From positions 1,237,868 to 1,301,867 of the forward strand of contig ML992507.1 in assembly GCA_010093995.1 (NCBI GenBank): 64,000 nucleotides of DNA. Reading direction: 5' to 3'. The position numbers and the translations under genes are program-made. Positions within the stretch are counted from its first letter, which is position 1. Every line of letters begins with the position of its first letter. Under the pieces are notes generated by a model. The model ran no database searches, was not told the DNA's origin, and worked only from the letters and a program-made list of their open reading frames with translations. Shown in pieces: positions 1 to 64,000 of the stretch. Source of the stretch: Elsinoe ampelina (Eukaryota).

Positions 1-5
1 TCATT

Positions 6-2051
6 ATGCCACAGCCAAGACTGATCGATCCAGCCGTCTTCTTCGACATTGTCAAAATCAGGCGAGCCATCGATGAGGCTACGGAAGAGGCTGTTCGTGC
101 GAACAGTGGCGTCAGCAATGTCGGCAATTCCTCCCGGTACGATCCGTTCGGTGGAGGTCAACAGCCTGCATCACAGATGAGTAAGGAACGCATACACCGA
201 GTACGCCAAAAAGCCGTGAAGCTGCTTGCCAAGGCCTATGCATTGGACGAAGTGGCGGCAAGTGTGGTCACAATGTCTTCAAGCTCGTCTCTTGAAGACG
301 TCGCCGAGCATGTGTTACGACGGGACAAGGAGGACATCGACGCTAAGTACGTGCACTTCTTCCACGAGAAGATCCCGTCAAGGATGGAGGAGCATACGCC
401 GTTGACTCCGCTGGACGAAATCATGGCGAAGATGGCCTGGGAAGCTCAAGGTGCTCCGTTCAGGACCAGAGGCTTAGTGCGCATCATGAAGAGTGACTTA
501 GAGCACGCAGCAGATGACTTTACATACTCGTTGAGGATTGCACAAGAGCTGAAGAAGCGACACAAGCCGGGTAACGACCAGCTCGTCCTTGCCAAAGACT
601 TCAAGAAAGCTCAGGAACAGTGGGAGAGGAATCCAAAATCGATACCGCAACTCAAGGACGATGAGCAACCAACAAGTATGGAGCAGCAATTGTTCTTCAA
701 TCGCGGTAACGTCTATCTTGCACTGGCTTGCGATAGCGTGCACGAGTCACTAAATGGGCTGGACGGATACATGCGAAAAATCACACCAGACCCCAAAACT
801 GGCAACACCGAAGACCTGACGCCGAAGGAGGTTCAACAGCACTCCATCCGGCTTGAAGCTCGCAAACGAGTCAAGACGTATGCGAAGAGAGCGTGGAAGG
901 ACTACATGTCTTTCCTGGGCTTCTTTGACTACACACCTGGCTTCCCAAATGAGGTCACCCAGGAGATTATGCAAAGGGTGTACGACATCGCCGACGGGGC
1001 TAAGTCCAATGTGAATGGTCATCACGATGATGATACTCACTCAGCCTTGAGCTCGATCCGTCGAGATGCTCTTGCGGTCAAACAATCCAGCAAGCCATCG
1101 CCATTCGATCTATCTTCTATTCCTCCACCAAAAGTGTACTCCTCGGATGCCCTATTCGCCTCTCAACCTCTTCCCGATCTACCACCTTTTCCAAGTTCCG
1201 AGCCTCCGAACAACAATCCGGCTTCTTCAATCCCTGGTGTGCGTGAAGCGCTCACGTATCACCCTCTTTTGCCCGATGCCCTGCATTCTCTTCTTCTCAC
1301 GCACTGCCTCCTACAGACGTCCCCAACCGAATTGCAACGCCATGCTCACTCCGCCGCTCGCCTCTCCCGCATAGCTGACGGCTATCCTATCTTTCAACCC
1401 CCGCGCTCTCCAGCCCGCGCCGACTGGATCGAGATTCTCCGCAAATGCAACAATTGGATCAAGCTCCCCATGGGCTGGGCAGAAATGTGCCGTCCAGTCT
1501 CCGCCGCCGCCAGCACCAAACCCAATACCAACGGCACGGTAGCCAGGAACGGCCAGTCAGCTTCAAAGCCTACGGAGACCGACAAAGAACGTAAGAATCG
1601 GATCCGTCAACAGGCCATCGCCGACGCCATGGGCGACGAGCGTGTAGTCGACGAAGAAACCTTCCATCAATCCGTGTCTGCTCGCGAGAAACGTGCAGAG
1701 GAAGATGAAGAGCGTGACAAGCGCCTCTTCACCCCTGTAACTCCGGGGGATAAGCTTCTCCAAAACGGTGCCGCAGCTGTTGGCAAGGCAGAAGCGCGAG
1801 AGCGATTGAAGGATGAGAAGTTGAAGCGCTGGGCGGAGGATGAGGCGTTGAAGGAGTACCCCGTCACTACAGAACGTGTGGAGGCGATCAGTAGGTGGGT
1901 CAGAGAGGCGCCCGGGGTCATGCCTGGTGCCCCGACGAGAAAGAAGAAGAAGGCTGCGGGAAAGAGGAAGAAGAAAGAGGGTGTGCTGGAAGGGATGGAG
2001 GGGCTGAGTGTGCAGGATGGAGTGGGAGAGGTGGAGGAGGGGCCGGATTGA
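6..2051 (+). CDS. Conserved fungal hypothetical protein with TPR-like helical segments; probably 5'-incomplete at the window edge
   Basis: 681-aa ORF with plausible composition; TPR-like stretches (RTRGLVRIMKSDLEHAADDF, LFFNRGNVYLALA); motifs HFFHEKIPSR, TYHPLLPDALHSLLL and DGYPIFQPPRSPARADWIE; Lys-rich tail. Confidence 0.75.
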   Translation: MPQPRLIDPAVFFDIVKIRRAIDEATEEAVRANSGVSNVGNSSRYDPFGGGQQPASQMSKERIHRVRQKAVKLLAKAYALDEVAASVVTMSSSSSLEDVAEHVLRRDKEDIDAKYVHFFHEKIPSRMEEHTPLTPLDEIMAKMAWEAQGAPFRTRGLVRIMKSDLEHAADDFTYSLRIAQELKKRHKPGNDQLVLAKDFKKAQEQWERNPKSIPQLKDDEQPTSMEQQLFFNRGNVYLALACDSVHESLNGLDGYMRKITPDPKTGNTEDLTPKEVQQHSIRLEARKRVKTYAKRAWKDYMSFLGFFDYTPGFPNEVTQEIMQRVYDIADGAKSNVNGHHDDDTHSALSSIRRDALAVKQSSKPSPFDLSSIPPPKVYSSDALFASQPLPDLPPFPSSEPPNNNPASSIPGVREALTYHPLLPDALHSLLLTHCLLQTSPTELQRHAHSAARLSRIADGYPIFQPPRSPARADWIEILRKCNNWIKLPMGWAEMCRPVSAAASTKPNTNGTVARNGQSASKPTETDKERKNRIRQQAIADAMGDERVVDEETFHQSVSAREKRAEEDEERDKRLFTPVTPGDKLLQNGAAAVGKAEARERLKDEKLKRWAEDEALKEYPVTTERVEAISRWVREAPGVMPGAPTRKKKKAAGKRKKKEGVLEGMEGLSVQDGVGEVEEGPD

Positions 2052-2245
2052 TTCTTGGCGATTGAGGTCGACAGTGATTTGGCTGGTTTCGTTGATGTTG
2101 ACAGGGCCAACACAACATTCGCCATACTGGTAAGTTACAGGATAAATTCGCCTTGAATAGCCCGCGCGATTAATGCAAAATTGAGATCAATCGTATCACA
2201 TTGCATTCCATATGCACTACATCACCCAACTACCCTACCCACCCC

Positions 2246-3655
2246 TCAAGCCGTGCAACTCCCCGGCGCCTCCCTCGCAAACGCCAACAGCTCCGGCTCC
2301 CTCGTCGTCCTCGGCTGTCCAACCAACAAATTCAACCCCGCCACCACCACCGCATTCTCCGTAACCAAAAACTCCCCCAGCCCCAGTCCCTCCGCCAAAT
2401 ACCCCCCACACAAACCCCTCACATCCACCCTCTCCACCCTCCCGGGCCCTGCATTCGCCATCGCATCCCGCAAAAACGCCACCGCAAGCGGATGATACAG
2501 TATCCCCTCATGGGTATACACCGACCCAGCCAGCTGGCCGGCACAAACACTCTGCACCTCATAATTCGCCGCGCCCACGCCGCGGTCGTCGCGGAGGAAA
2601 GCACTCGCCAGCTCGCCGGACTGGGGCTGCACGATCTGGTCCAGCAGGGCGGAGTAGACGCTCGTGGTCGGGACGTAAGCGCTGTCCCCGCCGTCGGAGC
2701 GCAAGGCGGAGATGTAGTCGCTCGCGTCGAGGTATTGCTGCTGGTAGACGGCGGGGCTGCAAGGCGCGAGACCGTCCGGGCAGATGAAGTTTGCGTTGAT
2801 CGTGCCGGCGTAGTCGGCGGAGAGGGCGATGTGGTCGGAGGTGGTCAGGCGGGTGGATGGGAAGTATTTGAGGGCCCATTGCGTGTTGATGTTGCCTTGG
2901 GACCAGGCGGTGATGGTGACGTTGCGGGAGGTGAGGGATGCGATGTAGTTGAGGGCGTAGGCGGCGTATTGGGCGTTGAGTTGGGCGTCGTTGGTGAGGG
3001 AGTCGGGGACGTTGATCCAGATGGGGTCGGCCCAGGGGACCGAGGTGAGGAGGGGGATGAGGTTGCCGGAGAAGGTTTGGTAGCCTGTGTTGCCGGTGCC
3101 GGGGAAGAGGATGACGGGGGGTTTTTGGCCGAAGGTGAAGGTGGGGGGGATGTAGATGGCGGCGCGGAGGGAGGATTCGGGGAGGGTGTAGGGGGCGTCG
3201 CAGGGAAGGCGTTGAGGGTAGACGAGAGTTGGTGGGTCGGGGTTGGTATTGGAGATGCTGTTTTGGTCGGAGAATTGGCCGGCGATGCCGTCGATGAGGG
3301 TGGTGAGGGTACCGGAGATCAGACCGTTGGCTTGTAGCAGAGCGCTGTACTCGAAGATGTTGGCTGGTTTGCTGTTTTGGACGATCTGTGCGATTCTCTG
3401 TCTGGCTTGGTCTACGGATGAAGGACTGGAGGTGGGCGTTGCTTTTCGCAGATTGCTGAGGATGCCATCTACATTACCCTTGGAGACGGCATCCTTGATA
3501 CCCCCAAGCACACCGCTGAGTAGATCACCGATGATCTGACGCTCTTCTAGTTCAGACGGATCTTGTGAGGCGTTTGGCACTGCTATAGGTTGCGGTGCTG
3601 GAATAGCCACAGCTGCAGCCAAAAGTGTGGCGAAGAGGGCGAATGTGGACCTCAT
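2246..3655 (-). CDS. Secreted lipase, Candida antarctica lipase B (CalB)-like alpha/beta hydrolase
   Basis: Signal peptide MRSTFALFATLLAAAVA from ATG 3655; PVILFPGTG; nucleophile elbow AWSQG (CalB TWSQG); catalytic Asp region LDQIVQP; His region YTHEG. Intronless. Confidence 0.9.
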   Translation of the reverse strand: MRSTFALFATLLAAAVAIPAPQPIAVPNASQDPSELEERQIIGDLLSGVLGGIKDAVSKGNVDGILSNLRKATPTSSPSSVDQARQRIAQIVQNSKPANIFEYSALLQANGLISGTLTTLIDGIAGQFSDQNSISNTNPDPPTLVYPQRLPCDAPYTLPESSLRAAIYIPPTFTFGQKPPVILFPGTGNTGYQTFSGNLIPLLTSVPWADPIWINVPDSLTNDAQLNAQYAAYALNYIASLTSRNVTITAWSQGNINTQWALKYFPSTRLTTSDHIALSADYAGTINANFICPDGLAPCSPAVYQQQYLDASDYISALRSDGGDSAYVPTTSVYSALLDQIVQPQSGELASAFLRDDRGVGAANYEVQSVCAGQLAGSVYTHEGILYHPLAVAFLRDAMANAGPGRVERVDVRGLCGGYLAEGLGLGEFLVTENAVVVAGLNLLVGQPRTTREPELLAFAREAPGSCTA

Positions 3656-4297
3656 TTTCACGACTTGAGAGCAAGATGACTTACCGGACGTGCCTCACGG
3701 GCATTCGGATTACTTATACTTGGACACGCTATGATCGTCAACAGCAGATCTGTGGTTCAATGCCATCACGCACGCGCCTCCTACATGCCGGGGCAAACGG
3801 CGCTGTTGCAGGGCAGAGACATGTTGATCAACTTGATCTTCCGTCATGGTGGTAGATGGAAAAGAGGGTTCGTGAGAATTGGGCAGGGATCAGCTCGATT
3901 TAGCCAAAAGGGGGACAAAAGTTGCCTCGGCACACGCGAATCCGGCAAAGTCAAGTCCCGGCGTCTTGGTAGACTAAACCCTATCCGTCAGCAGTGGACA
4001 TGGAAACAGCTTGACATCATTTCATTCGAGACAAGCAGCTCTTCAAGTGATATCATTTTTTGAAGTGGAGCCTATGTTGCTAATGTGACTTTAGAAAGTC
4101 TTAATCAAGTCACGACACGAGGACCTACATGGCTTAAGCATCTCACTGCAGTGACCACGGTTGCTCCCGGGTTTTCCTTTGGAGCATGCCGTGATGCGGG
4201 GCTGGAAACCGCAGGGCGTGTCTGACTTTCCATTCCTTGTTCAACAGCTTGATCTTAGGAATCATCATTATCGTAGGTCATGAGAGTACCATACACC

Positions 4298-5659
4298 ATG
4301 GCAAAACCGTATACTGTCGCTGTGCCAGACGATGACGTTCAAGATCTCAAGACGAGGTTATCTCGAGCTCGTTTTCCAGACGAGGTAAGTCATGTTCACA
4401 TTTTCATCATGACCAGATGGCGACTTGCGGACGAAACAATAGAAAGCCATGACTTCTCTGCTCTCTCGTACCTATCGTCATATCATAGCATCTGACCCGG
4501 ACAGCTCGACGAGGCAGCATGGGATTACGGAGCTCCCCTCAAAGACGTCAAACGTCTGTCGACATACTGGAAAGACCAATTCGACTGGCGTAAGGTCGAG
4601 TCGGATCTGAACAAGCTCCCTCAACTCCAGACCGAGATACACGTTGCAGGCTTCTCGCCAATCGACTTGCATTTTATTCACCAGAAATCTACTGCCTCCA
4701 ATGCTATCCCGCTCCTGTTCGTTCATGGCTGGCCAGGATCATACCTTGAAGTCACGAAAATCCTACCGCTTCTTACTTCCACCACTTCTGGTCAATCTTT
4801 CCACGTCGTTGCCCCCTCACTCCCAAATTATGCTTGGTCTTCAGGCATAGCCACTCGTGGTTTCGGTTTGACACAATACGCCACCACCTGCCATCTCCTT
4901 ATGCAGTCTCTTGGCTACACAAAATACGTCACACAAGGAGGCGACTGGGGAATGTACATTACTCGAACGATCTCGCTCCTCTATCCTAAGCACTGTCTGG
5001 CGACCCACATCAACATGGTTCGAGCTTTCGCCCCGTCCTTCACATCTCATCCACTTCTTGCTCTCTCACATTCCATCACTCCTTACACCGAGAAAGAGAC
5101 TGCCGGTCTCGCTCGTACCCAATGGTTCGCAGAGGAAGGCTCAGGATACAAAGTCATACAATGCACCAAACCGCAAACTCCTGGCTATGGCGTGACAGAT
5201 TCACCTGTAGGCCTTCTCGCTTGGATCCTCGAGAAATTGCACGACTGGACAGATTCTTATCCATGGACCGAAGACGAGATCTTGACGTGGGTAAGCATAT
5301 ACTGGTTTAGTCGTGCTGGTCCTGCTGCGAGCTTCCGGATCTACTACGAGGCGACGCACGACAGCATCGGTGCTGGTGACACAGGCAAGGATGGTGGGCT
5401 ACCATTCACGAGTCGTGACCGGACGCAAAAGTATATCCCCCATGTCAAAGTCGGATTGGCGTACGCACCGAGAGAGTTGGCTTTGTTTCCCAGGAGTTGG
5501 GGACGTACATTGGGTGACGTGAGATTTGAGAGTGAGCATGAAGCTGGAGGCCACTTCCTGGCGCATGAGAAACCTGAGCAGGTGGTAGGGGATTTGCGGA
5601 AGATGTTTGATCCGAATGGCCCGTGTTCAGATGTTATCAAGGAGATATGGGCAAAGTGA
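4298..5659 (+). CDS. Epoxide hydrolase (microsomal/EHN type), 2 exons (4298-4384, 4505-5659)
   Basis: Exon 1 MAKPYTVAVPDDDVQDLKTRLSRARFPDE; GTAAGT...CTGAC...CAG intron; then AWDYGAP, HGWPGS, QGGDWG, DSPVGLLAWILEK and GGHFLAHE. Confidence 0.92.
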
Positions 5660-5744
5660 GAATCAGACTAGAGATATCATTCGTGCATATGTCCAGGATG
5701 CGAATCCCCCAAGTGTACATCCGGCGCTATGCAAACAATCTGCT

Positions 5745-7271
5745 TTACACTTTCTTCCACTTGACACAATCCACCCACATTCGTCTCCTTGCCCGCCTCT
5801 TCGCCTGGGTTAGAGTATCATCCCCAGCCTCCTCAGTCCCTACAACCTCGACCCCTTCCCCTTTCATCTCCTCCACCGCTCTCACCTCCCCGATCTTCCA
5901 ACCTCTTAGGAGGACACAGCATCCCGCGCCTGCGAGATACATGAATCCCACCAGCACCTGTGCCCCGAGATATCTTCCCCTTTCAAAACTCACAATCTCC
6001 AATCCAATAGGCTCACTGAATGTGCACGGCACCGCCAACACGACCCAAGTGATGCTCAGCGCGCTCGGCACGTCCTTGAGTCCCACGACCTCGACGGTCA
6101 CCGGAGCAATGACCGTCCAGAAGGTCCCGGCCACGGCTCCGCCTACCAAGGCATAAAAGATCAGCACTCCAAACGAAGTGGCAAAGATCCACACGACCAA
6201 CGCAAGCAGTCCAGCCATGAAAGTCGCAAAACAAGCCATGTTGATCCTCCCCACGGCATCAGAGAAGTACCCTATCGGAGGCCTGCCCAACCCCTGGCCC
6301 AAATTCAATATCGCCGACACCACACTCGCCTGACTCGCCGACAACCCCACGGCCCTCGCATAACTCGCCAACGAAAACAACAACACCACATACCCCAGCA
6401 TGGAAAACCACCCAAACCCAAGCAGCAACAAATACTCCACCCTCCTAAACAAACTCCAATCAAACGCCAACTGACTCGCCCCAATCTGCTTATTCCGATC
6501 CCTCACCACCAACGAGCAACCCGTATTCACCACCAACGCCACAATCCCCAGTATGCGAAAAGTCCACGGCAACCCCAAATTCCTAATCATCGCCCCGGAC
6601 GCAAGCGAATACAACAACCCCCCAAACCCACTCCCCGCCGTGGCGATCCCATTCGCCAAAGACCTCCTTGTGGTGAACCACTGGGGGACAATGCCCACAC
6701 TGCCGACGAACAAAAACCCCATGCCAAGACCGAAACACACCCCCTGCGTCAAGAACAAATGCCACATCTCGCTCGCAAAACTGGCCGCGATCAACGACCC
6801 AGCTTCCAGCGCCGTCCCGATGAGTAGGGTCGTGCGGGTACCGTACTCCCTCGTCGTGATGGTGGCGAGGGGCGAGAGGAGGAGAGCGCAGGATATGCTG
6901 AGGGAGCCGACGAAGGCGAATTGCAGCGGGGAGGAGGAGGGGTAGAGGTTGGTGGTTAGGTAGTGCGACAGGAAGACGCCGTACGACGAGTTGATGCCCC
7001 ATGTGTGTGCGTTGATGAGGGCGACGCAGAGGGTGCAGAGCCAGCCGTAGCCGCCGTTGGGGGGGATGTCGGGGGCGTGGTTGGGTGGAGGTTGGGAGGT
7101 GTCGTCGGAGGTGGAGCGGGAGTCATCTATGGCAATGTCGTCTTTCGAGGAAATGCTGGCGCGGGGACGAGCCCGAGTGATCGGTTCGTGTACATCTCCA
7201 GATCCCAATCCAGGTACGGATCCGGGGCGCGGGGCCTCGCCGCTGTCGGGGGGGTCATTCTTCTTGTACAT
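5745..7271 (-). CDS. MFS transporter, monocarboxylate-porter (Mch-like) family
   Basis: 508-aa ORF with PPNGGYGW, WGINSSYGVF, PQWFTTRRSLANGIATAGSGFGG and SDAVGRIN; about 12 hydrophobic segments. Confidence 0.9.
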   Translation of the reverse strand: MYKKNDPPDSGEAPRPGSVPGLGSGDVHEPITRARPRASISSKDDIAIDDSRSTSDDTSQPPPNHAPDIPPNGGYGWLCTLCVALINAHTWGINSSYGVFLSHYLTTNLYPSSSPLQFAFVGSLSISCALLLSPLATITTREYGTRTTLLIGTALEAGSLIAASFASEMWHLFLTQGVCFGLGMGFLFVGSVGIVPQWFTTRRSLANGIATAGSGFGGLLYSLASGAMIRNLGLPWTFRILGIVALVVNTGCSLVVRDRNKQIGASQLAFDWSLFRRVEYLLLLGFGWFSMLGYVVLLFSLASYARAVGLSASQASVVSAILNLGQGLGRPPIGYFSDAVGRINMACFATFMAGLLALVVWIFATSFGVLIFYALVGGAVAGTFWTVIAPVTVEVVGLKDVPSALSITWVVLAVPCTFSEPIGLEIVSFERGRYLGAQVLVGFMYLAGAGCCVLLRGWKIGEVRAVEEMKGEGVEVVGTEEAGDDTLTQAKRRARRRMWVDCVKWKKV

Positions 7272-7499
7272 TTGATGGTCTATAGAAGGGAGAAATTGTC
7301 ACCGCTTCATGATACTTAGGAGAGATGAGTCGCACATTACAGAAGGAAAACATGCGGGGCAAGGGAGAGGCAAGACGGAATAAAAGAGGGAAAAATATGT
7401 GTCAAACGGAACATCGGCGTTGGAAGCTTAAATTCAAGGCCGCGGCGGGGATAGCACGGGTTTGAGCCATGATGTCGCAACCATTGAATTACTGTGCCT

Positions 7500-7830
7500 A
7501 TAATTTGCTTGCATTTATTCAAGATTATACTCATTGTAGTAGATACATCTTACTTGCCTATGTAGCTACTACGATGTGTACTTTATATACTTACTACTAA
7601 TACTTTCTATATAATAATCTAATATCTATAGATTTAAAATGATTATTATTCTCTATAACAAGTATATTTAATAATATAATACATGTCTTTAATCAGAAGT
7701 AAATCTAGAAACTAAGCTATAAGCAATAAGGTATAAGAGCAATAAAGATACCATAGTATATAAACATTATGTAGCAGTAGTCTTGAAACTTCCGAAAGTA
7801 GTAAACTTAAGTGCTCAATCCTGATAGCAG
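7500..7830. other. AT-rich, TpA-enriched patch (RIP-like relic)
   Basis: Abrupt drop in GC with dense TA dinucleotides (e.g. ttactactaatactttctatataataatctaatatctatag); origin not identifiable. Confidence 0.55.
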
Positions 7831-8154
7831 ATCAATCAGTAGATGGAAATACAGGGCGCGGCGCATCTTCTTTCAGCTGGATCGAGAAGGTGAGTTCGCG
7901 CCTCACTACTTCATGTTTCATTACTTAGCTGTCGCAGGGTCAAAACCTTCGAGCCGACAAGCATCGTGATCTGCCGGGCAGCTTCCGGTGGCGTTCGCTG
8001 CGGCTAACACGATCTCCCTACAGCCCTTCCACTCTGATAGGCACCAGGCTCCCTTGTTGACGATCGCTGACTCGACCAAAGACCCCCCATTTAACGATGC
8101 TCGCGCTCATGCATATCCCATCGCCTTTTGAGCGATGTTTCGTCAGGCATACCA

Positions 8155-9693
8155 ATGGCGTCAGCGGTGAACAAGGACGAGAAGCAGCTCGAGCAACCCT
8201 CGAATGCGCTCAGCCAGGATAATAATCCCAGATCTAGTCTTGGTCGATTGGGACGAAAACGACCCTGAGAATCCGCTCAACTGGTCACCGACGCGAAAAT
8301 GGCTGATCGTATTCGCCATCTCATGGATGGGATTTGTCAGGTACGCGTCTCTTTGTGACCCCTGTTATACATAAGATGAGAAGAACTTAAGTGCAATAGT
8401 GTCTTCGCGACAATAACAATCACACCTACAGCCCCGCAGGTTTTGGAAGAGTTCAATTCGCACAGCACACTCAAGCGGACCTTGCTTGTCACGATCTGGG
8501 AGCTTGGGGAAGGCATTGGACCTTTCTTCATCGCACCACTATCCGAAAAATATGGCCGGCTACTCGTATTCCACGTTGGAAACTTTCTTGCATTGTGTTG
8601 CCTGGTCGCCACCGCTCTGAGCGTCAACATCTCTATGGTCATTGGATTTCGGTTTCTGACCGGTTGCTTTCTCTCAATCCTCACACTAGGCCCCGCCACT
8701 GTCGGAGATCTATTCGAGGTGGAACAGACTGGCCTGACCATGGCGTTGGTCATGGGCCTGCAGATGGTTGCGGATTTCATCTCTCCCGTCGCAGGAGCGT
8801 ACATCGCTCAAGCTCTGGGGTGGCGGTGGTCGGTCTGGCTAGCAGCAATCGTGCTTGGATTCTTCAGTCTATTATTAGGCGCCGTGCTCAGGGAGACTTA
8901 CTCGGTCACTATTCTGGAGCGAAAAGCAAAGCGGCTGCAAAAGGATAGCGTTGACGGGAAGCATTATCGTTCCAAGCATCAGGCTAGAGTAGATGCAGTC
9001 ACCGTGTTCGAGTCCGCTACCAAGCCAATCGGAATTCTCGTCCGGTCTCCTATCATCATGCTAACGACTGGTTACATGGCTATCAAGTACGCTCTAGTCG
9101 CACTCATCCTTGCCACGCTCACTCCGATCATGGAATCGACATATCCCAGGGTATTTTCTCGTGGCTCCGTGGGCTTGACGTTCTTGAGTCTTGCCGTTGG
9201 CAACACGATCGCTCTGGTCTTCTACAGCGTTACCTCCGATCGCTTCGTATCGTATCAGTGCAAAAAGAAAGGTGATGCATTCAGACCAGAGTCACGACTT
9301 GTACACTTGTTTGCTGCTTCCATCATCCTTCCTGTAGGATTCATACTCTATGGCTGGACGCTGGCTTATCGCGTCCACTACATGGTCCCCCTTGTGGGAG
9401 CAACCATCGCGGGTATCGGAATGACGCTTTCGACTTTACCGATCGAGACATACGTCGTGAATGTCTTCAAAATCCATGGCGCGTCTGCGATAGCCGCTGG
9501 TGTCATCTTTCGATCGAATTGTGGAGCATTCCTACCATTGATCGGCCCCCCTTTGTACTAATGCATTGGATTGGGCTGGGGCAATACCGTGCTGGCCTTT
9601 GTCGCAGCCGCTTTCATACCACCTTTGGGCTTGCTGGTGAAATATGGGGATTGGTTTCGGAGCAAGGAACGATTCACGTCGTCCGAACGATAG
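8155..9693 (+). pseudogene. MFS drug:H+ antiporter (DHA1 family) pseudogene
   Basis: VDWDENDPENPLNWSPTRKW motif; intron 8341-8399; APLSEKYGR; LGWRW; RPESRL. In-frame TAA at 9559-9561 interrupts PPLY*CIGLGWGNTVLAF, and the frame runs on to TAG 9691-9693. ATG 8155 is out of frame by one base with the VDWD motif; an in-frame ATG exists at 8204. Confidence 0.75.
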
Positions 9694-10089
9694 TATGGGT
9701 GGAGTATGACCGCTGAAGACGGTACCTGACAGTCGACTCACACTGCGCGCCTCATCAAGGATTCTTGCGATGTTGCAAGACATCTGGTCAACAACAGGGG
9801 TCGGCAAGGGCGATGTTGCATCGCTATGCAGGAGCATGTCCATCTGTCGCCGTAAGCTAGCTACTGACTCAAGGGCCTGCTGCAAGATGTGGTGCAGCTC
9901 ACTATCAGTGCCGCTGGATTTCCATGCAGTCTCATCGAGATAAGGCGTGTATGATCTCCAGCTGATCTTGATGCCATATATCATGAGGTTAGCGGGATGC
10001 GATTCGATCGATCGGACGAGATCCTAAGAGTTCTTGATATTGCTTGTCTTACAGTGCCGATATCTTGTACTCCTTTGTCACGCTTGGCC

Positions 10090-10300
10090 TCTGTTTCTCC
10101 GTACTTAAGGTAGTACTCACTAACCTTTTATAATCTTTTAGTAGAGAATAAGTCTTGTATACTTAAGTATATATATAATCTGATATAGATAAATTATAAA
10201 TAACGTATTTGTGCTTAATAGCGTTTCTTAATTTACATACATACTAATAATCAATATTATCAATTTTAATATCATAAGGCATAGAACAACTTGAAAGGTG
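10090..10300. other. AT-rich, TpA-enriched patch (RIP-like relic)
   Basis: Local TA-saturated sequence (acttaagtatatatataatc, aaattataaataacg) inside otherwise GC-balanced DNA. Confidence 0.55.
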
Positions 10301-10560
10301 TAGCTGCCTTGCCCTAAACCACATGTGCACCTCGGGATTTTCGAGGTCGGGGGCATGTCGCTGTACACCCTATGATCCTGGAGAGAGCACGACTGCCGAC
10401 TGGGCGGTGTGGTATGGTTGGGTACACATGTGTTGTTCTGGTGATAAAGCACGCACAAGGATATGCAGCAGTCCCGATGGAGCACCATCACGGGATCGAT
10501 ATAGCGTGTACAAACACGGTTACAGCGTCCATGGTCGTTCGTGCTGGTTTTCCATCTCCA

Positions 10561-12639
10561 TTAATCGTCATCCGAGTCGTCGCCGAACACAGCCTTGAAC
10601 AGCTCATCCCCCGCCCTCTGCGCTTCCAACGCTTCATTGCTCTCAACATTGACCTCTGCAAACTCTCTTCTGGGTTGTTCAACCTCGCTCGACTCCTCGT
10701 CTCCCTTTCTCGCACTACTGCCAGCTTCTCGCATCATCTCCTCCATAGTCTCCTTCCCCACAACGTCAAACCTGTCCTTCACTCTATCCTTCTCGCCTGC
10801 TGGCGGGCCATGTAGCACATGGTCTGGTGCTTTGACACCGAATCTCTTACACAAGAGTCGGGTCGGGTAGAACAACATCGTGCTCCTCGTCAGTGGCCCG
10901 AACATGCCCATCTTGGCTGCTTCTTCTGCCGGGTCTTTCACCTTGTCGTCGTGACTGGCCCTTTCACTTGTCTCCAGCTGGTCAGAGGCTTTCTTCGGCC
11001 CTTCACTCGACTTTGCAGAAGTAAATCGGCTTGCCATTAGGCCACTGACAGGCTTAAAGACCCTTGCAGCTGCTTCGAACTCTCTCATCTCTGCCGCCCA
11101 TTCGTCCTGCTCGCTACCCTCCTTGCGTTCTGGTAGTCCAGGTCTCGATCCTGTCATCACTTCCAGAAATGCTCTATAGCGACCACGCTTACCCTCATCC
11201 TCACCGTAGGGCATCCAGCCGCTTTTGCCGCGATCCAACGCAGCCTGAGCGGTAGCGCGATCAAGGCGAGCTACAAGATCCCACATGCTCTTCGCCTTGG
11301 CCGCAGGAGTCGCTTCGTAGCCAGGTGGAGGTGCCTCGCCACGGCCTTGGGGTAATGACGCACCAGATACAGCAACGAGACGGTCCCGGGCCGCTGGCGA
11401 GATGAAGTCGAAGACGGATTTACCCGGAAGCGCAGTCTCACCGAGAAGTTGGGAGCGTGCAGAAGGATCAAGAGTAGATGACTTCGCTGCTTCGGTGGTG
11501 GATGGTAACTTCTTGCTGGGTTCTGCTAACCGCGACGGCTTCCATCCCTCGGGTACCGGAGGTGGAGCATACTTGCTCGTGTCGTTCAGAGTCAGAGCTG
11601 AAGCCGCAAGGATGAAGCCGTCCAAGGGTAGCTTCCCATCATGACAGCGCCGATAATTGTTAGTCCGTGACTGATTTGTCAACTTCTGCGACAAAAACAC
11701 GGGCTTTGATACGTTGCCAGTAGTGGTCGCAGTGATGCCACCTCTTTTCTTCTTGCGATCACCTCCGATAATCTTGTTGTAGGAGATCTTGGGACCGATG
11801 GAATATGGGTCCTCATCATCGGATCCAGTATCATTCAAGACACCCACACCGAATCCCGTCTTCTTCGGCTTGTTCTTCTTTTGAGCAGGTCTCTTGATAT
11901 GGAAAGTGTCTGACTCGGAACCAGAGTCGCTCGCCGTGACCGCTTTGGCACCCTTGGATCTGCCTGTTGAAGTGGAGCCTAGTCGCTGTTCACCATGCCA
12001 TCCAAGACCGAATTTGTCAGTCTTCTTGTCGAAGGTGATCATAGAAACGTCGTCTGGGGCGAACAACCGTTCCTCGCCCGTCTCGTCCATGTCGCCTTCG
12101 TCTCCTCTTGGCTTTCGCTTGACTCTGGGACCGATTCCTTGACCAGGTCTCCAACCCATTCGCTGAAGCAGCTTCATCCCCATTGTGTCATGCGGGTCGT
12201 GGAAGAGATCCGACACGAATCCCCGGCGCTTCCCATCCTCTTGAGTCGATCCAAGACCTACGAATCCTGTTTGCGTCTGCAGCTTCTGTGACTCTTGAAG
12301 ATCCGCAAGGTCCTCCTCATCCATAAAATCCTCTGCACGCTGTTCCGTGTCTTTCTGCCTGTCTGCACGGGAGGAGACAAATGTCGATGGTGTCCATCCC
12401 TCTTTTGAGCCTACCGAGTTGAAGTACCCAGCACTAAACCCACCAGTGAATGCGCCATGCAGCCGCTTCCTCCCACGCTCGTCTCGCACTTCTTGCTTCC
12501 AGACTGGAACATAGGTGCCATCATCTCGAGTCTCGGAATCTAGAGGAGGCAGAGGTGTTCCGTAGAAGACATACGGTGGCTGCTGAAGTGATGAGCTCTT
12601 GTCAGCTTCGAAGTCGGTCCGCGACCGCTTGTAAGACAT
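10561..12639 (-). CDS. G-patch domain protein (GPATCH1/DUF1604-like splicing-associated factor)
   Basis: RLHGAFTGGFSAGYFNSVGSKEGWTPSTFVSSR (DUF1604-type), G-patch MGMKLLQRMGWRPGQGIG, FYPTRLLCKRFGV, C-terminal LFKAVFGDDSDDD. Likely start MSYKRSR at 12639. Confidence 0.9.
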   Translation of the reverse strand: MSYKRSRTDFEADKSSSLQQPPYVFYGTPLPPLDSETRDDGTYVPVWKQEVRDERGRKRLHGAFTGGFSAGYFNSVGSKEGWTPSTFVSSRADRQKDTEQRAEDFMDEEDLADLQESQKLQTQTGFVGLGSTQEDGKRRGFVSDLFHDPHDTMGMKLLQRMGWRPGQGIGPRVKRKPRGDEGDMDETGEERLFAPDDVSMITFDKKTDKFGLGWHGEQRLGSTSTGRSKGAKAVTASDSGSESDTFHIKRPAQKKNKPKKTGFGVGVLNDTGSDDEDPYSIGPKISYNKIIGGDRKKKRGGITATTTGNVSKPVFLSQKLTNQSRTNNYRRCHDGKLPLDGFILAASALTLNDTSKYAPPPVPEGWKPSRLAEPSKKLPSTTEAAKSSTLDPSARSQLLGETALPGKSVFDFISPAARDRLVAVSGASLPQGRGEAPPPGYEATPAAKAKSMWDLVARLDRATAQAALDRGKSGWMPYGEDEGKRGRYRAFLEVMTGSRPGLPERKEGSEQDEWAAEMREFEAAARVFKPVSGLMASRFTSAKSSEGPKKASDQLETSERASHDDKVKDPAEEAAKMGMFGPLTRSTMLFYPTRLLCKRFGVKAPDHVLHGPPAGEKDRVKDRFDVVGKETMEEMMREAGSSARKGDEESSEVEQPRREFAEVNVESNEALEAQRAGDELFKAVFGDDSDDD

Positions 12640-13618
12640 GGCATGAACTGATGTACTGGTCAAGTATTGAAGTGGACATTTTTGCCGTGATAGGCCGAGA
12701 AGACCTACGTAGTTGTGAACTACCTTGCCATGAATGGCCTCAGTCAATCGTATCGACTTTGCAGTATCATATGACGGTCCGTGGAATGATTGCCAAGTCA
12801 GTCGAGATATTGAATGATGTAAAGGTGGGATATCAAAGTCGGTGCCTGGAAGTCATTGAAGGGCAAGGTTTGAGACTCCGGGATCTGCAGTGGGTCTTCG
12901 AAAGTGGGAGAGATTCCCAAATGTCCAAGACGACAATGACGATCGAAGAAAAGACGGACGAGAACTTGGAAGAGTAAATGCAACCGCTTAGAAGATTGCT
13001 CTTCGCACAACCCAGTGATAACAAAATTGGGACACAATTAGCTCGACAATGGTAGATGAAGTCCAGCAAACGAACACGAGTCATGCACATATACCTGACG
13101 ATTGCCGTGTTAAGTAGTTAATATCTGGGTCAACCCAAGCGATTTCCCATGTCCCTGAAATGAAGAAGCTCTCCTCTGGCTTGGATTGGCAAGAAGCAGA
13201 CGCGTACTCGAACGATCTTCGCTAGTCGTCCATCATTCTTGACCACAAGATTTCTTCCATGATCTGTTCGTGTTAGACAGCTGCCCAGCCATCTCACAAG
13301 AACAGACTGGCATTACCCCATCTGTTGCATCCCTACCAACCTCGACCCATCACTCATTCGGTACTGGCCCTCAAACAACCAACAACATTTCGCCCGCCAT
13401 TGCTGGACATGCCGTAGCATAGAAATCCACATTCCAACAGTCGCTCAAACCGTTTAGCGTCACCTCAGCTTCAGACATCTCCAGCACTCCTTCAACGGTT
13501 GCGACACGCTGCATCTCCTCAAGGGCCCTTTTTGATCCAAAATACGACATTCGCAATTCGTCCTGGACACCACATAAATCGCCCGCTGCTTGAGTAGCAG
13601 TGGCTGGGTGTGGCAGCA

Positions 13619-16600
13619 ATGTCCACCGCTACTTCTCAGGCTCCGCTGAGGAGCCATTCGACGCGACGACACGGCTTCACACCATCTGCCGAAAGACCGA
13701 ATGCGCCCCCATCACCGAGAGCTTCTGGTTCAGAGGGCCCGAGGCGGTCAATGTCTTTACCTCAAGGATCTGTACCGCCATCACACAGTCGATCAACGTC
13801 AGGTGCGGGGGGCAACCTGAACAATGTTGCGCAACGAGATGTCGAGCAAACGAACCTCGCGCGACCGTCAACAGCACATCGGAGCGATAGCAGAGATCGA
13901 CCGTCAAGAGAAGGAGGAGTCTCCAGAAGCGAGTCTAGACGTGGTCCGCCATCATCGTCACGGCATGGAGGGCACAGTAGGCAGCAATCAGAGGCAGCCA
14001 CTGCCAATGGAAGTGAGCATGCTAGCTCCTCGAGACAGGGAGACTCATCGCACGCCCCACGACGAAGGACGACTGTGGATGCAAAGTCAGGTACCTGGGA
14101 GCTGGGCAAGACAATTGGCGCTGGAAGTATGGGCAAAGTGAAGCTTGCCAGACACAAGGATACCCATGAGCAGGTTCGTAATGAGTCGTGGTCGGATAGC
14201 ATTGTCTAACCTTACACAGGTCGCTGTCAAAATCATCCCACGACAATCGACCGACGATCACAAAACTGCTGCCGAGAAAGAGCGAGCCGATCATTCAAAG
14301 GAAGTCCGTACCTCGAGAGAGGCTGCTATTGTCACACTCGTCGACCATCCCTACATCTGTGGCATGAAAGATTATGTCAAGACAAAATATCACTGGTACA
14401 TGCTCTTCGAGTACGTCAATGGAGGACAGATGCTCGACTACATCATTTCCCATGGCAGGCTCAAGGAGAAACAAGCCCGCAAGTTCGGCAGGCAGATTGC
14501 TAGCGCTTTGGACTACTGTCACCGCAATAATATTGTACACCGCGACTTGAAGATTGAGAATATACTCATCAGTAAGACTGGAGATATCAAGATCATCGAC
14601 TTTGGCCTCAGCAATACCTTTACCCCGAAAGGTCACCTGAAGACATTTTGCGGCTCACTGTATTTCGCGGCTCCGGAACTTTTGCAAGCAAAGCAATACA
14701 CGGGTCCAGAGGTGGATGTGTGGAGTTTTGGCATTGTCCTGTACGTTCTTGTTTGCGGCAAGGTGCCGTTTGACGACCAGAGCATGCCGCAATTACATGC
14801 AAAGATCAAAAAGGGTCACGTGGAGTACCCGCCGTGGCTTACTAACGGTGAGTGGCCTTCAAACTAGATTGAAGCCAGTAGCTAATATATCCCAGAATGC
14901 CGATCACTCATCGCACGCATGCTCCAGACAGACCCGAATCAACGAGCAACCATGTCAGAGATCATGAATCACCCATGGATGACAAAGGGCTTTGGAGGAC
15001 CACCTGACAACTTCTTACCGCCACGACGACCCTTGACTCTTCCTCTCGAACGATCCATCATTCGCAAGATGGATGGCTTCGACTTTGGATCTGCTCTTAA
15101 CGTGGAGGAACAGTTGTCGAAGATTGTCGACGGCGAGGAATATCAACGTGCAATCAGGAACTTCGAGAAGAAGCAGAACATGCCGACGCCAGAGGTCGAA
15201 CGCAAACGTGGCGTGTTTGACTTTTACAAACGACGCAATTCACTTAGTAGGGATACTCTGAACTCAAGCTCGTCAGAGGCTGTGCAATGGGGTCAGGATC
15301 CGGTCAATGCGTTCCATCCTCTAGTATCAGTCTACTTCTTGGCCAGGGAGAAGATGGAAAGGGAGAGAGGCATACCGCCAGGTTCTGTACCAGCGGAGGA
15401 GAAGCCGTTGCCGGAGAAGCCGCCTTCGGAGAAGACTACTCCTACGTTGACCGCACCCGAGGCAGCTTACACCAACCCTGCGACATACGAAATGGCTGGT
15501 GAAGCACCAACAGGTGGCAGATCACGACCGAGAGCGAGAACACACGGTCAAGATGAGGTTGCAGAAGACCTCAAACATGTTAAGATTGAAGATCCCGCAA
15601 CTCAAGCGCCACCACCTCAAGTCATCACTCCACCAGAACCACCACAGCCGAGGAAGGAGAGCACGGCTGCTGGTATCTTCCGCAAGCTTAGTACAAGGAG
15701 ACATAGGGATCACCCACCACCTTCGCTTGCAGTCCAATCTCCAGAAGAGCCCGTACCTGCAGTACCTAGGAAGAGCTTCAGCATACGTAGGAGAGATCGG
15801 AGCGCCACCAGGCAGAGCCCAGGAGAGCAACCGCCTCCCGAGTCAAATCTTCTCTACCCGCCTGAGGAAGCAGCGAAGAGACGTGGCCTCGGTAGATCGA
15901 CTAGTGTCAATTCTGCTGATATCAGGCGGAAGCTTGCTAAGCGAGCAGCTCCCGAGAACAATTCGCTTTGGCCAACAAAGACGCCTCCAAGCAAGCGAAA
16001 AGTGTCAACGGATGCTGGCACTGCTAATGATGGCACATCTGATGTCGACACACCGCAGTCTGCGCCGCAAGCTGCATCGCGGACAAAGAGCTTGGGTCAT
16101 GCTCGTAAGGAGAGCATACAACGTCGCCGACAACAACGACAAGCATCGAGGGCGGCTGATGTACCAGAGGAGACTGATGCAGAGATGGCTGGCCACGACG
16201 ATGATGATGCCGACTTTACCGCCAATGAGGGTTCGCCAGGTGGCATTCGACCAGTCTTCCTGAAGGGACTGTTCAGTGTAAGCACAACATCAAGCAAGCC
16301 TTACAAGGTCATCGAAGCCGATCTCGTCCGTGTGCTACGGAAGTTCGGTGTCCAATACATCAGTAACGGCAAGGGTGGATTCAAGTGCAAGTACACGGCC
16401 GGCCTCAATATCAACACCGCAGGCACTGTCGACGAAAAGGCTCCACAAATTGAGACACCAGCTGGGATCAAAGATCACCGCCGCAAATTGAGCTTCAGTT
16501 TCATGAGTGGTGGAGAGGAGAAAGATAAGGAGCCCCGAACACCCCGCAGCCGCCGTCCAGCCGATGTCAGCGATGAAGACATGATGGAGAGCGAGGCAGA

Positions 16601-16865
16601 CGACGCCACCACGCCAGCTGCAGAGAGACGCATTCAGTTCAGCAGCCCGACCATGACGCCTAGTGAGAGGAAGGACAGACCTGCAGGCGAGACCAGCACC
16701 CATGTGCAGAATGATCTAGGCACCAACCAGGACTTGAGGTTTGAAATTTTTGTCGTGAAGGTTCCGCTACTGAGCCTTCATGGTATTCAGTTCAAGAAAG
16801 TTGATGGCGGGACGTGGCAGTATAAAGCTATGGCGCAGAGGATATTGGACGAGTTGAAACTGTAG
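13619..16865 (+). CDS. KIN1: Ser/Thr kinase Kin1/Kin2 (PAR-1/MARK family), 3 exons (13619-14173, 14220-14847, 14896-16865)
   Basis: [26 protein letters not shown] and [13 protein letters not shown]-terminal KA1 domain ([15 protein letters not shown] ... [23 protein letters not shown]). Two canonical introns restore the frame. Confidence 0.95.
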
Positions 16866-17416
16866 CCTTGACGGGACTTGGTGAGGAAGGATTGGAAGGG
16901 GGATAATCGTGTTTGTGGAAAGACATGGAGTAGTTGTTCATGGCTATGATAGCATCTCGCTATTAGAAGGATACGTAATGACTCTATTGTACTCAGTAGC
17001 GCTGTCTTGAATAGACATGCAGGCTCAATGCAATACATTGAAAGACTGTGTGTCGAATGCCTGTCCGATGCTTTTATATGACCGGACCACGCAACAGAAG
17101 TGCAGATCCAGAGGTTTGCCTCTTTTAAACGCCATCTATTGATACCGACTGCCCCTCAGGGCGGAAATGGTCACCCTCCCCTAGAAAACGTGGAGCCGAC
17201 CCCGCCCTCCACATCCCCCCGACCACGACCAACACCCCGCGTAAGCAGGACGCCTCACCTTTGTAAAGCCTCACTTCCACAACCTCCAAAATCAGCACGA
17301 TGTAGCCTACCTTCCGGGCCCCAATCGCACTCCCTCCCTCCAGCAACCCTCACTCACAACCTCTCAACAACCCAATAGCCCCCACCTCGCTCGCATCTCC
17401 CTAGCTTCCACCCGCC

Positions 17417-17987
17417 ATGGCCTCCCCTTCCCACGCCACCCTCCCCCCGGGCTCGCGAATCCAAGGCTACGCCCACACGGGACTCACGGTCCGCTCCCTC
17501 TCCCGCTCCCTGCACTTCTGGACCCACGTCCTCTCCCTCCCCTTGCTCTTCCGCGCCACCCTCTCCGGTCCCGGCACGAGCACCATCCCCGGCGCCCCCG
17601 CCGGCAGCGTGGTGCGGATCGCGTTCGTGGGACTGCCGCAGTGTCCGCTTGCGGGGGGCGTGGAGGGGGGGGATGAGTCAGTTGGAACTGGTGGAGTTTG
17701 AGCTGCCTGAGGGGGTGGGGGAGGGGGAGAAGGGGAGGGGATTGGGGGGGAGGAGTTGGGATTGGGGGATGATGCATGTCGCGGTGTTTGTGGAGGGGTT
17801 GGATGGGATTTTGGAGAGGGTTGTAGGGGAGGGGAAGGAGGGGGAGGAGGGGTGGGGGATTGTGGGGGGCGTGTATGAGATGGGGGAGGGGGATCCGGAG
17901 GCGATAAGGGGTCAGAGGGTGGTTTATATTAGGGGCCCGGATGGGGAGACGGTGGAGTTGATTGAGTTGCCGAAGAAGGAGGGGTGA
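17417..17987 (+). CDS. VOC/glyoxalase-bleomycin-resistance family protein, split by an apparent one-base frameshift in a G run
   Basis: N-half HTGLTVRSLSRSLHFW (ORF 17417) and C-half LELVEF...HVAVFVEGLD...VVYIRGPDGETVELIE (ORF to 17987) are the two halves of one VOC fold. Removing one G from G8 at 17665-17672 (or G6 at 17653-17658) joins them. Confidence 0.8.
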
Positions 17988-18109
17988 TTGGAGAGGTGGA
18001 GGAGGATAGTTGGAATTAGATGTATGCCCAGCGACGCCCCAGTCTATGTAAATGTGAGGGATATGGTAGGATGAGAGCTAGCGGTGGTTCGTGATATGAT
18101 CGAGGGTCT

Positions 18110-19017
18110 TCAAACCTCTCCTCCGTCGACCCTATCGGCATTGTTATCCCTGTGAGCGTTCTCCTTGCTGTTATCATCTTGACCTGGGTTGGCATCCTCG
18201 TAGTGCAGGTACTTTATGAAGGAGTAGTAGCCAGCGGCGATGGCTGCGCCCAAGAATGGACCGACCCAGTAGATCCAATGATATCCTTCAAAGGACGCAT
18301 CTGCAACGCATGGCCCGAAACTACGAGCGGGGTTCAAGCTTCCTCCTGTGTAGTAGACGCCTGCAATTTCAGCCACGAAGAGCGATAGTCCGATACCGAT
18401 AGGGGCAATGAAGGTGTCCTTGCTCTTCTCGGCGGCCAGCATGAGTACCGTCAACGTCAATTGAGCTGTCAGGAACATCTCGAAGAAGACTCCTCGAGCG
18501 ATGGTCATGCCAGGTGCGAGTCTGGTTCTAGTCCTTTCGATACCTCCGGGAGTCATCGACTCAACTAGGGCGGCGGCGCAGATAGCACCAAGGAGTTGTG
18601 CTGGGAAGAAGAGGAGGCCGCGAACCCAAGAGAGGTTCCTTGTGATACAAAGGGCGAAGGTGATGCTTGTACAAGTTAGCCACCATATAGCCAAGCACAT
18701 TGGTTGTCTGGTTACGCCGGGTTGAAGAGACCTCCACTGACTCTGTACAGCGTCCATACTGTCACCAAAAGGGAAAAGCCATAAGCCATGGCAATGTATA
18801 TGACGGTCTGAGCGCTGACTGTGCCATTTGGTCCAGTCTGTCCCGCTTGATCGACTGCCATCTGGTGGCCTGCATAGGCAAAGTACAGGAATAAAAATGT
18901 TCCGACGAACTCGGATGTCGTAGCGACCAAGTGGTTCTTCCATGCTGATCGTTCTGATGCTGCTCTCCGTCCACCTTTGACTCTGTCAACTGGTCCATCA
19001 ATGTAGTTGCGAGGCAT
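18110..19017 (-). CDS. Aquaporin (MIP family), 2 exons (19017-18716, 18665-18110)
   Basis: SEFVGTFLFL; SGGLFNPA split by a 50-nt GTAACC...GCTAAC...AAG intron; FFEMFLTAQL; GGSLNPARSFGP; HWIYWVGP. Confidence 0.93.
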
Positions 19018-19969
19018 CTTGAAGGTGTGTGAGGTGTCTCAGATTGGAGAGATTAGGTTCAATGTCAAAAAAGGTGACAGGTCTGAAGGATTGTTAGCCA
19101 GGGACAGACCTGGTAAAGTAGTAGAAAAGAAGCAAGCACTTCAACGGAGGACAGTAAAGATGACGTGAAAGGATCCCACTGTGACCATATCCTCACCACG
19201 AAATTGTGGACGGAAGGGAGCATGACAAGTTTGTGATGATCTCGATGACACCAAATTGGTGATCCTCTCCATGCTGATCCGGTAGTATGGTAATCTACCA
19301 AATACTCAATGGCGTTTGCCAAAATCGACCGGGATGGGCCTTGCAATGTCTCGAAGCGTGAGCCATGACGAAGAAATGATTCCAAACACGGCACGCGGTT
19401 TGCGAACAGGGACGAGAGCTGATCCAGGACCGAGTGTCCGGGCTCGCCCAAACGTGCTGGCATGTGCACATGGCTGCGATCATCGCTTCTTCATATGGCG
19501 GCTCCGTGTCTGTACATGATACTCGCAGTGGGATGTTGACGGCGTGTTGATGAGGAGTGGAAGGTCATGTTAACGAAGGAGCGAATGCTACCGAGTCCAT
19601 TCGTCACACCTAGCACGCGCCTACATCACAATGGGATCGATAGCAAGGCCGGCACTGCGAGTAGTTCTGTCGAATGGGCGAGTGACAACAGATTCAAGCT
19701 GTTTCCAGAGCTTGGAGAGATGGACATCGCATGGAAAGGCGTTCAAGCATTGACCTCGGCTCAAATTTCATGAATCGCGTCTGCTTTCAGGACTGCGCAC
19801 GTGAGAGTTGACATGAGTCGAGTTCGGGCAGAACCGCCACGGATCTTAACTCCGAAAGAATCCGGGGCATGACCCTCGATCGCCACAGTGACTCCGCCTC
19901 TCTTCCTTCTCTCTCATACAATACCAATCTCCGCTCCTAGTCAACTAGGAATTCAAGCAACTTGTCACG

Positions 19970-21338
19970 ATGCCTCCGCTAGCCGGCTATTGGCATAGCC
20001 TGCTGGCGAAGCACGGGCATGTCTGGAAGTGAGCATCGTCCTTCAGCCATCCCCAGGCAACCACAATGCTAACATCCTTGCAGAGCAGCCTACAAAGAAG
20101 CCTCAAAGGCTGTCAAGGCGAAGCTTACCGGACGTGTTCCAGCTCAGGTCGAATTTGTCTACGCCAAAGTCCCAGTACGCCAGTCCGTCCACCCCGTCGC
20201 CCGCATACGTCAAGGCCAGAGCGGATGGCTTCAAAGCAAGCGATACTTTCACAACGCGGTGAGATACATCACCACCGCTTCTGAAGCCAACGCTAGCCGG
20301 ACCCGGGCCTCGATCAACTCCGCCACATGGACCGCCATCAAGCAATCTCCAGGACGCGCTCCTTTTGCTTCCACGCTTCGACCTAATCTCACCGGCGGAA
20401 CACTCGGCAGGACAGCAGGAGGATACACCCTTGGTGGAGGAAGAGCTGGAGCGCAGAGATACTTCTCTCACGGCCCCGTGGCCCAGACTCAAGTCGTCCA
20501 GAACGTGTCTCAGGCTGTGAGGGCATTCATGCTCGGTGGTCAAAAGGCGCAGTTCAATGGCGTCAGTCCAGTCACTGGCGAGAAGAGATACAAGGCGGTC
20601 ACTCGTCTCCAACACGATACCGGGAAGAAGATGAGGGAGCTACCTAGGACTACTCCTGGCAGCCACGTCGACTTCAGCATCAACCCCACCGTCACTGCTC
20701 TCACTCCGCTTAAGAACATCCCTGGCTTTGAGGATCAGCAACAGCATTTGAACGCTGAGGGTCTACTTGACATTTTGTCCGCTGATTTCTCCCGAGCTCT
20801 TAAGGAATTGGCTATTGTTCTTTCTGATCTTCGCAAGCTATCAGTCCTTGGCGATCTACCTATCACCTGCCACAATTCATCCCTTCGCATACACTTCCCT
20901 GGCTGTGACAGCGATACTGTCACCAGCCTCTGCGACGAGCTGAACATCCAGCGTGGAATGGTCGTCCAGGATGATGACTTTGACGCTTTCGTGGGTACGG
21001 AAATGGCGCTGCTATTTCCCTTTGCGCCTAGCAAGAGCCCTTCGGAAGCCGACGATCTCTTCTGCGAAAAGCCAGCACTGCCAAGAAAGAAGACCGATCC
21101 TATCGATTGGAAGAACATGCTCACACCAACCGAACGATCCTACGAGTATTCTACCAGATCAGAGAGTGGATTGGAAGAAATGGATGAATTGGAAGAGCAC
21201 AATCCATGGTTCTCCGAAGATGAAGACTACCACTTCAGCGATGAAGTTGTGTCATCATCGCATTCTCCATTGGAGTATCAGGGAATCGAAGGCATCTATC
21301 GCTTCATTGAGCAATGCGATGGTGCCAGGAGGAGGTAG
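19970..21338 (+). CDS. Conserved fungal hypothetical protein, 2 exons (19970-20028, 20084-21338)
   Basis: A GTGAGC...GCTAAC...CAG intron joins MPPLAGYW... in frame to the 359-aa ORF; motifs PFASTLRPNLTGG, RYFSHGP, LGDLPI, LRIHFPGCD and YQGIEGIYRFIE. Confidence 0.8.
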
Positions 21339-22019
21339 GAGGATGTCAGATGAAGGCTACTACTTTGGCGAAAGAATGATACCCTGCTCTTATGTTATAC
21401 GAATCTGAATGCAAGCGACTATTATATCTATTGAAATCATAGACCTGTTTGAGGATTGCCTTTTCCCGTATTCGCCATTCGATTTCACGTGATGACCGTT
21501 GGAGTGCGGCTCCTCCACATGCGCGCAAACGCAAATCGGCACATCCCACCTTTGACCCCCAACCTCACCACAAGGACTCACTTGCCAGATTCCGCTACAC
21601 TGCCATTCTCCAACACCTTACTACGTATCGAGGAACTGTAAAGCGATCAATTGATACACGACTCTCTGATATCTCCGCAATCAATCCTGGAGGCGCGACC
21701 AGCTGACCGATTATCAAATTCCACCACGACCCCACTCCTGCCCACGTATACCATACCCCGCTGAAGATGACGGCGCGAGACCACAGTCACACCTGAGAGA
21801 AGACATTCAACATTCAAAGCTGTCATCGGCAGCACCAGTGCGCATACTACACGACAGCGCTGGGCGAAAGAGCTAGCTTGGGAACAGGACAAACATCCAT
21901 ACCTCGCAAGGCCCACCACTCGTCCGGCGCAACAAGAGCGCTCAATCACACATACCGCCGTTCACTTTGCGAGGCCAACATCTCATCTCCCAGTCCACTC
22001 ACCCCGCCCACCACCCACC

Positions 22020-23108
22020 ATGTCCTCCTCCTCCGAAGCCTCCGAATCCTGGATCTCCGCCTTCTGCTCCCTCGTGGGCCACGAATACTTCGCCGAAGTC
22101 AGCGAAGAATTCATCGAAGACGACTTCAACCTGACAGGTCTCCAATCGCAAGCGCCCATGTACAAAGAAGCCCTCGAAATGATCCTCGACGTCGAGCCGG
22201 AAACCGACGACTACAGCGGCGCCTCGGACCTGCCCTCAGACGACGACGCATCGGCTTCAGGTGAAGAATACAGGGAGTTCGCCCGTGAGGAACGCCGACA
22301 GGCACGCATAGCGAGTGATTACAGTATGATCGAGAGCTCGGCGGAGTTGTTGTACGGGCTGATTCATCAGCGCTTCATCACTTCGAGGCAGGGCATTCAG
22401 CAGATGTTGGAAAAATACGAACACGGTCACTTTGGCGCCTGCCCAAGGGTGTTCTGTCGCGGGGCAAAGGTGCTGCCTGTGGGAACGAGCGATATCCCGG
22501 GGCAAGACACGGTGAAGCTCTTCTGCCCTGCGTGTCTCGACGTGTACGCCCCACCGAACAGCAGATTCCAAGGCGTGGACGGCGCCTTCTTCGGCACGAC
22601 ATTCGGGTGTCTATTCTTCATGACCTTCCCGGAGCTGGACGTGGCGGGGACGCGAGCGGTGGAGAACGGGGAGAAGGTACCCGAGGTCGCGGAACGAGAA
22701 AAGGGCCAGGTGGTGAATGGGGTCGCGGTGGCGAATCTAGCGCCGGGGTTGGGGAGGGGGAGTCTGTTCGAGCCGAGGATTTATGGGTTCAGGGTGAGTG
22801 AGTTGGCCAAGTCGGGGCCGAGGATGAAGTGGTTGAGGATGAAGCCTGAGAAGGTGGTGGAGTTGGACGAGGTCGCGATTTGGGAGAGTCGGATGGAGGG
22901 GTTTGAGGAGGTGGGGACGGCAGGGGAGGGGAAGGAGGTAGAAGGCGATGAGGATAGGGATGAGGGGATATTAGATGGGGATGAGGAGGACGATGATGAG
23001 GAGGAAGAGGAAGAAGAGGAAGGTGGTCAGGCGCAAGGGGAGGTGGTGGATGATGGGTCGGGGAAGGGGAAGAAGGCGAGGCGGCGGGCGAATGGGGAGG
23101 TGAGATGA
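22020..23108 (+). CDS. CKB1: Casein kinase II regulatory beta subunit
   Basis: SWISAFCSLVGHEYFAEVSEEFIEDDFNLTGL, LYGLIHQRFITSRQG, zinc ribbon CPRVFC...CPAC, DGAFFGTTF and PRIYGFRV. Confidence 0.95.
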   Translation: MSSSSEASESWISAFCSLVGHEYFAEVSEEFIEDDFNLTGLQSQAPMYKEALEMILDVEPETDDYSGASDLPSDDDASASGEEYREFAREERRQARIASDYSMIESSAELLYGLIHQRFITSRQGIQQMLEKYEHGHFGACPRVFCRGAKVLPVGTSDIPGQDTVKLFCPACLDVYAPPNSRFQGVDGAFFGTTFGCLFFMTFPELDVAGTRAVENGEKVPEVAEREKGQVVNGVAVANLAPGLGRGSLFEPRIYGFRVSELAKSGPRMKWLRMKPEKVVELDEVAIWESRMEGFEEVGTAGEGKEVEGDEDRDEGILDGDEEDDDEEEEEEEEGGQAQGEVVDDGSGKGKKARRRANGEVR

Positions 23109-23350
23109 TGCCAGCAAGGGAGGGGAGATGATTTGATGGGAGACCAAGGCATGGAGATGAGTTCACGAGATCGATACCTCTTTCACTTTTTGCTTCTTGG
23201 ACTCACAAGCTTCTCGAAGATATTATTTTTTGATTAGATAGCCAAACGGAGGAGGGAAACAGACTTGCATTAGCATGGATGAGGAGTCGATACGATGGCT
23301 GGCATGGATATGCATTCGATACTTTTGCCAATTGAAGCTGTCGCTGATGG

Positions 23351-23377
23351 ATATGCAATATGCAATATGCAATATGC
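23351..23377. repeat. Short tandem repeat, about 4 copies of ATATGCA
   Basis: atatgcaatatgcaatatgcaatatgc in the convergent 3' region between CKB1 and LEO1. Confidence 0.8.
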
Positions 23378-23415
23378 TTGACGTGCTTGCTCCCTGCTGG
23401 TCTGCCTCTCCGCAA

Positions 23416-25066
23416 TCACTCGTCGTCGTCGTCAACCACCGCCCGTCGTCTCTTCGCTTTTGGCGCGGCTCTGACATCTTCGTCCTCTTCGCCCTCAGCA
23501 TCTTCTTCGTCTGCTTCATCCCTGCTTCGTCTTCTCGCTCCGCCCCCGCCTCCACCGCCACCACCGGCCCGGCTCAGGTCGATCCCATCATCCACATCTT
23601 CCTCCTCGCTCTCTGCTTCGGCCTCGTCTTCCTCTTCGTCACTCCCAGCGACGAAATCATCGACTTCGTAATCATCATTTGCAAAGTTCCCTCTACGGCG
23701 TCCCAGATCTTCGTCGCTGCTGTACTCATCGTTCCTCTGTCGTCTCGGCTTGGGCTTCGCGCGTGGTCGGGGCGCCCCTGCACCCAGCTCGTCGTCTTCG
23801 AGCATGCCGGCCGTAAGACCGCCGCCGTAGCGACTGCTCGTGAGACCAGCGCGTCCCAAGGTGCGAGAGGTACGGTCCCGATCGCGGTTCTCGGCTGCCA
23901 TGCGTCGCTTTTGTGCTCGCTCTTTCTCCTTTTCTGCCATTTCGGCCTTTCGCCGCATGAGGTCTGGGTCTTCGACAATGGGCATGACTTCGATTCCCGT
24001 ACCGCTGTGGGCATTTTTGCCTCGTACTGCTGCGGCGAGCGATGATTGCAGCCGTTGGAGAGCGGCATCTGTCGTCTTCTGCGAAGGGAAGATAGATAGA
24101 CCAGCAGTGATCTTGTGAGTGGTCCTTAGAAGGCTAGCGGACTCGTGGGGAACTGCGAGGTAGGTATAGGTTTCTTGGTTGCTGGCAGGTTTGAGGCTGG
24201 TAGGTGTAGGCTTGAGGGGGTTCTTCTGTGGTGGAGCTAGAGCATTTCCGTCAATCTCATATTGCTGAGTAGGATCTGAGGCGAATTGGAGAGTGAGGGA
24301 GCCATCAGACCACCTTAATATCCGGGCATTTGACTGTATCTGAGAAGGGTCGGACGGTGAATGCCTCCAGCGAATTGTCGACATGGCAGTGTTGAACGAG
24401 GAGAAAGTAGACGGAGGCTCGTGTCGTGAGTGGTGCTCCTTTTCTGGTGGGACGAAAGTAGGGACATCGAAAGCGGTTGGCTCAATAGCAAGGAATTTCG
24501 GAACCTTGAGCAGGTACATCTGGTACGTGATCAGCTGGGTGCTCTATCCTTCCTGTCATAGCTACTAACCTCTCCATCACTTGGCTCTGGCTCTGGTTGT
24601 CTGCCAAGTTCATCGTATTCTATTAATTCCTCCTTCAGTTCCTCTTGTTGCTGTGCAGGTGAACCAGACCCTGCTCGGTCGTTCCGGTCCATGTCATCGC
24701 CCGAATCGAGTTCCTCGTCGTCCAATTGACGTCTCGAGCTTGATTTGGGTCAGTCCGTTGTGCTCGTAGTCCGGGCGCTTGCTCTTACCTAGGTTTAGCT
24801 GCCTCTTCATCGTCCGAACCATCCCCAAAGAGATCTGCGTCGTCTGCATCGTCCTCATCGTCCAAGATACCGTTCGTTCTTCCACCACCGCGCTTGATCC
24901 TCTTCGTCTTGATATCCTCGTCCTCATCGATCAACTCGTCTGGTATTGGCTCATCTTTTGAAAGAATTGCGCTTTTGACCTCACCAGATAGTGAGACAGG
25001 ATCGGCCATGTTCGTCGGACCTGGCGCAATTGGACTGTTCGCGTCCCTTTCATCGTCCGACGACAT
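23416..25066 (-). CDS. LEO1: Paf1 complex subunit Leo1, 3 exons
   Basis: Acidic N-terminus (ADLFGDGSDDE), LDDEELDSGDD, EPSDGE|MYLLKVPKFLAIEP and SNARILRWSDGSLTL. Introns at about 24788-24735 and 24569-24520. Confidence 0.92.
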
Positions 25067-25560
25067 CTCGACGCGCGAAATCGAGCAACGCCCTTAAAGA
25101 GCTGTGGTATCGGAAAATTGTTGTTCGTTGATGGAAGTGTCGCACAATTGGTAGTGACTTGCAAAAGTCACTTGTGTTTAGAGCGCGCAAGACATTGAAA
25201 TAGACAACGGTGCCAGTCAAGGTGGAATTCGACTGTTCGAGGTTATTCGCGAGGATCGTGGAATTCACTTTGTCGTGATCAAGTCGAGCAAGTGAAGCTC
25301 ACCCGAGCGAGGGTTCTGAGCATTCCGCAGAGCCGCAATGCGGCTCCGCTCATTAGCCTCGATACTATGAAACTCACCAGGGGGCGTACAAGAACACAAC
25401 ACACCAGCGACCAGATATTCCAAAGATACAATCCGCCGATCAGTCTCGCACAAGATACAGGAGACAATCATTCGTCGGTCGAGACGAACAGTCGAGCTGT
25501 GAATACCACATCCCGCCATAAATTCGCTTAGAGGTACGAAGCACCTCGGACCTGAGCAAC

Positions 25561-26827
25561 ATGTCCTCATTCTTCTCGAATATGTGAGTCGATTTCATTG
25601 CGGAATCCGGTCGAGACGAATGCCACATCTCTCGGAGTGTTCAATCGTGCCTTTTTGAAGCTCTGCCAACTGTGGCTCAGCCAGAATGCACAAGACCACA
25701 TGGTCAAGCTTCCCCCTTGCTTGAATCGTATATTCGACAGATCCAGCAATCACATGATTGAGCAGATCACTGATGACAGTAGGCGAAGCGGCTTCGCTCG
25801 CGGATCTAGCAAGACGAACAACCAACAAAAGCCTGGAAACGGCGGTCAATCACCCACAGGCTTCGGTCAAGCACTATCCCCATCACAAACGAGCCTGAAC
25901 CCCTCACCGTCACCCTCACCCGGCCCCATGATGGACAATCCGATGGAGCAAAGCAATCCAAACCGTCGTCCCTTCTTCTTTCGCGAACAATACGCCAACC
26001 TCATCGTAAAAGGCAACTTCATGACCCTGGCCGCTAAACCCGTCCTTGTCGAAGAAGGCGAGTGGCTTGCTCACCAAGGTACCACCACACCACCCCCCTT
26101 CCTGTCCCCATCTGACCCCCTCCCAGTCGTCGAACAAAACCGCCTCCTCGACGGCATGCTCAAAATCATCCAAGAAGCCGACCGCACCACCGGCCTCCCC
26201 ATCTGCAACCAACACACCTGCCCCTCCATGACCGCCGGTCCCTCCGTGACCTACACCTGGCTCGACGCCAACAAAAACTCCGTCCGCGTCCCGGCCCCGC
26301 AATACATCGCCTACGTCCAACGCTGGGTGACCGGCAAAGTGACCGACCCCAGCATCTTCCCCACCGACCCCTTCACAGGCCCGCCCCCCAGCCTCGCCTC
26401 GACCGCCAACAACCCCGACGCCTGGCTGGGCAAAACCAGCGGCTTCCCGTCCAACTTCGGCGGCGACATCAGGAACATCTACAGGCAGATGTTCCGGTGT
26501 TACGCGCACGTGTATCACGCTCACTGGGTGGAGTTTTGGCACCTGGGCGCGTACAAGGAGTTGAACACTTGTTTCATCCATTTCGTGAATGTGGGGAGGT
26601 TGTTTGGGTTGTTGAACGATAAGGACCTCGAGCCTATGGGCCCGTTGATTGAGATTTGGTTGGAGAAGGGCTGGTTGCCTAGGCCGCAGAGTAGCGGGAG
26701 CCAGGGGCCGAGTAGGCAGGGGAGTGCCGTGGAGGCGCAGGGGATGGGGCAGGGACAGGGTATGGGAGGTGGGTTGGCGCCTGGTGGCATGATGGGCCCG
26801 CCCGGGGGTGGGCAGCAGGGGATGTGA
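25561..26827 (+). CDS. MOB2: Mob1/phocein family NDR-kinase activator, Mob2-like; exons 25561-25583, 25780-26078, 26127-26827
   Basis: LIVKGNFMTLAAKPVLVEEGEWLAHQ, CPSMTAGP, VPAPQYI, IYRQMFRCYAHVYHAH and ELNTCFIHF. Canonical introns, including an in-frame 48-nt one. Confidence 0.9.
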
Positions 26828-27419
26828 AGTGGAAGGGGAGGCCAAGTGGTGAGCAGGGAAACGACAGAGCCCATCTGGTATGGGGTACGAGACAGTCTTG
26901 GGGATTACGGCATATTTTTGTTGGCATATATCGGAGTACTGGTTGTCAATACAAGCATCATCACAACCTCTTGATCCTTGGTATGAGCACGTGAGCACCT
27001 GGTATATCGCGTTGGATGGCTTCAAGCAGGCCTCGAGTCACTGTCATACTCACTATCACGATGCAACCAGAATTAGAACCATCTCAATACCATTCAACGT
27101 AAAACGACCCACGCGCAGCAAAGAAAACAATCAGCGACAAGAAAAGGTGTTCTAGAGTGTCGACAGACCGAACCCCCGTCCATCAATATCATGCCACGAA
27201 AGCCCGGCTCATCTCAATCTGACCCGTTCTTGCACAACGATGCCTATGTGTCTCCCGCCTTCCACCCATCAAGAGTGCAACTTTTGAACCCACAGCTCCG
27301 TTCGTCATTGACTCCCTTGCTGTTCCGCCTGGTCGACAACTGCCAGATCGCCTGCCTTGCCAACTTTCTACTATTTGCATTGTCCGTTATCCGTGAGAGA
27401 AAGAAGTTGCACTGGGAGT

Positions 27420-28210
<791 letters not shown>

Positions 28211-28756
28211 TTACGTAGTCGTTGAGGAAAGGGTGAGGAGGTCGAGGTATTGAACTGATAGAGGTCTCAATGTCAGCGAGCGATCAATTGACAATGGCTG
28301 GAATGCATGCGCCTAGCACAGGTAAAAGTAATTTTGTTGGATCGCTGACGCCTGTTACCATCGCAATGTGCAAGGTGTTCAGACTTGATCGCATGCCCCA
28401 TCCGTGAACCAATTTTGGAGCTCATGACTGCATTGATCCATCTCTCCTAGGCGCGCGGGAGGTTCGTGACTCACCTTCTCGACGAAGAATTGTGTTCTGG
28501 TTGTGGTTATGTGCGATTGAAAGGGGGGTGAATGTATTTCTGGAAGTCGTTGACCCTGTGCCAAGGCTCGTGCTCGGGCAAATCAGCTTTCGTCGGTCGG
28601 GGCGAGACTCCATCACCATGCCACCTCTACATCTCCCATTGACACTCTCACCCTACGGGCTTCATCGTAAACAACAGTGACAACCATGTCGTTGAAATAT
28701 GATATTGAGCAGCTCGTCAATGCGTCTATTGTGGTCTAGCGAATCACTGGTCTGGT

Positions 28757-30438
28757 CTATAATCTATCTTGAGCGGCCACTTCATCAGCTGTCAATTGAG
28801 ACTTCGCCTTGTCAATCTTCACAAAACCTGCGAGTAAGACGAGAGCCAAGGCCGCACATCCGACTTCAAGCCAGAATCCGTTCTTGTACTTTCGAGCAGT
28901 ACCTTGGTCCGCCGTCTCTGTAACGACCACATCTGCAAAACCTAGCAGAAGAGCAATGCCCAATTGCATAATACTGTTGACAAACGCTCCCGCCAGACCT
29001 TGCCTGTGCTTTGGCATCGTCGTCGAAATGAAGATTGTGCTGATATTGACAGTGGTGTCAACAGCTATAGTCGCACAAATCATTGCTGGGAAAGTCCATG
29101 CCCAATACATAGCTCCTTCTGGCATCAAAGCGAAGAGAAGAGGTGCCACGAGCCACGATACGCCAGCGAAGAGCATGACGATCGTGCCCGGTATCAAATG
29201 TAATAGGTAGCCACTGACGATGGCCACAATAGCAGCTCCTGGCCCAAATGGCACGTACCAAGCAACCAGCTGCATAGGTGAGGCACCCATGATCTCTGAC
29301 ATACTAAAGGCGTCGTTAGTGTTGTTGAAAACGCGTCGACACGGGTTACTCACTACAAGGTAGCGTATAGCAAAAAGATACCCAGACTGCCGAAGCTGAA
29401 CAACAATGCCGCAGTCAGAGCCTTCATATGCTTCACTTTGAAGATGTCTGCTGGGAGGATCGGGGCTTTGGCGACCCAGCCTTCAATGTACACCGTCGCA
29501 CCAACCAAAATGGATCCGAGTACGAGAGTAACGATAACGTATGGCGTAGCCCACTTGTTCGGCGCGTGCGAAGCTGCTGTCACCGCAAAGACAACCAATA
29601 CCAGACCACAGAAAGTAGTAATGCTACCAAGCCAGTCCATCTCTACTCCCATAGCCCGACGCTCTTTCATGTCGGAAGGTATACAAAAGTACCCAGCCAC
29701 AGTCGTCATCAATATGATGATGGCGCCAATGAAGAAGTACCATCGCCAGGTTGCATACTGTCCAGCTACTCCAGCAAAGAAGATACCTGTGAAGAATCCC
29801 AGTGGCGCTTGAGCCCCCAAGAGACTGAAGATCAGGTTCTTGCGAGGTCCTGGTCGATAAGTGCTGCCAAGAAGAAGGACGCTCGCCGGCAGGAAGGCTG
29901 CTGGACCAAACCCTTGCAAAGCTCGACAGAAGTTGAGCATAATCTCGTTCCTCGAGAAGCCGGCGATGAGTGACCATACTGCGTACCAGATTGATCCAGC
30001 AAGATACAGCGGATAGCCGCCGTACATGTCGCCCAGCCTGCCGAGTGGTAGTAGTGTTGTCGACACTACCAGAGAGAATGCGCTCGCCGGCCACACTATC
30101 GATGGAGCAGGAATGTTCAGCTCGGCCACAAGCGTCGGGATGATGACCGTGAAACCACTCACGAAGTACTCTGTGATGAACTGCGACATGACCACTGCGA
30201 ATACGAAGCCATATTCTGCAAAGGCAGTCTTGAATACTTCTGGTCGTTGTCGGCCAAGACGCTCGATTCGTTCTGCTTCAGTTTCTTCGATGTTATTTGT
30301 GTCCACTGGTCCTGATGGCTTACTGGCCATCTTCTCCGTACCAGCCATCGCTGGAGTTGTCGTGTCGCTGGTATCAGCAGGAGGACCAGCCATTGTTTTC
30401 TTCGTCGAAGCAGAAATGTCTTGAGATGATGCCATCAC
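28757..30438 (-). CDS. MFS drug:H+ antiporter, DHA2/Atr1-like, 2 exons
   Basis: LGRQRPEVF, GRLGDMYGG, CRALQGFGPA, YRPGPRKNLIF, WRWYF and MDWLG; an intron at about 29355-29305 joins it to the 198-aa C-terminal ORF (QGLAGA). Confidence 0.9.
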
Positions 30439-30839
30439 TGGTCATTCAGAATCGACGACCAAGTCAACAAAGTGCTCAACAACGCTCAAGGCAACGAGAA
30501 ACGAGATACAACGACCCAAAAATACCTTCTGGACTCCATACTTATCCTCCTGGGACGATTATGAATCGAAATGCTCGACCCAACACAGATGTGGTAATAT
30601 GACGACCCGGCAGCATTCCCGGGTCGTCGGCGGCGTCTACCAAGACAATCTTGACAACGGATATTACCAATACGCACCAGAACAAGTGGTATTAGGGCGT
30701 ATAGGCTGTAACATCAAGACAATGGACCGGAGAACATCAACTTGCCCCTGGAGCTCCTACCAGGCCGTCATGATGGGTTGTGGACATGGTGGCCTGCCAC
30801 ATGTGATGGGGTCTGCTGCTGTCAGCTGCCGCCACGTCC

Positions 30840-32470
30840 TACGTCGGCCCAAGGCTCACTTTCAGAAATCCTGGCGCACGGGCCCGCCAAGCTGTACCGG
30901 CTTTACTACTTTTTGTATACAGACAATACATCTTCATGGGCTGCGCTCAATTCTTATTGTATGAAGCTGTAATTAAGGTGGTAAATAGCTATACTATTGA
31001 ATTAAAGGTGTAAGTGCTTAATAGTTAGTGCTTTTACTATTACGTTACTATAGCTAGTATACTCTATCTAGTATCTCCTCTACTAGCTTATCTATCTAAT
31101 CCTGCGGTATATCCTCCTATTCTTCTTAAATGAAGCGTTTTAGCTCTTTATTAGTTATTAGTGTACGTTACTTAATATACTACTTAACTCTCTACTAGTA
31201 GTTCTTAATAATAGTTATATTAGGTAATTTAGCACAATTAGTATAATATTAGAAGCCTAGTAGTAAGTCTTTATATAGCTTGACTAGATTGTAGGTTAAT
31301 CGAGTGCTATAAGCACTATTATTGTCTTCTTCTAGTATAAAGGCTTCCTTCTTAAACTATATATTATTCTAGTACTTCTTAATATAGAGAATAAAGATAC
31401 TATAAAGATAGGTAAACTAATTAAGGTTGCCGCTAATAGTAAGTACTAAGGGTTACTTCTTATAGTAGTTGTATTTATAACTCGTCTTGTCTTTATACTA
31501 GTACTTATAGCTAGGCTATAAGTCGTTTAATAGGTATAACTTAGCTTCCTCTATCTTAAGAATAGCCCCTAAAGGCTAAGGGTTAACATCGATAAGGTCG
31601 GCCTCTAGTATAGCCTTTTACTTGTTAATTGTCTTTAGTAGTGGCAAATTAGAGTAGAATACAAGCTCTAACTTAAAGCTATAGCTAACTATTTCCTAGA
31701 CATGTACTATTGTCTTTATAGTCTTCTTTTTAAACTAGATCTTGTTTAGGTTATTTCTCTAGCCTCGGCGGCGATAGATTATAGTAGTAGCTCTTAAGTT
31801 ATAGTAAAAATAAGACTTATTAGTAAATCTAACACTTTTCTAGAAGTCTAAGTCTTTATAGTAGTAGATTTTAGCCTATGCTTTATAAGCTGCTATATTC
31901 TTAGCCTTTAGCTAGCCCTTCTATTTAGCCTTAAACTTAAAGATACTATAGCCTTATATAGCCCTATATAGTGTCTAAGAGTTAATATCTAGATAGAATA
32001 AGTCTACTAGCTACTAGTAAGTCTTTTTAGCGTTACTAAAGCTACTATTAACAAAGCACTAGATACGATAGAGTAGATAGTTATTAATAATAGAGGTTCT
32101 TCTAGGCCGCTTAGATCTAGGCCTCTAAGCTAATCTAGTAAGTATCTACTATATAGAACACTTAGGAACCTTTATTATATATAATATCTAGCTTATAGGG
32201 AATTTAGTGTATCTAGGTAGTAGTAGTGCTACTCTAAGGGCATAACAGCTAGCGTAGATTAGAGTAGGCTACTTGTGCCCCTTAGTATACTTCTAATTAG
32301 CCTCTAGAGTTAGTATATATAAATTAGAATAAGGTAATTCGGCTATAGCAAGTTTATTAGGAAAAAAATCAAAGCAATTAGAGCAAAATTAGTAGTGTTA
32401 TAAAGGTGTGTAATTTGGTGGTGGAATCTTGGTGTGCCACGACTAAAAAAATTGAGCCTTGGCCCTCTGC
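30840..32470 (-). mobile_element. RIP-inactivated Tc1/mariner (IS630-Tc1) DNA transposon
   Basis: TpA-saturated core at 30960-32400. The de-RIPed minus strand gives DF(W)KSVRFT(DE)S(H)F at about 31855-31807, VHV(WG) near 31700, LEEDN(DG)A(HG)TR at about 31335-31300 and NCAK(S)P(DM)TII(E)N at 31240-31201. Ends are approximate. Confidence 0.8.
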
Positions 32471-33039
32471 GCCCGCCAGCAAAAGCAAGGCCTGCTGCTG
32501 GCCCTGGCACGCTATACTGTAGTAAGTTAGCTCCCGTTTCGAGATTTTGAGATACTTGAGCTTCGCTTTCCTTTCAATCCTCTTTCCTTAAATCTACATC
32601 AGTATGGGATATTCTAACGAATATTTCCATTGCGGCTCTGCTACGGCAGCTTGCTGAGGGTTTTCTGTTCTTCATGGATCTCCTTCCGTTCCCGGCCTCA
32701 TAGAGTGACGGTGGCCGTTCTTCCTAATCAATCGTGCGAGTCCCAGAGGAGGAGCATGGTTGTGGGATGGCCCCTACAGACTTTTCAGATAGCTACACGA
32801 TTTTGAAAGATAGTATAGGAGACAGTAGTACTGGATCGATCACGCTTACAGGCTGCGTGCTGTAGACACCTCTGTCGACTAGTCCTTTGCAGAAATTTTC
32901 AGTATTGTGCGCACGGATTTATATCAAGTTCGGAACGGCAAGGTAGGGGCTCTATAGCACAAGAAGTCACACAAACACAGCAAAATGGAGATAATTCCTC
33001 GAGACGTCTTTCATTCCACCTTGACAGGCGTTGTGCTAT

Positions 33040-33801
33040 CTAGTAGAGGCGCTTGGGAGGAGACATGGAAGCCTTGATAGTCAAGCTTCCCACGTTCTGC
33101 CAGCCCTTCTTGAGCAGAGAGACGAGATAGTTGATAGACAACATGATGTTACCAATCAACTCATCCTCGGTCATCTCAACGTTGCCAACAGCGACACCCA
33201 TGCACAAGACCTTCTTCAACTGGAACTTGATGGTGGACTTGACCTCGGTGATCTTGGCCGCGAGATCCTCGTTGTGGGAGACTGGGGTGGGGAACTTGCC
33301 GGCTGGGAGCGTGTTAGTGCTGTGTCTGTATCGTGCTCTTGCTTCGTATCGTACCCTTGGAGAGACCTGGACCCAACAGACGAGGGATCTGCTTGATGAG
33401 TGCGTCGGAGGCCAAGAAGGCATCGTACTTGCGGGCCAACTTCTTGATGAGCTTCTTGTTCTTGTTCAGCTTCTTCAAGTCGTCGGAAGACATGGCGTCG
33501 ACACCGTTGTGCTTGGCTCTGTCGATATCGTGCTGGTCACCGAGAATGCTGGTCCTCTGTCAGCCACCGTCCGTCTCATCTCTTTCTCCGTCGATTGTCC
33601 TTACCAGATGGCCATGTTCGGGCGGGGAACACGGGGGAGCTTGACGGTGCCAGAGAAACGCTTGTCACGCTGAGGGTCATAGTTCTTGAGGCCGATCTGC
33701 AATTCGACCGTCTCGAGGAAGTTTCGCTTCTTGGTGTTCTGGGAGTAGTCGAGAAGCGACTGCACGTTGGTGCGCACTCCGGCGACTGTGATTTTGGACA
33801 T
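33040..33801 (-). CDS. RPL1: 60S ribosomal protein uL1 (L10a/L1), 3 exons
   Basis: MSKIT...[37 protein letters not shown] and [19 protein letters not shown]...LKKGWQNV...PKRLY. Confidence 0.97.
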
Positions 33802-33984
33802 CTTGACAGTCTTCCAACAGGTTTCGATCTGATGGTGAGGCTCTGCGCAATTTCGTGGGTAGTGAACGAAGGAATTGCAGAGGGCGGCGACATTATGTCA
33901 AAATTGGCAGTGGACGACCTGGTCCGAGCGTCGACGGCAAAAAGTTCCCCGCCTTTTTGTGTCGACCAATCCTCGTGATCCGAT

Positions 33985-34695
33985 CTATGCAACTCTCTCA
34001 TTTCTCTGCATCAAGTACGCTCGTCTATCCTTCCTTTCCCCTTGCTCCGTCGGTCTTTGAGGATAAGTTTCTTCCGACACGACAGTGAAGCCAAACTTCT
34101 CATACAAGACTTTCGCGGTGTTGTTGAATGTATCAACATGGACGCCAATAGTGAATGACTGGCCACCACGACGGATGCAGTCTGTTTTGGCCTTCTCTAC
34201 CGACGCCTTCATCAATGCTTTACCGCATCCTTGACCTCGATACTGAGCTGCTGTGTATGCACCAGAAATATGGTAGGTCAAATTCAGCGGTGCAGGCATA
34301 CCCTGTGCTGTTATCGACGGATTGGAGGATTGGTTGAATGCTACAGAAGGGACCTTGCTCCAGGGTGACTGACTGGCATGCGTCTCCTGAGCATGCTCCA
34401 TCATGGGCCCGAGTAGTACGATCATACCGCACCATTCGTCCTCAGGCTTCCATGTAGCGGCTGTATCACTACTTGATATCATGGCGATGAGGTTGACCGC
34501 AGATGGATTCGCCAGCCTTTTTCTCCAGTAGTCACGCGGCTGGTTGTTCTCTTCTGTGTAAGAGGATGCGAACACTTCTGGGTCGTTCTTGAGCGCATCG
34601 AGTCGGAATTCCCGATACCGACTAATCAAAGCTTCCTGCTCTTCTCCAGACGTACTGTCTCTGTCTAGTTGTGGGAGCTCGATAATGGTGGGCAT
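33985..34695 (-). CDS. GNAT family N-acetyltransferase
   Basis: YREFRLDALKNDPEVFASSY, acetyl-CoA motif A QYRGQGCGKALM, and NNTAKVLYEKFGF. Likely start MPTIIELP at 34695. Confidence 0.85.
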   Translation of the reverse strand: MPTIIELPQLDRDSTSGEEQEALISRYREFRLDALKNDPEVFASSYTEENNQPRDYWRKRLANPSAVNLIAMISSSDTAATWKPEDEWCGMIVLLGPMMEHAQETHASQSPWSKVPSVAFNQSSNPSITAQGMPAPLNLTYHISGAYTAAQYRGQGCGKALMKASVEKAKTDCIRRGGQSFTIGVHVDTFNNTAKVLYEKFGFTVVSEETYPQRPTEQGERKDRRAYLMQRNERVA

Positions 34696-35170
34696 CGTGT
34701 GTGGTCGAGCACGACGATCAAGTCCGTGAGCCCTCCGCCGAGTCGCATTCGACTTCGTGGACGCAATACCCCAAGTGATCTTACGATACAACGTGATTTA
34801 TATTATGCACGCTCGAGGTGCGATTGTCCGGAGCTGTCGGTTGTAAGGTCTACTGACAACTCTCACACCCTTGCATAGCGCAAGCCAGACGGCGCTAAAC
34901 CCAGTATGGCACATCACCCAGCGAGGTCATCCGCCACTCGCCCAGTGACTTCGACCTCAACACCTGCATTACCTTCTGATTCATTTTCGACATTTTAGAG
35001 GCCCTCCGAAACCCGTCGTTTGCTCTTGTGATTCTGATGATGCAACAAGTACAGCATACACCGCAGGTGACACGGATCAGTGTATCTGCCTACACTGCCA
35101 CTGTAAGTACATAACAATGAGTCTTTTGTTTCTCCGAAGCACTGTAATCGTTCTTTCTCTTTTGCATAGC

Positions 35171-37054
35171 ATGTCCGGTCCTGGCGTTTTCCGCGCAGAC
35201 TCTACTTTGCAGAATGACTACGAGACTTTCTACAAAAATTGCTCGTCGACCGAGCTTGACGAAAATCGCTTCTGCGACATTGACGATGCCGAAGGTCTTC
35301 AACATGCGCTACAGAATATCACCGGTTGCACTAATCGTAACTTCGTCTTGGATTTCAACGATCGGAATGCTTGGATGGGACTTGACCTCACAGTCGACAC
35401 GATCATGGATCTTGTCAAGGCAGGGGGCTGGCCAGGTCAGCCCAGCACACGCTGGATCGACATCTCGTTCCCGGCAAGACAAAAGAAGCTCTTGAGCCGG
35501 CTTGCCCAGCACTACGATTTTGCTCCCAGGATACTCGCGATGATGAGTTCCGAGCCTGTCGCCCGGGATGGCTCTCATGACAAGAGCTCGCAATTCGAGA
35601 GTATGGTCGACCATGCTATGGGCGAATCTACGCACTCGAGCGACCTCGAAAAGGGTTATAGCATCTCTAATATCTCAGCGGCATCATCAAGTAATCCTGC
35701 TAGGACAGGTAACCTATATGAGCTGTTGGAAGAGGTCTGGCACTATACTACCTTTGACCAAGGACGGAATTGTGAGTTCGGCATGGAGCCATCAAGACTG
35801 AATCACTAACCACGAGCAGATATCTGCGTTGGCTACAACTCGATATATCCCACAGGCGCCACTCCCATTCCATACAGTAAGCTCGGCCTTGAGTCCAGCT
35901 CACCACTGCCACATTGCGTGCGGATCTGGACCTGGCTCATCCTCTGCCATGATCGAACAGTAATCACAGTCAACGAGAGTCTTTTCCCTCATACATCAGG
36001 ATCACCTTCACCACGTGAGAAAGCAATATTGCTCCGGACAAAGCAGAATCTCATCAATGTGTTCCGATCACTATCAAAGGCAGATGATCCTTCGTCAGCG
36101 CCGATAACATTGCTACCAATACGCAAACGACTCTCTCGAGAAGAGGAAGCATCATCCGATACATCAAGGGAGGCACCCGGACTTCTGTTCTATTACTTGT
36201 TCGAAAATTGGTACAACAGCTATGGACTGGTCACAAGACGAGACAGTCGATACGGAAAGGAGCTACAGAATATTGTAAGTCGTGATGGACTGTTTCACAA
36301 GACCTCCCTGACCAAAGCACCAGCGTGCAGAGATGTTCGAAAGCCCTCAACTCAGTCAAGTCGACCGGCTAGATCAAGTCGGGAACGAACTTGGTGTTCT
36401 CAAGCGTCACTACAAGAGCTACATCCGCATCATCGATCGTATCACGGAACACAATACGCTTTGCGAGACAGACACGATAGGGTCGTCTCAGATCACGACT
36501 AGAATGGTAGAGGAGTCATGGGACGGGCAGAGTCGAAGAAATGCACATCAGGCCAACATGGAGCCAACCTCACTGCTTGGTGTCAGACCTGGTCCCGCTG
36601 CTCATGTTCGCTTCGAGCGGTTGAAGGACATGATCTCGCTATACGCACTAAGTGAGGTCAAGGATTATCTGGCGAAGAAGGACAATTTCGTCCAGATGGT
36701 AAGGTTTGCCGATACTACTTTCGAGATCCGGGCTTACGTGAGAAGAACTTCCAGCTGATAGCCATCAAAGAGTCGAGAGACGTTGAGCGCCTCACTCGAG
36801 TCTCGCTTTTCATTGCGAAAGCAACCATGTTACTTCTGCCGATCAGTCTGCTGACAGCATACTTTGGGACTAACATTGAGAACCAGTCATTCACCCTCAC
36901 ATCATATTGGGCTTCCTTCGCCGGCATATTTGTCGTTTCCTACATAGCATTGATCGGGTTTGGCATAGCATCAGGGACTATGGAGAGTTGGTCATTCCTC
37001 TCTCCGGTCAGGCGCATGGTTCAAAGAACAAGACATAAAACGCACGACGCATGA
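35171..37054 (+). CDS. CorA-like cation-transporter-domain protein, 4 coding exons
   Basis: Exons joined by canonical introns near 35772, 36275 and 36699; R(V)WTWLILC, PGLLFYYLF, and a C-terminal two-TM unit ERLTRVSLFIAKATMLLLPISLLTAYFGTN...YWASF in the CorA arrangement. Confidence 0.7.
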
Positions 37055-37151
37055 TATGTACTTTCATTATCCATAGCGTAGGAGTCGAATCGTCTATCCA
37101 ATATGCACATGCCGCTAGAACGCTACAAATAAATACCTCCACCCATATTCA

Positions 37152-37742
37152 TCACCGTCCCTCCTCCTTCCGCCACCGATCCAGCGCCTCCAACCACGTC
37201 AATCCCCCCGCACCACCCACACTCTCACACCTCTCATTCACAATCTGCCACGTCCTGGCCCTCACAATCTCCTCCACCATCCTCTCACTCCTCATCAACC
37301 CCGCCAACCTCTCCGTCCTCGCCTCTCTAGGGAAATACCTCGCCGAATACGGATCCAGCCTCTCATCCACCACCCGCTCCCTCGCCCTCGCATCCTCCAC
37401 TTCCCGCAAGACATGCTCCGGATCGTTCGGGTCCGGACTCGTCGCCACCCCCGCGCAGTAGTTCATGACGTCGCTCCTAGCCTGCCACGACGGGAAGAGG
37501 ACTCTGTCCCTGAAGGCCCGGCAGGAGTCGGACGGTACCAGGCGGCGGGAGCGAGGGGCGAGGTGTCGTTCTGCGGTGGTGGATGGGTCGAATTTGTCGG
37601 TCGATGGGGCGAGGAGCGAGTTGAGGTTTTGCGAGATGGTGTCGTCGATTGCGCTGCGGGAGACGCGGAGGAAGTCGCGGAGGGCGGTTTCGTTGAAGCA
37701 GAGTGATGGGGAGAGGGAGGGGCGGGAGGAGGCCGAGGCCAT
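37152..37742 (-). CDS. MIX23: Mitochondrial intermembrane-space protein Mix23 (caffeine-induced death protein 2 family)
   Basis: LSPSLCFNETALRDFLRVSRSAIDDTISQNLN, LFPSWQARSDVMNYC, DERLDPYSAR and VEEIVRARTW...C. Confidence 0.88.
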   Translation of the reverse strand: MASASSRPSLSPSLCFNETALRDFLRVSRSAIDDTISQNLNSLLAPSTDKFDPSTTAERHLAPRSRRLVPSDSCRAFRDRVLFPSWQARSDVMNYCAGVATSPDPNDPEHVLREVEDARARERVVDERLDPYSARYFPREARTERLAGLMRSERMVEEIVRARTWQIVNERCESVGGAGGLTWLEALDRWRKEEGR

Positions 37743-38073
37743 GTTGTGGCGAGGTTTGGGGACGGGTGGTGGTGGAGGACTGGGTGTTGGGGAGGGTTGG
37801 TGGGAGGGGTGGGACCAGAAGAGGGACGCCAGTTTGGGAATGTCGGGTATGTTGTTGACGATTTGGTGATTCAGATTTCTAATGTGTGCATGTTGTGAAT
37901 GAAGATGGTGATGGTGTTCTATGGTAATAGTCAGATATTGGAGGTCGTGACGTATAGGTTCCCCACTAGCGGCACGCGTAAAGTGGTTTTGTTCCGCGTC
38001 GCGTTTGAGAAAGCAGCGACTGCACCTCAGCTGCCTGAACAACTTACTGACATTTTGCGAACGAATCAGAGGA

Positions 38074-41042
38074 ATGCTATGGCGTCTGTGTGATATCGGA
38101 AGAGGACTCGGCCATTTTACGGAGCTGCTTTCGCGATCGTCTCTCGTTACGCGACCTACATCGAGAGCTCTTGGAGCGAGCTTCGCATCCACTAAGGCGA
38201 CACGTCCTGATCCCCATACACGGCGAACTATCTCGACTGCAATCATGGCGCCTGGACAATCGACACTCGGGTACGTGCAACCTCCCCAGCGAACACTAAC
38301 GTGCGATTCACCTTGCCTGACCCTTGAGGAGCACATCTGATTTTGGGACAGGAAATTCTTCGGGAACCCGAACGGACCCAAGGCAGCTCCTCAGCAAGCA
38401 AAACTTGCCTTCAGCAAGAAGACAGAGGCAAAGAAGGAGCTGACGACCGCTCCAGCGGCCAAGACAGAGCCTGCTAAAGATGTGCAGCCCAAAGCAGAAC
38501 CCGAGGCTGATCAGGATGTGAAGATGGAGAACGGAAGACACAACGGCACAACACCCAACGATGCAATCCCTATGAATGATTCAGACGAGGATGTAAAGCC
38601 ACCCCGGAAGAGGTCGATAGCTTCCGCATCTACAGCGTCCGAAGAAGAGCCTCCGACAAAGAAGCAACGCAGTAAAGCACCACCCAAAGCTCCTACACGG
38701 TCCAAGAAGGCCATCAAGATCGAGGACGATGACGATGATCTACCGGTGAGGTCTGCGAAAGCAGTCAATGGGAGAAAAAAAGAGAGCACAAGCAAGAAGG
38801 CGCCACCTCCACCTCCGGCAGCTGAGCCGGAAGCGGATGAGCACGACGAAGAGGCTGGTCGCAGCGATGTTGACTCTGACGCAGAGGCTGAAGAATCGGA
38901 GGAAGAGAAGCCAGAGGTCGCCGCAAAGGCTCGTGAGAAGATACAGAGTACATTGAAGTCAAACACAAAAGACCCATACCCGGACTGGAAACCAGGCGAG
39001 CCTGTCCCCTATGCGGCACTCTGCACAACCTTCTCTCTGATCGAGATGACGACAAAGCGATTGGAAATTATGGCACACTGCTCTCTCTTCTTACGCCAAG
39101 TTCTCCGTCTCACGCCTGAAGATCTACTCCCAACGGTTCTTCTCATGCTGGGCAAGCTCGCGGCAGATTACTCGGGCATCGAGCTCGGTATCGGGGAGTC
39201 GCTGATCATGAAGTCCATCGGCGAAAGTACTGGTCGAAGCCTTGCTATCATCAAGGCTGACCAGCAGGAGATTGGTGATCTTGGTCTGGTCGCAGCGAAA
39301 AGCAGATCGAATCAGCCAACAATGTTCAAGCCAAAGCCATTGACTGTTCGCGGTGTCCACAAGGGACTTCTGACCATCGCTACCATCGAAGGTCAGGGAG
39401 CTCAGGGCCGCAAGATCGGCGATATCAAGAAGCTGCTCTCTGCTGCTGACATCGAGCTTGCGGGAAAGAAAGGTGGCGTCGACATCACGAAGAACAAAGG
39501 CGGTGCCAGCGAGTCCAAATTCATCGTTCGCACACTTGAGGGCAAGATGCGACTCGGATTGGCCGAGAAGTCAGTACTGGTGTCTCTGGCACACGCCATG
39601 GTCTGGCACGATTCTGTCAAGAAGGATGCTAAGAAAGCACCGAGCACAGACACCTTGGTACAGGGTGAGAAGGTACTCAAGAACGTCTTCAAGTAAGTCG
39701 TCTTCCCAGGCAGAAGCGTGAATTACGACTGACCAGATCCAGTGAGCTCCCAAGCTACGAAGTCATTCTGCCTGCCTACCTCAAGCACGGCATCTTCAAC
39801 CTTCGCGAGGCATGCAACCTGCAGCCTGGCGTTCCTCTCAAGCCTATGCTTGCCCGCCCAACCAAGTCCATCACAGAAGTGCTCGATCGATTCGAGGGCA
39901 AGGACTTCACCTGCGAGTACAAATATGACGGCGAACGAGCACAGATTCACTTTGTAGCCCATTCTGCAAAGATGGACTTTGCCACCCCTGTCGCATCGGC
40001 CGGGAAGAGCGAGAAAGGCGTCTCGAACATCTTCTCTCGCAACAGCGAAGACCTTTCGAAGAAATATCCAGATATCCTGGCGAGGCTACCAACATGGGTC
40101 GCCGACGGAACCACCTCCTTTGTACTGGACTGTGAAACCGTGGCGTGGGACATTGACGAGAAGAAGGTCCTGCCATTCCAGAAGCTAATGACGCGCAAAC
40201 GCAAAGACGTCAAAGAGGAGGATATCAAGGTGAAAGTCTGCGTCTTTGCCTTCGACCTGCTTTACCTTAATGGTGAAGCACTGGTCAATAAGTCGTTCCG
40301 GGCACGCCGCGAGGCCATGATCTCCGCCTTCAAGCCTGTCGAGGGTGAATTCACTTTCGCGCAATACAAGAATACGTCGGAGCTCGACGAGATTCAGCTA
40401 TACCTCGAGGACTCGGTCAAGGCATCCTGCGAAGGTCTCATGGTGAAGATGCTCGACGGCGAAAGCAGCTACTACGAGCCGTCTCGTCGGTCCCAAAATT
40501 GGCTCAAGGTCAAGAAGGACTATCTCGCCGGAGCCGGCGACTCCCTCGACCTGGTCGTGCTCGGCGCATACTACGGCAGAGGCAAACGTACTTCCGTCTA
40601 CGGCGCCTTCCTGCTCGCCTGCTTCAACCAATCCACACAAGAGTTCGAGACCGTCTGCAACATCGGCACCGGCTTCTCCGAAGAAATGCTCGCTCACCTC
40701 CACGAGACTCTATCGCCCATAACAATAGAGCGTCCCAAGCCCTTTTACTCCCACAGCTCGGGCAACAAAGACCAGCCGGACGTGTGGTTCGAGCCCAAGT
40801 TCGTGTGGGAGGTGAAGACGGCCGATCTGACGCTCAGTCCACGGTACAAGGCTGCCGCTGGGAGCGTGAATGATCCGAACGGGAGGGGAGTCAGTTTGCG
40901 CTTCCCGAGGTTCATCAGGGAGAGGGAGGATAAGAAGCCCGAGGATGCGACGAGTGCGACCCAGGTGGCGGGTTTCTATAGGGATCAGATGGTGGTGAGT
41001 GGGCAGAAGAAGGGCGGGGTGGATGATGATTTTGAGTACTAG
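38074..41042 (+). CDS. CDC9: DNA ligase I, 3 exons; upstream ATG 38074 and downstream ATG 38245
   Basis: PIP-box QSTLG|KFF across intron 1; VPYAALCTTFSLIE; ELGIGESL; adenylation motif CEYKYDGER; EGLMVK; WLKVKKDY; SLRFPRFIR. Intron 2 spans 39693-39742. Confidence 0.96.
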
Positions 41043-41589
41043 CCGGGTCCTTGGTCGACTGGTCAGTGACATGGCGTTGCAAGAGACATGCATACTTCGC
41101 ATGGGGAGCCAGGCAGTGGATACCCGTCACAGCGTGGAGTATCAAATCGACTCGGTCAAGAATATCATGCTGCATATCATCAACTTCACGCACAATGCCT
41201 ACACTTTGTTGTCGAGTCGATCTTGTAACGACGTAAAAGGATCTATTTTCAACTCCTGCCAGTAATATCAAAAGAAGGGGTATCTCCCATCTACAGCCCA
41301 CTCTGCTCGTAAGATGAACAACCGTATCCCATACCCAGGTCGAAAGAGGCAGCACTTGCCATCATCGGACCTCTTCTCGTATACACGATGCCTCTCCCTC
41401 CCCAATGTCTCGACTCCTCCATCCCCTCTCCCAACTTCCCCTGTCATCTTCGCCTCCCCTTTCCCCCTACCTCCTCTCCATCTAACCTCTTCCCACCCTC
41501 CAGCCCGCTGCCTCACCAGTTCACAACCCCCCCTCCCGTCAACCGCCCCCTTTCACGCTCCCCGTGCTCACCTCCTATATCTCCCGCCG

Positions 41590-42855
41590 TCACCTCGCCT
41601 CCCTGCGCTTCATCTTAGCCTCCCTGCGCTTCATCTTGGCCTCCTCGCGCTTCAAATTAGTCGCCGCCGCAGCGCGCGCGCGAGCCGTCCATGCGTTTTC
41701 GTAGCGGATTCTGTCACGCCAGACGCGCCATTCGAGGACCTTGTTTGATTTCCAGATTTCTCTGTTGGCTGGCGGGTCCTGTCCCGTGTCCTGGCCTTTG
41801 GCGTCTGGATCCCTGGCGGATTTTGAATCAGTGCCGCCCCCATCGTGACACTGTGCATTCGGAGGTCGCTCGCTGTCCCCGTTTGGAAAGTCCGGGTTGG
41901 CTTCTCCTTTCGGGAACCCTTCTATCCCCACAACCTCAACCGCCCACCAATCCGCCCTCCACGTTGCGTCCCATGCTCTGACTGGCATCAACCAGTCGGC
42001 TGCATACTCGCTGCCCCATCCGCAGTGGAAGAAGGAACTCATACGCGTTACGCGGACGCGATGGCGTTTGCACTTGACGCAGATCCCGTGCGGAGAGCGG
42101 AAGTGGTGCTTCTTGCCTCTGTTGTCGATGAAGGGCTGGTTGCGTTCGGAGTACTCGCGGGAGAGGTAAAGAAGGGGAAGTCCTGGGTGATCGTTGACAA
42201 GGAGGGGCTCGGTTTCCGAATTGTGTTGAGACCGAGGTGGTGTGAAGGCGGTAGAGGTGGTGGAGGCGGTAGAGGTGGTGGAGGCGCCAGAGGTAGTGGA
42301 ATGTAGGGAGTCTGAAGGAGATGAGCTGGAGGGTTGGTCTGCTTGCTCTGCGCTGAAGAAGCGGTGGAGGGGAGATCTGCGGCAGGATTTGCTTCGATTC
42401 CGGCTTTGAGGGCGATTGCTAGGTTTGGTGCGGTTGAGGGCTGTGTCGAGCCATTTGTTGCGAGGTCGTTCTGATCGAGGAGGGGGGTTGTTGGATATTT
42501 GTCGGCTTCCCCCACGAGATCGCTCGGGGTCTGGTTCCGATTCAGACGAAGTGGCTACTTCTGGTTGCTTTCCCTTTGCCTTTGCGCTTCGCCGCTCTTG
42601 TTGATGTGTTTCTGGGGTTCTCAGAGAATTGTTTCTAGCTCCCCGAGATGCTGTGGAAGAATCATGCTCTCTGGTTCTGCCGCGCTATGGCTCTTGCGCT
42701 GGTACTGTTACAGGCTCTTCGGTGAGCTTCTTTTGCCTTCCTTCTTCTTTCTTTTTCGATTCTCGTTTGGGCGCAGTCACTTCGCAATCGGTCCCGTGCT
42801 TCGCCGCTTCGACCCCTTTCCCGCTCTCCTTGCCGTCTCTCGTGTTATTCTGCTC
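41590..42855 (-). pseudogene. Probable orphan gene relic: long low-complexity frame with an internal TAG and no upstream ATG
   Basis: One minus-strand frame is stop-free from 42684 to 41593 and from 42855 to 42688, separated by a single TAG (42687-42685). It contains frame-preserving 18-nt and 21-nt tandem repeats. Confidence 0.4.
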
Positions 42856-42870
42856 CTAAGACAACAGCCC

Positions 42871-44182
42871 CTAGCCCATCCCACCCTGGCCTCCACCGCC
42901 ACCCTGCACTCCTCCCACAGCACCGCCACTGTTGGTATTGTTCGACCCATTACCGCCACCCTCGACGACTGAGTCGGACAGGGCGAGCAGGAGCTGCGCA
43001 AGACAGCGCTTGGTAGCCGCGTCGTCGCGCAGGACGGATGAAAAGGTAGCGTCGCGAAGAGGCTCAGGGAGGCACTGCCTCAGGGCCTCACGAGCACGGG
43101 CATTGTCAGAGAGGCTATCCACGTCAGTCTGGGTCTAGAGTAAAAAGGAAATGGGAAGGCATACCGCAAGAAGCACCTGACAACATGCTTGAGTAGCCTG
43201 ACCGTCTGCTGCTCCACCAGCTGGTTGACCATGTTGCTCAGGACTGTGCCCACGGCATAAAACCTCTCGTACGTCTGGCAGATGTACTGCAGTCCCAAGT
43301 CATCCAGCAGAATCTTCTGCACGATGAAGATTGCAACAGTCTTGCTAAGCTCGCTGCCTGTCTCCATGATACGCAAACATAGCGGGATGATCTCGGTGGT
43401 GAGAAGGAAGTTGATGACCTCGCTACTGTCGTTCTTCACCAGCGCACCGATGACGCCGAGGGAGGTGAGGCGGAGGTATTCGAACGGGCGGGATTTTGAT
43501 GTTGTGTTGAGGAAGGGATAGAGGAAAAGTGGGATGTGGGCTGCAGTTGGTCAGTCCCAGCTCAGTATGTTAACTGAACTCACTCACCTCCTAGAAACAG
43601 TCCTCGTGTTTCGCTGTGACTGGCAACGCACTGTAGCAGGGCTAGTGCATTACAAACTCTGTTCGATGCCGCGGCTGTGAGTTGGCTGGGGTTCAGTAAG
43701 GGGTATACTGAGATGATCTCCTGTAGTAACGAGGTCATGACGCCTGTGACCGGTCAGCTTCTGTGCCCACAAACACGGCCATGAAAGCATATACCGAAGC
43801 TGTGCCACAGTATCAGCGCCAGCTCAGGGACCTGTTCCCTCTTCTTGCTCAGCTCCAGTAGCGCACTCTCCCTCGTCTCAGGCCTCATCATCTGTGCAAT
43901 CCACTCCAGTACCCGTCTATTCTCTTCATTCATACCATTCCCTTCTTGAGTCGCGGCTGCATTGCCTCCTGCCATACCTGCTCCGCCGATAGCAGACGGC
44001 TGAGTATTCCGCTCGATGTTCGCGGGGTGATCGAGGCCGGCTGGGCCGCGGAATTGTGGAAATTGGTTGCCGTTATTGGCGAGAGACTGCGAGTGGGAAG
44101 AGTGATGAGGGTTGTGCGAGGGATGAGAGGCCCAGTCGGGAGGGTAGTGCTGGTGGGAGAAGGCGTGTTGGGATGGTAGCAT
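42871..44182 (-). CDS. RCD1: CCR4-NOT subunit Rcd1/Caf40 (CNOT9), about 4 exons
   Basis: [83 protein letters not shown] and [16 protein letters not shown]. Confidence 0.95.
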
Positions 44183-44508
44183 GGCGATGTCGAGTCCTGG
44201 TGGTTGTGCTCTGGGCTATGGTTGATTGGCTGGCTTGATAACGACACTCTGTAGTGTGGTATGTGCGATTGACTTGTAGCGATCGACTGCTTAAAAATTG
44301 AAAGAATTGTGCTTTTCTAAACTTGTTCGTTGTGTCACGTCAAAGGTCTCGAAGCTCGGGTCGTCGTCGAAAAGCTTTGGCCCGGCTGAAGACGCAGAGC
44401 CGCATACGTGGGGCAGGTGATCCGACTACAACTACCTTATCCATACCACACTTTACTAGTCCTTCATAAGGTTCATGAATATTTCTTACGCTATCTGCAT
44501 ATTGAATG

Positions 44509-47133
44509 CTATTCTGCAGACCATCCTGGCACATTCTCCTCTGCCTGCTCAAACCTCTCATCCCACATTACCCTCTGCTCCATGGCCAGGTTCAGCAACC
44601 AATCCGTCTTGACTATCCTCGCCTCCAGAGAATACTTGTCTGCAAGCTTCCTGAATAGGGGCCACATCTTGACCTCCTCGTCTGATGTGCCGCTCACGAG
44701 GTACACAAAGTCTGTCTCAATATCTCCACCCTGATTCTGGCTCTCCGCACCGGCTTCGGGGTCGTCGTTGTAGAGCAATCGTCGCTTGGGTACGGTGACG
44801 CCGCTGCGTCCTCGGTATGGAATAGACTTTCCACCGTTGGTCGTGATGATGTCTGCGTACGTCTCATATCCACCATTGACCTTGTCCGTGACGTAGATTG
44901 TCCAGCCGCGCAGAAGTCGGTGGTTGTTGTCGCTCGCGCGAATCTGAGCGTTATTGAGTGTGATGCCTAGTCGTGCCTCTCCTTCCTTGTCCTCTAGTCG
45001 GTAGTCCACGACATCTGCGGGTAATGATTTGTGCTTGAGGACGTAGTCGAGGTACCTCGTATGTACAATGAACGGTGCGTTCGCAATGGCGGTAACGAAC
45101 TTTCGTGTTCGGAGGAGCTTCGGGGCGACCATGAGATCACACTGTGAGGGGTCGGTGACAAGTTGAATCCCGAGAGAGCGAAGAAGTTTCTATCATCGTT
45201 AGTACTAGAGCAGTCATCATTCTCCGTAGCGACTTACCCTATCGTCAGCCTCCTTCCTCGGCTTCTTCAACCACCTCTCGTCGCCAGTCACCAACATCTT
45301 GTGGATAACAGGTGGCTCATCCGTCTTCGCTTTCTTGACTGGCCTGGCCACGTCCATTTCCCCGTCACTATTGAAGCCATGCAGGTCCGAGATCTCCACG
45401 CCATCGTCAACAACCCGCTTCTTACCATGAATGACACCACCTTTCCGCGCTTGCTCCTTTTGAAACTCTGCCACATCCTTCATGGCTCTTTCAAGCTCTA
45501 ATTGGGCTCTCACTTTTGATGCTCTAGCCGTTCCGGGAGGAGCTTCATTCTCTTTGGAGGACGATCGTTGATGGCTCGGCGTGCCTGCACCACTTAGTCC
45601 CGCGCCGTTCTGCAGGTTGCTCGTATCCATAACCCGCACTGTCTTTCGTGGAGAGGGCTTTGGCCTAGTCTCCTGGGCTTCTTCCTGCTCCTCTTCCTCG
45701 TCCTCAGCGAAGAAATGCAGTCTCACCTGATCCAGATCGACCTGCGTAGTGCCGACTACTTCGCTTAGATTCGTCTTTCGTGGGAAATGTGTATATCGAG
45801 GTGCCGTAATGCTTTGTATCTGGCACTTGGCGTAGCTGTCCTCCAGCCACTGGTGGTTGATGATATGCACCTTCCACTCCTCTGCAGCCTCACACTTTTC
45901 CGACTTGGTATGAGCGGTAATCAAATGCGTGTTCTCCGGCCGCATGGTCTTGGTGAACTCGGCTCCAGCATACTGAATGAGATTCTCCAGGTATTGCCTT
46001 GCATCGCCAGTGTAGTTCGACAGACTGATCCTCATACTCTCGAAGCCAGGTAAGCCATCTCGGGGGATAGGATAGTGCAGCAATTGGTTGAGGGGGTTCG
46101 ACCAGCGATTCCGTGTGATCACCGAGTAGAACCAGGACAGATTTCCAACAGTCTTACCTTTGCGTGACGCCAGTACATAATCATCTCCATCCCTGTACTG
46201 TCCGATATATACATTACAATCATCCACGGTGTTCGTGATAGCGCCGCCAGCTCTCTCCACCAAATCCTTCAACGTCTGCGCAAGTTTGTCATGAATGTCT
46301 AGATCCTGCCCAAAGAAGATCTTCTTCGCAATGAAGGCAGTCAATCTCTTCCTCTGCGTCGACGGCATCTCACTTTCCGAAGCCGGCGGGGAAAGTGGCG
46401 GTGGATTCCCTGCAAAGGCTGACGTCGAGCCAGCCAGATTTGCTTGCGCATGTGGTCGCCGTGGTGTGAAATCTCCTCCTTCAAGTATCTCTGGATCTGG
46501 CAACACGTATGGCCCTTCGTGTATCTTCTTGCCCAGCTTCAAGCAATCGTCAAACCAGTGAGGAAGCACCACTTTTGTCGAAAGTTTCAAGCTCTTGACG
46601 ATCCTGATCTTCTCCGAATCTTCCGTCAAAGAGACTACATGCGTGACCAGTTTGGTCATGGACGAGCTGTAGAGTCCTCCCATAGCTATGACACCGGCTG
46701 TAATCGCATCCTTGTCTCCACGAGGTAGGTCTCCAAAGGTGATGATGACATCTTGGAAGATGAGCGCCGGGTCGGGACTATGTTGGCGGTAGTTGACGCA
46801 TCGTCCTTTGGTCAAGCTCTGCCGTATCCATGACGGCTTGACAACATGTACATTCTTGTCTAATGCTTCTTGATATTCGGGAAAGTCGGCGTTTGGGGAG
46901 ACGATGATCGAGTGGGCGCTTACTTCTTGAAGCGAATCGTCTTCTTTGGGAGTCAGATAGATGCCACTGTTGTCGACTATATCTTTCCGCAGCTGCGATA
47001 TGTGAGCTCCAGTTTATCAAACCAAGAGTGGTAACCGTACCTGAACAACTTCCTCCGCTGTCAAATCACTTGGTACGACTGTGAAGCTCTTGTTCGCAAA
47101 TATCCCATCCTCCCGCGTGGGAAAGACCTCCAT
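44509..47133 (-). CDS. Multi-BRCT DNA-damage scaffold (Brc1/Rtt107-like), 3 exons
   Basis: Repeated BRCT signatures (VVKPSWI, VVLPHWFDDC, VGNLSW, THLITAH...INHQWLEDS, LRTRKFVTAIA, IVKTDWLL). Introns at 47040-46993 and about 45238-45190. Confidence 0.88.
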
Positions 47134-47280
47134 GATGATCGGTTGTGTGTCATAAGGATGCGTGCTTGCTCATGGCATATGTAGAGTCATGGCAAGATGT
47201 AAGTGATCAAAACATGTCTTTTAAAGATTGTCAACATTTCATCCATGGGAGGGAAACGCGTGCTTGACGCGAAGCCGGGC

Positions 47281-48480
47281 TACGGCCCCACATGTTCACA
47301 AAGTGCTTTAACATTGGCAAATGTTTTACAGCTGTTTCGGATTCAAGCCGGCCACCCCAGCCTTGGCGGAACGCTGAACGACCTTACGTCACCAAAATTG
47401 GCTAGCTAGAGGTCGAGATCGATTATTTGCTATATAGTCGTTTAAATAGCTAAATCTAGTCAGTTTTTAAAGCTTAAAAAAGGTATAATAGTTGTCTCTT
47501 TACTTCTATATATTACTATAGTTACTTACTGTCTTAATAAGGCTAAGCTAGCTAACCTTATTATTCTCCTTACTAACGGCTATAGTAACTACATAGTCTA
47601 CTATAAGCTATATATTACTTGCTTAACTATCTATAATATTTAATTATCTCTTAAGTTCTTTAGAGAGTTTTATTTTTCTATTTTAATATATATTTAGTAT
47701 ACTTAGTAGTTTACTTTCTTCCTCGAGGCCTAGCTCTTTACCTACCTTACTAATATACTAACTACTTATCTTAATAAGCTATAAGATTAGCTATTTAAAG
47801 AGTATAGTAAGAGGATTAAATTAATTACTATTTAAGAGGCTATTAAGCAATAGAAGTAGTCTTAAAAAGTTACTTAAAAAAAGGCTATAGAAAGAGATAA
47901 GGTTTTATATATAGCATAGTTAGAGAGGTATAAGAGCTAGCTAGCTAATATAATTATTTACTTAGATAAATCTAGCTATAATAAGTACTCTTACTAGAGG
48001 CGTTATAGCTAGTTACTAAAAGGTGTTAAATATAAGAATAGTTAGCTAAAGACTTATACTAAAAGGTAAAGCGTACTTCTAGCTATTATAACTAGAGAAT
48101 ACCTCGAAGGTATACTTATCTATTATAGCTTAATTATAGGCCTTATCTTCTAAGATTAGCTAGAGTATACTATACTACTATAACTTAAGCCTAGTATAAT
48201 TATAGTAATAGATAATACGTTAATCTAGTATATAGAAGAAGTATAAAGGATAGTTAAAGAGTATAGATTATACCTTAAGTACTTACCTTCTAATTTATTA
48301 GATTTTAATTCTATTAAGAAGAGCTTCTTAGTACTAAAGGCATAGGTAAAGAAGTATTATAACTTAGCCTCTAGCTATTAATCTTTTAGTAAATTCTTAG
48401 CTTATAGAGTTAGTTAGTATAGTAGTAAAGGCGCTTATAATTAGTTTAGGTACTATAGATATAATATAGAGTAAATAGAG
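47281..48480 (+). mobile_element. RIP-inactivated Tc1-like (DD34E) DNA transposon
   Basis: The de-RIPed plus strand gives LD(E)S(GC) near 47960, RRY(GW)(SP)KG, (W)SVL(P)AI, IV(M)DN(AS)I at about 48200-48225 and L(E)YLP..(SP)DFN(P)I(E)KSF at about 48275-48325, with 34 residues between D and E. The putative left end follows TA at 47281. Confidence 0.8.
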
Positions 48481-49297
48481 TAAATAGTATAAAGATAGAG
48501 GTAAGGTTAAGCTTATAAAAAAAGTACTAAGTCCTTATTAAAAACTCTATACTACTAGTACTATAAGCCTATACTACTCTACTAGCTTATCCGAGCTAGA
48601 TTATACTATCTAGTTTAGTAGCCGAGTTAGATTATACTAACTTATACGCCGAGATAGAGCGCTATTTAGCTTAGCTACTAAGATAGAGTATTTTAATATT
48701 AGTATAAGAGTAGTAAATTAAGCCTATCTTAGCTACTAAGCTAGATAGCCTATAGCTATATTAAGTTAAACTCTTTAGCTTTATTCTCTTTACTTAAAGG
48801 CTTAAACTCTAAAGGCTTCTACTACTTCTTAAACCTTAATATCTTTCTCTTAATCCTTATAAGTAACTTCTCTTTTAAACTCTATAACTTAGTCTACTTC
48901 TTTTCTAATACCTTATAAATACTATTAATATTAAATTTAGTATCTCTTAGGTAGTAGAAGGCTTAATTAAGCACTATATACTTACTCTTAAAGGCTAGCT
49001 TCTACTTTAGATACTTAAAAAAGTTAAATAACACCTTAGTAGTATTAAATTATAAGTATATTAGTAAGGCTAAGAAGGAGATAGTATACCTTATATATTT
49101 ATATTATATACCTATATAGTTACTAGTAAAGTTAATAGTGCTCTACTACTACTACTAAGTAGAGAGAGGTAAGGCTACTTCTTCTTAGTAATAGTCCTAT
49201 TAGTCTTTAATTTACTTAATTTAAGCACTAGAGAGCTATAAGTTAAAGAGTCTAATATAGTACACTTACTAGCTTAAGCTATAGCTATCTATATAAG

Positions 49298-51957
49298 TGT
49301 AAGGACTAACGTAGTAAGTATACTACGCTAGCTTACTCCGGAGATACTATTCTCTATAGAAGAATAAAACACTTCTCGCTTATAGAATAGATAGAGTAGA
49401 GATTAGTTTTACGACAATCGAGAGTATACTAGTATAACACCTATTCTACTCCTATATACTTGTCTTCCTAGCTCTAATATTCTATCTTTATTATAATTCT
49501 AATCTCTCTTATATTCTATTAGATAGAGCTATATAGATAAGATAGTACCCTATACTTAGCGCTAGCGAAACAACTAACTGCCGCTAGAGTAGCACTAGTA
49601 TAGACAACTCTCTAATAGCTTAGCTATTAGCGAGACATTTACTAAATTAGCTATAATCCTAGAGATAACTCCTATTAAAGATTACTAGGCTAGGGAAGAG
49701 CTAGCGCTAAGGCCGTACTATACTAATATAGCTTCTATAGGAAGTATAGCTAACATAGGAAATAATACTATATATAAAGTACTTCTTACTTATATCGCTT
49801 AGCTTAAGAATATACTTAGTAGTTGCTCCCTAGTTGTAGCGCTAGTACTATATAGTTGTTTTAATAATGTATAACTTAATAACATCTACCTAATAAACCT
49901 ATAAATCGTAAGAGAGTATATATTAAACTTATACTACTCTAAGGCCTTAGAGTCTACTATTATAGTAAGAGTTAAGGAATTTATATACATGTATAATAAT
50001 GTCTTTAAGATAGTACTAAATATCTACTTTAAAGAAGTTACTTAGTATTATATAGCTACTAGCTACTTAAAAGGTTAGCTTAGCTATAATTAGGACTTGT
50101 ATACTAAGAGTACTAGCGTTATACTCTTATAGAGCCTAATATAGTCCTAGCTTTAGGACTAAGCCTAGAGTTCTAAAAACTATAGTAATAGCTACGTAGT
50201 AAAGTTCTTTACATCGCGCTAGTATAGAGAATAGTCAATTACTAATTTCTATACGTTTCTCGATAGTTGTAAGTTCTATATTAAGATAGCACTACTCCTA
50301 AACGACGTCTACTATATATAGCTTATTACCTATACTACGCTAGAGCTACGCTTAGAAGTACTCTATTAGAGGAACCTACCCCTAATTAAGGTAGAACTCC
50401 TAGTATATCTATCCTGTTTAGAGTAGAACCTACTAGGCTACTTCGACTCTATATAGAGGTAGTATAAGCGTAACGCTAGAGAGAAGACTAATACTTTTAC
50501 TAAAAGGCCTCGCTATAACGAAGACTATAAGGGCCGAAAGGACTAGTAGAGTAGCGCTAATACTACCTCTATAGCTCCCCAACCTAGCGCTACTTACTCT
50601 TATAACATCTATAAGAGCCTAGACTATTATAAGAACTAACGTAGTAAGTACGCTATACTAGCTTACTCTAGAGATACTATTCTCTATAGGAGAATAAAAC
50701 ACTCCTCGCCTATAGAATAGATAGAGTAGAGATTAGTCTTATAGTAATCGAGAGTATACTAGTATAACACCTATTCTACTCCTATATACTTATCTTCCTA
50801 GCTCTAATATTCTATCTTTGTTATAATTCTAATCTCTCTTATATTCTATCGGATAGAGCTATATAGATAAGATAGTACCTCGTACTTAGCGCTAGTAAAA
50901 CGACTAACTACCGCTAGAGTAGTACTAGTATAGATAACTCTCTAATAGCTTAGCTATTAGCGAGACATTTACTAAATTAGCTATAACTCTAGAGATAACT
51001 CCTATTAAAGATTACTAGGCCGGGGAAGAGCTAGTACTAAGACTATACTACACTAATATAGCTTCTATAGGAAGTATAGCCGATACGGGAACTAATACTA
51101 TATACGAAGTACTTCTTACTTATATTACTTAGCTCGAGAATATACTTAGTAGTTACTTCCTAGTTATAGCGCCGGTGCTACGTAGTTGTTTCGATAATAT
51201 ATAACCTAATAACATTTGCCTAATAAACCTACAAATTGTAAGAGAGTATATACTAAACTTATGCTACTCTAAGGCCTTAGAGTCTACTATTATAGTAAGA
51301 GTTAAGGAATTTATACATATATATAATAACATCTTTAAGATAGTACTAAATATCTACTTTAAAGAAGTTACTTAGTACTATATAGCTACTAGCTACTTAA
51401 AAGGTTAGCTTAGCTATAATTAGGACTTATATACTAAGAGCGCTAGCGTTATACCCTTATAGAGCCTAATATAGTTCTAGCTTTAGAACTAAGTCTAGAG
51501 TCTCGAAAACTATAGTAATAGCTACGTAGTAAAGTTCTTTACGTCGCGCTAGCGTAGAGAATAGTCGATTACTAATTTCTATATATTCCTTAATAGTTGT
51601 AAGTCCTATATTAAGATAGCGCTACTCCTAGATAATGTCTACTATATATAGCTTATTACCTATACTACGCCGGAGCTATGCTTAGAAGTACTCTATTAGG
51701 GGAACCTACCCCTAATTAAGGTAGAACTTCTAGTATATCTATCCTGTTTAGAGTAGAACCTACCGGGCTACTCTAACTCTATATAAGGGTAGTATAAGTA
51801 TAACGCTAGAGAGAAGACTAATACTTTCGCTAAAAGGCCTTACTATAACAAAGACTATAAGGGCTAAAAGGACTAGTAGAGTAGCGCTAACGCTACCCCT
51901 ATAGCTCCCCGACCTAGCGCTACTTACTCTTATAATATCTATAAGAGCCTAGACTAT
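49298..51957 (+). repeat. Direct duplication of a 1330-bp LTR+gag unit (49298-50627 and 50628-51957)
   Basis: The copies align at a constant 1330-bp offset (gtagtaagta at 49311 and 50641; agactat ending at 50627 and 51957). The differences I checked are C/T and G/A transitions. Confidence 0.93.
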
Positions 51958-54900
51958 TAGGCGCTAAACTGTCCCTAGAAGGACTCTTTAAAACGGATAG
52001 TATCCTTACGTTTACTAATCCTAAGTAGCTCTAGCGTAATATAGAATATATACTAAATTCGCGCCGATGTTATAGTTAACCTACCTAAAGGCCCTATCGA
52101 AGGGGTAGCTCTAATAGATAGTAGCGCCGATAGTAACTTTATTAGCTAGTATTTTGCTATACGCTATTATATCGCCGTCGACCTCCTAGTAGTATACTAA
52201 GTACACGGCTTAGACAAATATAAATTAACTACCTATAGATATACTAAGTTAGCCTTCGCTATTAAGAATAGTAAAGGAATAATATAAGTGTCGCGCTAGT
52301 AGTTTAAAAGCGTTAATATAACTAGTTATAATCTTATATTAGGCCTACTATAGCTATTGTCCTATAACTCTAAGATTTAGTAGAGCGCTAGTACGTAGAG
52401 GCATTATACTAGCGCTATATAGGTATTAATCCTAGATATACTTTTCTTCTCCTAGGAGCTAAATTAGCCTAACGCCTAGCTCTACCTAGTATATGTACGC
52501 TAGGACGAACCTTGCGCCCTAACTCTACTATACTAGCTTAATAACTACGTAGATGTTTTTAATAAGAGTATAGTAATAGCGCTACTAAGTAATAATTTTA
52601 CTTACTCTATCGATATTAAAGAGAGAAAATAGCTACTCTAGGGACCTATCTACCCCCTCGGTAAGAAGGAGCTTTAGGTACTTCGAGAGTATATAGATAA
52701 TAGCTTAGTAATAGGTCGACTCTAGTATAGTACTAGCCCTACGGGGTCTTCTATCCTATTCGTCCCTAAGAAGGATAGTTTACTACGCCTATATATTAAC
52801 TATCGTAGGCTAAATAATGTTACTATTAAGAACTATTACCCCTTACCCCTAATTACTAAGATACTTAATTATATTAAGGGCGTATACTTATTTAGTAAGC
52901 TAGACCTTATAGATGTCTACTATAGAGTATACATCTAGCGTAGTAATAAATAGAAGATAGCGTTTCGCTATTACTATAGCTACTTTAAATATACTATTAT
53001 ACCTTTTAGCCTTACTAATACTCTAGCTATATTCTAGACTTATATATATTAGTACTTAAGTAGCTTAGTAGACTACTACTATATTATGTACCTAGACGAT
53101 ATTCTAATCTACGCTAGCGACAAGTAAGAGTATTACTAGACTATTAGGAGCGTACTAGACCGCCTATGTAAGAATAGCCTCTATATAAAACTAAAGAAGT
53201 ATATCTTTAAGGTAATATAGGTAGTATTTCTAGGCTATATTATTAGTAGTAATAATATTATAATAGAGTAGCCCTAGGTATAAGCTATTACTAACTAGCC
53301 TACCCCTACTAGCCTTAAGAAGTTATAAACCTTTCTTAGATTTGCTAATTTCTATTATTAATTTATTAAGGGCTTTTCCTATATAGCGCTATTACTAACT
53401 ATACTTATATAAGAGTTAGTCTAAAGGAAGTAAGTAGGCCTATTTCTATAGAGTAATAACGTAGTATAGGCCTTTAATAGGCTTAAAGCTACCTTTACGT
53501 AAGTGCCTATACTACGCTACTTTTTATTAGATAAGCTCCTCTAGCTTAAGACTAACGCTTTAGATTTTGTACTCTCCGGAGTAATCTCCTAGTAAAATAA
53601 AGATAATACCCCTACGTAATACTAGTACTCTATAGTGTTCTAGTCCCGGAAGCTATAAGATATAGAACTAAACTACATTACCTACGATAAAGAGCTTCTT
53701 ACTATTATAGAAGCGGCATAGTACTAGCGCTAGTACCTACTTAGCGCTACTACCCTAATTAAAGTTCTCTCTAACTATAATAACCTTAGGTATTTTCTAA
53801 CTACTAAGAAGCTTTTATAGCGCTAGGCCTACTACGCCGAGGTACTAGCGTAGTTTAATATTGTTATCTAGTACTATAGTAGAAAGACTAACCTAGCTAA
53901 TAGCCTATTATATAGGCCTAACTACTATAAGTATAAAGAAGGTATATAGGAAAAGCGCTATATATTAGTCTCTCTCTTAGAGTAAGCGTTATAAACGTAA
54001 AGTAAAGGAGTTATACCTATATCTATTATAGATAAGAAACCTAAAGCTAGTAGAGCCTAGAAAGATAGTAATAAAGCTAGTATAGCTTATATGCCTTAAA
54101 CTGCTCCCTAATGTAACGTGCTTATATAATTCTAGCGTACCTCTAGAATAGCGCCTATAAGTCTACCTATTACCTTAGGAGTACTATAGCTATACTAATA
54201 AGAGTTAGAGCCTCTAGAGTAAGAAGAGTAGCACCTAGAGAGTACTTATATAAATCTCTCTCTAAGCTTAACTAGCAATATTAAATTAGAATAATATATA
54301 TCTACCTTAGTATCCTAGGACATACTACTACTCGCCTAGGAAATAATAGAGAGCTAAGGGCATAAAGATAGTATAATGCCCGCGTAACTCTAGAATACCT
54401 CTAGTAGAAAGCCCGCTATAATTTTAAACTAGAGTTAGTAGATTACGCACCTCTATACTATATAAGTACTAGTAGATAAGACTATATATACCTCTTCTAC
54501 TTCTATGTCGCTCCGGGACCTTATCTATATAGTATAGTAAAGGGATACCTTTACTTATAGTAAGAAATAGAAACTTCTAAAAGAGAGAACCTTAACTAGT
54601 AATAGTGCTACCTCTAAGTAGAGCCTATCTAGCGATAGCTTACTCCGGAACGGAGATAGAGTATATATCCTAGAAGAAACTACCCTAAGAGTAGAGCTTA
54701 TATAGCGTAATTATAATAATCTCTTAGGGAGTTACTTTAGCTATATAAAGACTTACCTTAATATAAGAAGGAAGTACTAGTAGCTAGGTATATCCGTCGC
54801 TACGAAAGTGTATATCGAGCGCTACGATAGCTACTAAAGGTATAAGGTAATATAGTATAAGCCTTATAGCCTTCTATAACTCTTACTAATCCCGCCTATA

Positions 54901-55092
54901 CTCGAGGCCTTATAATACTAGTTACTCGATTTTATTACTAGCTTACTCCTAGTAGAGCTCTAGCCTAGTATTATTATAGATACAATTATTGTATATGTCT
55001 ATTACTTATCTAAGTTTAGTATCTATACGCCGACGTCGACTAAGCTTAACGCTAGGGACTTTACTAATCTATTTAAAATTAGAGTAGTTTTT
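50628..55092 (+). mobile_element. RIP-inactivated Ty3/Gypsy LTR retrotransposon (gag-PR-RT-RH-IN), truncated in integrase
   Basis: Protease ALIDS(G)ADSNFIS near 52110; RT GPIYPL, ILFVPKKD(G), YPLPLI and YLDDILIY near 53090; RNase H (E)T(D)A(S) near 53550; integrase LDFIT(G)L near 54930. Domain order is Gypsy-type. Confidence 0.92.
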
Positions 55093-55329
55093 AGGTAGAT
55101 ATAGTACTATATTAGGTAGAGGTTAGATATAAAAGCTTAGTAGAAAGGAGTTACCCTAGGTTAGGTACTATACTAAGGTAGGTAGGGTTAGTATATAGTT
55201 ATAGTATTACCCTTAGGGAGAGAGTACCTAACCTAGTACCTACCTAATAGTACCTAATAGGTTAGTAGTTAAAGCGCTTACTCTATAGCTTAGCGTGTTA
55301 CTATACCTTACAAATTTTTAGGCCTAACT

Positions 55330-57800
55330 TTATTACGCTACTTTATTACGTAAGGGAAGGTAGTAAGTAAAATATATAAATTATACTAGAAGTATAAATA
55401 CAATCTAGCTAGTAAATCCGCTAACGCTTTCTACTAGGATACTATTAACCTCTCTATGCTCTCTCTCTCTCTAATTTAGAGTAGTTATTATTACTATAGC
55501 TTAGTACTATAGTAATATTATCTAGTTAATCTATATTAGTCCTTAATAACAATTTAAGTAAATCGTTAGTATTAGTAGCCTTATTCTCTATCTCTAGTTC
55601 TATATTAATCCGTCCTAATAGCAAGGCTACTTTAAGCTTATACTTTAACATTATAAGCTACTAAATAGTTTAGGCTACTAATTTATACCTCCGCGTACTA
55701 ATAATATTCTTTATAATATTAAATACTTACTTAACTCTAACCCCTATAATTAGGATTACTAGAATATCTTTTGCTATATATAATAGTAATAGATATTCTT
55801 CCTTCTTCTCTTTCTACTACTATAAGATATTAAGTTTCTAAATATAGACTAGTAGTGTCGTAAGGTAGTCCTTACCTTCTTTAACTATAGTACGCTTCGA
55901 GGGAATAAATAAGAAGTATAGACTATTACTTTATAGTAATAGAGTATAACCTTACTCCTTTCGTTTTAGTTAGTTAAACTAGTCTCGTTACTAGTAATAT
56001 AATAGCTTAGGGGTAAAGGCTAGTAAAGTAATTAAGAGGTCTATCTTATTATACTAACGAAGGTACTATAAGAACTCCTTATAATAGTAGTCTTTATAGT
56101 AAAGTTCCTAAGTCTCTATATCCTAAGTATTATTAGCTACTACTTACTAGAAAGACTATAGGCGCTTATATTATATGCTATAAGCTTCTTAGAGGAGTTA
56201 AGAATTGTTATATAGTTATAGAGTATGCCCTTCCTGTCCTTAGTTTATATATAGTATTTCTTAAGCTTCTCTTGTCCCTTTACTACTATCTTTTATATAG
56301 TAGCTAGCTATATAGGTAGATTATTATAATTCTTAGTACTAATTAGGCCCTCTTTAATTTTGTCTAAGAAGTTAAAGAGTATATTATATATCGTCTATAT
56401 ATACTAGAGAAGAGGTTGGCTACTAGTACTTAGCTATATTATTACTTTCTTAAAGTTCTCTAGTATTACTATAATAGATTTAAGATACTACTACTTATTC
56501 GGATTAAGTAATAACTTAGTAAGGTTATAGTTATTAACGTTAGAGAGCAGTTTAGATATTAATACCTTAGAAGAAGTCCTTAGTACTTAGAGTATAGTCT
56601 TATTCTCGAGCTAATTCTTAATAAAAGGTTTAAGCTTTAATACTTACTTATATATATTATATGTTAAATTCTAGTGTATCTTAATATTATATATAACTTA
56701 GTACCTCTTCTTAGGTAGTAGATACTTCTAGAGGTCTATAAATTATTTAAACTATTATAGAGAACTATTAATTATAATATATATTATATAGAGCTTACTA
56801 ATATTAGAACGTAATAAAATAATATAATAAATGTTATATACCTTCTATAGTAAATTTAGAATAGAGACTAATATTATAATATCCTAGATATAGTAGTTTT
56901 ATAACCTCTCTACTATATTAATCTCTTTACTTGTCTTAAGTTTTAGATGCTTAATAATGTCCTATATAATAAGATTAATAATATATACTAGGTATAGAAT
57001 TATATTTTTCTTTATATTCTACTTAATATCTAGTATATCTAGGCTTCTTTCGAGAGACTCTCGGAGTGTTTTATTATTTAATATATTATCTACTATAACT
57101 ACAAGTAGTTATTGCTTAACCGATATATCTTTTAGTACCTATATTACCTTATTTACTATAGCTTTACTAGTATAGCAACCTCGAAGAAGTATTATTTCTA
57201 GGAGCTACTCTTATAATTACTATTAGTTATTAATAAAATAGCCTTTAATTATAATAAACCCTAAGTAGTTATTAGTAGACTATCTATCTAACGCTATTAA
57301 AAGCTTAGTGTTCTTACTAAGGTTAGAGAGTAGTAATTTTTATAACCTCTCGAATTATGCTACTAGTGTTACTTAAAAAAGAGTCTAGCTAGGTATAGTA
57401 ATATTAGGTCGGAGAAAGTAGAGGAATTAGCTAAAGGTAAGATACTTAACTATATAGAAAGACTAGTTATAGTTAGTAACTACGCGAATAAGCTTATAGT
57501 AGAAAGTGTCGATAGAGAATAGAGAGATAATTTAGTAAATGCTCTTTATATACTATTATAATTACTTAAGGGCTTTTTAGGTAGGGCTTTACTCGTAGCA
57601 GTACTTAACAACTATAGTACATTTCTAGGACTTAAGATGTCTCTCTATTACTTTATTACTAGTATAATAGTAAGTAGGATAAGTAAGTATATTACTATAC
57701 CTATTATAAATAACTTATAGTTCTCTATTATAAATCTTAGTAGCTTCTATAATATTTGCCTATAGACCTCTAGAACGTGCTTTAGAATTCTAATTTAGTA
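55330..57800 (-). mobile_element. RIP-inactivated hAT-family transposase
   Basis: The de-RIPed minus strand gives (S)IALD(GW)ST..LGFI.IKGYFI at about 57300-57225 and the C-terminal dimerisation motif AKDIL(A)I(P)I.GV(G)V(ER)VFN...RR at about 55780-55690. A possible BED-type C/H cluster lies near 57690-57630. Ends are not resolved. Confidence 0.8.
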
Positions 57801-59204
57801 TATTTTTCGTGCCTTCTCTATATATAGATACTATAATTGTTTAACTCTACTAGTCTTTCTAGACTTATTATAGAGGTTAATTCTTAGATCTCTTACTAGG
57901 TTAAAAAGGCAAGTATTTAAGAAGTTATAATTGTTATATCTTACTATTATATCTAATATTCTAAGCGGAGATTATAAAGCTATATAATTCTACTAGAATA
58001 GCTAGAGAGAAATATATAGTATCTCTAAGTTATAGGTCAAGTACTAACTTAAAGTTAGAAGCTTTAGACATGTCAATTAGTATAGATTATATTATTTAAT
58101 AAAGGTAAATAACTTATTATAGAATATTTAGTAACGTGTTTATAATACGTAATAATAAATTCTATACTATACTATAGAAACTTTAAAGTAAGAGGTATAT
58201 TAATTTCTATAGGCTAGACTTATATTATATAAGGGCTAAGGAATAGGTAATATAATTAAAATTAAAAGCATATCTATATTAGGGTAGAGTAGAAAATTTT
58301 TAAAATTAAAGGTATATCTATATTATAAAAAACCTACTAAAGCTATTAGCCCGCCGATGCTTTATTTACATTATACTACTAAACTAGTTACTAGAAGAAT
58401 TAGAACTATTAAGATCCTTAGGATTTAGAATTATCTAGCTCGTTCTACTAGCGTTTAACGCTATAGCGTATATTAAAGATTATAATCTAATCCTAGATAA
58501 GATTAAGATAGTAACGATTAAGTATATACTATATGTTAATAAGGTTAAAAATATTATTAGTCTAGGAGCTATTATACTAATACTTATTAGAGAATATAGT
58601 AGTATTAGATTAGGAATACTAATAAAGTTATAAGGGGTATTATAAGAGTAATAGGCCTTATAGCAAAGTTTAGAGCCTCTATTGTTATTATAGATATAAG
58701 TAGTCTACCTTTCCTCGCTATTAATAAATTACTTAGTTATATAGTAGATATAAGCTTTACACTAATATAAGTATAGTAGCCTAGCGTAGTTACTACGAGT
58801 TATAGTACAAAGCTAGTAGGGGATTAGATCTCCTAGGTTAGAATAGAGTTATATACGAGAAGCTATAATAATAAGAAAGAGAGGTTTTAGAAAGAAGAAT
58901 AAATAGGAACGAGATAGTATATATATCTAGTACCTCCTATTGTTTATAGTAATAATAGTAATAGAAATCTATCGTTAGAAGTAATAATATAGATAATTTA
59001 CTATTGTTAGAGGTAACAATTAGAAGTATAAATAATAATAGTAGCTATATAGAAAGAGATCTCGTTATAAAACTTAAATCTATAAAAGGGCTAGACTATA
59101 CTATAGATTAAACTACTTAGTAGTTAATTATAGTATAGAAAATCTACTAGTTAAAGCTAGTAAATTTATCTTCCTTAGTATCGACTATTTCCTTATCTTC
59201 TTTC

Positions 59205-59400
59205 TTATTATTATTCTTATTATTATTCTTATTATTATTCTTNNNNNNNNNNNNNNNNNNNNNNNNNNNNNNNNNNNNNNNNNNNNNNNNNNNNNNNNNN
59301 NNNNNNNTTATTATTCTTATTATTATTCTTATTATTATTCTTATTATTATTCTTATTATTATTCTTATTATTATTCTTATTATTATTCTTATTATTATTC
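59205..59400. repeat. (TTATTATTC)n microsatellite spanning an assembly gap (N at 59243-59307)
   Basis: The same 9-nt unit is present on both sides of 65 Ns. Confidence 0.95.
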
Positions 59401-60580
59401 TTCTTCTTATCTCTACTCTCTAAAGAACTCTCTACTTTAACTCTCTCTCTCTTATTAATAATCTTATTCTTATTAGAGAAAAACCTCTTAAACTTTGTAT
59501 ATTACTTATCTATCTCGTACTTATTAGCTAGTTTCTTAATCTTAGAGTTATAGTCTAGCTTATATACTTCTTTATACTTGTTATTGTTATTAGGCTTTAT
59601 ATATTTACCTTTATCTATAAGATAGATTAGCTCGAGTAGTTAATACTTAGCTAGAGGTGTAGAATTATAAGCTCTACTATTTATTAGTATACTAACGTAA
59701 TAATAATATATAATAATAATAGAGAACTTATTACTAGTTAGAATTAGAGATAGTAGTAAGCCTACTCTCCTTACTAAGTTTCTAGATAAACTTTAAGTAC
59801 TTCTTCTTAGTATTCTTATTAGTACCTTTATTAATAGTAAGCTTAGTAGCGCTAGCTATATAGATCTTACGCTTAAGCTTCTTAAGAATTCTACTAGAAC
59901 TATATATCTACTTAGCTACTCTTAATATGTTATTCTCCTTGCTAGACTTAGTAGTATAAGCTACCTTTACCTTTATAAGAACTTCTATATACTTTTAATA
60001 TATAGCAAATTTTCTAATACACTACTATTTAATATAGACTTTTCTAAACTTACTAGATAGCTATTTATCTATAATCTATTAGTGTTAAATGTAATAATAT
60101 AGTAGTATAATTATATAGCTTTACTAGGCGTCGAAATAGCGCTACTCTATTTCCTTAATCTTTTCTATAAGAAGTTCTACCTTTACTTCTTTACTAAGGT
60201 TCTAGACTTAAGTATTTATATTAAACTTCTTAAGCAAATTCCTCTTTATGCTATAATTAGTATCTCTAGCTACTTTAAGTGCCTTAACCTTAGCTAACTA
60301 TTAAGTATCTTTATCTCGGCGTATAATATTCTAAATATTCTACTTTAAAGACTTACTTAAACCTACTTTAAAACTAGTTAGACAACTACGATATACCTTA
60401 CTACCTTAACTACGCTAAAGGATCTAGTATTTGATTTTAGCCTACTTAGACCTAAAGCCCTATACTTATTGTTAAGCACTTAGCTTAGAAGCTTATAACT
60501 ATAGTAAGGTATTATTGTTAGGAAGACTACTAGGCTATCTCTAGCAGATAGAGGCTTACTAAGCCTTAGCATTAGCTATG

Positions 60581-60688
60581 GTACCTACTATAGTACCTAC
60601 TATAGCCTTAACTATAGTACCTACTATAGTATCTACTATAGTGTCTACTATAGTATCTACTGTAGTGTCTACTATAGTATCTACTATA
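60581..60688. repeat. 12-bp tandem repeat, about 9 degenerate copies (GTAYCTACTATA)
   Basis: gtacctactata gtacctactata gccttaactata gtacctactata gtatctactata gtgtctactata ... Confidence 0.85.
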
Positions 60689-61203
60689 ATAGGTCCCCTA
60701 GCCTAAACAAACAAAAGGCCTACCTCTAGGCCTTATTACCGTCATTAATTACATGCTATTATTACCTAAAGTACTACTATTAGGGTGCCACGAATAGAAA
60801 TATTACTCTAAATAGTCGAGTTATAAAGGAAAACACCTGTAGTTAGAAGCTCTATTTATAGATCTAGGTAAGCTAGTCCGTCTACTCCCGTTTTAGTCTA
60901 TAGTCTATAGCTAGTTAGGTCTAGTGTCGGGGGACACTATTCTATAGTCTAGAAGAGATCTAAAGACTCCTCTAGTAGCGAAGCCTAAAGCTTCGTTATC
61001 TTATAAAACTCCGTCCTATCTAGTGTATAAGGCTAAGACTACGTAGGTATTATATAAGCTAAACTCTATGCTTTAAACTATACTATACTATTTTTCTATA
61101 CTATGCCTCGCTATTCCGTACTATACTCTTAATATACTATTCTATTGTGCTATATTCGAAGGAGAAGGGAGAGTGTTATAGTTAAGTATCGAGTTAGAAG
61201 TAG

Positions 61204-63999
61204 TTAGGGGTAGTTATTATAGTTTAGTAACACGTCGAGGTAAGTCTTATTAACGTAGTCGAACGCGTGTTAAAGGACTTAGAAGAGCGAGCTATAGTAG
61301 TTAGTAGGTATATAGGTGTTATATCTCTATCTCTTACGAGAACTAAAGCTACTACTATACTTAGCTAGGCTACTCCCTAGTATCTCCTTGTCCTATATAG
61401 ACTTAAGCTCGAATTTTAAGTAGCGCTTCTTAAAGTTCTACGCCGCTGCCTTAGCCGCTAGACTAGCTATCTCGATCTTCTCGCGTCTAATGTAGTTCTC
61501 GTACTTAAGGAGATTATAGGCAAGCATTATATCGATCCTAGCTGCCCTTTCTTTGTCGCTCTTACTAATAGTGCCTAGTATAATAAATCTCTTAGAGGTA
61601 GAGGTGCTCCTTTAGATAGACTAATAGGGGGTCTCTAGGAGCTATATATACTTACGTAGAGGCAGCTAGATACTTAACTTAGGCTAAGCAGCTGCGCCTC
61701 TTTATTAGAAGGCCTTTTATGTAAAGGCTTCTTCGATGTGCTAGATTATAGTATATATTTTCTTCTCGACCTTTAGGTCGGCTAGGTTGCCCTTAAGAAG
61801 CTTAGTATAGATTACTAGAAAGCTCTTAAAGTCGGCTAGGTCTATATTAAACTTGTTGGCGGTATTAGTTAGGAGTTTAACGAGGGAGTTGCTTATTAAG
61901 CTAGTATTAAAGTTCTTGCCCTTAGCTACGTAGGCTTTTATTATAATAAAAGTGCTATTAATAAAGTTAATAAAGCTTAGAAGCTATAGGTTAGGTAGCA
62001 CTATTAGGTCGTCGTTGTTATTAGAGATAGTTCCTCTAAACTTAACTCTAGTTATATCTACCTTAGAGTTAGATTCTACATCTAAGGCTAACGCCCTACT
62101 ATAGCTCTCCTCTAGTACTACCTCTTTATAACGAGGCGGCCTACGCTAGTTATTTACTAAGTAGAGGTAGGTAAAACTAGCTATAGGCTTATCCTCGGGT
62201 TCTATAGAGAATAGAGTGTAGTTATTAGGCGAAGGGTCCCTAGAGATAGAGGCGCCGGTATAGATCGAGTTACTAGTGTACTTCTACTTACAACAATTGT
62301 TGTTAAATATGTTAGCCTAGGTACCGTCCTTGTTTAAGGACTTCGGATCGTTAAAATCGTATATGGCCTCCCTAGAGCTTATAAAACTCTTAATTTTGTC
62401 GTAAATGTATTTAGTGACTAAGTTAACCTAGGGCCTAGCGCGGTCTACGATCTATTATAGGAGCTTAACGTGTAGCTTATCGACGGACCTATAGTTAATA
62501 ATAGTAGGGATATAGATCTTCTTTAGGTCGATATAGCCTTTATATAGCTCGAAAAGGTCTAATTAATTATTGTAGAAGAGTAGGCGCTAGTTAGACTTAA
62601 TTATGTCTCTCCTATTAACTTATAAGATATTATAGTTCTAGACCTATATTCCGCCTAGTACATAGACGCCACGGAGGACTAAAACCCTCTAAGTATTGTC
62701 CCTCGGGGAGATATAGAAGTAGAGTAGGTCTATGTTTTTATATAACAATCTAAGTACTCTATTCTTAAAGATGTCTAGGTAGACCTTACTATACTAAGTT
62801 CTCGAGATTATCTTCTTATATATAAGCTTAATAATTTAGCCAAGGATAAAGTCGCTTATGTTATAGACGCTAGTAGAAGGCATAGCGTTAGGCGTAACTA
62901 AGCTTTAGAAGGCGTTATAAACATATTTAACATAGATAATTTAGGTACTACTATTAACGCGAACTATTTCCTCGTACTCTTCTACTAGAGCTAGACTAAT
63001 GTCCGGAGTTTACCTACGTGTAACGGCTATGCTAGTTGCTATAGCTTCGACTATAGTAGTTGCAAAAAGAGTTAGAAAGTTAAATTCGTAGGGCTAGTAA
63101 TCGAGCTTAGTTCTTAGGTGTTAGTTAATATTTTTAGTAGATAGGGTAAGTTAGACTATAATTGCCTAGGCAATTCTAGTGTTAATATTAATTCCGTATA
63201 GCTATATATATAGCTACGAATTATGTTAAGTTAATATAGTAGAGTCTTTATTATTACGTCGCGTAATACAAGAGATCTCTATAGTTATTATAGCAATATT
63301 AAACTATACTACCCCCCTCTATAGAGTAGAGCCTAGCTATATAAGTATTATATCTAATCTTATAGAGCTATTCTTAAAGTTGTCTATTTTACAAGGGACG
63401 TACTCTATAGCTAGGAAGGAGTTATAGACAGTGTCGGCGTTATATAGTGTGTCTTTATAAAGTCTAGCTTCTAGTACTACCTTAAACACTATATGTTTAT
63501 TATGTCTACTAATGTTGTTATTCTTAACCTATTCTATCTATCCCTTAATTGTCCTTTCCTCTAAGATATAGCCTTCTAGAGCTAAGAAGACTAAGTAGGT
63601 TTAATAGCCTAACTACTTATTACTAGAGTCGATTCTAAGCTCGGCTAATAGGTCTACTACGCATCGGGATGTTCCTTCTAAGGAGCGTATATTCTTGCGA
63701 GTAACTATAAGCTTCTTCTCTCTTAACTCGTCTATAAGTTCCTCTATCGATACTATTGTCCTAATGTTATTAATGTGCCTCTACTTGCCTAGTCTAATAA
63801 CTCTTGCTACGTTTAGTATGCTTACGTTCTAATCCTCTATTACTATCCTTCTTAGGGCTCTCTCCTTGCCTTCCGCTTACTCCTAGTCGCGTATCTAGTT
63901 AGTAATAAGCTCCGCTGCCGCGTGCCTTTACTAATCGAGAAATTCCGTAGCCTCTTTTAAGGTTAGGAATATTAGGCTAAACTTAATAGTGAGCTAGTA
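61204..63999 (-). pseudogene. RIP-mutated intronless ORF of >930 codons, unidentified protein, runs off the window
   Basis: One frame reads as protein throughout with no frameshift. About 55 stops by hand count, all TAA/TAG; I saw no Gln or Trp codons, as expected if every CAA/CAG/TGG was converted by RIP. Confidence 0.75.
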
Positions 64000-64000
64000 C

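Follow-up and report, generated by a model that had tools for sequence, protein, structure and literature searches.

The closest described counterparts of the locus analysed here are the RIP-degraded, unclassifiable repeat families known from ascomycetes, such as those of Stagonospora nodorum SN15 reported by Hane and Oliver (2010; PMC3017866). In Table 3 of that paper, the match columns of the families X96, X48, X28 and R38 are blank even for the deRIP consensus, and family X0, with a length of 3862 bp, is listed with one NR match.

Fungal RIP blocks are commonly dismissed as beyond reading. The one described here still contains a legible frame of about 930 codons. This frame lies at the end of the window, by which we mean the whole stretch of DNA analysed, 64,000 nucleotides in length. 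In the GC-rich part of the window (1–47 kb), the GC content is 0.41–0.58 per 2-kb bin, and 14 of the 19 long ORFs scanned carry ordinary core-gene domains, with none in the remaining 5 at E ≤ 1e-5. An AT-rich block starts at about 47.3 kb and reaches the window end, with a GC content of 0.22–0.37 from 48 kb onward. The TpA/ApT index of the block is 1.5–2.4 and the (CpA+TpG)/(ApC+GpT) index, from 48001 on, 0.03–0.34, compared with 0.53–0.69 and 1.15–1.27 in the genic reference at 44–47 kb; the block indices are the classical signature of fungal repeat-induced point mutation (RIP). The features to which we refer below are as follows.

47300–64000, no strand: RIP block containing the fossil ORF, from base composition and RIP indices
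50602–55101, plus strand: RIP-mutated Ty3/Gypsy pol, used as a positive control, from Pfam and protein matches
60576–60688, no strand: 12-nt minisatellite CTATAGTATCTA, 9.4 copies, abutting the repeat unit of the ORF, TRF score 149
60690–61203, minus strand: non-coding 3' flank of the repeated unit of the ORF, from variant contigs and depth steps
61204–63999, minus strand: fossil coding frame, 932 codons or longer, from the fewest stops of six frames, shuffles and the codon-position chi2

Core genes stand up to the edge of the RIP block (1–47000) and include an epoxide hydrolase, MFS transporters, a G-patch/DUF1604 gene, a KA1 kinase, CK2 beta, Leo1, Mob1, MIX23, DNA ligase I and a BRCT protein, whose gene ends at about 47.0 kb, at the border of the block. 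Within the block, an assembly gap of 65 N (59243–59307) falls in a further 12-nt minisatellite with the unit TTCTTATTATTA (59202–59410).

The stretch 61204–63999 is a real fossil coding frame, well beyond chance. Its minus-strand frame holds 55 stops in 932 codons (5.9%), namely 20 TAA, 35 TAG and 0 TGA, and not a single CAA, CAG or TGG. The other five frames contain 69, 70, 102, 135 and 136 stops, the two lowest of these, on the plus strand, exceeding the proposed frame by only about 25%. Among 1000 dinucleotide-preserving shuffles, none had 55 or fewer stops in any frame (best-of-six mean 82.1, minimum 59), and when nucleotides are tabulated by codon position the fossil frame has a chi2 of 119.0, compared with 6.3 on average and at most 24.1 in 300 shuffles. 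Codon position 1 is purine-rich (41% A, 22.5% G), which is a coding-type pattern. In sliding windows of 300 codons, the fossil frame has 13–19 stops at 61401–63500, the minimum of the whole RIP block; the true pol frame of the adjoining Ty3/Gypsy element has 21–31.

These counts agree with the preliminary description of the locus, which had quoted six peptides, all of them present in the minus-strand translation starting at 63999, and a TAA/TAG share of about 6%, and which had proposed comparing the stop density with that of the other frames (69–136 stops in those five versus 55). Its use of the missing Gln and Trp codons as the sign of a gene stands in part: there are none in the fossil frame, but the other five frames are nearly free of them as well (Gln 2–19, Trp 0–2). 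Because CpA and TpG are lost on both strands, this depletion is not frame-specific, and its presence in all six frames makes the argument weaker than had been assumed.

Between about 61300 and 64000 the codon periodicity is strong; at positions below 61300 it is weak. The frame reaches the window edge without closing, so the ORF must exceed 932 codons and its 5' end lies beyond 64000. When the frame is continued downstream of 61204, a coordinate that marks the last stop counted in the preliminary description, the stop density climbs to about 10% by hand count, which places the real end of the ORF near 61200–61300.

Over 61–64 kb, TpA/ApT is 1.95–2.22 and (CpA+TpG)/(ApC+GpT) is 0.24–0.34, and it is by these two indices, together with the transition-type variation among its multiple copies, that the region qualifies as a RIP-affected repeat. 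The GC content of the fossil ORF is 36.7%, and its observed/expected dinucleotide values (CA 0.37, TG 0.17, TA 1.71, CG 1.04) point to CpA to TpA as the main reaction, on both strands. This reaction turns CAA, CAG and TGG into TAA or TAG, His and Cys into Tyr, and Met into Ile, and the composition of the translation fits it (stops 5.9%, Tyr 6.2%, His 1.0%, Cys 0.5%, Met 0.2%). From the TpA count of the ORF, 473, we estimate that some 300–360 RIP changes may have occurred in these 2.8 kb, altering about a quarter of the residues. Low stop density, periodicity, loss of CpA and TpG and excess of TpA together bear out the earlier proposal of a real gene hit by RIP.

Other copies read TA where the window has CG at 60817–60818, 60879–60880, 61190–61191, 61260–61261, 61288–61289, 61337–61338 and 62013–62014; these differences are paired adjacent C>T and G>A changes. 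Elsewhere in the block, a tandem duplication of 1330 bp in perfect register and with 90.5% identity (49300–50629 and 50630–51959) sits upstream of the translated Gypsy pol stretch and enters its start. Transitions account for 125 of the 126 differences between its two halves, and the unmutated base stands mainly in CpG (73 counts) versus CpA (10), which suggests either saturation of CpA, with CpG hit secondarily, or decay of methylated CpG.

The copy state of the stretch was read from short contigs of two DNA runs of one sample (X1 and X2), possibly the source of the assembly, placed on 60001–64000 at a likeness of at least 80% (170 contigs in X1, 190 in X2). The stretch 61204–63999 is multicopy in the source genome, in versions that differ almost only by transitions. 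Several contig versions occur per place, as the claim of a multicopy gene had implied, and 341 of the 344 variant places in X1 are transitions (C>T 106, G>A 126, A>G 65, T>C 44); at 62596–62797, for example, an exact contig coexists with one that carries 19 differences. The mean summed depth in X1 is about 634 over 61207–64000, averaged across 21 bins (range 310–1400 over the ORF), and the depths of the three listed contigs that match the window exactly are 125–159. The depth ratio amounts to about 4 copy-equivalents of the ORF stretch, depth itself not being a copy number. A second copy of the stretch was not found inside the 64-kb window, and no contigs of two presumed RNA runs (X3 and X6) fall on it, a result that says nothing about expression.

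Variant contigs also cover 60756–60958 (9 differences) and 61135–61375 (18 differences), so that the repeated unit extends at least 450 nt beyond the ORF. The summed depth steps from about 2000 (60537–60670) to about 700 (60671–60804) and about 340 (60805–60938), and the unit probably ends near 60690–60750. A repeat search of the window, which contains one end region of the unit, gave no convincing terminal structure, whether terminal repeats or target-site duplications. The minisatellite at 60576–60688 is part of, or borders, another repeat of higher copy number. That repeat, at 60001–60670, is far more abundant than the ORF (summed depth 1576–6759, recorded over 60001–60536 in both X1 and X2, versus 310–1400), and its contigs diverge at 60465–60470 and at 60660–60689, with breaks at 60660 and 60689.

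Near the depth step, some 500 nt beyond the 3' end of the ORF and on the same strand, there is a hairpin (60698–60732, minus strand) with a GC-rich 7-bp stem and a 6-nt loop, followed after 13 nt by CTAG at 60701–60698; the arrangement is possibly due to chance. Helitrons end at the 3' side in a hairpin followed by a terminal CTRR and begin at the 5' side with TC, and we take the hairpin with CTAG to resemble such a 3' end.

The adjoining Ty3/Gypsy element shows what can be recognised after RIP. Its pol, read through stops, matches RVT_1 (1.1e-12), RT_RNaseH_2 (2.3e-14) and RT_RNaseH (1.9e-13) in Pfam, and gives 51 protein matches, the best at 8.8e-103 with 39% identity. Yet it is more damaged than the fossil ORF, with 132 stops in 1500 codons (8.8%) and a GC content of 33.8%, against 5.9% and 36.7%; the methods therefore see through RIP of the level found in the fossil ORF. 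The earlier statement that a neighbour stays recognisable after equal or heavier RIP is thus correct for this element, detected by the same searches. A minus-strand relic at about 55800–57600, with a GC content of about 25%, is more degraded still and matches no Pfam family even at E ≤ 10; its central and C-terminal motifs, judged by eye, look like those of a hAT transposase. Since Pfam misses this relic, a negative Pfam result is no proof of absence, and heavy RIP can hide transposase domains from profile searches.

All searches for the identity of the protein used the translation of one RIP-mutated copy with TAA and TAG read as X; reading them as Gln or Trp was avoided, as it would add little signal and amount to a self-chosen sequence. 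Pfam gave 0 families at E ≤ 10 for the whole translation and for six overlapping 300-residue pieces, with no reverse transcriptase domain among them, and 0 families for the three plus frames of the stretch. Profiles of DDE, hAT, MULE, Tc1 and CACTA transposases likewise returned 0 families, and they missed the hAT-like relic at 55.8–57.6 kb as well. A Rep (HUH) or PIF1-type helicase was seen in the 932 codons by neither Pfam nor phmmer. The absence of RT, RNase H, integrase, DDE, hAT, helicase and recombinase families that had been noted by eye is therefore reproduced with Pfam. DUF3435 and DUF3723 were found neither in the ORF nor in the minus frames of 55.7–61.3 kb nor in the 19 long ORFs of 1–47 kb.

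Sequence libraries gave the same picture. The ORF translation had 0 matches in PDB sequences, PHROGs and NCBIfam, 0 in a word-indexed protein collection at near and shorter lengths, and, with phmmer at E ≤ 0.001, 0 among 1,835,955,588 representatives, public viral proteins included. None of 14 candidate stretches in IMG/VR and none of 416 pattern matches in JGI metagenome contigs was confirmed as a relative. Inspection by eye for YxDD, HUH, Walker A and the MULE CxWH pattern yielded nothing convincing and is not counted as evidence. The single-sequence AlphaFold2 model of the X-read protein is unusable (mean pLDDT 32.3, pTM 0.22, all residues below 50).

On balance we consider it fairly probable that what we see is the main ORF, killed by RIP, of a dispersed and unclassified repeat, which would most probably be a transposable element of this fungus. 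It lies among other RIP-killed mobile elements, beside the Ty3/Gypsy element. An unclassified mobile repeat is the most economical reading of a unit that lies among dead transposons, includes a non-coding flank and brought up no orthologue of a conserved host gene. We use the term transposable element on the strength of copy number and setting, because no catalytic signature of a transposase, RT, helicase or recombinase was found, and in the present data a lineage-specific gene that had undergone segmental duplication would look no different.

Such a lineage-specific host gene, or one carried as cargo by a Starship or another large mobile element, duplicated and then hit by RIP, is in our view rather unlikely. 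The seemingly low copy number (about 4 copy-equivalents) and the lack of a mobility domain in the ORF by Pfam would suit it, and RIP-degraded repeats of endogenous genes are documented, in four classes, in the S. nodorum report (PMC3017866). Against this, orthologues of a host gene conserved outside the species should be recognisable despite RIP, and there are 0 in 1.84 billion representatives; the repeat is also located among ordinary transposon relics. Starship cargo is further disfavoured by the lack of a DUF3435 or DUF3723 match and by 0 captain-like proteins among the 19 long ORFs of the GC-rich 47 kb. The suggestion in the preliminary description that the gene was cargo of a large element accordingly finds no support in the window, where neither domain was detected and the 19 ORFs are core-type or family-less; the block continues past the window. 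Its other suggestion, a mycovirus protein, fares no better. For an endogenised gene of a mycovirus or other virus, amplified in the genome before RIP acted on it, one can cite the length and the failure to match any cellular or transposon family, but phmmer returned nothing from a library that holds public viral proteins, IMG/VR confirmed 0 of 14, PHROGs gave 0, and Pfam gave 0 with its polymerase and capsid models included, which makes a viral origin very improbable.

A divergent member of a known superfamily (e.g., MULE, CACTA, a Helitron accessory ORF or a Crypton), masked by RIP below detection, seems to us quite unlikely. The escape of the nearby hAT-like relic from Pfam reveals a limit of the method that works in its favour, as does the Helitron-like 3' hairpin with CTAG at the depth step of the repeat. 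However, the fossil ORF is less damaged than the readily detected Gypsy control, and its six overlapping pieces brought up 0 Pfam families even at E ≤ 10. For a Helitron RepHel, a PIF1-type helicase would be expected within 932 codons and none is seen, and a 7-bp hairpin with CTAG within 3 kb is not beyond chance. We give hardly any weight to the remaining view, that there is no gene and RIP-skewed composition has produced the low stop density by accident. It can draw on the missing or near-missing Gln and Trp codons of all six frames and on the two plus frames with only 69–70 stops, but 0 of 1000 shuffles reach 55 stops, the chi2 of 119 far exceeds the shuffle maximum of 24.1, and the frame has the lowest stop density of the entire RIP block; this view is close to refuted.

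Under the preferred reading, a dispersed mobile repeat, the element would have reached more than one copy, whereupon RIP would have mutated C to T on both strands, at CpA first and at CpG secondarily, until every Gln and Trp codon had become TAA or TAG and the gene was silenced for good. Both the existence of the fossil gene and its presence in several copies are observations; for the protein, we infer a role in the element's own propagation, perhaps as a replication protein or transposase whose family is absent from Pfam. Alternatively, it may be the product of a second ORF in a larger element that has its catalytic gene outside the window. As a fossil, the gene has no present function in the cell. 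There is also a small chance that the ORF encoded a mobility protein of a transposable element family outside all described superfamilies or, less likely, a gene of an unknown virus, of which only RIP-killed copies survive in this lineage; survival in this form alone would explain why it has no relative among the 1.84 billion representatives.

Taken as it stands, the locus is a relic of an ordinary kind, a RIP-killed ORF of a repeat whose protein matches nothing known. What sets it apart is that a legible fossil ORF matches nothing, whereas its more damaged Gypsy neighbour is identified at once. Should other copies allow a deRIP consensus, an undescribed fungal repeat family and its protein could be given a name; a consensus that falls into a known family would make the locus one more routine RIP relic.

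With Helitrons, the locus shares an ORF with a downstream hairpin and CTAG on one strand near a change of depth, but the fossil ORF is without a Rep (HUH)/PIF1 helicase, the terminal match is short and compatible with chance, and the 5' end lies outside the window. With the adjoining Ty3/Gypsy element (50.6–55.1 kb) it has in common the block, the mutation spectrum and the conversion of Gln and Trp codons to TAA and TAG; the Ty3/Gypsy element keeps its RVT_1 and RNase H domains and 51 homologues, whereas the fossil ORF has none by the same methods. The likeness to the S. nodorum SN15 families X0, X28, X48, X96 and R38, as these are presented in PMC3017866, extends to the multicopy state, C>T and G>A differences between copies, TpA excess and loss of CpA and TpG, and to zero or nearly zero database matches. 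The query here is a single mutated copy and that of the S. nodorum report a deRIP consensus (PMC3017866), so that nil matches are weaker evidence in the present case. Unlike what is reported there for those families, the fossil ORF is still readable over at least 932 codons and retains strong codon periodicity, at an apparently low copy number.
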